Source of the DNA: Lingula anatina
Lineage: Eukaryota; Animalia; Brachiopoda
Assembly: GCA_051362555.1 (NCBI GenBank)
Contig: CM120647.1
Coordinates: 19,630,651-19,694,650, forward strand
Reading direction: 5' to 3'
DNA: 64,000 nt
Positions 1-64,000 of this stretch are shown here, piece after piece. The notes under the pieces are model-generated. The model was not told the origin of the DNA and did not search any database. It saw only the letters and a program-made list of their open reading frames with translations. Numbering within the stretch: position 1 is the first letter of the stretch; every line of letters starts with the position of its first letter. The position numbers and the translations under genes are program-made.

Positions 1-810
1 GCAAGATATCACTCGATGGATGAGAACTGTGAGCAAGTGTGCTGTCATGATGGAGCCTGATGAAACCTAAAGTCAGCTTTTGCAGATTAGTGAGATATCA
101 GCTGATAATATTATGTTCAGTGACACCAGAGGTATCGGAACCTGGTTGGCCATTACGAGACGGAATCTGGTTTTGCTAAAGAATCAATGGATTTCTTGCA
201 CCCCATCAATGGCCAAATGAGTGTTCGTAGAAAATGTTGCAAAATGCCTTTTGGAAGGGTTTGTACAGGATAATTTCGCCTGAGTGTCAAATCAGTCCGC
301 ATTTTGAAAGCATTCCAAGCCCATGGTATTAGTACATTGTTCCCTCTGGAACAGAACGCTACTGGGACATGTTACTGTAAAATTTTCTACAGATATCTCA
401 CTCCATGTACAAGAAGTGATTTCAGGGATGATACTGGCTTCATCGTGCTAACGTACTTGCTCACAGCGTTCGTCTGGGATTGATTTGTTGCAGAAACGGA
501 ATGTTCTGAGGATGGGCCAGCCATCTTTGTGCCCTGATATTAACCCTAATGAACACCTGTGGTATTGTGGCATGAATTGGAGTGTGCAATGCAGAGGAGT
601 ACCAATCCCCAAATAATCTGGTCAAACTCCGCCAAGATTTAAGGAAGAATGGGTCAATATCACGCAAAACAGAATTGTAACCCTTGTCAAAGGCTTGTCG
701 GGCCCCCTACCACAGATAATTGTAGTGGGTGGTAGACACACACGCTATTAGACGTTTAACGTTCATCCTAATGCTAAATTTGTATAAACTTGTCGTTATT
801 TAGTGGTGTC
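1..810 (+). mobile_element. Degenerate Tc1/mariner transposase remnant
   Basis: Frameshifted translation near 500-562 gives ...SLCPDINPNEHLW, matching the Tc1 WPxxSPDLNPIEHLW motif. An FSD-like motif lies near 115. Many stops; boundaries approximate. Confidence 0.7.
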
Positions 811-904
811 TATTTCAATGTTATGGATAATTCATTAACTGCGATTAATTAAGCATACATGTATTTACATTGGATATCGTGAGGAATTGTTAATAATCTC
901 TTAC

Positions 905-2036
905 CTCTCTCAGCTAATGCCATCAGGAAGAATCCACCAGCACACAGGCATCTTGAAGAAAATCAAAAGAATTATAATAAAACTTCGCTGATGCTCTCAA
1001 AGTTATATTAAATTACAAGAAATTGGCATTTTATTTGGGCAACACTACCTGTCAGCTTCTTTCATAGGCATAATATTCATGGTAAAACAATTGACAGCTA
1101 AAGCGACCATAGTTTGGTTGATTTTGTCCATTTTTCAGTTGCTATTTTAGTTTCATTTATCCTGCAAGCACGGGTAAGGTTATATTAAGGGGTTTCCGAT
1201 TGAATAGTTGCAGCTTTGCTACATGTAATATGCAAACTGTTTATTTATACAGATATAGTTCTATACTTTTTATATCTGATGTATTTTAGTTAATCTTTAA
1301 TTCAGACTGCAAAATGCGGGTGTCTGTGCCCTCGATCTTCACTGAAGCTTGGCTAAATGGACAGGCTTCAGTGATCAGCATATCGCCACGGTCATATAAC
1401 ATACCTAGGTTATAACTGTATTAAATCTTGTCTGAGTCCTTTACCGACAGTTGTACAGTAATGTAGTCACAGTATACTTATACCGCGTGCTACCACAGTA
1501 GCTTCGTTCATTCTGTAGCAACCAATAATTACCAGCAAATAGGTAGATGCACTAATTATATTAATGTAGAATTACTGGTGGATGAACAAAAAACTCTTTA
1601 TAATTTGACGATAATAAATCGTAAGCGACGGTTGTACACTAATGAAGTCACAGTATACTTACACGGATAGGATCCTCACACATACTGTACCGCAGTGATC
1701 ATAGATATACCCCAGCACGGGAAGAGACACTAAGCAGATTATAGCGACAGTGTAAACTAGATTTAGCATCTCTTCCTGCTCAGTACACTTTTGAACGTGA
1801 TCTGCATCCTGATCTTCTGTGCAATTCCCAAGAACACTACAGGCATGTTCTACCGTGTTAATACTAGCATTGACTTTGGGATCAAAGTGACAACGGGAGT
1901 AGTAAAATTGTTCCTCAATGAATATATACACAAATGCTGGCCATCCGAATATCGTACATGAGTAAATGGCAGCTTCTAAGATTCCAAGGGCGGTGCAGAA
2001 TAGTCTCCAACACGTTGTGCGTGCCATGTCGTCCAT
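905..2036 (-). CDS. SLC43-family (LAT3/LAT4/ENBT1-like MFS) transporter, copy A, first two coding exons (2036-1663, 951-905); continues off the left edge
   Basis: The N-terminal TM with IFGWPAFVYIF, Cys-rich loop, CTEQEEMLNLVY and GYIYDHCG are typical of SLC43. GT/AG sites are present. Near-identical to the exon at 34437-34810. Confidence 0.8.
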
Positions 2037-2592
2037 CCCTTATGGTTTAACCAGGAATAGGCCGGAGTTAAGTAAAGTAAATAGTGACTCAGGTATATCT
2101 ACACGAGAAAATTACTGCAATTTGATATAATAGCCATTGGTAAACTAGTCATACCTTTGTTAAGATTATAAAAACCGAATGTGCTATAAGGGCTGACATA
2201 AAACGTGTTTAATTTCAGATTAATGATTGTTCTCAAACCTGTAGGTGTTGGTTTATAGTGAATAAAATGATGATTGCATACAGTCAACCAGTCACCAGTG
2301 AAACAGTGGATAACCCATTCATTCCAGCTGATGTTTACCTTTGTCAGTAATTTAACACTGCCTGTATTTCACAAAAGAAGCAGTCCATGTCAACCATACA
2401 AAACTGAGGATCCCATTCGGGATAAATAAATCTATGCATATAAGTAGGGCGAAGAATAAAAAGCCGTATTCATGAGACAGAAGTATAGAGTGCCTCAATG
2501 ATCATGCTAAATAACATGAACGTTTGTCAGAGAAAAAAGTGGCTTCAAAAATGAAATATAAAGATAAACGATATTAATCTACAACCCATACA

Positions 2593-2633
<41 letters not shown>

Positions 2634-3049
2634 CACACATACACACATAATTAAAACAGAAATGTGTTTATGCTTATAAATTATAATAGTGCGTTTAAAG
2701 GTTTTAATCTAAAAACTCTCTGTGCATTATCCCAGAATTATCCTAAATGCTCCTTTATTTCAGTAATGTAATTGGGTTATTGAATGTTACAGCACTCATT
2801 TACTGGGTGGGAGCCATACTACATGCAATACTATTGTATAATATTATGTAATACCATAGTATAAACACCATATACAGATATGTGCGTATGTGAGGGTAAT
2901 CACCTTGAACTCATCGACGCCTCATACATAGGGACCTGTTGTTTTTTATTTCACGTATTTTGAAACACACACTTTAATTAATACTGTGGAATACTTAGCC
3001 TGTATCGATTCGTGTAGGTGTGAGCATATTTATCTGCTGGTGCATTACG

Positions 3050-3222
3050 TTTAATAGAACAGGGACAGAATCACTGACGTCTGCGGCACTGAATGTCAAA
3101 CAGGTGAGCGTTGCTTTTGTCTTGGGAACTGGGGTAGCCACCTTGGCGTCAGTTTTGTTAACTGTACCCATCCCAGTTGGTGCAATAGAGCTCCTGGGAA
3201 CAGCAGCCCTCTGTAATTCCTG
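3050..3222 (-). pseudogene. Orphan paralogous copy of SLC43 exon 3
   Basis: Aligns by eye to exon 9049-9218 (LLFPGA...QL...). It is frame-disrupted and has no neighbouring exons. Confidence 0.6.
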
Positions 3223-4379
3223 TCAAGGTTGAACTTCTTCAATGTGTTTTCATTATTCACCCAATGTTTCGATCTGTTTCTGCAATGCTTTGATAATTTC
3301 ATTTTGGATTTCTGGACTTTGTATGCAGTTATTCTATCTGCAAATTTACTAAAGGCCCCGTCACACTTATTCGGAATCAGCAGGAATCAAGCAGAATGAG
3401 CCTAAATGAAATTTTTTCAAAATTCGCACCACATTCGGGAAGAAAGTTCAAATTGACCTACCGTATATTCTTGTAAGAGTACCGTTGGAATTAGCATTAA
3501 ATAAGTAACATCCCCCTCGAGATCCAAATATTATTTCAGAAATGTCAAAATATCATAGAATCGCATTTTTTTTCCAATTGCACCAAGTACTTGAACAAAA
3601 TGAAACTTTTTGACAATGTTTCTGGTGAAGATACGTTACGTAGTATTAGTCATGACGCAAATCCCCTTGAGTTACAGTTTAAATATAAAAACACATCCTT
3701 ACATCATGCATTATTTACCATGACTGAATCACTAAAAATAAATCGGAACGTGGTATAAAAATTATAATTAAATGACACGGAACATACTTTACCATTTAGA
3801 GCTCTTTACGTAATGTAAAGACATGGTAAAAATTAAAATTTAAATTGAGACTGTCGTGGATTTTTGTATACACATATATTTCTTATATAGATACAACTTT
3901 GATTAAGCATGTAAACTGCACCTCTATATTGGGTTTGCGTGTGCAATCGGGTCTCTCCTCTTTTATTTTATAGATCAAGGCCGGACGAAAGCACTCTTCT
4001 GAGCCTCGGAGATGATTAGAATTTTTTCAAGTTTACACAGATGGGCATCTAATTTTTATGTCGGAAATTCAACATACAATCCAGATGACTAAAAAAATAT
4101 CCGTTAATCTGCCCCTATATATGTATATACACACACTGGACAATAGAAGTGTCACCCCTACTGAGACAAAACTTTGGGGGAGATAAATGACTGCTCCTGG
4201 AATAATTGTATTCAAATCAAATTTCACAAAAAGACCAACAATACAATTCCATGGTACAGCGGTTTTATACTCATTAGATACATCATAAGTAGACCAGGCA
4301 TTATAACTACTCAAGATCTACCTACTTTGATTACCATCAAGTCCTACACAAAAAGCTGCAGCTGTACAAATGTAATGAG

Positions 4380-6026
4380 CAAGCACTCTCATTGTTTACA
4401 TCATATCTCACAAACAGGAAACAGCAGACAATATTTCAAAATGAAATATCTGAACCCGTACCAATCACTTGTGGAGTCTCCCAAGGCTCCATCTTAGGGC
4501 CTTTGTTTTTTATCATTTTCATTAATGACCTGCCACTTCATATTGATAATGGAGAAATTGATATGTATGCTGATGATTCAGCAGACATGCTGAAAACTTT
4601 TCAGAGTGGACAGACATTTAGACCGGTAGTAATGAAAAATTTGCCGGACCGAATGGATTTTTGTCGGACAGAAAATTACCCTATTCGCTTGAGACAGATA
4701 CTACCAGTACGATTAGGTAGCTTACTTTGTTTGTGAATGTGATGGATTTGAAATGGAAGGGAACAAACGCTTCGGGTTTTATATACTTTTATTACGGAAG
4801 TATGTCAAATGATGACTCTAAATTCAAAAGTGTGGCTCTTAAAACTCTTGTCGGTCCACGCCAAATTTTTTTACCGGTCCAGACAAATTTTCCCGGTCAT
4901 GACCGATCGGATCGACAGATTCATTCAGTGGTGACTGTATAATTACAGTCACTGCTAAATCTGTACCAGAACTAAATGTCAAATTAAATAAGAGCATGGA
5001 ACATGTTTTATTGTGGTTCAGGTGACATATATGAAAAAAAAAAATCAATGCTTATAACAACTAGACAAAAACGTGCAAAAATTCCAAAAAAACTGAACAG
5101 CCATTAAAAGTTATGTTCAATGGGGACATTTTAGATAATGTACAAACAAAAAACTATAAGGTGTATACGTTAATGAAAATCTTAGCTGGAATGACTATGT
5201 GCAGAATTTGAAAAAAGAATTAACAATAAACTTTTCCTTCTATCCAAACTAAAACGGCACTTAACATTGGAAACAAGGGCACTGTTTTATAATACACATT
5301 TACTACCACATCTGGATCACTGCTGCATTATATGGAGCAGCTGTGCACAACTAGAAAATATAGACAAATTCCAAAAACGTGGAGCAGAAATCATTCTCGA
5401 TATCCCAGATAAAGAAGCCAAGAAACAATATATCCAACAACTGAACTACTGAAGAACCTAAAATGGCAAACAATCTATGAAAGGATAGAATTTAAGAAAG
5501 CAACATTAGTTCTTAAAGCTTAAATAGACTTTCACCTAAATACATCAAAGACTTACTGGGAATTACAACTATAGACACTCTGCAAGCAGAATCACCCGAT
5601 CAAATAATAAGGGAAATATCTATTTACCAGTTGGCAGACATAAAGTCATACTATATGTAACTAAAGGCCCAGTATGGACCTCGATTAAAATATGGAACTC
5701 CCTACACTCTGAAATCAAAAAAACCCAAAGACTTGTATACTTTTAAAATATTGTTTTTAAAAAAACAAAAATTAATCTTAAGTATTTACTTTTAAGTCAT
5801 GTAGCTCTAGGATTTTTACTAACATATAATGTCTTCTGTCTTATTATTTTTGTTCTTCAAACTTCATTTTACCTCATTGTCATTTTAATTTCATAACTTA
5901 TTCATTTTTTATTCATTAGCACAATATTTCATTTTAACCCCCTAGAGGGCCATGTGTAGGCTAATTGTGAGCACTTAACATGTTTTCGCCTCTTTAAATA
6001 AAGTTTATTATTATTATTATTATTAC

Positions 6027-6060
<34 letters not shown>
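4380..6060 (+). mobile_element. 5'-truncated, decayed non-LTR retrotransposon (CR1/L2-like RT) with (TTA)n tail
   Basis: SYLTNRKQ...GVSQGSILGPLFFIIFINDLP...MYADDS, then LLPHLDHCCIIWS downstream. AATAAA followed by (ATT)n at 6004-6060. Confidence 0.85.
4582..4937. mobile_element. Small non-autonomous DNA element inserted immediately after YADDS of the LINE RT
   Basis: RT homology stops at 4581 and resumes at ~4940 (ITVTAKSVPELN). Imperfect terminal inverted repeats CAGACATGCTGAA / TTCAGTGGTGACTG. No clear TSD. Confidence 0.55.
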
Positions 6061-6062
<2 letters not shown>

Positions 6063-6174
6063 TCTGATTCAGAGGTGATACTCCTATTGTCACTTGTGTG
6101 CACATGTATTTCTCGATTTAAGAGAGGTTACATTAACCGGGCAAATATTTGAACGTCTTGGTAAAACTGTATTC

Positions 6175-9100
6175 TCATGGGGCAGGAGTATATCTAACAC
6201 ACCACTCGTCTTGTCTGGAGGAGCTGAAGCCATGTTGACTCGTGTCCTGGCTGGGAATCTGAAGCGTGTAGCTATTATTCCTCGTGGAGCTACACCGACG
6301 CCAAAGAAGGTAAAAAGGCAAACAGCTGGCGGTGAGACACATTCCCAGGAACAATAGTCCCAACTGTGAAAATTAAATAAAAGACATATATTTATTTACC
6401 ACGCCGAGTTTTCACCATTATCACACTATAAATCAAAGTATTGGAACTATTGTTGTTTCTTACAATAAGATTTTTACAGTAGTCGGTAGTCAACACCAAG
6501 CTTTGAAAAAGTAATTTAAACCCACTATTTGTTTTGCAGTTGTTCGTGATTTGCATCGTGTCGCCATGTGGAGATTTGATTACTTAATTTAACTCTATAT
6601 TACCTGATATATAACAATGTCGGTTCCCATACTTACCCAGAATGGGTCACTTTCCAGGCTGTACTTATACCAGGCGAATATTGGATACTCAACAAAGGTG
6701 AACAAAAATCCGATACCAATTTGTATTCCATAGGTCTTCCCAAAATGTTCTTTTGGAAACCTATAATTTGAATGTTTTAATGGCATTATACCGTGTAAAT
6801 ATTGCTTTTTTTAAACCAAAGAAGCTTACTGGAAAGGTGGAAATACATGCTCGTAGACGGAGTCACCAAATCTATACTTACGCGGAAGCTATATAGGTCA
6901 TATTTGTGGCGTAACTCCCGGTTTTCAACATAGAATGAAACAAAATGGCCACAAACTGCAACTCGATAATGGGGATGATGCACGCAATGGAGGCGATGAA
7001 TCCTGCCAAAACTGTGAGGAAAAATGGAACCACGAAGCATCGCTCTTTTTCTGAAATATGCATGTATAATGGTATCAGTACATGAATAATATACGTGTTT
7101 CTCCAATACCATGTCTATACTGTATTAGTATATCGCATTTTTTACTAATGTGAAGATAATCGGTATATATATTACTCATAAATGGTCTTGAGTAGGCTCC
7201 AATTGTCAGGGAATACAGATGCACTTTCTCTCTATACGAAGAGTGTCATTTCCGTTGCTGTCAACAAAAATCATGAAATATCCAGTGTCATTTCTCCCAT
7301 TATGTTGTGTAGGCGGGTCGATTCAGTTTGATCATAATGCATAGAGACTATAAGATGAGAGAACAAAAGTTGCCACTGTTGTCTCAGAGGGTTTATGATA
7401 TAGCATGGCATTTCAACTTTGATGCAGATAATCTCTTTCAAAGTTAAATGATTTACGATTTTACTCTGACGTCTAAATCCCGTTGTTGGCTTTATTGAAA
7501 TTAATATATTGAAGTAATCGTTAGACAGCGACGGCTCACAAAACCATGGCAACACCATATGGAAAATAGCCACAGAAGCTACTATTTTTAAATTGTTACG
7601 ATACACGATGAACATCCGCTGCAGCTATAACCTGAAATCGTGTATATGATCTTAAAAAAAGGAAACAAGCCACATCTCGACTAGGTAATATCACATTCAT
7701 GTTATTTACCGTATGTGGTTGCCCTGGAAACAAGTTTATCCAACATCAAACCAGTCAGCAAGGCCCAGAACAGAGAACCCACTTGGAACCAGGAATACAC
7801 GTCTGTATACGTACTTACTGAAATGCAATTAGAACTAGTATGGATAGATTCACGTTGTCTTTTGTGTAAAGATGGCGAAAATTAAAGGACACAAGAAAGA
7901 TAGAAAGAGATGCATGCGTTGCACGTTAAACATGTTTATGCAGCAAACAGGTTACAGTGATAATATACGTGTAAACCAATTACCTTTATCTTTGACATTA
8001 TTTCCATAGTAATTGATTATTGCGTAAAAACTGCCTTGATATGTGACAATGAGGGTATTTTGGCACAAAAACCACAGCATCAAGACCCAAAATGCTGGGA
8101 GTTTGAGGATCAGTAGCGTGTCATGTAGAAAACAGTTGTTAGCACTTTCGCCATTTTCCTTGCTTAGGGAGTTTTCTATTTCGCACGATATCTGCTCAAT
8201 TCCGTCGACTTGCATTTCTGTAGGATTGGTATTATTCTTATGTTGACAACTGGTTGCTTTATTAAAATCATGATGCCCAATAATTTCATCGGCTTCTTCC
8301 CGAGTGACATCTCCATCTGCTTTCACTTTACTTGTTAACTCTGGAGTGATATTTCCAATGAAACGAACACCACACTTTTGTTCTGTACTTTCATCATCAA
8401 GTTTGTATGCTGTCTTTGGCAAACTTTGCTCTAAAACTTGATTATTATCAATCGTTTCATTTGTTGCTGGTACATTCAAGTCAGGTTGGTCGGCGTTTCT
8501 ACAAGTATTGGTGTTGGGTTTAGATGATTTTTCAGTAACACCCTGCCGCTTGCGTATCTTAAAGCAACAATCTTTGTCAATGTTGTTCCCGTCGTCATCT
8601 TGTCTAGGTGGAAGGGTGATTGTGTTGACAGAAGACAGAAAAAGTATGATAGCGGCAAAGGTGAACATGCACGTTTTATACGAAACTCCGGTCTGGTACG
8701 CCATCTGCAATTGGATAAATAACGTGCTATTTGAAAAATGTAGTTTATTCTAGATATATTAAAAATTGCAAAATTCCAAATACGTATGAGTTTATATAGT
8801 ATGGGGACCGTTAAATACCAACAACAGCACTGATATGAATGATAAATTGTAACGTTTATGGTACTTTATATGGCGTTGCGGACATTTTTGTTTTGAAAAA
8901 TCTTTCAGGAAGGTTACTTTTGTCTTCAAAGATAAGTGTCCGTAACTACTAGTTGTCACTAGATGAATTAGTTTATGCCATATCAAACAGGTAATTACCG
9001 ATGCGTTCGTCAGGTTTTAAGGGACAAAGCAAACACGTTTAACATTACCTTTAACAGAATAGGAGCAAAACCACTGACGTCCATGGCACCGGAAATCAGA

Positions 9101-12100
9101 CAAATGAGTGTTGACCTTAGCTTAGGAAATAGTACAGCCACTTGGACGTCAGTTACTGCCAGCTGGATGCTTCCAAGCAGGTGAAATACAGCCCCAGGGA
9201 ATAACAGCCATTCTGTTCCTATAAAGAATATTAAATGCCTCGATCTTGATTATAGCCTCAATTCTCCAGGAATTAATAATTTAATAACTTCATTTTGGTT
9301 TTCTGGTCATTATATACAGAAGTTTATTTACATGAACTGAAACAAATTTTGAAAAAACCTATAACCCTGAGGACATCAGACCAATACAGTGTATCACTGA
9401 TCATAGATCGATGCTTATTGGAAGTTATTACTTATTTCTAACGGTTTCCTTGGGACGCCACCTTTTCATGTGGCAAGTTAGTCATTTTTAAATGATTCAT
9501 TTCTGGTTTATTCCGTGCCAGGTAGACTTTTTCTGGAAGAATGAATAAACTTCCCCTACTAACGAATCTGTGCTCTACCACTCACTGCGCTTGGAATCGA
9601 TGTTTTATAGCATTTCTAATCTAAAATATTACTGGGCCGTTTAAACTGCCTTGTTTCATTATACATCTCAGAAGGAAATATCGACATAAAGCACTACATG
9701 TATGATTTGCCTGACTTGTTAAGGACATTTAAACGCGGATTGTGTATTTCTTAATATGATGAAACTGAATATGTATACTATATTAAAATTGTTTTTGCCT
9801 CAAAAGAACTCACATAAATGGAAAAAATAGTTATAAGTAAATGGAAAAAATTGCCGATTAAAGTGTGTTCAAAATACAATACATTCAAGTAGACTATTTA
9901 AAGATTATCCTGTCGTTTTCTCACCTATTTGCTGAATCTATACCATTGAGTTTGTCTTTTATCTGCGTCATCCCAGATAGCAAGAAGGCGTAAGGCCGAC
10001 CAGTACACTGGGCCAACGTCGGGCCAGCAACAGTGCCGGCGTCGGGCCGACGTCCGTGCTCATCGGCCATCTGTTGGCCCGACGTCGGCCCAACGTCGTT
10101 TTGCCGACCAGCTGACGTTAGCCCGATGGTGGGCCGACGTTGGCCCGATGGTGGGTAATGGTTGGCCCGATGGTGGCCCAGCATCAGGGTTATGACGTTG
10201 GGCCGACGTTGGCCCATTGTAATTATACCAACCAGCTTATTGGCCCTGCATAAGCCCAAAATTAACTATTTTATTTTAAAGTAAGTGATTAACTTTACGA
10301 AATTATAAGCAAAAACAACAACAATAACAATTTCCATCTGTCTGCAACACAAAATATATTCTTTATTATATCATAGTACATATAAACCGAGCATCAGTGG
10401 AGCGTGGATTCCCTGTAACGTATAAAACCACTCCTAATAGTTTCTTACACGACTCAAATAAGTTCAACATGCCAAGGGATAAACTGAATAAATCACTCAA
10501 TCAGCCATAAAAGAGCTTTAGACTGCTAGTTCCTTCCTTTAATTTTTTGTTCAGAAATTTAACCTATTATTGTGACCTTCTTTTCTACTCCATTGATATA
10601 CAGCATAGAATGCTAGCAGAGAAATCCATTCAAATATCATCTTTCATGCAAAATTAAACAATGCCTTTTGGTAATTCCCCTAGTTATACTACTTGAAACT
10701 ATATACTGACATTTGGTTGGCTTTTGTGGCAAAAAATTGACTTCGTATGCATCTTTAAAGGTCTCTATAGCTTTTTTAAAGGTCTCTGCATCTATAAGTC
10801 ACCAATTTCGGGCTAAGGCCCTTCAGCCTGACGCATTCTTCTTTTTCTGCCCCATTCTCGGTCTCCAGCTGTCCTAAACCATTTCTTAATTGTTTCTGTT
10901 ATTTCTGCATCCGTGACCGTTTGACAAACTTTGTTTTTCCTTACTACAGCTGAAAGAGAAGCAAAACAATTAAGATTTTTTTCAATTATCATTATTAGTA
11001 TCATTAACTTCAATCCCAATTAATAACTGAAATAAAATTGAAGACAAGGTTTTCACCATCATTAAAATACATTTCCTTGAAAAGAAAGGAGATTGTCTGA
11101 ACATTAATCAAGAGCATGTAAGAGGCAAAACAAGCATTTAATTTGGAGGCTATTCCAACTATATATGTATTTTGACTACGTATTTCCACATTCATACAAC
11201 TTACTTTCAATCAATGCTCTTGTATTCGAAGTTGCCCGAATGCCAATTTCCCGCCCTTTCCCGTCCAATTAATCTGTGTTGCAACTTCATTTGTCATAAT
11301 ATGTAATAAAATATTCCTTGTTGTTCCTGTTGGATTACCACCCCCGATGGTTTGCAAGATTCCTACCTGCAAGAGGAAAATTATAGCATTTTATCTGAAG
11401 TCCTTAGAGTTAATAAAAAAATTGGAAAATTTCCTTTTCATTTGTATTTTTTTTTTCAGATAAAATTGTGACAATTTTCTACACACAAGCTACAAAAAAA
11501 CATTTCCACATAGTATAAGAACCATTATATTCTTTGTATGTTCTTGAAAATTCTTGCTACACCAAGAAAAGTTATTATATTAAAATAAAACCATGTATGT
11601 ATATTTACCATGTTCTTGAACTCTTGTTCCTCCTTCAAAGAGTTTTCAAAATCAATAAGTGCATTTGTTGTTTTTAGCAGGAAAAATGAAGATGGTAATT
11701 CCACTGATGCTGTATTTTCCACGCATTTTTTTTTTTTTTTTTTTTTTGAGCCAGCATTTTATGGATAAGTGTGGTGTTCACCTTTACTTGCTCTTTTACT
11801 TCTTCTAGAAGTGTTATCATTTTGCTAAAAAAATGCTAAAAAAAATACATGCATTAGTTATACAATTGAAGTGTAAACTAAAAGTTTTGGCATATGTATT
11901 AGTAGGCTACTTATTTAATTGCTACAAAAATAGAAGTTGCAAATGTAATTTTGAAGAATTATCATCACTTTTATAACATTCTGGCACTCAATTAACTTAT
12001 GTTTATTTACTTTCTACCTTTAATTAGAAAAAATATATGCAAAACTTATGACATGTATGCTTACTTGTTGATCTATTTTCAAAAAGGCTTTGTCCAGTTG

Positions 12101-15100
12101 GGGGGTTAGGCAAATTGATTCTTTTTTGGGTCCTGTCTGTTTTGGTTATGGTTGGAAGTTCCTCTTCCTCATCCGACACATCTGACTCTGACTCTGACTC
12201 ATAACGAGGATTTGGTCTGTTAAAAGAAAGAAGAATGTGAAGTCATAGAATACAGGTAAGTAGAAGTATGCAAATGGGGATCAGGGCTTCAGATGTTTAT
12301 ATGGCAAAATTATTTGCACTATTTTAAGCATTTTTGTACATTATTTGGGTCTGCAATTTATCAGCTAGGTGTTGAATAAATGCAGTATATATCAGTACTA
12401 GTACTATAGCTTTGTTTTAGGTATTGTTTTAAATGTAACTGATATTTAGAATATAATATTTCCCCAATAATGAACGTTTTATTTCATTGAATATTTTTTA
12501 TCCTATTTCAAATGAAACATGTAGATTGCTATAGTTGAGCCTTCTTTGAGGTGTTCTCATCAAGCACAATCATATCCTCTTGTGTGCAGTCGTTTTTTTG
12601 TAAATGGAGGATAAAAAGTTTACTTTTCCACATTGCCTTCATTTACAAATAACGACTGCTAGTCATTCCGTGGTATTGGAACTGGGTAAGTATTTTAAAA
12701 TGATGTGTTATTTATGTGCCTGACATTTTCCTAAAAACTGAGGCTCAGGCGTATACACATTAAAAAGCTGTACGAAATCTAGTAGCAAATAAGATGAAGA
12801 AAGCTATGCATTTTCAAATACCAAAGTCTGTTCCAGTTTACAGAATGAGTATGTGAGTAGTCTGCATGAAAACCAGGCTAAACTTGCAAGTTATCAAAAA
12901 TAATCTTGTTCATCTCGTAGATCAAAAATTAACTGACAAGTTGTTGAAAGATAACTTGAAAGCATTGTGTAAATGGTATTGTAACATTAAGTGAATGTTT
13001 ACTGCCTGGTATTTGGTGCTCCATTTAATTTTAGAAATCAAGTTAATTACATATATTGTAAATTATAATGTGCCAAAGTGTCAACAATTGTTGAATTTAT
13101 AGTCTTAATTTCTTGATATTGAACCTAAAAACTGAAACGACATCTACAAATAGACTGTAAATTCTATTCTGAATTAGCACAGAACATAAGTAATCCATGT
13201 GTAGATATTAGATATGTGATATTGGCTAATATTTTAACACATTTCTTACCTCTTCTTTCTTTTACTCCTCTGAGAAGCTGGAATGATCTCCTCATTTTCT
13301 GTTACAAGGTCTGATTCATACTGGGCGACATTCAGCTTCCTCCTAACTTTGTCAAAGTCATCTGCAAAATAAAATTAATGAATCGACATTGAAATGTCAC
13401 ATTTTGGACTGAAACATGTGAATATGTGTAGCATGCACATTAGTTCTAGATGTTCGAAACATATGATAGAATGCCTAATAGTAGAAAATAATGCTCACCC
13501 TGTTCATATAAAATCCTCACAGTATACTTCTTCCACGAGGATCTGTCCGGGATAAGATGGGCCTTTATGGCAGGCTGTACACTCTTCTCTCTTGAAATGG
13601 GAGGCCAGAACGCATATTTTCTATCCTCTGATAGCCATTTATGTGACACAATAGCTATGACACAATCGTCTGCGAATTCGACCAGGAGAAAGGCCATTTT
13701 TCTAGAATAATTATATTTAAATCAATTAAGTTATAAATTTGAAAGCCAAAACCATGTGCTTCCTTGCTACTGATGTTTTCACAAAGAGTTGAGTCTATAT
13801 AAGAAACAGCAGTATTCTGTAATTTACCAACACATTTAGGGCTGTGATTAGCATGTAAGGCTTAAAATCCTAAAAAGATAATATGATGAGATAATAAAAG
13901 TACACAGGGTCATTGATGTTGATCTAAGTGTACTAATTCACGGATAGATGATCTCAACAATGTCTTTTATTCATTTATTTATTTTTTTTTTTTTTTTTAA
14001 CTTGGATGGAATGTTGGATAGAAAATTATTCACACATGAACCAACATGATTTGTTGCAAAACAATAGTGCCTCACTAGAAAAAGAAAACTTGGAAAAAAA
14101 AAAAATATATATATATATTGGCATGGATGTCTACCATACTGCATCTGTGTATGGGATTGCAATGTGTTTGTGGTGGTATGGCAGAAGAACACATTTTGCT
14201 TCTACTTCAGAAATGGAGGCAATATGAAGGGTGACATCCAGGCCAAACACTTTGCCAATTCCCAGAAGAGTTGATAGGAGAGGACTATCAAAAAAATCTA
14301 CAAAATGTTTAAAAGACTTAAAACAATATAGTACCGATATTTCGCCAGTACTATAAATGAAGAACATACATCTTTTGGGGGCCTAAAAGATTTATTCGTA
14401 TATTCTTATTTTCCAGTTACAATGCATTCTCTTTTATCCTATAGATCATCATTCCAATGTCATGATGTATCACAAAGTCTTTCTCCTACATTACCTTATT
14501 TGGTAATGTAATAATTCCTCAGCTCTTACACAATGTCTATGATTATCCCTTTTTCCATAACTTTCCATCATTACGTCATTACCAAACTATAATCATTCTC
14601 TTATTAGGCAATGGTATGTTACTTGACCTTAGGTCGCCATTTCTATTAATACAGATTTTTCATTGTATCATCCTGAAGGAATGATAACTATACTCCCTTA
14701 TTCTTTTGTTATTATAGAACAACACATGCACTCTTTAACTCTCTTACTTACACTATTTAACCTCTTAACAAATGTATATTGTATTAGTTATGAAAGGTAC
14801 AATGTATTCATTACAATCACAACTTTGTATCTGTACTTTTTTAAAATCATTTTCATTACGATATACACCCTCTCTTCAAATAAATTCGTCCTCGAATTCC
14901 CTTTTTTTATTACGATATACATTCTCTCTATTTTATTGAATGTAGAAGCGCAAGCATTGCATAACTAAAAAAAAAAACTATTTAAAAATTTTTAAAATAC
15001 TGTTGTTAGACTTTATAATATGGTATAATATAGATATATATAGTTATTTAGTTGACATGAAACAATTAATATATTAGAAAGGATAAATACTACTAATCAA

Positions 15101-18100
15101 ATTTTGCGATACGCGTGGATGCGTAATGTGTTTTCCTTTATTGTCTTTAATGTGCGGCCTAAGAATACACATGCTGAACTTTATTAATAATTTTGTGTAA
15201 TTTTAACATGTAATTCTCTTATTATGGCTCTGACACATTTTTATAATATATCTTCTTAAATACACTATGTTGGATTATAGGGTCATGACTCCTTTTCGAA
15301 TATACAGCCATCATCACCAACATTGTGACCAGCACATTGTCCGTGGTGAAAATCTGCATTTCGTTTGTTATTATCATCCATACTGTAGTGTTTTCCTTTA
15401 TGGTTGTGAATAACCACTATTTATAATACATTTACGTACATCCACAATTTGTTGATATTCAAAAACAATAATTCCTTTCAAATTTTATATTTGTTGTTCC
15501 ATGTCATCTTGCTTTCTAAAATAGAAATTAGTTCCACTACATTAATTTGCATGCAATTTAGTCTACTGCTAATAATATATTGTTATAAAGTGTATAAAGT
15601 CTAAGGTAACAACAATATACTTACCTGTATATTATTTAATAGTAATTCTTAACATATTACACAATATGTCAATGACATTTAAATCATTAACCATTTGTCA
15701 AGGATATAATGTTTTATAATTTTAATAATTAAATTAAAGTTCATTCAATGAAAATAATGTTTATTCTGCATCATTTACAACAAAATAAACGTATAGTCCG
15801 TGTTTGTGACTATTCTTGTGAATAAATGTCCACAGTTTCCTGTATATTCACTAATATTCAATTGGAAATCTCCACTAATATTTCCATTATAAATCATTCA
15901 TAAATGTCAATCAAATATGAAATTATGTCATATTCATTCACTGAATAATTCATTGTGACTATATTAATAATATGATATACGTATATGTATATACATTAAA
16001 AGTCAATGTTCATTTGTTCCAACATTTTGTCTCTGGAACAGAGTTCATTACATTTCATGTAAAATCAGTTCATCTCATTTCAGTGTCATATGTCCATCTG
16101 AATTTATTAATTAATGGTACATTCCATACATTTAAACACATTTAACATAAAAAATATTTCTAAATACAAACTGTCGTACACACATCATGAATGCAATTGC
16201 TATGCTCCGTAATTTTACTATGCCGTTCTTTTAAAATTTGATGGTTTGAAAATATCAAGTTATACTTAAGATTCTATGTTCGATCCGGTGCACGTTGGTG
16301 GACAATATCGAATGTAGGATAACATTCCAGCATGTTTAATGGCTAAAAATTTGTAAAATTCGCGATCAATAATTTTGTTTAATTGTATTGCTTTTATAAA
16401 CGAAATCGGAACACGTGCTGGTAGCTGTATTGTCTGACCAGTTACGTAGTTTGTTATCACCAAATCGTGCCAATCAATCAATAAATTTGATCTAATTTTA
16501 CCTTCAATTTGTAAAATATCAGAGATCTGCGTCATATGAAAATGCCAGGAATGAGGACTTCCATTCAGTTGAATAATAGGAATAGTAATGCATCGTTGGT
16601 CATTGGCAATTTCTAAAATAAGAAGTGCCTTGTGGAAGATGCATAATTTCTTAATAATTTTATCTCGTATCCAAACTATAGCCAAAATTACACAAACACA
16701 TGCAATTAGAAATGTTATGAAGGAATATGGATCATCACAAGTTGTTTGTACTTCATAATTAATTTTTGTAGTTGTACCCAATATCCATGTTGGTACAGTT
16801 GGCATCGCTTCACCTGTATTAACATTTTTAAGGGTCATCACTGTTAGCGTTAAAATGCGAATCTTGATACATAAGTAGATCACAACGAGCATAATTGCAC
16901 TCGAAACTGCTAAGGAAATCCAAACTAAAGATTGTTTTGAATTTGATGGAAGCAAAATCTCATTTGCTGCAATAGCATCTGCCATTGAAGAATACATTCT
17001 TTTATTGTGTTTTGCTGCTTGAGCTAGTTTTCTTAAATTCAAATGATCTTTCATATCCTGCGCTAAAAATTTCGAAAAATCTTGTTGGTACATGTGTAAT
17101 CTGGAAGAATTAGTATCAAGGGGTTGAGAAAAGAAATCATTACTTCCTATTTGTGATATTTCTTTGTTGGAATAAAAATATTGCAGTAAACCAAGATTAA
17201 CAGGGTGCAATTTTGTAATTGATGTATCATTCTTGCAATCATAAACACGCGGAGGCAAATAAAAACTATCTAAGGTTAAACCGCAAAAACATGAGTAATG
17301 TATCACACAATATTGACAGCCTGGTTGGGAAGTAGTACTTGTAGGGCACTCCACTGTTATATCAGTGATATTATATAACAACAATTTTCCTATTGATAAT
17401 TCGCGCACGTTGGGTTGAACGACATTATGCAGAAAACGGAAATTACAAGTTTCAGTAATAACGTCTGACAAGTCAAAAAATAATGCTGTAACACAGGAGA
17501 AATGCGTCGCAGTCCTGAAAGGATACACGAAAGGACATAATTTGACATGATCTCCATGACATTTCTTCCAGGTAGGATTATTCATGGGAAAATAATGTTG
17601 TTTATCGTGAGAAATAGCCAAATATTTTGGTAGATCCAGTATTTGTGAAGCGTGGTTTGTAGATTGATTTAAAGGAACGGGGAATGTTTTTACTTCATAA
17701 ACATCTAATGTATGGGGATAAGCAGAAATAGGAATTTGTAGGTTAATGAATAATGAATTTTTGTGTTTTCCATATGTAAACTGTCCTTCCTTGAAATAAT
17801 ATTTAGGATTTGAATAAATAACATGTAGCGGATTGATCGTTTTCTGTGCTTCCTTTTCAATTTGATTAATGATCTGTTTTAAATGCTCTTGGGAAACCAA
17901 CAATGGCGATAATTGCCCTTTTGTCAACTGTAAACATCCTAACAATACGTTGTTAAACGCAAACATTAATTGAGAATTTGCCATATTTTCATGCATAAAT
18001 ATTCTTGATAAATGGAATACAATACTCCTTGCCGTATCACTTTGCTGTAATTGTGAACGTAATTGTTTTGATAAATTATAATTACGAACAACGGCCTTTT

Positions 18101-21100
18101 TCATGTTTTCCATTCTGTGGTCTACGTTGTGCATAAACGAGGATAATTCGTGTCCTTGTACTTCAAACCTTTTTTCGTTTGTTTTTATAAACAGCTTAAC
18201 ATATTTACGTAGTTCATCTACATCTGATTCACTTGATACTCCAAACAAATTTTTAAAGAAATTTCCCAATGGTAACAATGATCTTTGAGAACGGGACTGA
18301 TCTTTCATTTCAATATCAGGTAACATATCATATATTGCATTTAAAGTGATGTTTAAATCGTGTACCGTCTGACTTTTCATTGACATCAAGGTTTCCAGGC
18401 CCTTGTGAATGTAATAATAACAATACATATACTCTTGATTAGGACAAGGTGACTTAATATTCTCTACTTCATGCAATCTAGGTAAATCTAACTTGAATGT
18501 ATGTTTCCAATATCCAACTCCGGTAATCATTCTAGTAATTGGTTTAAATTCTACACCATAATTAATACGCTGTTCTGCTACACTCACTGTAACTGTCAAC
18601 ATACAAATGGTGATGAGAATCTTCATAACCAGTCCATTAAAGTTCAGGATTTTAGGGAATATGCAGAAATTGGTCAACCGTGGCTCATCTAGAGAAAGAT
18701 AAGAAATATTTGATAGTAAGAGAAAGTAGGTGAAAGTTTGCGCATAGCCTTAGTTAATCATATCTAAATTATCCCTAAAATTTTCTTCTCAATTAACTTT
18801 AATGAGATTTAAATAAAATTTCGTCTATTAATCATACATTCTTTTCTATATTTACTAACTATTCTTTACTTTTCTTCTTTCTTTTTCGTTGACCTTGTAA
18901 TGTTCTGTTTATGTGAAAATCTCGTTTTAACGCATCTGATATATTTTCTTCTGGTTCCCATGTAGGCGTTTTGTAATTTTTCCATTTCACTTTGTAATGT
19001 CTTTTCTTGTTGATGTTTTTACAACATAATAACCTTTCAACTTCATACCATTCGTCTTCATTCACATCATTTGTTTGGGCTTGCTCTTTATCATTCGATG
19101 CGTTTTGTGATTCACTGTCCTTTGCTAACACTTCTTGGGTTATCTTATTTTCTTCACTTTTGCTCTCACTAACTTTTCTATAGCGTGTATAATCTCTAGG
19201 GTCATAGTACTGTTTTAATCTATTTGCATGAACAGGAGATGATAATTCTTTATGAGTTGTGCAGTCTCTCAGAATATATGTATAACCTGTCGATAACACT
19301 TTTGTTATGTAATAAGGACCTTTATATTTCACATGCAATTTTGAACTCAATCCTTTTGGTGTCAAAGGTGTGTATACCCACACTCTATCTCCTATTCTAA
19401 ATGTTGGTACCTTCGTTTTTTTATCATAATTCTTTTTATAAACTTTCTGTGCTGTTTCTTTGTTTTTCGTGGCAATTTCCCTAGCTATCTCTAAATTTTC
19501 TTGTAGTTCTTTAATATATTGATGCATATTCTGTACAGGTTTATCTTCAGCTAAGATATCTGTCGCTTATACTCTTCAGTCTCCCCTCCTTGTCAGGGGC
19601 GCAACCTAGGCTGAGTACCTTTCCCACTAGCTCACTTACTAGCTCATTCGTTTTCAGTTTGCTAGGGCCTGACTGTACATTGAGCTGAGCGCGGCTGCTT
19701 TTCTTAAGTCTTACTGCCTTCTGCGACCCAACCGGCCGGTGACCCAGTCGATAGCGATCACTCAATCCCGTAGAGCTTACCAAGCTCCCAGGGAGCAACC
19801 GACGGTCTGATCCCGGTCCCACTGCCATGGGTTATCGGAACTTTGACCGTTTTCACCAGCCTTGCCTGTTCACCACCGTGTTGGAACATCAACATCGCGT
19901 GGCTAGGTGAGGACTGTCGTCCCCGTACCACTCAGTGAACTTCACACTGAGCCGACTAGACGGTACCACAGTATCCTGTTAATTCAGGATTCGAGACACA
20001 GTGGGCCTTCAGTCTTCTCCCACAGCACTATAACACCTCTTTAATGTGCCCCTAGAGCCTTGCGACTCCACTGCCGCCTGTTTTAGACAGAGCTTCGGGG
20101 AGCCTATCCCCCTCGCCTATCTAAAGGTGTACGCATTTCTTTTCCAAAAACTAAATAATATGGTGAATATTTAGTAGATTGTGTACACGGTGTCATTCTC
20201 AATGCCATCATTACTCCAGGTAATATATCAGGCCAATTCATTTGGTCTTTCTCACAGTATGCTCTCAACGTTTGCGCAATAATAGAATTTGTTCTCTCAC
20301 ATACGGCATTTGTTTGAGGATGCCATGCACTCGTATGATACCGTTTTATGTGAAACAATTTGCATAAAGATTGAATTATCAAGGATAGGAAATTCTTTCC
20401 GCGATCTGAAATCAAATATTTCGGACACCCGTAACGTGTAAATACATCACGGTAAAGTGCCATTGCAATTTCTTTTGCTTCCTGTGTTTTCAAAGGAATT
20501 GCTTCAGAAAAATTTGAAAAAGCGCACGAAACTAACAAGATGTATTTGTAACCTTCTTCAGACTTTGTCAACGGACCAAGGATATCCATATGAAGTCTTT
20601 CAAACACATTTGTTATTGGCAATGGATTCAATGGTGCTGGTGCATCTTTCCGCAATTTCTTTACTTTTTGGCAAGTTTCACAAGATTTAACGTATTCTTG
20701 CACATCTCTAAACATTGCTTTCCAGAAATATTTATTTCTAATTGATGCGAATGTTCTATCACAACCTTGGTGAGCACCTGCTGCGAGCGAATCATGATAT
20801 TCATACAATATATCACATCTTAAATCTGTTGGAACAGCTAGCTGTTTTATGATTCTCAAATTTTCTGTTTTCCCTTTTGTCCTTGGTTGGTAAAGGTGAT
20901 ATAATATACCGTCAATCATGACGTACTGCTCAGATTCTGCAATTATCTTTCGCATTTGTTTTAAGTCATTTGGTAATTCACTATGTTCTAAATAATTTAT
21001 TATATCACTAAAGTCAGGACATTCTTGCTGTTGTTGTTTCAATCTATCTTTTTCATTTTCAATTTCTACGTCAATAGCAAATATCTGACTATTTCCATTC

Positions 21101-24100
21101 TCATTTTGTCTATTTACATTTTCTGTTTCTGTTGCTACATATAACCTAGCTTGCACCCAACCACTGTTTTGACACTTCTGTCTGCTTATATCATCCACGA
21201 CATGTACACAATCTTTGTTTTGTAAACAATTGTCTTCATCATATTCGCGTCTTGATAGAGCATCAGCTGGGTTTGTTTTTCCAGCTCTGTGTTCAATTTC
21301 AAAATCGAGGCCCTGTAATTTCAATGCCCATCTTATCAATCTACCTGTGGAATGTTTCAACGTTTGTAACCACGTAATGGCTTTGTTATCTGTGAAAACT
21401 TTGAAATGATTATTAGCCAAATACGATTCAAACTGCTTTATTCCTTCTACTACTGCTAAACATTCTAATTCATGTATTGAGTAATTCTTTTCTGCGTTGT
21501 TTAAAGATCTGCCACCGTAGGCAATAACTCTTTCTCGGTTATTTTCATCCTTTTGACCTAAAATAAAACCGATTGCTTTAATAGATGCATCTGTGGTTAA
21601 TATGAATTCTTTTGTCATATCCGGATATACTAAGATGGGTGGTGACACAAGTAAGTCTTTCAATTGTTGAAATGCTGACTGACATTCTTGATTCCATTCA
21701 AATTGAACATTTGTTCTCAATAATTTGTTTAAAGGTTCAGTTATTTTACTGAAGTCTTTAATAAATCTCCTATAAAAATTACACAATCCTAGATAACTTC
21801 TCACATCTTTTGTACTTTTTGGAACAGGAAAAGATTTCACTGCCTCTAACTTTTTATCGTCTGGTTTGATACCATCTTTTCTAATCACATGCCCTAAGTA
21901 TTCAACTTCTTGCGTTGCAAATTTACATTTACTTGGTTTCAGTTTTAGGTTGGCCTCACGTAACTTTTTGAACACTAAATCCAAATGATTCAAATGATCT
22001 TCAAACGTTTTGCTCATTACCAATATATCATCGATATATATCAGAACATTTTTCCAATTCATATCTTTGAACAGGTCATTCATAAGAGCTTGTAGACTAA
22101 CACCTGCATTCCTGAGTCCAAATGGTAATTTAAGAAATTGAAAATGTCCATGGTGTGTAATAAATGCAGTTTTGTGTTTTGTTTTGGGATCTAATTTTAA
22201 TTGCCAATATGCTCCTGCCATGTCTAACGAACTGAAATATTCAGGTTTTGCACTTCCAATTGCATCAAAAACGTCCTCTAAACGAGGTAATGGCCAATGC
22301 ATAGGCACTGTAACTTTGTTCAGCTTTCTATAATCGATTGCAAATCTGTACTCGTTCGTTTTCTTTTTCACTAAAACTACAGGAGAACTATATGCACTCA
22401 TACTTTCTTCTATAATCCCATGTTTCAACATTTCGTCAACTTGTCTTACAATCTCTTCTTTTAATTTTGGAGATGTTCGGTAAAACGTTTGTTTAATGGG
22501 AATATCATTTTCTGTCTGGATATAATGTTCATATCTGCTGGCCGTGCCTAACTCTGACATGTCTTTGGCAAAAACGTCACGATTTCGACCAATCAATAAT
22601 CTGAGTTGTTCTTTTTGATTTTCATTCAAATTAGAATTTATGATATCTATTCTCAGTTCTTCTGTATTTTTAAGTGCTATCTCTTTAGATATATTCTGAT
22701 CTTTGTTTTCATTTTGTGTCCCAATTTCTTCCAACACACTTACACTATGTGCCTCTACAGAGCACGCTTTAGCTAGGACTGTTTTGCTTGGTAATATTAT
22801 ATTTTCATCTGTTGGGTTCAAGATTTGATAACATGATCGATTTTTATCCACTGTTACCAAACATTTAGATCCTAAGATGTTTCTTTTACATGCTAACTGA
22901 TTGACTGGCTCTAACAATGCTGTATGTACACACGAAGCATGCGAGATTTTCACTGGAATTAAACATTCTGATTTTGCTGGAATGGTCTCTTTTCTAATGG
23001 ATCTAACAAATCCAATATTTGGAGGATTGTATAAAGGTAATTCTAAGTTGTACTCAGGTAGAGTAAAACCGTCAAAACCGACATCTATTTTGACATTGTG
23101 TTTTTTTAGAAAATCCATGCCTATGATCAATTTTCGAGGTAATATACGTAAAATACAAAATTCGTGATTGATAACTACATCGCCGAAACAAAGGGGTAAT
23201 TCTATCAAGCCAAGAACCTTTTGAACAGAACCATTTATTCCTGAAACTTCTTTTATATTTGATGATTTGTAAAATTTTGAATCCTTTTTGTTAATTGAAC
23301 TCAAAAATTGTTCTGACACACATGAAATCACAGCGCCAGTGTCTACCAATGCATCAACGTGCATTTTCGAAATTTTGATTGATAATAGATTGTGCATTTG
23401 ATGATTTTCAACATTTGAAAATTTGACGCATTCGTTTTCTTTTTCGTTCTTCTTATAATCTAGTCATTTATTGGCACGTGCGTAATAACAAATTTTAGAA
23501 ATATGCCCAACACGGTTGCACACGAAGCATTTCAAATTTCTAGCATAGCAATTTCTTCGAAGATGCGTGTACTTACCGCAACTCAAGCACATTGGGAATC
23601 CCTGCTCTTCTGAACGTTGACCTGATCGTGGGCCAGATTGTTTGTTTTCACGGTGCATGCTGTCTTGAAAATCGCCTCTCCTCCGATTTCCGATGTAGCG
23701 GTTGCGCGTACGATAAAATGCACCTGTCTGCTGTCTTCTCGGTTGCATAGGAGTCTGCGTCTCTCTTTGGGACGTCCCCATGATGTGCACCTCTGCAGGG
23801 CGAGTGGCGTTGATTACCTGGCTCATCTGTGCGCCGAGAGCATCTATTTTGGCTGTCACCTCCATGAGGTCCACGTTCTGCTTTATGCTGGAGGGCTGTA
23901 CCGCATTCTCAGCTAACCTTGCCTGTGACATCAGTTGGTCTAGGTCACGTGGCTCCTGTTGTACAACAAAGGGACGGATCTGTGGCAATAGACCGTTCAC
24001 AATTGCTGTTAACGTGATTTTTTCATCGAGTTGTGCCAGTTTGGCGTCATGTCTCATGGATGCGATGTAATTTTGAACGGGTTCCCCCGGCAGTTGCTGC

Positions 24101-27100
24101 CTCTTAAACAGTTTTGATGTTATAGACCAAGTTTCCGTGTTTCTTGGCCTATATCTGTTAAGAAATTCTTCTTTGAGGTTTCTCCATTCCTGTTTCACTT
24201 CCTCGGCCAAAGTTTCGTACCAGTCTAATGCAGCATCAGTGATTAATAGAGGAAAAATTGAAATAATTTGATCGTGATCAAGAGCTTTAAAGTTAATATA
24301 GTTCTTGAAATGATCTAACCATCTATCGGCGTCCTCTTGACCGTTTCCTTTAAATTTTTCAGGTGCTAGGCTCCAATCTGAACTCATGTTTTCCAGTGTT
24401 TTTATTTTCCTTCCCAAAGTTTTTCTAAATATTTCTGGGCTTTTAAGATATGTTGAGATGGGATCGCCGGGCAATTGGCTATTGTTGTTCTTTTTCGTCG
24501 TCGCTGCTGATGTAAATTGGGGACTCGGGGCGGTTGGTGAACTGTTTAATGGTACTGCTATTGATTGTTGGTGGGTCTTTTGTGGTGGGCAAATTGTCTC
24601 TGGGAGTTGAATTTTTGAGGTCGTCGTCGTCTGTATCTTCGTCACTGATGACGATAGGTGACTCGGGGCGATTGGAGATGGGTCGGTTTTTGAGGTCGTC
24701 GTCGTCTGTTTCTTCGTCACTGATGACGATAGGTGACTCGGGGCGATTGGAGATGGGTCGGTTTGGCCAGGTAACTCTGAAATTTGTGTCGTTATTGTCG
24801 TCGGTTTCGGTATCGCTATTGCTGTCGGATTCACTACTGAGGTCAATGATAATGAATACTTTTCGCCTGTCTCTATTTTTGATTCGTATAGTTCGAGATT
24901 CGTTGGAACACATTGATCAACAATTGAAAATGCGCTGTTTCCTACTGTTTCTGATTGTGTATTTACGTTAATTTGATGAGTAGTCTGTATTTCTTCGTCG
25001 TCAGACGAGTCGCTTGATGAAAGCAAGTTGCGACGTGAAAGTTTGTTTCTCACACACTTTTCTTTGGTTATAGATGGAGCAGGTGAAAAGTTTGGTGTCC
25101 TTGTATAAAATTTGATTGTTTGTTTTGGAAGTCTCTCTGATGTCTTACCTTCCAGACCCTCGATTTTCTTCTTTTCTACTGCTTGCCTAGTGTTAGCTGC
25201 TGGTGGACTCCAATCTGCTGGATTTTCTCCTTGCATCTAGAGCGTGTAGGTAGCTGGATCGATTTCTTCCACCAGTTATAGTACCGATATTTCGCCAGTA
25301 CTATAAATGAAGAACATACATCTTTTGGGGGCCTAAAAGATTTATTCGTATATTCTTATTTTCCAGTTACAATGCATTCTCTTTTATCCTATAGATCATC
25401 ATTCCAATGTCATGATGTATCACAAAGTCTTTCTCCTACATTACCTTATTTGGTAATGTAATAATTCCTCAGCTCTTACACAATGTCTATGATTATCCCT
25501 TTTTCCATAACTTTCCATCATTACGTCATTACCAAACTATAATCATTCTCTTATTAGGCAATGGTATGTTACTTGACCTTAGGTCGCCATTTCTATTAAT
25601 ACAGATTTTTCATTGTATCATCCTGAAGGAATGATAACTATACTCCCTTATTCTTTTGTTATTATAGAACAACACATGCACTCTTTAACTCTCTTACTTA
25701 CACTATTTAACCTCTTAACAAATGTATATTGTATTAGTTATGAAAGGTACAATGTATTCATTACAATCACAACTTTGTATCTGTACTTTTTTAAAATCAT
25801 TTTCATTACGATAACAATATAAACTGGGGCATTGTCTTCTATACCTTGCTGTTCACACGCATGCAACTATCTCTACAGTTAACATTCAACATGAAATTTT
25901 CTGTTTCCACCTTGCAAAACTGTGTGCCTGATTTTAGAGTATCTGGTAAAGGGCCTTTTGCATGACTTTTGGACAAAATTGGATATTTTCTAGAAGGATG
26001 TTTTTCTTCTGATGCACAATGCTCAGACAGCCTTCTTACAACTTGTGCTATTGAGAAGGATGGTTTCCGCACCATGCGTTTTAGTTTCTGTAAATAATTT
26101 TCAAAAGGAAATGCTGAAATATTATCCAGGCTCCCAAAGTTGTTTGAGAGATGTGTTAACCCATGAACATTGTATACTGCCATTTCTTGTCCATACATTT
26201 GCATAAGCTGCTGTACAAAAACTACAAGAAGCTCATTTATCACAGCCATGATAGCCAGAGAAAGACTTAATGTTTTTTATGAAGGCCCGGGCAGGTGTGT
26301 CACAGATGAATGAATGAATGGATATGAAAACATGTTTATCATGGCAAAAAAAAATCCACCTTGTATTTGTTTACACTCGTCAATAAAATCCTGTAAATAA
26401 TCGTCTAAATTATTGGGCTTCGATACCCCAGAGAATAAAGCAAGGAGTAAAGGCTTTTTGTCGGGGAGGTTTACTATTTTGCCTACTAGGGGCCAGAAAC
26501 TCTGGTTTGTGCTCTTAAATAATGGAAGCCCATCAATATTCAACTGCAAGTTGAATATAAAATCATCGGAAATGCAGTCACCCTGAATTAGACTTGAAAT
26601 GCTGTTTACAATGCCAAAATAAAAATATTGGCCACCACATTTTTGTATAATCTTATAATGGGTTTTTGTTTTTTTCAGTGTTCTTGGATCTTTAGGTAAT
26701 TGTGGGTGATACTTAATTAGCATCTTAAGAAGTTCACCCAGGGAATGATCAGTGATTTTATTTCTGATTGCCCACTCTTTTAAGTTTTGCACCAAACTAT
26801 TTTCATCATCTTTCTCATTGGAGGCATCCATCACATTTTCAGATAAAGACAATTCATGGTCTTTGTCATTGGAGACATCCATCTCATTTTCAGATAAAGA
26901 CAATTCATCATAACTAAGCACAGAATCACTGTCTGCTTCTGTCTCAGGGGGATCTAATGCAACTGGTACTAGGGAACTAGAAGCACCTTTTGGTGCATCA
27001 GAACAAGGGGGCATCCTATCCATGTCTAGCATGTGGGCTGCAACTCCTTTTTTGATGCGCCTTCGCACTGACCAGAATGAAATACCAGATTCTGCCAGAA

Positions 27101-30100
27101 TGAAATACCAGATTCTGCCATGACAGGGGAGGGGGGGGGGTATCAGTATATTGCCTTCTTTGATAGAAAAAAAGGTATCTTACATTTACAACCCACTGTG
27201 ATCTCAGTAGCAAGGATATGCTTAATTAATTTAGAATGTTTGCAGGGAACCAGAGGATTTGAGTAGGGAAACAAGCCTGAAAATAAAAATAACCTTGTGA
27301 AGTGTTAATGATGAAAAATTTATAACATTAACTACAACTTCCCCCAATGTTTCAGCCCCACCCCAAAAAATTTTAATTGAATTAAATAAATAAATAAATA
27401 AATAAATAACAAGGCTCATAACAAGGGTTAAAACAATGTCAGACAATGGCAAAGATATACTTAATTTTTTTAAATCTGCAGGATGTGATTAATTTTCGAT
27501 TGTTTCCCCACAGAATTATTATTCATTTTTATGTAAAGAATGAGAGAGCACTCGATATTTAGTTCAAGATGAATAGCCTGAAGTCTAGATTGACAATACA
27601 TCGATTACTGCAAGGGGTCATTTAAGATTTCACAAGAAAAAAAATCTGAAATATATCCTAAATTTTATATTGGAAAAAAGTTATGATACATTGTAGAATA
27701 GAACCACAAAGAAGAAATTCCAAGTGATAATTTGCATTTTCAAGAAATTAATTTTACTCATCTCCCTCCCACGATCCCTTTTTATTTTTTTACTATTTTT
27801 TTCTTACACTGCATAGCATTGTAAATTTCACACTGAAAGGTCTCAGTCTAGCTTGTTTATTTACCTAAAAAATAAAATTGTTTCTATTTTTAACGTGTTG
27901 ACGTTATGTGTTTCCCACAATGAACTGTGACTACATCCAAGTTCACGTGTTGAAGCTGCGTCCGTCAGTTGGAGTTGAGCGGGCACCTGCATTAGGTGTG
28001 TTCACGTCGATTACCTGTGTTGATTAAAGTATCACGGCGATGGAAGATAATTTCTTGTCATAGTGATAGCATGGAGTACATTGTCGCTAATACCCCCTTT
28101 ACACTGGACGGCATCCTTTCTGCGTCCTTTCTGCGACCATGAAATTTGGCATCGCTGTGGTCTTAATAAGGAGGCACGAGCACTAATTTTGCATCAGAAT
28201 GAATGCTCAATGATCGGCCAGTTGTCGGCACGTAAAATATTATAATTTTTAAACTCTCAAATGGGGCCGTACTGCTGGACGCAGAAAGGACGCCGTCCAG
28301 TGTAAAGGGGGCTTAAACAAAACTTGTGCGGGCGGCTCTTTAAAAGTTTTTAGATCAAAATATGCTTTTCTTTTAAGATGTACCAGTACCGCATGGACAA
28401 GCATCGGCGCTGTTCTACCGAAACATTTGGCTGTTCAAGGCAAAACTCCTGAAAGGTATGATGCAATTTAGTAAACTGAAACGTTTAGAAATTTAAATCG
28501 TTGGTTATACCCCCTTTACACTGGACGGCGTCCTTTCTGCGTCCTCTCTGCGACCATGAAATTTGGCATAGCTGTGGTCTTAATAAGGAGGCACGAGCAT
28601 TAATTTTTTATCAGAATGAATGCTCAATGATCGGCCAGTTGTCGGCACGTAAAATATTATAATTTTTAAACTCTCAAATGGGGCCGGACTGCTGGACGCA
28701 GAAAGGACGCCGTCCAGTGTAAAGGGGGCTTAAACAAAACTTGTGCGGGCGGCTCTTTTAAAGTTTTTAGATCAAAATATAATTTTCTTTTAAAATGTAC
28801 CAGTACCGCATGGACAAGCATCGGCGCTGTTCTACCCAAACATTTGGCTGTTCAAGGCAAAACTCGTGAAAGGTATGATGCAATTAAGTAAACTGAAACG
28901 TTTAGAAATCTAAATAGTTGGTTTGGATACATTGTGGTTACTCATGTGTGGACGTAAAGTTTATTTTTGCAGTATTCCCCCATTCGCCATATAACGAAAA
29001 ACTTTGATTTCAACGTCTCTTCTAAATGTATTTGTGTGATGACTGAGTAATATATACAGGTATGTATATAGATTTTTTTTACGTTTAAGGGTGTATTCCC
29101 AGAGATTTAGATAGATCCAGGGATTAAGATTTAGATCAACCTAACTTCCTGGGGGTTCACGCTAAATTGCAGTCAGCCGAGCGCGCACCATAGTTAATTA
29201 CCCCCTTACAGCTTTCAGTAGGCGGGACAGACGCTTAAGCCGGCTAAGCTGACAGTAATCAAGTGAGACTCCCCACAGGGATAGATCGATCTAAAATCTA
29301 TGGAAATGGGGTCTAACTTGATGCCATTCAAATATGCTGAGATCTGTGGGCATCGCTTGCGTCAAAATGTGCTGTGACCTCGTTGGTCAAAGAAGTTGAA
29401 GGTTTTATGAAAAAAGATAGAAATTAGTTAGTGGATGTCTAAACTAATTTATTAGAATAGCAGAAACAATTATCACAATCACCACATAACTTGTTTTTGA
29501 TTAACATTTTAAATGAGAGACTATAAGTTTAAGGGACTGCTGCAAAAGTACTTGAACGTCTGCTGGTATAGAAATAGGTTGAGTTTAACTTTTCCACGCT
29601 AGTTTGTTACTTTGTTTCTATTTGTGGTATTCAATCTGTTGTTATGGAATTTTTCAAATTTGGTCTGTGAGTGAATGTTTGCTTGATTTAAAGCAAGACC
29701 ATTTATAGTTCAGGGAGGGGGGCTGTATTTTTAAATCTTAAAAGACAATTTTATATCTTAAAAGACAATAAGTTTTTCTTGTTTTCCTTTCAGTTGCTAA
29801 CAACAATAGTAACTTTTTTATAATCTCAGAACCAAACACCCCTGCACTTATCTTAAGCATTTGTTTTTATGGGAGGGGGGGGGGGCATTTCACCCCAGAT
29901 CATTTGACCTTTATAAATGTCCTCTGTAAATTAACCAATCATCATGGACTGGATTGAAAAACTATCTACAGTGTTACCAACTCTAGTAGGCCTACTACAT
30001 GTTAATGAAAATGTAAAGTCTATGCCAATTTTTTTAAGCCTGTACTACTTCAGGCACGCAGGGTCCAAAAATGGGCAAGTGCCCGAAAAAAGATTATATA

Positions 30101-33100
30101 TATAGAATAAAATTATTTGAGAAACAAGTAAAAAATAAAAATAAACTTTTTTTAAATATATGTCAGGATTGTATTATTTAGTCATAGAAACAAACCCACA
30201 TGCGCACAGATGCATTTAGTAAAAAATATAATCCTGACTTGGGCACGTCTGTGAATGATTGTAAAGAATCTGCTCCTCTCATTCTATTTTTAATCTTCTC
30301 TGAAATTATTGTACTGCTGCTTAGCAGATTAAAGGTGGTGGTGCACTATATTACTTTCTTTTAAAACTTTTTTTTATCTTTTAGGTTGAAGGACAAATGT
30401 GTTCATAAAGTTGACAGAAGAAAGAAAACCCAATGAAGTACTCATAGAAATTACACATCAATTTGTGTACAATAAGTGAGGATCATAGAATTTCAAGACA
30501 ATATCATAAGGACAGATTTAATGAAATTGATTTCCTCTATTGTTAGTCAAATGTGTAAACTAACTTATCAATGGATATATTAATTTCCAAAGTGGAAATT
30601 TGAACAGCTGGCAAGAATTGTGTAAGTTTACTTTAAGTTTTGATTTAAGTAGTTTTTCTTTCATTGATCAGTTGAATAAAAACCTTCAAGATTTGTGTTG
30701 TTTTTATTTATAAAGGTAAGTGCCTTAATGAAAGTTAAAAAAAAAAACAAACTTATAACTATTAGGTTGTGGGTGATATTTCCCACTTGTCTGACAAAGT
30801 TTTTTCCACCCACGAAAAAATTTTTAAAAAGTAAGAAAAATGCAAAAAAAAAAAAAAAAAGAATAATACTGATGATGATGCTGATTGTTGTAGCTGCGTT
30901 TCTCTGGAAATCGCGCCAGAGTGCGCGTTAGATTCAAATGAGCCGTAAAAAAAAAAAAAAAAAAATACGTATTCCTACAATTTTGTTAGGGGGGTTAATT
31001 AAAATTGCCGATTTGGCAAATGTATTTCTCACCTTTTATCTTCCTGCTCGACAAAGGCACCCGCCGCTTCTCTGTGCAGGCCGCGAGTGAAGAAAAAACA
31101 GCAGACGATAAATACGCAGAGTGCATGGCGGTCAAATTTTTTTTTCAATTTATTGGTCTAGTCACGATGAACGTGTCATTTAGATATATCAAAACTATGC
31201 TATTAAACAGGTTGTGGTTGAGTTTTTTTATTTAATGACAAAATAATCAGTTACCGTCTGATAGTGAAGCGCGAATTTGATATCTTTTGGTGGTTTTTGT
31301 TGCTTGTGCCGAAAGACCTTCCCATCATGCTTTAGTAGTAAACAAAAATGGCGGTTCTGAAAAAAGATCGTCTGCGGATGGGGTCCTCTTAGATGTTGGT
31401 TGTCCACGGAGAAAAAGTGAAATGTTTCAAAGGATATCCGCATTGTAGGTGATATGAGTGGCTGGAACATTTGTCGGCCACTATTGAGCGGACTGTTTAG
31501 ATATCGGCGAAGGTTAAGTCCACCAGTGAGATGGCTGTAATGTTCTGTTACTGAAATGCATACATGCTGAGACATTTTGATTACGGAGCCAATGCCTTGT
31601 AGGAAAAGATAAACTATAGCGATAACGTTTATTATGTAACTATCTATAAAGTCAGTTCTTGGTGTAGTTTGTTGACTACTAGTCACTTAGCAGCTTGGAT
31701 TGAATACAGTAATAATTGTACAATTGTGGTAATAGTACTTAAAAAAATTAACTAGGTTCATATGTTGTCCAGTTAACTTTGTTGGAAGATTATTATCATT
31801 ATTATTATTTTTTTTTTTTTGAAGGCTCGCTTACTGAGTAATTACTGGAATGAACTGCAAAGATTGTAAAAGTTAACTAAGTATCAGGATACTGTCATGT
31901 GAAACTTTAAATGTCATTGCCACTTATTTGGTCAATAATAAATTTTATAAGGAACTTCATGCAGTCTTATTTTTAACTATACAATGTGTTAAAATACTGG
32001 GAAAAGTGTATTGATCATACTTCTCTGTCAGTCGCAGTGTAAATTTAGAAATTCTGTGCAGCTTTAGAAAGACGTTTCCGTGACTTGACAATGATTAATC
32101 AACATAGACATTTTTGGACATGTAATATATTTTTTAAAAAATTAAAATAAAATGATACATTGCTGACATACATTTTTCAAATTAAATATACATTTGAATT
32201 GCAGACTATTAACTACATGCAATATATATATGTTAAAATTGCAGGATTTCCTGGGCAGTTTTACCTTTGCTGATATAAAAAAGGTGCTAAAGGACAAATT
32301 GTAAACTAGTGTTTACAGGTCTTTCAAAAATTTGATACCGTATAAAAGAATACTTCCCTATTAAAAAATGAAAAGAATATACATCAACTGAAATGTCTGC
32401 TTTAATTTCACAATAAAATATAGTATGGTGTACAGTTACATAAAGAAAATATAAAGTGAAAAAAAAAAAAAAAAGATCACAGTATACATTATTGTAGGTA
32501 GGATAACATTGAAAGAATCCAAGGAAACAGAAGTAAACTTCTATTATTTCTGAGAAGAATCTTTTGCAAATTTATTATTTTTTTCAATAAGAAAAATGAC
32601 TATGGTCATTTTATAAAGGGTCGCTAGATGAAAATTAAATTTCAATCTGCTATAGAAAATTGTTAAAAACAGAAATGCATTAATCTTAAAATAGTGAAGT
32701 AATCATGCATGTAGCTGTTGTAAATTAACTTGAATGTTGGATTCCTTCATGTATCCTCTGAAAAATAAAATATACATATATAAACAATGAGGTGCCTTCA
32801 ATTGTAAATAAACATGCAGTAACTGTTGCAATTTAACTTGCATTGGCTTTTTCTGAAAAAAAAAAGATAATGATGTATTTAAAAAAGTTAATTCTATATA
32901 TTCAAAAATATTTTTGCACAACCTAACTTAAAGGGATAATAACTCTTCGTATGAAATCTGTATTTCACAATAAAAACATAGTGAGTGACTCATAAAAATA
33001 TAATATATTCTGTTTTCCCACAAAAACGGCTGTTATAGCTATTATTCTGATATCTGAGCTTGTCTTTAGACCACGTGACCTCCATTGATGGCTATACTCT

Positions 33101-34810
33101 GTTAAAACCTCTTAAGTGATTTTAACAAAAAACCAAACTTTTTAGAAAAAAACCAGGGACTAACTTTGAATGTAAAAATGGATTCATTAACCATTGGTAA
33201 GTATGGGAAAATTGTTGTTTACTCCAGGAAAATTCATTTTTTGGCCAAAACGAAGAGTTATTATCACTTTAAATTATGTAAATAAACGTGCAGTAACTGT
33301 TGTAAACATGTATGATAATTGTAGATATAAGACTATGAAGAAAACATATATATAAGACTATGAAGAAAACATATAGATAGATAGATAGATAGATAGATAG
33401 AGGGGCAACTCTTCCATTCTAACTGACTAAATGCCAGTTCAATGTCAGTTCAATGCCTGCAGCTCACTAGTCGATAAAAAAAATGACACTGGCCCAACAT
33501 CAGGTTAAAGTTTTAAAAAATGACATTGGCCCAGCGTTGGTCCTACATCGGATCAACGTAAAAAAAATGATGTTGGCCCGACGTTGGTCCTTCATCGGAT
33601 CAACAACAACAAAAAATGATGTTGGCCCTACGTTGGCCCAACGTTGGCCCTACATCGGATCAACGTAACAAAAATGACGTTGACCCGACGTTGGCCCAAC
33701 GATGGCAGGCCAACGTCAACAATGCAAGCGTTGGCCCAACGTTGGCCCGATGGCGGCATGCCAATGCCGACCAAGTGCCAACGGTGCCGACGTTGGCCCA
33801 ACGTCATCTTGCTATCTGGGATATTAACGCCATCATTTATTTCCTAAGACTGAGCTCTTTCACAATCAAGGATATAATTTCGAATGTTTATGTTCTTTGT
33901 CATAATATTTGTAAGCATATGTGTTACCTCAACCTGTGATCAATTAAGAATATGTACATTGGATATCAGGAGCAATTTTTTATATTGTTCCTACCTCTCT
34001 CAGCTAACGCCATCAGGAAAAAACCACCAGAACACAGGAATCTTAAATAAAATACAAGAATTATAACCAAACTATTCTACTGATCTCCAACTTACAATAC
34101 ATCGTAAGAAATTAGCATTCTATTTGGCCATCACACCTGTCAACTTCTTTCGAAGGCATAACATCGATGTACCCGTAAAACGATTTACAGCTGAAGCGGT
34201 CATAGTTTGGCTGATTTTATCAATTCTCTCTTTTTTGTACTCATAGATGGAGGTTACTACGAAACACAGTGGAGTGGTAATAATTCTGATTTTAGCTGTG
34301 GTTGAAATAGCTATTACATTACGTTCGTACATTTTTAGTACAACGTGGAGAGAGTGTGAAGACAACGGATAAAATCTTCACGCTATAACACCACAGTCAC
34401 CTTAAACATATGACAGCTGTATAGTAATGTACTTACATGGATAGGATCCTCACGCAAACTGTGCCGCAGTGATCATAGATATACCCCAGCACGGGAAGAG
34501 ACACTAAGCAGATTAGAGCAACAGTGTAAACTAGATTTAGCATCTCTTCCTGCTCAGTACACTTTTGAACGCGATCTGCATCCTGATCTTCTGTGCAATT
34601 CCCCAGAACACTACAGGCATGTTCTACCGTGTTAATACTAGCATTGACTTTGGGATCAAAGTGACAACGGGAGAAGTAAAATTTTTCCTCAATGAATATA
34701 TACACGTATGCTGGCCATCCGAATAACGTACATGAGTAAACGGCAGCTTCTAAGATTCCAAGGGCGGCGCAGAATAATTTCCAACACGTAGTGCGTGCCA
34801 TGTCGTCCAT
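6175..34810 (-). CDS. SLC43-family transporter, copy B, apparently complete 8-exon CDS (34810-34437, 34041-33995, 9218-9049, 8704-7984, 7817-7710, 7050-6882, 6760-6637, 6363-6175)
   Basis: All exons have AG/GT boundaries and join in frame. Motifs include QVAVLFPKLRSTLICLISGA, a large central loop and FPKEHFGKTYG. Intron 2 contains the nested transposons. Confidence 0.8.
9990..10260. repeat. Left subterminal repeats of the CACTA element
   Basis: Many direct and inverted copies of GTTGGCCC(G/A)AC/GGGCCGAC. Confidence 0.85.
10813..13697 (-). CDS. CACTA second gene (DUF4806/BEN-like DNA-binding protein), multi-exon, possibly decayed
   Basis: First exon MAFLLVEF...IVSHKWL...FWPP; internal exons around 13250-13360, 12065-12218, 11610-11830 and 11215-11365; last exon ETIKKWFRTAGDREWGRKRR. 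This architecture is typical of animal CMC accessory proteins. Confidence 0.65.
14327..14863 (-). repeat. 3' LTR
   Basis: No differences from 25277-25813 seen by eye. Termini TATAGTA...TACGATA. Confidence 0.95.
14864..14880 (-). other. Polypurine tract
   Basis: GAAGAGAGGG on the minus strand, 4 nt upstream of the 3' LTR. Confidence 0.8.
16266..18688 (-). CDS. env: Envelope glycoprotein (baculovirus F/errantivirus-type class I fusion protein)
   Basis: Open 803-aa ORF with a hydrophobic signal (MKILITICMLTVTVSVA). Furin-like RSQR is followed by fusion peptide SLLPLGNFFKNLFG, then heptad regions, a Cys-rich ectodomain and TM segments. Splice acceptor at 18689-18690. Confidence 0.88.
18859..23463 (-). 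CDS. pol: Pol (protease-RT-RNase H-integrase-chromodomain) in two segments, 23463-20119 and 19563-18859, separated by a group I intron
   Basis: LVDTGA, YIDDIL, TTDAS, HHCC zinc finger, MDILGPL/SDRG/ERTN, then KYKGPYY (GPY/F) and chromodomain WYEVERLL...YKVKWKNY..TWEPEENI. Both segments are in the same frame. Confidence 0.93.
19564..20118 (-). ncRNA. Group I self-splicing intron (555 nt, no homing endonuclease ORF)
   Basis: P1 UUUAGAU|AG pairs with IGS CUGUCUAAA, U-G at the splice site. P3 GCUGGUG/CACCGGC; P4 ACGGUC/GACCGU; P5 GUUCCG/CGGGAU; P6 CGGUUGCUC/GAGUGAUCG; P7 U(C)GACUG/CAGUCA; P8; J8/7 CAAUGUA; terminal G. Removal restores the integrase frame. Confidence 0.88.
23464..25236 (-). CDS. 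gag: Gag with a long S/T/P-rich N-terminal extension, capsid domain and two CCHC-type knuckles
   Basis: PEKFKGNGQED..WL..F capsid start, QLPGEPVQNY (MHR-like), CLSCGKYTHLRRNC and CFVCNRVGHISKIC. Confidence 0.93.
   Translation of the reverse strand: MQGENPADWSPPAANTRQAVEKKKIEGLEGKTSERLPKQTIKFYTRTPNFSPAPSITKEKCVRNKLSRRNLLSSSDSSDDEEIQTTHQINVNTQSETVGNSAFSIVDQCVPTNLELYESKIETGEKYSLSLTSVVNPTAIAIPKPTTITTQISELPGQTDPSPIAPSHLSSSVTKKQTTTTSKTDPSPIAPSHLSSSVTKIQTTTTSKIQLPETICPPQKTHQQSIAVPLNSSPTAPSPQFTSAATTKKNNNSQLPGDPISTYLKSPEIFRKTLGRKIKTLENMSSDWSLAPEKFKGNGQEDADRWLDHFKNYINFKALDHDQIISIFPLLITDAALDWYETLAEEVKQEWRNLKEEFLNRYRPRNTETWSITSKLFKRQQLPGEPVQNYIASMRHDAKLAQLDEKITLTAIVNGLLPQIRPFVVQQEPRDLDQLMSQARLAENAVQPSSIKQNVDLMEVTAKIDALGAQMSQVINATRPAEVHIMGTSQRETQTPMQPRRQQTGAFYRTRNRYIGNRRRGDFQDSMHRENKQSGPRSGQRSEEQGFPMCLSCGKYTHLRRNCYARNLKCFVCNRVGHISKICYYARANK
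24479..24913 (-). CDS. Overlapping alternative-frame ORF (144 aa) with four SUMO-interacting-motif-like repeats
   Basis: True ATG start. Contains VFIIIDLSSESD, PIVISDEETDDDD, PIVISDEDTDDDD and PIYISSDDE. Confidence 0.5.
   Translation of the reverse strand: MCSNESRTIRIKNRDRRKVFIIIDLSSESDSNSDTETDDNNDTNFRVTWPNRPISNRPESPIVISDEETDDDDLKNRPISNRPESPIVISDEDTDDDDLKNSTPRDNLPTTKDPPTINSSTIKQFTNRPESPIYISSDDEKEQQ
25256..25274 (-). other. Primer-binding site
   Basis: TGGTGGAAGAAATCG starts 2 nt after the 5' LTR. TGGTGGA fits a tRNA ending UCCACCA (Ala-like); the primer identity is uncertain. Confidence 0.7.
25277..25813 (-). repeat. 5' LTR
   Basis: Direct repeat of 14327-14863, adjacent to the PBS. Confidence 0.95.
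28091..28922. mobile_element. PIF/Harbinger-like MITE (28091-28313) duplicated in tandem with its flank (second copy 28508-28730; unit ~417 bp)
   Basis: Long TIRs CCCCCTTTACACTGGACGGC...GCCGTCCAGTGTAAAGGGGG with TAA/TTA flanks. The downstream ~190 bp is also repeated. Confidence 0.8.
29089..29313. mobile_element. Second MITE-like element with imperfect TIRs and TAA flanks
   Basis: Left ATTCCCAGAGATTTAGATAGATC versus right GATCGATCTAAAATCTATGGAAAT. Confidence 0.5.
32932..33268. mobile_element. Kolobok-like MITE
   Basis: TTAA TSD on both sides; TIR AGGGATAATAACTCTTCG / CGAAGAGTTATTATCACT. Confidence 0.75.
33483..33806. repeat. Right subterminal repeats of the CACTA element
   Basis: Tandem GTTGGCCC(G/A)AC motifs plus CATCGGATCAAC units. 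Confidence 0.85.
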
Positions 34811-35416
34811 CCCTTATGGTTTAACCAGGAATAGGCCGGAGTTAAGTAAAGTGAATAGTGTCTCAGGTATATCTACACGAGAAAATTACTGCAATTTGGT
34901 GTAATAGCCATTGGTAATCGAGTCATACCTGTGTTAAGATTTTAAAAACCGAACGTGGTATAAGGGATGACGTAAAACTAGTTTATTTTCAGATTAATGG
35001 TAGTTCTCATACCTGTACAATGTAGGTTTATAGTGAATAAAACACATTTATTTCAGCTGTTTACCCTTGTTGGTAATTAAACACTGCCACAAAAGAAGCA
35101 GTCCATATCAACCATACAAAACTGAGGATCACATTCGGGGGGAGGGGTTGATGACACAGTTCACTAGAAATAGGATGGCCAATTCACAAATCGTATAAAT
35201 ATATAAAGCTATGTATATAAGTAGGGCGAAAATAAAAAAAAAAAAAAAGCCGTATTCAAGAGTCAGATGTATGGGGTGCCTCACGGATCACGTGGTGACT
35301 AAATAATATGAACGTTTGTCAGGAGAAAAAGCAGCTTTCACTGCTAACGAAAATACCCAGTGGTACCTTCAGAAATGAAATATAAATAGAAATGATATGA
35401 ATATGCAACGAGTACA

Positions 35417-35463
<47 letters not shown>

Positions 35464-35779
35464 GCACACACACACGCACACCATATAGAACAGGGCAAAA
35501 GCACTTACATCTGCGGCAGTATCAATAAAGGACAAACCAACATAATGTTCTAAATTTGGCTGCTGCATTTATTGTAATGTCTCTCTAAAAAGAAATGTGA
35601 ATAGTACATGATACTGAATTTTAATTGAAGAATCTACACGTTTTATTGTCAATTTATTCCAAGTTTGTCTTTAATCTATTTAGACGGAGAGAAATATAGG
35701 CAAATTTAGTATAAGGAAGACAAAGCATTACTCGCGTTAAACGTATATATAATATTACTCTGTTGTAATGTACTCAAAA

Positions 35780-36080
35780 CATACATAGATAAGTTTCTCA
35801 CATAAACTGTCTCAAAATGATCATGAATGAAACCCAGTATTAAGAGAGCCACCAAACTGACCGTGTAAACTATTTTTTCAGCATCTCTTCCTGCTCAGTG
35901 CACTTTTGAACGAGGCTGTCTGCGGTCGTTTCTTGTGAATCGTACACGCATGGCCCGCGATGTTAATGCATTGGCTCTAGAACCAAAATGACATCGGGAA
36001 TAATGCAATCTTTCCTCTACGAAAATATACACATATACTGGCCATTCAATAACATAGAAGAGAAGACTGAAACCCATAAA
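35780..36080 (-). pseudogene. Degenerate third copy of SLC43 exon 1
   Basis: WPVYVYIFVEERLHYSRCHF and, in another frame, KCTEQEEML. Frameshifted. Confidence 0.7.
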
Positions 36081-36364
36081 TTTTCTGCAACACGGAACCT
36101 CAGTTTTGTTACATCCGTATTTGACATGCAGTTATGACATACATCATACTTTGAACGTTTCTAAATACACGTACGTGCCCTTCTTTCTATGTGGAATTTT
36201 TTATTATGGGCTCGCTATTTTTATAGGTGCTCTCAGACCCAGGATCGATTCCCGTCGCTCTGTCTTAACGCGACTGACTTAAGTGACCTCCTTGCTCATC
36301 TTCATGGTCACCTGATAAGGTGGCATAATTATACGTGTGGTACCGTGGGAAACCGATCAAATGC

Positions 36365-36450
<86 letters not shown>
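36365..36450. repeat. (TG)n(GA)n microsatellite
   Basis: Seen directly. Similar (CT)n(CA)n tracts at 2595-2645 and 35420-35480. Confidence 0.95.
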
Positions 36451-36452
<2 letters not shown>

Positions 36453-38109
36453 GCTAGCTCTGAAATTATTCATACATATTGCATCAGAAAAAAGCTAACA
36501 GTAACAATATGTCACACACTTATTTACGACCAAACATTGATTTTCGTTCAATTAGCATTTGATCTGACTCCTTACATATAGTCGGAGGCGTAGCGCGTTG
36601 GGATTAAATGCGTTATTAAATACGTTGTATTTAAATGCCACCTTCTGCGATGGGACCTTATCTTCGATAAAGCAAACAGATGACACGCTCCTACAGATAA
36701 CCCATCCGTTACGCCACACAGTACACTGCAGAAAGGTCACTGGAAGACAGTTTGTGGTTAAGGTAAGACTCAGAACCTCTCTTCTACAGAAAAGTAAAAA
36801 AAGAACGTCAATTTTGTATCACAATCATGGTTTGGTCATTTGGTATCCCTTTTAACTGTTGACGTGTCATGGCAATACCATGTAGGCGCCCAATGATAGA
36901 GATCTTGCAAAGCTATTAGGTTGCTGCTTACTTGAACGAGGAATTTTAATCTTACATAAATTATGTTTTGTAAGGAAACTCTATCAGAATTTGTCAACTG
37001 ATTATTTTAGAATTTTTTTGCATGTGAGACATATTTTTTCAGTCGCTGAAGCAGACAACATTCTAATACGAATGACGAAAGCAAACATGCTTATAATTGC
37101 AAACACATTTGTTACATATATTATGGACTTATACACTTAAAGTTTAACAAAATAGTGTTAAAATACATAGGTCGTGTACATTATTTATAAGTCGGTTGTC
37201 GTATGTCAGCAAGGATGTAAGAACTGGATCGTACCTTTTAAAACAAGGATTTAGCTATTTTTCAAAAATCTGTTTGTCGCTCTATTCTCCCTGTGTCAAC
37301 AATGACAGGAAAATCACTTGGTTTGGGGCCAAACGTTACGCAAACAGTCTAGAAAGATATAAATCGATGTTGATAAAGTCGCTCTTGTCAGTTGGATGAT
37401 ATATTGACGTTTAGGAGCCATCTATGAGTAAATATGGTTACTGATTAATATGTACATACGTGCAAATCGTTAACTCAGTTGAAATTTAGTTCGGTGTGCG
37501 TGAGAGATTGCACATAGGTAGTTTTCCCTTGGTGAACAAAATACAAAAGAGGATGATTTGTTGAAAAGAGAGAAGATTAGGTACAGGTAGCTGTTCATTC
37601 ACCAATTTTTCTAACTGTCACATGTAGATTGTAATTTAGTTGTGAGAGTTAAAACAATAATGTTTAGATATACATACATTTCTGGACATGCTTTGTTTTA
37701 ATACATTGATAGAGATACTAGTAAGAGATTTAAAAGGATACTTTTAAATGGTTGCAATACTGTTCATTTTGAAAAGGAAGACATTCTTAATTTTAAGTAA
37801 AATATAAAGTTATAAATTGTCTTTTGGCTTACACTTCGATCAGATATATCTCAACTGCTTACGTATGTTGTGTTTCCGGTGTGTTTAGAATTCTGGTCTG
37901 ATCACGAGGAAATGAAAAATCTAACCAAGCCCATGCAAGCAGATCAGATTCCTGATCTAGTCTAAACCGGTTCAGAACAGGATTGGATTCTTATCTTTCC
38001 TGTTACATAGACGTTCATCTACGCAACCCTGCTCATTCTAATTGTGACAGCCAATACCCATCAGTGTGTGACGTCGAAAGTTTCATATGTAACTTTTCTT
38101 TTCTTACAG

Positions 38110-39956
38110 ATGCAGACCATTCTTCTGGTGCTGTTGGTTGGTGTTGGCCTTGCCCTTGGTGCCAGGACCACCCAGGCGCCTAGGGTTATCACTGACCAGA
38201 GCCAGCAAAATGAAATAGACGACCTGAAGAGAATCGTAAGCACTTTGGGAAGGCAGCTTATGATGCAGCAGTTATTTGTAGAAGAGAGAGTGAGGTCCGA
38301 CGGGGCGTCGGGACTTAAGCAAATACGGCTGCAAGAAATTGGTGAGTTAAAACGTCTACCGGTACACTGTTAATTAAGTCTCTCTCTCCAGGTGCAATCA
38401 CCAATCAGGTGTTTCACTTACGTTGATATTTTGCCAAAAGTTTCTGAATCTTGCCATTAACTAGAGGCGTCTTTCGGGAATTTCAGAATTGTCATTGATC
38501 GCATTTCATTGTCAGTTCCTAGGCATTGCCCATGATGTTCTTCTTACCACAAACGTACAACGTTCTCTTAGACCCTTCTTTTACATAGGGAGGTATACTT
38601 AAGCGATATTGTCTGTATCGGTGCACTTTCAGATAAATTAAATGTGTTTTTACGTAAGAGAGCCACCTTACAGGAAGTCCACGCTCGACATATACAGGAA
38701 CTTCATCACACATGCAATCACATGTTAAAAATGACAAACACGATGGGCACAGGCTGTTTCGCTTAAGATCAACAGCACGATGTGAAGAACAAAAGGTTCA
38801 TATAAGCACACACACTTAAGGGAAATATACCATTTAACAGACTCAGCATCCTTTTCAAATTAAATAACAATGCATTCAAAGTTCTGCGATAACAGTTATG
38901 TTATCTGGTATTATTCCCTTCCTTCAAGGCACCCGGCCTTACCACGCAGAAACCTACGTCGGCAACTCCATGGCGTCCCTTCACGATCACGCTAACTACG
39001 ACAGAACAGTGGGTCTGGGAGAGTTCATCGCTGTTCTTAACGGGGTCGAGTTCCGCACCCGCCATAACGACTACAAACTGCGCATGCCCAGTAGGACCAG
39101 TTCCGCATATCACGCCACTGAGGATATCCCTTTCCCCGGTGTGCCACCCGAGGTAAGTGACTGACACACCCAGTTAGGGTCAGTGTGAGGCCAGTGTGGG
39201 TTCGAAATTGGGTCATGTGGGACTGGCATGGGTTAATGTGGGGATAGTGTGGGTTAAATGTCAGGCATTGTGGGACTGGTGTACAGGTGTCTGTGCGACC
39301 TTGTGGGGACAGTGTGGGACCTCTGTGGGTAAAATTTGATTGATTTTGGACTGACATGGGGCAATCTGGGACCATAGTGGGACTTATTCGGGGCAGGGTC
39401 GTACGCTGTCTGTCAGCTTTGGGGACTTTTTTCATATATGGTCAGGGTGGGACCACTGCACGTGTAGGGCCGACGTGAACTCAGGATGGGACAAACTGGG
39501 TTCATGTGGGTGGTCATGTCGTCCAATGTGGGGCCAATATGGGGGGGGGGGGGATTAGTGTGGAGAAATCTGGGATTCATATTGGTCACTGATTCTGTAT
39601 ATCTGGTCGCTCATACTGGGATTTGTTTATAAACATAAGTAGTTTTCCGAAACTCCTTTGTATGTTGCTTTTAATAGACTTTTTGATTATTTTCGTAAGA
39701 CGCTTTGAGATTTAAGAAAGTGCTTCCTGTAAGAATTTATCTTAATTGTTGTTGATGTTGTTTTGTCCGTACGTACTGTAAAAAGGGGCAACGAACTGTA
39801 CCGGTAATAGAGGGAAAAAATGCGAAAATATATTCTATTTACTATGTAATTCTAAATCAATAAGATATTTTTTTTCAAATCAAGGTAACGAAGTTGAGTA
39901 GCATCCAGGATCAAATCAATGAAATGAAGGAGTGGTTCAAAGCTTGGTGGTCGCAG
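38110..39956 (+). CDS. Secreted uncharacterised protein, first three coding exons (38110-38341, 38929-39152, 39885-39956); presumably continues beyond the window
   Basis: Signal peptide MQTILLVLLVGVGLALG and a coiled-coil. Conserved-looking motifs EERVRSDG.SG, HDHANY..TVGLGEF..VLNGVEFRTRHNDY and EMKEWFKAW. Splice phases are compatible. Confidence 0.8.
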
Positions 39957-42900
39957 GTACGTCTTTACTAAATTTACAAAAAAAAAACAGTTTCTGCATT
40001 AATATATGATAGGAATAAAATTGCTCTATATAAGAGCATTACGTTACACTATCTGATGCCTACCAACGAAGCTTCTGCGGCTCCGTGGTAACTCTGCGGT
40101 CTTGGAGACAGGGTCACACTTGTAGGCTGGTTCGAGTTCTAAAATATGTCATGTTAATGTTTTTTATGCTAATAATTCGTCAGTCACGGAGCGGGCGTGG
40201 ATGCAAAAAAAAAAAAAAAAAAAAAATCCCAAGGCTGTCAGAAACCATGGTAACGAACGGTCACGAGTTCGAGACCACCACAACAAGAGCAAAGGTATAG
40301 CACCTCATCATAACACTTGTAAACCATGTATAGCGGAAGAAATAGCTACATGGTCTTCGTCATACTGCTGTTGTTAACAGCCTTTGATCCCGTTGTTCTC
40401 TTTAATATCATAGGTAAACTTAATCTTAGTATAAAACAAACTCTAAGCTCCGTGTCGCGTTCTCAAACTCTGCTTTCTGTACATCATGAACTTTACCGTT
40501 CATGATAGAAAATGGTCGGGGACTGGGGTTGCGTGGGATGAAATACGGCACCCGGATTATCGATAGGGCTATGTACATCCGCTCTGGCCCTCTCCGTGAC
40601 AAGATTGAAAGTTTCCATCTGATCGTATCGTATTAACGAAGCTGCCATGGCTCCGTGGTAACGTTGCTGTCCTGGATACAGACAGACACTCGTATGCTGG
40701 TTCGAGTCTGAACATATTGTTTGTATTATTTTTGCCGGAATTGAATTTTGAAAATTGCGATTGGTTACTATAAGAGGAAATTCGTACGTATAGAGGGTGG
40801 GCGGGTCTGTCACGGCGCAGACGGTCGCGTGCATGGACGCAAATTAAGCAACCATGGTCTCGCAAAGTCACGAGTTCGAACCTCGGATGAGGCACGTCAG
40901 TCCAACACGACAACGACCGGGCCCCTCAATCGGGATGTAGAGAGAACGAGTGTGGGCTCTCGTGGGTCCTAGCCAATTACCTTTTGCATTAAAATATGGT
41001 ATACTTTAGAAAGTTTTCATTAAGTGATCGATTTAAAACAAACATATTGCTGGTCATAAGCATAAAATTTGCGAAGTCAATAATATTTCCTTTTTCTTTA
41101 ATTAAAAGTCTTATACTGACGTGGGAAGAACTGATCGTTGATCTTCGTCCTTTATGACGACACAGATCTTGAGCTATAGCTAACTTCGTATCTACGGTCC
41201 TCTCCGGTGTCACGGTCTTCCTTATGCACTGCATTTCATCAAAATATGCCATTTTCTCGGTGGGCTTATCAGAGAGAATTTTTTTTTTTTTTTTTTTTTA
41301 CAAAAGTTGCGCTGTCTCAGTTGCTTTTAACAGGCATACATTTTGCCTTTTCATGCCCCCCCCTTTCCTATCTTGGGCCCTTGCTTCTCAAAACTGTTCA
41401 TATGTTCATACAGTACCCGGGACAAGTTCGCAGTCGACATTTCAAAGAGTAAAGGCTACTCATTGTTGAAACCGCCGAGGTGTGAACAGCTGTGGATCTC
41501 ATCGTGCTCTGTTACGTCAAAAATAAAACCAAACGTTATCTCAGTGCAAAACAAAAGGAAAATAAATGCATCTGAAGTCATCTAACTAGGAACGTTTCGA
41601 GCAAGCCTATCAATGAAAGACGATAGAACTTAAATTGATAAAGCAGCTGTAACGGTGAAACAGCACCTCGTAGAATTACCCATTGGAATGTTTTTTTTAA
41701 CTCCCTCTTCTTAGGGTCTCGCTAAAAGTAAAACACGCCTGTTGTTAACAACATTTGATCTTGTTGTTCTCTTTAATATCATAGGTTAACTTAATCTTAG
41801 CATAAAACAAACTCCGAATTCCGTGTCGGGTTCTGAAACTCTGCTTTCTGTACATCATGAACTTAACCGTTCATGATAGACAATGGTCGGGGGACTGGGG
41901 TTCCGTGGGATGAAATACGGCACCCAGGTTATTGATTGGGATCTGTCCATCCGCTCTGGCCCTCTCCGTGACAAGATTGAAAATTTCCATCTGATCGTGT
42001 CGTAGCAACGAAGCTGCCATGGCTCCGTGGAAACTTTGCTGTCTTGGATGCAGGCAGACACTCGTACGCTGGTTCGAGTCCGAACATATTGTGTGTCTTT
42101 TTTGCCAGAATTAATTTTTGAAAATTGCGTTTAGTTACTATAAGAGGAAACTCGTACATACGGAGGGTGGGCGGGTCTGTCACGGAGCAGTTGATAGCGT
42201 GCATGGATGCAAATGAAGCAACCAAAGCGTCACCAACAATGGTAATGCAACGTCACGAGTTCGAATCCCGGATGAGGCTCGTCAGTCCAACACGACAACG
42301 ACCGGGCCCCTCAATCGGGATGTAGAGAGAACGAATGTGGGCTCTCGTGGGTCCTAGCAAATAACCTTTTGCATAAAAATACGGTATACATTAGAAAGTT
42401 TACATTAAATGATCGATTTAAAACGAACATATTGCGGGTCATTAGAATAAAGTCTGCGTCGTCAATAATATTTCCTTTCTCTTCAGTTAAAAGTCCTTAG
42501 ATTGGTGCCACAAATCTTGTACTTGAATTGAGCTACAGCTAACTCCGTATGTTCTGCATTTCATCAAAATGTGCTATCTTCTAGGTGGGATTATCAGAGA
42601 GTACATTTTTATTTATTATTTTTTTCTACAAAGGCCTCTGTTGCTTTTCACAAGGACACATTTTGTCTTTTCATGCCCCTCCTTTCCATTCTTGCACCCT
42701 TGCTTCTTAAGACTGTTCATGTGTTCATACAGTACCTGGGGCAAGTTCGCAGTCGACATTCGAAAGAGTAAAGACTACTCAATACTAAAACCGCACAGGT
42801 GCGAACAGCTGTGGGCCTCATCGCACTGTGTATCGTCAAAGGTGAAAGCAAACGTTATCTCAGTGCAAAACAAAATGAAAATAAAGGTATCTGAAGTTAT

Positions 42901-44817
42901 CTGACTAGGAACGTTCCGAGCAGGCCTATCAATGAAAGCCAACGAACTTGAATCGATTCAGTAGCTTTCCCGGTATAACAGCACGTCATACCACCTGTTA
43001 ACCGTGTTCAGCAGAAAAATGATATCTCTATTTATAATTGCAAAATATGTTTTATTCAAAATTTCTATCGATGCAATTGCTTATATGGAAATCGCACCAG
43101 TTATTACACATTTGAATGTTTTTTTCCTCTCTTCTTAGGGTCTCGCTAAAACTAAAAACACACGTCTATTGTGAACCGCCTTTGATCCCAATGCACTCTT
43201 TAATGTCATGGGTAAAGCCAAAATCAATCTTAGTTTAAAAAAAAAACTCCGAGCTCCGTGTCGGGTTCTCAAACACTCATGGCTTCCTGTTCATGATAAC
43301 CCATGGATTCTCGATTGGGTTAGCAGATACACACATGTTCGTCCAACCTGGCCCTCTCCGTGGCAAGGTTGAAAGTTCCCATCGGATCATTCCGTATCAA
43401 CGAAGCTGACGTGGCTCCGTGGTAACTTTGCTGTCTCGTTAATCGACAAACACTGGTACGCTGGTTCGAGACCCAGCAAGTGTAGTACTTTTTATTTTCC
43501 AGAATTAAATTTTAGAAATTCCGATTGGTTACTATAAGAGGAAACTCGTAAGTACGGAGGGTGGGCGGGTCTGTCACGGTGCAGTCGGTAGCGTGCTTGG
43601 ATGCAAATGAGATGCCCAAAGCGCCACCAACCATGGCAACGCAAAGTCACGAGTTCGAATCCCGGATGAGGCACGTCAGTCCATCACGACAACGACCGGG
43701 CCCTTGAATCGGAACCCAGATGCCACGAGAACGAACCTGGGCTCTCCTGGGTCCTAGCAAATTACCTTTTGCATAAAAATATGGTATACTTTAGAAAGTT
43801 TACATTAAATGATCGATTTAAAACGAACATATTGCGGGTCATTAGAATTAAGTCTGCGTCGTCAATAATATTTCCTTTCTCTTCAGTTAAAAGTCCTTAG
43901 ATTGGTGCCACAGATTTTGTACTTGAATTGAGCTACAGCTAACTCCGTATGTTATGCATTTCATCAAAATGTGCTATCTTCTAGGTGGGATTATCAGAGA
44001 GAAAATTTTTATTTATTATTTTTTTCTACAAAAGCCTCTGTTGCTTTTCACAAGGACACCTTTTGTCTTTTCATGCCCCTCCTTTCCATTCTTGCACCCT
44101 TGCTTCTTAAGACTGTTCATGTGTTCATACAGTACCCGGGGCAAGTTCGCAGTCGACATTCGAAAGAGTAAAGACTACTCAATACTAAAACCGCCCAGTT
44201 GCGAACAGCTGTGGGCCTCATCGCACTGTGTATCGTCAAAGGTGAAAGCAAACGTTATCTCAGTGCAAAACAAAATGAAAATAAAGGTATCTGAAGTTAT
44301 CTGACCAGGAACGTTCCGAGGAGGCCTATCGATGAAAGCCAACGAACTTGAATCGATTCAGTAGCTTTCCCGGTGTAACAGCACGTCATACCACCTGTTA
44401 ACTGTGTTCAGCAGAAAAATGATATCTTTATTTATAATTGCAAAATATGTTTTATTCAAAATTTCCATCGATGCAATTGCTTATATGGAAATCGCACCAG
44501 TTATTACACATTTGAATGTTTTTTTCCTCTCTTCTTAGGGTCTCGCTAAAACTAAAACACGTCTGTTGTGAACCGCCTTTGATCCCATTGCACTCTTTAA
44601 TGTCATGGGTAAAGCCAAAATCAATCTTAGTTTAAAACAAACTCCGAGCTCCGTGTTGGGTTCTCAAACACTCGTGGCTTCCTGTACATCATGAGTTTTA
44701 CCGTTCATGATAACCCATGGATTCTCGATTGGGATAGCAGATACACACATGTTCGTCCAACCTGGCCCTCTCCGTGGCAAGGTTGAAAGTTCCCATCGGA
44801 TCATTCCGTATCAACGA

Positions 44818-44907
44818 AGCTGACGTGGCTCCGTGGTAACTTTGCTGTCTCGTTTACCGACAGACACTGGTACGCTGGTTCGAGACCCAGCTAGTGTAGT
44901 ACTTTTT
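44818..44907 (+). ncRNA. Vault RNA-like Pol III gene (representative copy; one per array unit)
   Basis: AGCTGACGTGGCTCCGTGGTAACTT...GCTGGTTCGAGACCCAGCTAGTGTAGTACTTTTT has box A, box B, a weak terminal stem and an oligo-T terminator. About 90 nt. Confidence 0.55.
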
Positions 44908-44976
44908 ATTTTCCAGAATTAAATTTTAGAAATTCTGATTGGTTACTATAAGAGGAAACTCGTAAGTACGGAGGGT

Positions 44977-45184
44977 GGGCGGCTCTGTCACGGTGCAGTC
45001 GGTAGCGTGCTTGGATGCAAATGAGATGCCCAAAGCGCCACCAACCATGGCAACGCTAAGTCACGAGTTCGAATCCCCGATGAGGCACGTCAGTCCATCA
45101 CGACAACGACCGGGCCCTTGAATCGGGACCCGGATGCCACGAGAACGAACCTGGGCTCTCCTGGGTCCTAGCAAATTACCTTTT
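44977..45184 (+). ncRNA. Second Pol III-type small RNA candidate (representative copy; one per unit)
   Basis: TATAAGAG ~30 nt upstream, box A-like GGTGCAGTCGGTAG and box B GAGTTCGAATCC. 5' GGGCGG(G)TCTGTC pairs with GACAACGACCGGGCCC. A TTTT run follows a further hairpin. Confidence 0.45.
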
Positions 45185-48100
45185 GCATAAAAATATGGTA
45201 TACTTTAGAAAGTTTACATTAAATGATCGATTTAAAACGAACATATTGCGGGTCATTAGAATAAAGTCTGCGTCGTCAATAATATTTCCTTTCTCTTCAG
45301 TTAAAAGTCCTTAGATTGGTGCCACAGATTTTGTACTTGAATTGAGCTACAGCTAACTCCGTATGTTATGCATTTCATCAAAATGTGCTATCTTCTAGGT
45401 GGGATTATCAGAGAGAAAATTTTTATTTATTATTTTTTTCTACAAAAGCCTCTGTTGCTTTTCACAAGGACACATTTTGTCTTTTCATGCCCCTCCTTTC
45501 CATTCTTGCACCCTTGCTTCTTAAGACTGTTCATATGTTCATACAGTACCCGGGGCAAGTTCGCAGTCGACTTTCGAAAGAGTAAAGACTACTCAATACT
45601 AAAACCGCACAGGTGCGAACAGCTGTGGGCCTCATCGCACTGTGTATCGTCAAAGGTGAAAGCAAACGTTATCTCAGTGCAAAACAAAATGAAAATAAAG
45701 GTATCTGAAGTTATCTGACCAGGAACGTTCCGAGCAGGCCTATCGATGAAAGCCAACGAACTTGAATCGATTCAGTAGCTTTCCCGGTGTAACAGCACGT
45801 CATACCACCTGTTAACCGTGTTCAGCAGAAAAATGATATCTTTATTTATAATTGCAAAATATGTTTTATTCAAAATCTCCATCGATGCAATTGCTTATAT
45901 GGAAATCGCACCAGTTATTACACATTTGAATGTTTTTTTCCTCTCTTCTTAGGGTCTCGCTAAAACTAAAACACGTCTGTTGTGAACCGCCTTTGATCCC
46001 ATTGCACTCTTTAATGTCATGGGTAAAGCCAAAATCAATCTTAGTTTAAAACAAACTCCGAGCTCCGTGTTGGGTTCTCAAACACTCGTGGCTTCCTGTA
46101 CATCATGAGTTTTACCGTTCATGATAACCCATGGATTCTCGATTGGGATAGCAGATACACACATGTTCGTCCAACCTGGCCCTCTCCGTGGCAAGGTTGA
46201 AAGTTCCCATCGGATCATTCCGTATCAACGAAGCTGACGTGGCTCCGTGGTAACTTTGCTGTCTCGTTTACCGACAGACACTGGTACGCTGGTTCGAGAC
46301 CCAGCTAGTGTAGTACTTTTTATTTTCCAGAATTAAATTTTAGAAATTCCGATTGGTTACTATAAAAGGAAACTCGTAAGTACAGAGGGTGGGCGGGTCT
46401 GTCACGGTGCAGTCGGTAGCGTGCTTGGAAGTAAATGAGATGCCCAAAGCGCCACCAACCATGGCAACGCTAAGTCACGAGTTCGAATCCCCGATGAAGC
46501 ACGTCAGTCCATCACGACAACGACCGGGCCCTTGAATCGGGACCCGGATGCCACGAGAACGAACCTGGGCTCTCCTGGGTCCTAGCAAATTACCTTTTGC
46601 ATAAAAATATGGTATACTTTAGAAAGTTTACATTAAATGATCGATTTAAAACAAACATATTGCGGGTCATTAGAATAAAGTCTGCGTCGTCAATAATATT
46701 TCCTTTCTCTTCAGTTAAAAGTCCTTAGATTGGTGCCACAGATTTTGTACTTGAATTGAGCTACAGCTAACTCCGTATGTTATGCATTTCATCAAAATGT
46801 GCTATCTTCTAGGTGGGATTATCAGAGAGAAAATTTTTATTTATTATTTTTTTCTACAAAGGCCTCTGTTGCTTTTCACAAGGACACATTTTGTCTTTTC
46901 ATGCCCCTCCTTTCCATTCTTGCACCCTTGCTTCTTAAGACTGTTCATGTGTTCATACAGTACCTGGGGCAAGTTCGCAGTCGACATTCGAAAGAGTAAA
47001 GACTACTCAATACTAAAACCGCCCAGGTGCGAACAGCTGTGGGCCTCATCGCACTGTGTATCGTCAAAGGTGAAAGCAAACGTTATCTCAGTGCAAAACA
47101 AAATGAAAATAAAGGTATCTGAAGTTATCTGACCAGGAACGTTCCGAGCAGGCCTATCGATGAAAGCCAACGAACTTGAATCGATTCAGTAGCTTTCCCG
47201 GTATAACAGCACGTCATACCACCTGTTAACCGTGTTCAGCAGAAAAATGATATCTTTATTTATAATTGCAAAATATGTTTTATTCAAAATTTCCATCGAT
47301 GCAATTGCTTATATGGAAATCGCACCAGTTATTACACATTTGAATGTTTTTTTCCTCTCTTCTTATGGTCTCGCTAAAACTAAAACACGTCTGTTGTGAA
47401 CCGCCTTTGATCCCATTGCACTCTTTAATGTCATGGGTAAAGCCAAAATCAATCTTAATTTAAAACAAACTCCGAGCTCCGTGTTGGGTTCTCAAACACT
47501 CTTGGCCTACTGTACATCATGAGTTTTACCGTTCATGATAACCCATGGATTCTCGATTGGGATAGCAGATACACACATGTTCGTCCAACCTGGCCCTCTC
47601 CGTGGCAAGGTTGAAAGTTCCCATCGGATCATTCCGTATCAACGAAGCTGACGTGGCTCCGTGGTAACTTTGCTGTCTCGTTAATCGACAAACACTGGTA
47701 CGCTGGTTCGAGACCCAGCAAGTGTAGTACTTTTTATTTTCCAGAATTAAATTTTAGAAATTCCGATTGGTTACTATAAGAGGAAACTCGTAAGTACGGA
47801 GGGTGGGCGGGTCTGTCACGGTGCAGTCGGTAGCGTGCTTGGATGCAAATGAGATGCCCAAAGCGCCACCAACCATGGCAACGCAAAGTCACGAGTTCGA
47901 ATCCCGGATGAGGCACGTCAGTCCATCACGACAACGACCGGGCCCTTGAATCGGAACCCAGATGCCACGAGAACGAACCTGGGCTCTCCTGGGTCCTAGC
48001 AAATTACCTTTTGCATAAAAATATGGTATACTTTAGAAAGTTTACATTAAATGATCGATTTAAAACGAACATATTGCGGGTCATTAGAATAAAGTCTGCG

Positions 48101-51100
48101 TCGTCAATAATATTTCCTTTCTCTTCAGTTAAAAGTCCTTAGATTGGTGCCACAGATTTTGTACTTGAATTGAGCTACAGCTAACTCCGTATGTTATGCA
48201 TTTCATCAAAATGTGCTATCTTCTAGGTGGGATTATCAGAGAGAAAATTTTTATTTATTATTTTTTTCTACAAAGGCCTCTGTTGCTTTTCACAAGGACA
48301 CATTTTGTCTTTTCATGCCCCTCCTTTCCATTCTTGCACCCTTGCTTCTTAAGACTGTTCATGTGTTCATACAGTACCTGGGGCAAGTTCGCAGTCGACA
48401 TTCGAAAGAGTAAAGACTACTCAATACTAAAACCGCCCAGGTGCGAACAGCTGTGGGCCTCATCGCACTGTGTATCGTCAAAGGTGAAAGCAAACGTTAT
48501 CTCAGTGCAAAACAAAATGAAAATAAAGGTATCTGAAGTTATCTGACCAGGAACGTTCCGAGCAGGCCTATCGATGAAAGCCAACGAACTTGAATGGATT
48601 CAGTAGCTTTCCCGGTATAACAGCACGTCATACCACCTGTTAACCGTGTTCAGCAGAAAAATGATATCTTTATTTATAATTGCAAAATATGTTTTATTCA
48701 AAATTTCCATCGATGCAATTGCTTATATGGAAATCGCACCAGTTATTACACATTTGAATGTTTTTTTCCTCTCTTCTTATGGTCTCGCTAAAACTAAAAC
48801 ACGTCTGTTGTGAACCGCCTTTGATCCCATTGCACTCTTTAATGTCATGGGTAAAGCCAAAATCAATCTTAATTTAAAACAAACTCCGAGCTCCGTGTTG
48901 GGTTCTCAAACACTCTTGGCCTACTGTACATCATGAGTTTTACCGTTCATGATAACCCATGGATTCTCGATTGGGATAGCAGATACACACATGTTCGTCC
49001 AACCTGGCCCTCTCCGTGGCAAGGTTGAAAGTTCCCATCGGATCATTCCGTATCAACGAAGCTGACGTGGCTCCGTGGTAACTTTGCTGTCTCGTTTACC
49101 GACAGACACTGGTACGCTGGTTCGAGACCCAGCAAGTGTAGTACTTTTTATTTTCCAGAATTAAATTTTAGAAATTCCGATTGGTTACTATAAGAGGAAA
49201 CTCGTAAGTACGGAGGGTGGGCGGGTCTGTCACGGTGCAGTCGGTAGCGTGCTTGGATGCAAATGAGATGCCCAAAGCGCCACCAACCATGGCAACGCAA
49301 AGTCACGAGTTCGAATCCCGGATGAGGCACGTCAGTCCATCACGACAACGACCGGGCCCTTGAATCGGAACCCAGATGCCACGAGAACGAACCTGGGCTC
49401 TCCTGGGTCCTAGCAAATTACCTTTTGCATAAAAATATGGTATACTTTAGAAAGTTTACATTAAATGATCGATTTAAAACGAACATATTGCGGGTCATTA
49501 GAATAAAGTCTGCGTCGTCAATAATATTTCCTTTCTCTTCAGTTAAAAGTCCTTAGATTGGTGCCACAGATTTTGTACTTGAATTGAGCTACAGCTAACT
49601 CCGTATGTTATGCATTTCATCAAAATGTGCTATCTTCTAGGTGGGATTATCAGAGAGAAAATTTTTATTTATTATTTTTTTCTACAAAGGCCTCTGTTGC
49701 TTTTCACAAGGACACATGTTGTCTTTTCATGCCCCTCCTTTCCATTCTTGCACCCTTGCTTCTTAAGACTGTTCATGTGTTCATACAGTACCTGGGGCAA
49801 GTTCGCAGTCGACATTCGAAAGAGTAAAGACTACTCAATACTAAAACCGCCCAGGTGCGAACAGCTGTGGGCCTCATCGCACTGTGTATCGTCAAAGGTG
49901 AAAGCAAACGTTATCTCAGTGCAAAACAAAATGAAAATAAAGGTATCTGAAGTTATCTGACCAGGAACGTTCCGAGCAGGCCTATCGATGAAAGCCAACG
50001 AACTTGAATGGATTCAGTAGCTTTCCCGGTATAACAGCACGTCATACCACCTGTTAACCGTGTTCAGCAGAAAAATGATATCTTTATTTATAATTGCAAA
50101 ATATGTTTTATTCAAAATTTCCATCGATGCAATTGCTTATATGGAAATCGCACCAGTTATTACACATTTGAATGTTTTTTTCCTCTCTTCTTATGGTCTC
50201 GCTAAAACTAAAACACGTCTGTTGTGAACCGCCTTTGATCCCATTGCACTCTTTAATGTCATGGGTAAAGCCAAAATCAATCTTAATTTAAAACAAACTC
50301 CGAGCTCCGTGTTGGGTTCTCAAACACTCTTGGCCTACTGTACATCATGAGTTTTACCGTTCATGATAACCCATGGATTCTCGATTGGGATAGCAGATAC
50401 ACACATGTTCGTCCAACCTGGCCCTCTCCGTGGCAAGGTTGAAAGTTCCCATCGGATCATTCCGTATCAACGAAGCTGACGTGGCTCCGTGGTAACTTTG
50501 CTGTCTCGTTTACCGACAGACACTGGTACGCTGGTTCGAGACCCAGCAAGTGTAGTACTTTTTATTTTCCAGAATTAAATTTTAGAAATTCCGATTGGTT
50601 ACTATAAGAGGAAACTCGTAAGTACGGAGGGTGGGCGGGTCTGTCACGGTGCAGTCGGTAGCGTGCTTGGAAGTAAATGAGATGCCCAAAGCGCCATCAA
50701 CCATGGCAACGCTAAGTCACGAGTTCGAATCCCCGATGAAGCACGTCAGTCCATCACGACAACGACCGGGCCCTTGAATCGGGACCCGGATGCCACGAGA
50801 ACGAACCTGGGCTCTCCTGGGTCCTAGCAAATTACCTTTTGCATAAAAATATGGTATACTTTAGAAAGTTTACATTAAATGATCGATTTAAAACGAACAT
50901 ATTGCGGGTCATTAGAATTAAGTCTGCGTCGTCAATAATATTTCCTTTCTCTTCAGTTAAAAGTCCTTAGATTGGTGCCACAGATTTTGTACTTGAATTG
51001 AGCTACAGCTAACTCCGTATGTTATGCATTTCATCAAAATGTGCTATCTTCTAGGTGGGATTATCAGAGAGAAAATTTTTATTTATTATTTTTTTCTACA

Positions 51101-54100
51101 AAGGCCTCTGTTGCTTTTCACAAGGACACATTTTGTCTTTTCATGCCCCTCCTTTCCATTCTTGCACCCTTGCTTCTTAAGACTGTTCATATGTTCATAC
51201 AGTACCCGGGGCAAGTTCGCAGTCGACTTTCGAAAGAGTAAAGACTACTCAATACTAAAACCGCACAGGTGCGAACAGCTGTGGGCCTCATCGCACTGTG
51301 TATCGTCAAAGGTGAAAGCAAACGTTATCTCAGTGCAAAACAAAATGAAAATAAAGGTATCTGAAGTTATCTGACCAGGAACGTTCCGAGCAGGCCTATC
51401 GATGAAAGCCAACGAACTTGAATCGATTCAGTAGCTTTCCCGGTGTAACAGGACGTCATACCACCTGTTAACCGTGTTCAGCAGAAAAATGATATCTTTA
51501 TTTATAATTGCAAAATATGTTTTATTCAAAATCTCCATCGATGCAATTGCTTATATGGAAATCGCACCAGTTATTACACATTTGAATGTTTTTTTCCTCT
51601 CTTCTTAGGGTCTCGCTAAAACTAAAACACGTCTGTTGTGAACCGCCTTTGATCCCATTGCACTCTTTAATGTCATGGGTAAAGCCAAAATCAATCTTAG
51701 TTTAAAACAAACTCCGAGCTCCGTGTTGGGTTCTCAAACACTCGTGGCTTCCTGTACATCATGAGTTTTACCGTTCATGATAACCCATGGATTCTCGATT
51801 GGGATAGCAGATACACACATGTTCGTCCAACCTGGCCCTCTCCGTGGCAAGGTTGAAAGTTCCCATCGGATCATTCCGTATCAACGAAGCTGACGTGGCT
51901 CCGTGGTAACTTTGCTGTCTCGTTTACCGACAGACACTGGTACGCTGGTTCGAGACCCAGCTAGTGTAGTACTTTTTATTTTCCAGAATTAAATTTTAGA
52001 AATTCCGATTGGTTACTATAAGAGGAAACTCGTAAGTACGGAGGGTGGGCGGGTCTGTCACGGTGCAGTCGGTAGCGTGCTTGGAAGTAAATGAGATGCC
52101 CAAAGCGCCATCAACCATGGCAACGCTAAGTCACGAGTTCGAATCCCCGATGAAGCACGTCAGTCCATCACGACAACGACCGGGCCCTTGAATCGGGACC
52201 CGGATGCCACGAGAACGAACCTGGGCTCTCCTGGGTCCTAGCAAATTACCTTTTGCATAAAAATATGGTATACTTTAGAAAGTTTACATTAAATGATCGA
52301 TTTAAAACAAACATATTGCGGGTCATTAGAATAAAGTCTGCGTCGTCAATAATATTTCCTTTCTCTTCAGTTAAAAGTCCTTAGATTGGTGCCACAGATT
52401 TTGTACTTGAATTGAGCTACAGCTAACTCCGTATGTTATGCATTTCATCAAAATGTGCTATCTTCTAGGTGGGATTATCAGAGAGAAAATTTTTATTTAT
52501 TATTTTTTTCTACAAAGGCCTCTGTTGCTTTTCACAAGGACACATTTTGTCTTTTCATGCCCCTCCTTTCCATTCTTGCACCCTTGCTTCTTAAGACTGT
52601 TCATGTGTTCATACAGTACCTGGGGCAAGTTCGCAGTCGACATTCGAAAGAGTAAAGACTACTCAATACTAAAACCGCCCAGGTGCGAACAGCTGTGGGC
52701 CTCATCGCACTGTGTATCGTCAAAGGTGAAAGCAAACGTTATCTCAGTGCAAAACAAAATGAAAATAAAGGTATCTGAAGTTATCTGACTAGGAACGTTC
52801 CGAGCAGGCCTATCGATGAAAGCCAACGAACTTGAATCGATTCAGTAGCTTTCCCGGTATAACAGCACGTCATACCACCTGTTAACCGTGTTCAGCAGAA
52901 AAATGATATCTCTATTTATAATTGCAAAATATGTTTTATTCAAAATTTCCATCGATGCAATTGCTTATATGGAAATCGCACCAGTTATTACACATTTGAA
53001 TGTTTTTTTCCTCTCTTCTTAGGTTCTCGCTAAAACTAAAAACACACGTCTATTGTGAACCGCCTTTGATCCCAATGCACTCTTTAATGTCATGGGTAAA
53101 GCCAAAATCAATCTTAGTTTAAAAAAAAAACTCCGAGCTCCGTGTCGGGTTCTCAAACACTCATGGCTTCCTGTTCATGATAACCCATGGATTCTCGATT
53201 GGGTTAGCAGATACACACATGTTCGTCCAACCTGGCCCTCTCCGTGGCAAGGTTGAAAGTTCCCATCGGATCATTCCGTATCAACGAAGCTGACGTGGCT
53301 CCGTGGTAACTTTGCTGTCTCGTTAATCGACAAACACTGGTACGCTGGTTCGAGACCCAGCAAGTGTAGTACTTTTTATTTTCCAGAATTAAATTTTAGA
53401 AATTCCGATTGGTTACTATAAGAGGAAACTCGTAAGTACGGAGGGTGGGCGGGTCTGTCACGGTGCAGTCGGTAGCGTGCTTGGATGCAAATGAGATGCC
53501 CAAAGCGCCACCAACCATGGCAACGCAAAGTCACGAGTTCGAATCCCGGATGAGGCACGTCAGTCCATCACGACAACGACCGGGCCCTTGAATCGGAACC
53601 CAGATGCCACGAGAACGAACCTGGGCTCTCCTGGGTCCTAGCAAATTACCTTTTGCATAAAAATATGGTATACTTTAGAAAGTTTACATTAAATGATCGA
53701 TTTAAAACGAACATATTGCGGGTCATTAGAATAAAGTCTGCGTCGTCAATAATATTTCCTTTCTCTTCAGTTAAAAGTCCTTAGATTGGTGCCACAGATT
53801 TTGTACTTGAATTGAGCTACAGCTAACTCCGTATGTTATGCATTTCATCAAAATGTGCTATCTTCTAGGTGGGATTATCAGAGAGAAAATTTTTATTTAT
53901 TATTTTTTTCTACAAAGGCCTCTGTTGCTTTTCACAAGGACACATTTTGTCTTTTCATGCCCCTCCTTTCCATTCTTGCACCCTTGCTTCTTAAGACTGT
54001 TCATGTGTTCATACAGTACCTGGGGCAAGTTCGCAGTCGACATTCGAAAGAGTAAAGACTACTCAATACTAAAACCGCCCAGGTGCGAACAGCTGTGGGC

Positions 54101-57100
54101 CTCATCGCACTGTGTATCGTCAAAGGTGAAAGCAAACGTTATCTCAGTGCAAAACAAAATGAAAATAAAGGTATCTGAAGTTATCTGACCAGGAACGTTC
54201 CGAGCAGGCCTATCGATGAAAGCCAACGAACTTGAATCGATTCAGTAGCTTTCCCGGTATAACAGCACGTCATACCACCTGTTAACCGTGTTCAGCAGAA
54301 AAATGATATCTTTATTTATAATTGCAAAATATGTTTTATTCAAAATTTCCATCGATGCAATTGCTTATATGGAAATCGCACCAGTTATTACACATTTGAA
54401 TGTTTTTTTCCTCTCTTCTTAGGGTCTCGCTAAAACTAAAACACGTCTGTTGTGAACCGCCTTTGATCCCATTGCACTCTTTAATGTCATGGGTAAAGCC
54501 AAAATCAATCTTAATTTAAAACAAACTCCGAGCTCCGTGTCGGGTTCTCAAACACTCTTGGCCTACTGTACATCATGAGTTTTACCGTTCATGATAACCC
54601 ATGGATTCTCGATTGGGATAGCAGATACACACATGTTCGTCCAACCTGGCCCTCTCCGTGGCAAGGTTGAAAGTTCCCATCGGATCATTCCGTATCAACG
54701 AAGCTGACGTGGCTCCGTGGTAACTTTGCTGTCTCGTTTACCGACAGACACTGGTACGCTGGTTCGAGACCCAGCTAGTGCAGTACTTTTTATTTTCCAG
54801 AATTAAATTTTAGAAATTCCGATTGGTTACTATAAGAGGAAACTCGTAAGTACGGAGGGTGGGCGGGTCTGTCACGGTGCAGTCGGTAGCGTGCTTGGAT
54901 GCAAATGAGATGCCCAAAGCGCCACCAACCATGGCAACGCAAAGTCACGAGTTCGAATCCCCGATGAGGCACGTCAGTCCATCACGACAACGACCGGGCC
55001 CTTGAATCGGGACCCGGATGCCACGAGAACGAACCTGGGCTCTCCTGGGTCCTAGCAAATTACCTTTTGCATAAAAATATGGTATACTTTAGAAAGTTTA
55101 CATTAAATGATCGATTTAAAACGAACATATTGCGGGTCATTAGAATAAAGTCTGCGTCGTCAATAATATTTCCTTTCTCTTCAGTTAAAAGTCCTTAGAT
55201 TGGTGCCACATATTTTGTACTTGAATTGAGCTACAGCTAACTCCGTATGTTATGCATTTCATCAAAATGTGCTATCTTCTAGGTGGGATTATCAGAGAGA
55301 AAATTTTTATTTATTATTTTTTTCTACAAAGGCCTCTGTTGCTTTTCACAAGGACACATTTTGTCTTTTCATGCCCCTCCTTTCCATTCTTGCACCCTTG
55401 CTTCTTAAGACTGTTCATGTGTTCATACAGTACCTGGGGCAAGTTCGCAGTCGACATTCGAAAGAGTAAAGACTACTCAATACTAAAACCGCCCAGGTGC
55501 GAACAGCTGTGGGCCTCATCGCACTGTGTATCGTCAAAGGTGAAAGCAAACGTTATCTCAGTGCAAAACAAAATGAAAATAAAGGTATCTGAAGTTATCT
55601 GACTAGGAACGTTCCGAGCAGGCCTATCAATGAAAGCCAACGAACTTGAATCGATTCAGTAGCTTTCCCGGTATAACAGCACGTCATACCACCTGTTAAC
55701 CGTGTTCAGCAGAAAAATGATATCTCTATTTATAATTGCAAAATATGTTTTATTCAAAATTTCCATCGATGCAATTGCTTATATGGAAATCGCACCAGTT
55801 ATTACACATTTGAATGTTTTTTTCCTCTCTTCTTAGGGTCTCGCTAAAACTAAAAACACACGTCTATTGTGAACCGCCTTTGATCCCAATGCACTCTTTA
55901 ATGTCATGGGTAAAGCCAAAATCAATCTTAGTTTAAAAAAAAAAACTCCGAGCTCCGTGTCGGGTTCTCAAACACTCATGGCTTCCTGTTCATGATAACC
56001 CATGGATTCTCGATTGGGTTAGCAGATACACACATGTTCGTCCAACCTGGCCCTCTCCGTGGCAAGGTTGAAAGTTCCCATCGGATCATTCCGTATCAAC
56101 GAAGCTGACGTGGCTCCGTGGTAACTTTGCTGTCTCGTTAATCGACAAACACTGGTACGCTGGTTCGAGACCCAGCAAGTGTAGTACTTTTTATTTTCCA
56201 GAATTAAATTTTAGAAATTCCGATTGGTTACTATAAGAGGAAACTCGTAAGTACGGAGGGTGGGCGGGTCTGTCACGGTGCAGTCGGTAGCGTGCTTGGA
56301 TGCAAATGAGATGCCCAAAGCGCCACCAACCATGGCAACGCAAAGTCACGAGTTCGAATCCCGGATGAGGCACGTCAGTCCATCACGACAACGACCGGGC
56401 CCTTGAATCGGAACCCAGATGCCACGAGAACGAACCTGGGCTCTCCTGGGTCCTAGCAAATTACCTTTTGCATAAAAATATGGTATACTTTAGAAAGTTT
56501 ACATTAAATGATCGATTTAAAACGAACATATTGCGGGTCATTAGAATAAAGTCTGCGTCGTCAATAATATTTCCTTTCTCTTCAGTTAAAAGTCCTTAGA
56601 TTGGTGCCACAGATTTTGTACTTGAATTGAGCTACAGCTAACTCCGTATGTTCTGCATTTCATCAAAATGTGCTATCTTCTAGGTGGGATTATCAGAGAG
56701 AAAATTTTTATTTATTATTTTTTTCTACAAAGGCCTCTGTTGCTTTTCACAAGGACACATTTTGTCTTTTCATGCCCCTCCTTTCCATTCTTGCACCCTT
56801 GCTTCTTAAGACTGTTCATGTGTTCATACAGTACCTGGGGCAAGTTCGCAGTCGACATTCGAAAGAGTAAAGACTACTCAATACTAAAACCGCCCAGGTG
56901 CGAACAGCTGTGGGCCTCATCGCACTGTGTATCGTCAAAGGTGAAAGCAAACGTTATCTCAGTGCAAAACAAAATGAAAATAAAGGTATCTGAAGTTATC
57001 TGACTAGGAACGTTCCGAGCAGGCCTATCAATGAAAGCCAACGAACTTGAATCGATTCAGTAGCTTTCCCGGTATAACAGCACGTCATACCACCTGTTAA

Positions 57101-60100
57101 CCGTGTTCAGCAGAAAAATGATATCTCTATTTATAATTGCAAAATATGTTTTATTCAAAATTTCCATCGATGCAATTGCTTATATGGAAATCGCACCAGT
57201 TATTACACATTTGAATGTTTTTTTCCTCTCTTCTTAGGGTCTCGCTAAAACTAAAAACACACGTCTATTGTGAACCGCCTTTGATCCCAATGCACTCTTT
57301 AATGTCATGGGTAAAGCCAAAATCAATCTTAGTTTAAAAAAAAAACTCCGAGCTCCGTGTCGGGTTCTCAAACACTCATGGCTTCCTGTTCATGATAACC
57401 CATGGATTCTCGATTGGGTTAGCAGATACACACATGTTCGTCCAACCTGGCCCTCTCCGTGGCAAGGTTGAAAGTTCCCATCGGATCATTCCGTATCAAC
57501 GAAGCTGACGTGGCTCCGTGGTAACTTTGCTGTCTCGTTAATCGACAAACACTGGTACGCTGGTTCGAGACCCAGCAAGTGTAGTACTTTTTATTTTCCA
57601 GAATTAAATTTTAGAAATTCCGATTGGTTACTATAAGAGGAAACTCGTAAGTACGGAGGGTGGGCGGGTCTGTCACGGTGCAGTCGGTAGCGTGCTTGGA
57701 TGCAAATGAGATGCCCAAAGCGCCACCAACCATGGCAACGCAAAGTCACGAGTTCGAATCCCGGATGAGGCACGTCAGTCCATCACGACAACGACCGGGC
57801 CCTTGAATCGGAACCCAGATGCCACGAGAACGAACCTGGGCTCTCCTGGGTCCTAGCAAATTACCTTTTGCATAAAAATATGGTATACTTTAGAAAGTTT
57901 ACATTAAATGATCGATTTAAAACGAACATATTGCGGGTCATTAGAATTAAGTCTGCGTCGTCAATAATATTTCCTTTCTCTTCAGTTAAAAGTCCTTAGA
58001 TTGGTGCCACAGATTTTGTACTTGAATTGAGCTACAGCTAACTCCGTATGTTATGCATTTCATCAAAATGTGCTATCTTCTAGGTGGGATTATCAGAGAG
58101 AAAATTTTTATTTATTATTTTTTTCTACAAAAGCCTCTGTTGCTTTTCACAAGGACACATTTTGTCTTTTCATGCCCCTCCTTTCCATTCTTGCACCCTT
58201 GCTTCTTAAGACTGTTCATGTGTTCATACAGTACCCGGGGCAAGTTCGCAGTCGACATTCGAAAGAGTAAAGACTACTCAATACTAAAACCGCCCAGTTG
58301 CGAACAGCTGTGGGCCTCATCGCACTGTGTATCGTCAAAGGTGAAAGCAAACGTTATCTCAGTGCAAAACAAAATGAAAATAAAGGTATCTGAAGTTATC
58401 TGACCAGGAACGTTCCGAGGAGGCCTATCGATGAAAGCCAACGAACTTGAATCGATTCAGTAGCTTTCCCGGTGTAACAGCACGTCATACCACCTGTTAA
58501 CTGTGTTCAGCAGAAAAATGATATCTTTATTTATAATTGCAAAATATGTTTTATTCAAAATTTCCATCGATGCAATTGCTTATATGGAAATCGCACCAGT
58601 TATTACACATTTGAATGTTTTTTTCCTCTCTTCTTAGGGTCTCGCTAAAACTAAAACACGTCTGTTGTGAACCGCCTTTGATCCCATTGCACTCTTTAAT
58701 GTCATGGGTAAAGCCAAAATCAATCTTAGTTTAAAACAAACTCCGAGCTCCGTGTTGGGTTCTCAAACACTCGTGGCTTCCTGTACATCATGAGTTTTAC
58801 CGTTCATGATAACCCATGGATTCTCGATTGGGATAGCAGATACACACATGTTCGTCCAACCTGGCCCTCTCCGTGGCAAGGTTGAAAGTTCCCATCGGAT
58901 CATTCCGTATCAACGAAGCTGACGTGGCTCCGTGGTAACTTTGCTGTCTCGTTTACCGACAGACACTGGTACGCTGGTTCGAGACCCAGCTAGTGTAGTA
59001 CTTTTTATTTTCCAGAATTAAATTTTAGAAATTCCGATTGGTTACTATAAGAGGAAACTCGTAAGTACGGAGGGTGGGCGGGTCTGTCACGGTGCAGTCG
59101 GTAGCGTGCTTGGATGCAAATGAGATGCCCAAAGCGCCACCAACCATGGCAACGCAAAGTCACGAGTTCGAATCCCCGATGAGGCACGTCAGTCCATCAC
59201 GACAACGACCGAGCCCTTGAATCGGGACCCGGATGCCACGAGAACGAACCTGGGCTCTCCTGGGTCCTAGCAAATTACCTTTTGCATAAAAATATGGTAT
59301 ACTTTAGAAAGTTTACATTAAATGATCGATTTAAAACGAACATATTGCGGGTCATTAGAATAAAGTCTGCGTCGTCAATAATATTTCCTTTCTCTTCAGT
59401 TAAAAGTCCTTAGATTGGTGCCACAGATTTTGTACTTGAATTGAGCTACAGCTAACTCCGTATGTTCTGCATTTCATCAAAATGTGCTATCTTCTAGGTG
59501 GGATTATCAGAGAGAAAATTTTTATTTATTATTTTTTTCTACAAAGGCCTCTGTTGCTTTTCACAAGGACACATTTTGTCTTTTCATGCCCCTCCTTTCC
59601 ATTCTTGCACCCTTGCTTCTTAAGACTGTTCATGTGTTCATACAGTACCTGGGGCAAGTTCGCAGTCGACATTCGAAAGAGTAAAGACTACTCAATACTA
59701 AAACCGCCCAGGTGCGAACAGCTGTGGGCCTCATCGCACTGTGTATCGTCAAAGGTGAAAGCAAACGTTATCTCAGTGCAAAACAAAATGAAAATAAAGG
59801 TATCTGAAGTTATCTGACTAGGAACGTTCCGAGCAGGCCTATCAATGAAAGCCAACGAACTTGAATCGATTCAGTAGCTTTCCCGGTATAACAGCACGTC
59901 ATACCACCTGTTAACCGTGTTCAGCAGAAAAATGATATCTCTATTTATAATTGCAAAATATGTTTTATTCAAAATTTCTATCGATGCAATTGCTTATATG
60001 GAAATCGCACCAGTTATTACACATTTGAATGTTTTTTTCCTCTCTTCTTAGGGTCTCGCTAAAACTAAAAACACACGTCTATTGTGAACCGCCTTTGATC

Positions 60101-63100
60101 CCAATGCACTCTTTAATGTCATGGGTAAAGCCAAAATCAATCTTAGTTTAAAAAAAAAAAAACTCCGAGCTCCGTGTCGGGTTCTCAAACACTCATGGCT
60201 TCCTGTTCATGATAACCCATGGATTCTCGATTGGGTTAGCAGATACACACATGTTCGTCCAACCTGGCCCTCTCCGTGGCAAGGTTGAAAGTTCCCATCG
60301 GATCATTCCGTATCAACGAAGCTGACGTGGCTCCGTGGTAACTTTGCTGTCTCGTTTACCGACAGACACTGGTACGCTGGTTCGAGACCCAGCTAGTGTA
60401 GTACTTTTTATTTTCCAGAATTAAATTTTAGAAATTCCGATTGGTTACTATAAGAGGAAACTCTTAAGTACGGAGGGTGGGCGGGTCTGTCACGGTGAAG
60501 TCGGTAGCGTGCTTGGATGCAAATGAGATGCCCAAAGCGCCACCAACCATGGCAACGCAAAGTCACGAGTTCGAATCCCCGATGAGGCACGTCAGTCCAT
60601 CACGACAACGACCGGGCCCTTGAATCGGGACCCGGATGCCACGAGAACGAACCTGGGCTCTCCTGGGTCCTAGCAAATTACCTTTTGCATAAAAATATGG
60701 TATACTTTAGAAAGTTTACATTAAATGATCGATTTAAAACGAACATATTGCGGGTCATTAGAATAAAGTCTGCGTCGTCAATAATATTTCCTTTCTCTTC
60801 AGTTAAAAGTCCTTAGATTGGTGCCACAGATTTTGTACTTGAATTGAGCTACAGCTAACTCCGTATGTTATGCATTTCATCAAAATGTGCTATCTTCTAG
60901 GTGGGATTATCAGAGAGAAAATTTTTATTTATTATTTTTTTCTACAAAGGCCTCTGTTGCTTTTCACAAGGACACATTTTGTCTTTTCATGCCCCTCCTT
61001 TCCATTCTTGCACCCTTGCTTCTTAAGACTGTTCATGTGTTCATACAGTACCTGGGGCAAGTTCGCAGTCGACATTCGAAAGAGTAAAGACTACTCAATA
61101 CTAAAACCGCCCAGGTGCGAACAGCTGTGGGCCTCATCGCACTGTGTATCGTCAAAGGTGAAAGCAAACGTTATCTCAGTGCAAAACAAAATGAAAATAA
61201 AGGTATCTGAAGTTATCTGACCAGGAACGTTCCGAGCATGTCTATCGATGAAAGCCAACGAACTTGAATCGATTCAGTAGCTTTCCCGGTATAACAGCAC
61301 GTCATACCACCTGTTAACCGTGTTCAGCAGAAAAATGATATCTTTATTTATAATTGCAAAATATGTTTTATTCAAAATTTCCATCGATGCAATTGCTTAT
61401 ATGGAAATCGCACCAGTTATTACACATTTGAATGTTTTTTTCCTCTCTTCTTATGGTCTCGCTAAAACTAAAACACGTCTGTTGTGAACCGCCTTTGATC
61501 CCATTGCACTCTTTAATGTCATGGGTAAAGCCAAAATCAATCTTAATTTAAAACAAACTCCGAGCTCCGTGTTGGGTTCTCAAACACTCTTGGCCTACTG
61601 TACATCATGAGTTTTACCGTTCATGATAACCCATGGATTCTCGATTGGGATAGCAGATACACACATGTTCGTCCAACCTGGCCCTCTCCGTGGCAAGGTT
61701 GAAAGTTCCCATCGGATCATTCCGTATCAACGAAGCTGACGTGGCTCCGGAGGGCGTAAGTACGGAGGGTGGGCGGGTCTGTCACGGTGCAGTCGGTAGC
61801 GTGCTTGGATGCAAATGAGATGCCCAAAGCGCCACCAACCATGGCAATGCAAAGTCACGAGTTCGAATCCCGGATGAGGCACGTCAGTCCATCACGACAA
61901 CGACCGGGCCCTTGAATCGGAACCCAGATGCCACGAGAACGAACCTGGGCTCTCCTGGGTCCTAGCAAATTACCTTTTGCATAAAAATATGGTATACTTT
62001 AGAAAGTTTACATTAAATGATCGATTTAAAACGAACATATTGCGGGTCATTAGAATTAAGTCTGCGTCGTCAATAATATTTCCTTTCTCTTCAGTTAAAA
62101 GTCCTTAGATTGGTGCCACAGATTTTGTACTTGAATTGAGCTACAGCTAACTCCGTATGTTATGCATTTCATCAAAATGTGCTATCTTCTAGGTGGGATT
62201 ATCAGAAAGAAAATTTTTATTTATTATTTTTTTCTACAAAAGCCTCTGTTGCTTTTCACAAGGACACATTTTGTCTTTTCATGCCCCTCCTTTCCATTCT
62301 TGCACCCTTGCTTCTTAAGACTGTTCATGTGTTCATACAGTACCCGGGGCAAGTTCGCAGTCGACATTCGAAAGAGTAAAGACTACTCAATACTAAAACC
62401 GCCCAGTTGCGAACAGCTGTGGGCCTCATCGCACTGTGTATCGTCAAAGGTGAAAGCAAACGTTATCTCAGTGCAAAACAAAATGAAAATAAAGGTATCT
62501 GAAGTTATCTGACCAGGAACGTTCCGAGGAGGCCTATCGATGAAAGCCAACGAACTTGAATCGATTCAGTAGCTTTCCCGGTGTAACAGCACGTCATACC
62601 ACCTGTTAACTGTGTTCAGCAGAAAAATGATATCTTTATTTATAATTGCAAAATATGTTTTATTCAAAATTTCCATCGATGCAATTGCTTATATGGAAAT
62701 CGCACCAGTTATTACACATTTGAATGTTTTTTTCCTCTCTTCTTAGGGTCTCGCTAAAACTAAAACACGTCTGTTGTGAACCGCCTTTGATCCCATTGCA
62801 CTCTTTAATGTCATGGGTAAAGCCAAAATCAATCTTAGTTTAAAACAAACTCCGAGCTCCGTGTTGGGTTCTCAAACACTCGTGGCTTCCTGTACATCAT
62901 GAGTTTTACCGTTCATGATAACCCATGGATTCTCGATTGGGATAGCAGATACACACATGTTCGTCCAACCTGGCCCTCTCCGTGGCAAGGTTGAAAGTTC
63001 CCATCGGATCATTCCGTATCAACGAAGCTGACGTGGCTCCGTGGTAACTTTGCTGTCTCGTTTACCGACAGACACTGGTACGCTGGTTCGAGACCCAGCT

Positions 63101-64000
63101 AGTGTAGTACTTTTTATTTTCCAGAATTAAATTTTAGAAATTCCGATTGGTTACTATAAGAGGAAACTCGTAAGTACGGAGGGTGGGCGGGTCTGTCACG
63201 GTGCAGTCGGTAGCGTGCTTGGATGCAAATGAGATGCCCAAAGCGCCACCAACCATGGCAACGCAAAGTCACGAGTTCGAATCCCCGATGAGGCACGTCA
63301 GTCCATCACGACAACGACCGGGTCCTTGAATCGGGACCCGGATGCCACGAGAACGAATCTGGGCTCTCCTGGGTCCTAGCCAATTACATTTTGCATAAAA
63401 ATACGGTATACTTTAGAAAGTTTACATTAAATGATCGATTTAAAACAAGCATATTGCTGGTCATTAGCATAAAATCTGCGTAGTCAATACTATTTCCTTT
63501 CTCTTTAATAAAATGTCCTTATACCGACGTGGGAAGAAATGATCGTTGATCTTCGTCCTTTATTTCGACACAGATCTTGAGCTATAGCTAACTTCGTATG
63601 TACAGTCCTGTCTGGTGTCACGTGTTATCATTGAAAACAACCGAACTTGAATTAATTCAGCACCTTTCAAGGTATAGCACCTCGTCATAACACTTGTAAA
63701 CCACATATAGAGGAAGAAATAGTTACATGGTCTTCTTCCGTATGCACTGCATTTCATCAAAATATGCCATCTTCTCGGTGGGCTTATCAGAAATTTATCT
63801 CAAGCAGAAAAACGATAAAATTCTCGGTAGAATTATTCGCCAAATATGTTTAACTCAAAATTTGCTATTGATAAAATGGAAATCGCACCAGTAATTACAC
63901 ATTTGAACGTTTCAGTGATCCCTTATTCTTGGGGGTTAGCTTTAACTCATAAAGTCCCTGTGTGGACCGCCTTTGGATATCGTTGTGCTCAACAACGTCA

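Follow-up and report, generated by a model that had tools for sequence, protein, structure and literature searches.

The locus described here raises the question of how a retroelement that has only just transposed comes to carry, within its integrase gene, an insert resembling a self-splicing intron. It lies in a window of 64,000 nucleotides from Lingula anatina (contig CM120647.1, assembly GCA_051362555.1); the window is the whole stretch of DNA analysed, and all positions below are numbered within it. A preliminary description had framed the question as a retention paradox, in which spliced RNA is needed for full-length integrase but reverse transcription of spliced RNA would delete the intron.

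The carrier occupies 14327–25813 on the minus strand, as do all features given below, and is a chromodomain-bearing Ty3/gypsy-type element (Metaviridae), with LTRs, a short target-site duplication (TSD), gag, a pol gene in the order PR-RT-RNaseH-IN, a C-terminal chromodomain and a third, env-like ORF. The 5' LTR in element sense (25277–25813) and the 3' LTR (14327–14863), each of 537 nt, are identical at 537/537 positions, and the upstream (25814–25817) and downstream (14323–14326) copies of the 4 bp TSD, TTGT in element sense, both read ACAA on the plus strand. Because the LTRs are identical and a TSD is present, the element is young, and the recent integration that the preliminary description had deduced from these features and from uninterrupted gag/pol/env is borne out. 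The TSD could alternatively be 5 bp long if the LTR ends were placed otherwise. A primer-binding-site-like sequence (TGGTGG..., approximately 25257–25274) lies just inside the 5' LTR and a polypurine tract, GAAGAGAGGG (14868–14877), adjoins the 3' LTR, both being assigned a presumed function from their sequence. The gag gene (23464–25236; 590 aa; Pfam Retrotrans_gag, E=2.2e-9) ends in an in-frame UGA followed by CUAG and, by frame analysis, is in frame with pol, which as far as the insert (20119–23463) encodes the Pfam domains RVP, RVT_1, RT_RNaseH, Integrase_H2C2 and rve, in that order. ORF3 (16266–18626) is open and combines a signal peptide and membrane segments with an RSQR site that precedes a hydrophobic stretch; a Pfam search gave no match, and language-model features placed it closest to Baculo_F/gypsy-env clusters (score 0.95), which as a lead only would suit an env-like class I fusion glycoprotein of the F type.

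The integrase gene is split at 20118–19564 by a GC-rich insert of 555 nt, a putative ORF-less group I-type intron recognized from insert-less contigs, GC profile, structure and comparisons. Its GC content of 53–55%, against about 33% in the surroundings, forms a sharp island. The length is fixed by contigs that skip 19563–20117, with an ambiguity of 1 nt, and within that ambiguity a boundary with U before the insert and G at its end is compatible, namely 20118–19564. With the boundary so set, U is the last base of the exon and G that of the insert (19564, the predicted omega-G), and excision joins the exons without duplication or loss and restores the frame. Frame arithmetic places the insert in sense orientation and in phase with pol. 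The pol reading frame ends four codons inside the insert (...TPLD-RRGG, then stop), and a 235-aa continuation past the insert (19566–18859) comprises the integrase C-terminus and a Chromo domain; this C-terminal region (18859–19563; Pfam Chromo, E=1.1e-9) continues the pol frame when the 555 nt are removed. As the preliminary description had anticipated, unspliced RNA would thus yield an integrase truncated before its C-terminal part and chromodomain, and splicing would restore ...TPLD/TDILAEDKP... and the full-length protein. None of the frames of the insert yielded a protein domain in a domain search, and GNRA hairpins are present in it.

Copies of the element with an empty site occur at high depth in two DNA runs of the same organism, which come from different studies. 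One contig of 2675 nt in run X3 (depth 458) passes directly from 19562 to 20118, skipping the 555 nt with three other differences, and a contig in run X7 (depth 324) makes the same join with no other difference; neither junction contains a target duplication. The insert-less form is the dominant genomic form of the element and is 99.9% identical around the site. A diverged element subfamily is continuous at the site, where it reads TPLD-SD-LIPE (loose end at 20117), and the related integrases P0009 and P0013, which are 57–61% identical, read through it. Since precise insert-less contigs exist and related integrases read through the site, the insert is, judged from these sequence comparisons, derived and not ancestral. 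The exact insert-bearing allele reached a word share of at most 0.62 in each of the 10 organism-A DNA runs listed; given this, the dominance of the insert-less form and the continuity of the relatives, the insert looks like a single, very recent capture.

The last seven nucleotides of the upstream exon, UUUAGAU (20119–20125), of which U20119 is the predicted 5' splice-site U, pair at all seven positions with an internal guide, GUCUAAA, at nt 31–37 of the insert (20082–20088), leaving a U.G wobble at the junction; the exact match of guide to exon claimed in the preliminary description therefore stands. The resulting 50-nt P1 hairpin has a predicted energy of -22.4 kcal/mol (z = -3.65), a stability equalled by only 1 of 200 shuffles. 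In two other copies of the family, whose flanks are unrelated, three guide positions (insert nt 32, 35 and 36) are altered to fit the flank of that copy. On an X12 contig (depth 25.8) the flank ...AACAGGU faces the guide GCCUGUA, giving six pairs with the U.G retained, and the guide changes 20087A>G, 20084T>C and 20083T>A share the contig with the flank. On an X11 contig (depth 16.3) the flank ...CAAAGGU is matched by the guide GCCUUUA, again with six pairs, the linkage here following from depth arithmetic over six contigs. Two observations count against a group I reading: one family copy (X11, depth 39.6) has G instead of U preceding the insert, and the contig of an abundant variant (X7, depth 548.6) stops exactly at insert nt 1, so that its flanks must differ already at position -1.

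Further inward, the insert contains a putative catalytic core, P3–P8, at nt 258–448 (19671–19861), which was located by a topology search, the RF00028 consensus and conservation. When the insert was searched blind for the pseudoknot topology of P3/P4/P6/P7/P8, it scored 86 against 68.1 +/- 4.7 for shuffles, 1 in 150 of which reached 86. The predicted helices are P3 (19861–19853/19742–19734), P4 (19850–19845/19807–19802), P6 (19801–19793/19763–19755), P7 (19749–19745/19675–19671) and P8 (19733–19726/19690–19683), with J8/7 predicted at 19682–19676, and the order and junctions of the predicted P3–P9 core agree with the RF00028 consensus. At the level of letters, P7 reads GACUG/CAGUC in the insert and GACUA/UAGUC in the consensus, J4/5 is AAA in both, and the last six bases of J8/7 are AAUGUA against AAGAUA. 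Across six distant relatives the invariant or nearly invariant stretches are P3-J3/4-P4 (...RLVKTVKV), J6/7-P7-P3'-P8 (RYRLGHRPVG) and P8'-J8/7-P7' (LNVQSG), the tip of P8 being variable in length, and none of the substituted positions among those listed (34 of 48) falls within the 89 core nucleotides. Two pairs of P6 change in a manner that is probably compensatory, 325–357 from U-A to C-G in four relatives and 321–361 from U-A to A-U in one; P3, P4 and P7 are invariant across the sequences compared and show no covariation. The predicted pseudoknot depends on a P7 of 5 bp, the isolated P8 folds no better than shuffles (z = -0.95), and in one organism-B contig indels extend into the 3' strand of P8. 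We put the P3–P9 ribozyme fold forward as a prediction.

The insert is not recognized by existing family models. Against Rfam release 15 there was no Intron_gpI match at E<=10 with queries of 12 kb, 681 nt and the 216-nt core, and no other Rfam family matched the insert. Control introns of phage T4 scored 105.3, 40.3 and 35.7 bits against RF00028, whose cut-off is 50; two of the three lie under 50 bits, and RF00028 therefore misses true members at its cut-off, although the insert is far below even these control scores. Other classes of insertion were considered and rejected. A spliceosomal intron or introner is contradicted by the start of the insert, AGGCGAGG after GAU, with no GU at either allowed boundary, and by a purine-rich 3' end with no pyrimidine tract and no duplication. 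For a SINE there is no tRNA-like gene (ARAGORN), no Rfam tRNA, 7SL or 5S match, no tail and no TSD, and against a group II intron stand ends that read AGGCG...AAGCG instead of GUGYG/AY and the absence of any Rfam group II match. Helitrons have TC...CTRR ends and insert between A and T with no TSD, and on both strands the required ends and A/T target are absent. Because it is bounded by U and G, forms a P1 with the U.G wobble, carries a guide that changes in step with the flank and shows a group I-like core, the insert is likely to be a divergent, ORF-less group I-type intron; that it is self-splicing had been supposed in the preliminary description.

The insert is a member of a multi-copy family, abundant and transcribed, whose flanks differ between copies and which is found in marine meta-omes as well as in at least two organisms. 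Poly(A) and total RNA reads numbered 25 (10+12+3) and fell mostly on the insert, at 95–99% identity, with almost nothing on the element; as they are only 95–99% identical to the insert, they derive from other family copies. None of these 25 reads represents spliced RNA or spans the ligated exons of the element. A second locus also has ACAGA directly after the 3' end of the insert (loose end at 19559), for which reverse splicing offers no obvious explanation, and AGAUA at the 5' end recurs in an organism-A copy. Two family flanks read AG/GUA(A/G)G across the junction and resemble spliceosomal donors.

We propose, with a probability somewhat above one half (about 0.55), that the insert is a divergent, ORF-less group I-type intron that was reverse-spliced into the RNA of the element and entered the genome as the element itself was reverse-transcribed and integrated. 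An intron in free form, bearing this variant of the guide, would have reverse-spliced after UUUAGAU in the genomic RNA, and the intron-bearing RNA would have been packaged, copied by the element's own reverse transcriptase and integrated, with intron-less sibling copies supplying the proteins, integrase included, in trans. The intron would be a passenger picked up during the most recent round of replication, as opposed to a component that the element maintains; that reverse splicing came before integration is something we infer. The retention paradox would then disappear, the intron being a recent passenger of an element whose dominant form is precisely intron-less and whose siblings can provide integrase in trans. 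Of the two explanations offered in the preliminary description, reverse splicing fixed by a reverse transcriptase, here the element's, fits best, and selective packaging within a stable intron-carrying lineage is not supported. In such a lineage unspliced RNA would be packaged as genome, spliced RNA would serve as pol mRNA and intron-less copies would arise incidentally whenever spliced RNA was copied. Such copying would yield exactly the insert-less junction, the contigs alone cannot polarise the direction of change, and the insert is sense-oriented and in phase; but the insert-less contigs dominate (depths 458 and 324), no contig among those shown bridges insert and element, the X7 bin beside the 3' junction is only as deep as the insert-less contig, the diverged subfamily and the 57–61% identical relatives are continuous at the site, and the exact allele is absent from the organism-A DNA runs listed, which together leave this lineage distinctly improbable. 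The related suggestion that splicing tunes chromodomain-less versus full integrase is not supported, and the fit of the guide, taken earlier as an adaptation to the insertion site, more plausibly reflects the choice of a matching target by a guide variant that already existed.

It is also conceivable, if unlikely, that the intron entered a DNA copy that was already integrated, by recombination with cDNA of a reverse-spliced transcript or by some unknown DNA-level step. The sequence does not date the insertion relative to integration, and the family is abundant and transcribed; yet the insert contains neither an endonuclease gene nor any other protein domain, the identity of the LTRs allows only a short interval, and an extra recombination step is needed where ordinary replication of the element RNA needs none. 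We would give similarly little credence to the idea that the insert is a structured non-autonomous repeat and not a ribozyme (SINE-like, introner-like or other), placed by template switching of a reverse transcriptase at microhomologies or by the enzyme of another element, with the pairing of flank and guide otherwise caused. The lack of an Rfam match, the high-copy, interspersed nature of the family, the two donor-like flanks and the shared ACAGA (3') and AGAUA (5'), as possible template-switch microhomologies, would all accord with it. Against this, there is no target duplication, tail, terminal inverted repeat or tRNA-like part, the ends here are AU/AG... and not GU, and no pyrimidine tract precedes the 3' end; template switching also leaves unexplained why guide nt 32, 35 and 36 match unrelated flanks with the G opposite U kept, and such a repeat accounts neither for the group I-like core nor for its pattern of conservation. 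An assembly artefact, from a chimeric read or mis-join, would agree with the failure to find the exact allele in the listed public runs, but would not give a sense-oriented, in-phase 555-nt unit with U and G boundaries, nor place it where the last seven exon bases pair perfectly with its guide, and we regard it as very improbable indeed.

A group I-type intron that entered by reverse splicing would have partial counterparts in several known systems. With the group I introns of nuclear rDNA (IC1/IE, such as the Tetrahymena LSU intron; PMC3679873), the insert shares a guide-formed P1 with U.G, a terminal G, a P3–P9 core with a P3/P7 pseudoknot (predicted here), GNRA hairpins and the dispensability of an ORF, and reverse splicing has been proposed as a route of spread for those introns (PMC1299323). 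Unlike them, it resides in the pol gene of a Pol II-type retroelement, is one member of a dispersed multi-copy family in which the guides vary, has a conserved domain of 220 nt between P1 and P3, and goes undetected by RF00028. The published non-rDNA nuclear group I introns are those of polinton-like and other integrated DNA viruses, which (PMC12220804) likewise lie in protein-coding genes of nuclear-resident mobile elements, but are 309–376 bp long, RF00028-detectable and carried by DNA elements with no RNA-copying step implied; the carrier here is reverse-transcribing, and reverse splicing could therefore be fixed directly. Introners resemble the insert family in being multi-copy, intron-sized, frequent in marine eukaryotes and targeted to transcribed sequence, but are described as spliceosome-spliced transposons whose target duplications help to form splice sites (PMC9860276/10.1101/2022.06.06.494994, PMC12130899). 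The insert has no GU start, duplication or inverted repeats, and its guide pairs with the flank. Spliceosomal introns interrupt the coding region of plant Ogre and of Penelope-like elements, in which spliced and unspliced RNAs differ in role. These elements raise the same question of retention, but their introns are ancestral and maintained, whereas the insert resembles a ribozyme, is derived and is seen in a single copy of the element.

Reverse splicing followed by reverse transcription is the textbook yet unproven route of group I introns to new sites. The pieces missing from that route are a natural reverse transcriptase and entry into the genome, both of which the RNA of an LTR retroelement provides. 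More tentatively, the ORF-less ribozyme family may have become, in the nuclear genomes of marine eukaryotes, a mobile element whose target can be changed. Point changes in its 6–7-nt guide would direct reverse splicing to other Pol II transcripts, the reverse transcriptases of resident retroelements would copy the outcome into DNA, and the window would capture one such event a single replication cycle later. Annotation based on RF00028 misses the family completely, and our literature search found no paper describing group I-type introns in reverse-transcribing elements of nuclear genomes. If our interpretation is correct, group I-type introns would be extended to such elements, and the locus, where identical LTRs date the event, the empty site is known and the guide fits its target, would together with a family bearing copy-specific guides make the reverse-splicing route directly testable.

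The anatomy of the element can be read directly. The minus-strand LTR-to-LTR unit runs from 14327 to 25813, exactly where the preliminary description placed it, and its LTRs (14327–14863 and 25277–25813, minus strand), in which no differences had been visible, are identical at 537 of 537 nt; the target site duplication, considered intact, is the same 4 nt, ACAA on the plus strand, at both ends. At the expected positions are a primer-binding-like site (TGGTGG...) and a purine tract, GAAGAGAGGG. The gag frame (25236–23464, minus strand; Pfam Retrotrans_gag) is followed from 23463 (minus strand) by pol, in which Pfam recognizes protease, RVT_1, RNase H, an integrase zinc-binding domain and rve; the remainder of the integrase, with a Chromo domain, is a 235 aa open frame at 19566–18859 (minus strand, Pfam). 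ORF3 (18626–16266, minus strand) is without a Pfam match but shows a signal peptide, membrane segments and an RSQR site with a hydrophobic stretch after it; the clusters closest to it in language-model features are those of baculovirus-F/gypsy-env (score 0.95), which is no more than a lead. The element is a young Ty3/gypsy-type retroelement with a chromodomain that carries env, the assignment of ORF3 to env being a lead only.

Several features of gag merit comment. Its UGA (23464–23466, minus strand) directly precedes CUAG, a context that favours readthrough, and since pol is in the same frame, the sequence suggests that gag-pol is made by stop-codon readthrough rather than frameshifting. At 24612–24761 there is a 75 nt tandem duplication (99 % identical) that repeats a serine/acidic peptide, and a patch at about 23500–24100 is GC-rich (up to 53–55 %). 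One contig from X3, a public DNA run of organism A, has (at depth 51) six other letters in place of 39 nt of gag (23828–23868), which is an indel variant among element copies. Elsewhere in the window, an isolated RVT_1 fragment (4293–4736, plus strand; E=4e-7) is a remnant of another retroelement, a 51 nt tandem duplication (26802–26903; 90 % identical) is part of an open frame immediately upstream of the element, and the two open frames at 25839–27179 are without Pfam matches. The microsatellites (CT)n(CA)n at 35420–35484 and (TG)n(AG)n at 36361–36450 are inverted relative to each other, with about 880 nt between them, and the last third of the window (40520–64000) is filled by satellite DNA, at least 17 tandem copies, 94–100 % identical, of a unit that measures about 1414 bp (1385–1414).

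The two integrase pieces are separated by the insert (20118–19564, minus strand), a GC island of 53–55 % in surroundings of about 33 %. In element sense the sequence reads ACACCUUUAGAU up to the first junction, AGGCGAGG...AUAAGCG within the insert, and ACAGAUAUC beyond it. Presence and absence of the insert are precise and directly observed: in X3 a contig of 2675 nt (depth 458) joins 17261–19562 to 20118–20490, and in X7, an organism A DNA run from another study, a contig of depth 324 has the same junction without the insert. Each contig skips 555 nt, the junction being ambiguous by one base; the other differences number three (X3) and none (X7), and around the site the insert-less copies are 99.9 % identical to the element. 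Such precise insert-less copies are the common genomic form of the element. They reveal no target duplication at the insert; the boundary at which a U precedes the insert and a G closes it is 20118–19564, and the terminal G of the insert is set by the empty site. All three frame checks gave zero, and copies that lack the insert encode TPLD TDILAEDKP without a change of frame, whereas with the insert present pol stops four codons further on (RRGG and stop).

The insert-less state is ancestral for the element, because a diverged subfamily and related integrases are continuous at the site. The former is represented by a loose end in X7 without the insert (TPLD-SD-LIPE); the latter were obtained with the final 200 aa of pol as the query of a protein search, which gave eight relatives, all 37–61 % identical, two of which (P0009 and P0013) read straight through the homologous position. 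A further related integrase, P0008, is nearly identical to P0009 as far as PFDTS, two residues past the site homologous to the insert; P0009 then stays integrase and P0008 continues as WCKISCD and a stop. The tail of P0008 does not match the insert in any frame. The exact allele that bears the insert seems to be private or rare, because each of ten organism A DNA runs contained at most 0.62 of the words sampled from 19300–20400, approximately what is expected from the flanks and from words shared within the family.

The insert does not stand alone but belongs to a family. At 85 % likeness it is matched by many contigs from organism A (X7), a second organism, B (X11), a seawater metagenome (X12) and a marine metatranscriptome (X14). 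These matches fall into blocks at 19605–19936, 19946–20032 and 20040–20118, separated by two hairpin loops (19937–19945 and 20033–20039) in which other copies have other or longer sequence. They end at 20116–20119 and are followed by different sequence in each of five contigs, so the 5' end of the insert is a true element end. More distant relatives are six spurious ORFs in ENA assemblies, with 48–81 % amino-acid identity. Beyond organism A, small word shares occurred in marine, sediment and other-organism runs, and out of X11–X20 the comparison used X11, X12 and X14. No second insert copy was found in the 64 kb window by blastn or nhmmer. Exact scans with conserved 20–23-mers and one gapped pattern gave no match in metagenome contigs, none in three of four scans of viral contigs and one in the other, and none in one scan of genome contigs and two in the other; these three matches (L005–L007) are due to chance, since none extends past 20–21 nt. 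A protein search with an antisense ORF across the 5' junction of the insert gave no candidates.

Transcription of the family was examined in about 6 % of each of three organism A RNA runs. Most of the 25 RNA reads fall in two bins over the insert, and only stray reads lie on the element proper. Other copies of the family are transcribed, since the reads are strand-biased and only 95–99 % identical to the insert. No ligated-exon RNA was present among the 25 reads, cover on the element being near nil.

The match between the insert and its flank was likewise observed directly. The last 7 nt of the exon, UUUAGAU, pair with the internal guide GUCUAAA (insert nt 31–37), with U.G at the junction, so that the exact match of guide and exon claimed previously is borne out. 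The P1 helix extends into nt 1–4/26–30 with a hairpin cap, and its fold (-22.4 kcal/mol; z = -3.65) was equalled by 1 of 200 shuffles. A single X12 contig of 175 nt (depth 25.8) combines the flank AAACAGGU with the changes 20087A>G, 20084T>C and 20083T>A; the resulting guide GCCUGUA pairs with ACAGGU, U.G being kept and three positions having changed on both sides. In X11 only one assignment reconciles the depths of six contigs (90.9, 39.6, 16.3, 108.0, 3.3 and 4.4; total 262.5) with those listed for the three substitutions, and it puts all three changes on the contig of depth 16.3. By this depth arithmetic, that copy links a flank ending in CAAAGGU to the guide GCCUUUA, with six pairs including U.G. 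In these copies the guide covaries with the flank. A third X11 copy (depth 39.6), with guide GUCUUUA and flank GAGAGGG, pairs at 5 of 7 positions (G.U at two), has G instead of U at -1, and counts against a strict rule. Its G before insert nt 1 fits a DNA copy of an excised intron with an added guanosine and, equally, simple mutation. Guides are diverse within one genome, because at position 20084 only about 80 of 827 depth units in X7 have the T of this copy, 549 having A and 198 C. The contig of an abundant variant stops exactly at insert nt 1.

A core was sought among all stems of at least 4 bp in group I order, without sequence preference (P3, 2–4 nt, P4 with its 3' strand, 0–3, P6 hairpin, 1–5, P7, 0–3, P3', 0–6, P8 hairpin, 3–10, P7'). 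The best solution comprises P3 (insert nt 258–266/377–385, then AA), P4 (269–274/312–317, then AAA), P5 (278–283/304–309), P6 (318–326/356–364, then CUAUC), P7 (GACUG 370–374/CAGUC 444–448), P8 (386–393/429–436) and J8/7 (CAAUGUA). Its score is 86, compared with 67 for the second-best independent solution and 68.1 ± 4.7 for 150 dinucleotide shuffles, one of them reaching 86. Folded alone, the P4–P5 and P6 arms form exactly as in the core solution (z = -2.76), and P8 is no better than background (z = -0.95). An alternative core with P7 as CUAGCC/GGCUGG (nt 213–218/258–263) was rejected for want of a P3 partner and for a J8/7 that would measure 17 nt. P10 is not claimed, as the first 3' exon bases and those 5' of the guide pair at only 3 of 5 positions; ACAGA directly follows the insert at another locus as it does here, and this weak P10 does not explain it.

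Conservation follows the putative core. RYRLGHRPVG, the block that is invariant among the six distant relatives, corresponds to nt 362–391 (J6/7, P7, P3' and the start of P8), the stretch ending RLVKTVKV to nt 252–281 (P3, J3/4, P4 and J4/5) and LNVQSG to nt 434–451 (the end of P8, J8/7 and P7'), and the P8 tip between conserved stretches varies in length and sequence. None of the 34 substituted positions in the rows listed, 14 rows short of the full set, is in the 89 core bases; those listed fall in the guide, the loops and the P6, P8 and P9 extensions. As judged from codons, the P6 pair 325–357 changes from U-A to C-G in P0002, P0003, P0004 and P0006 and possibly to G-C in P0005, pair 321–361 changes from U-A to A-U in P0006, and P8 has one-sided changes that keep pairing. 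The P6 changes, derived from amino-acid differences and not from DNA, imply compensation. The pseudoknot is without covariation support because P3, P4 and P7 are invariant in all sequences seen, and in one organism B contig indels extend into the 3' strand of P8. The region between guide and putative P3 (insert nt 40–257; 19862–20079) is as conserved as the core, with no differences at 19946–20032 in an X14 contig, none at 19946–19999 in an X12 contig and a single one at 19962–20032 in an X11 contig; it holds two GNRA hairpins (GCAA and GACA).

Rfam was searched at the gathering threshold and at E<=10 with the full window and with pieces of 12 kb, 681 nt and 216 nt (the core). The matches were to unrelated families and at chance level, with no group I match at E<=10 for the three pieces, and ARAGORN found no tRNA-like gene. 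Run on phage T4 as a reference, the group I model RF00028 scored three introns at 105.3, 40.3 and 35.7 bits (cut-off 50), which shows that it is insensitive at its cut-off, yet true members scored at least 36 bits. The RF00028 consensus as printed (P3, AAU, P4, AAA, P5.., uAA, P4', P6, UUCAaA-GACUA, AA, P3', A, P8, UgAAGAUA-UAGUC, P9, G) has the same helix order as the insert, with junctions of similar length. Both have AAA as J4/5, P7 agrees at 4 of 5 pairs with the fifth changed from A-U to G-C, and the six bases before P7' are AAUGUA in the insert and AAGAUA in the consensus. Against a group I reading stand the absence of an Rfam group I match, the invariance of P3, P4 and P7, the copy with G at -1, the contig that stops at insert nt 1, the indels in P8, the lack of ligated-exon RNA, the conservation of the 220 nt between P1 and P3, and the ACAGA shared with another locus.

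Our working hypothesis is that the insert folds as a group I-type ribozyme and that, in full-length element RNA, P1 would present U20119 for guanosine attack; exon ligation would then yield full-length integrase with its chromodomain restored, and unspliced RNA an integrase truncated before its C-terminal part. With regard to origin, free intron RNA with this guide variant probably reverse-spliced after UUUAGAU in a genomic RNA from an active family of elements that otherwise lack the intron. The intron-bearing RNA would next have been copied and integrated by the element's own machinery, siblings supplying proteins, to give a new copy with identical LTRs and a target site duplication. Reverse splicing into element RNA followed by copying is the simplest path. 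The preliminary description saw a paradox in the retention of a self-splicing intron by a recently transposed element; with the insert-less form common and the intron read as newly acquired, it dissolves, because the intron need not have survived cycles of splicing and copying. It had also suggested reverse splicing fixed by the host reverse transcriptase without an endonuclease. The insert has no homing endonuclease, since none of its frames contains a Pfam domain; the route we favour would use the element's own machinery.

According to a 2013 review, every nuclear group I intron known resides in rDNA (PMC3679873), and a 2025 paper describes RF00028 introns from polinton-like viruses of protists (PMC12220804). 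A literature search for a group I intron in an LTR retroelement found no such description. The insert would represent a divergent family of group I-type introns whose guides vary, here inside an element that replicates by reverse transcription.
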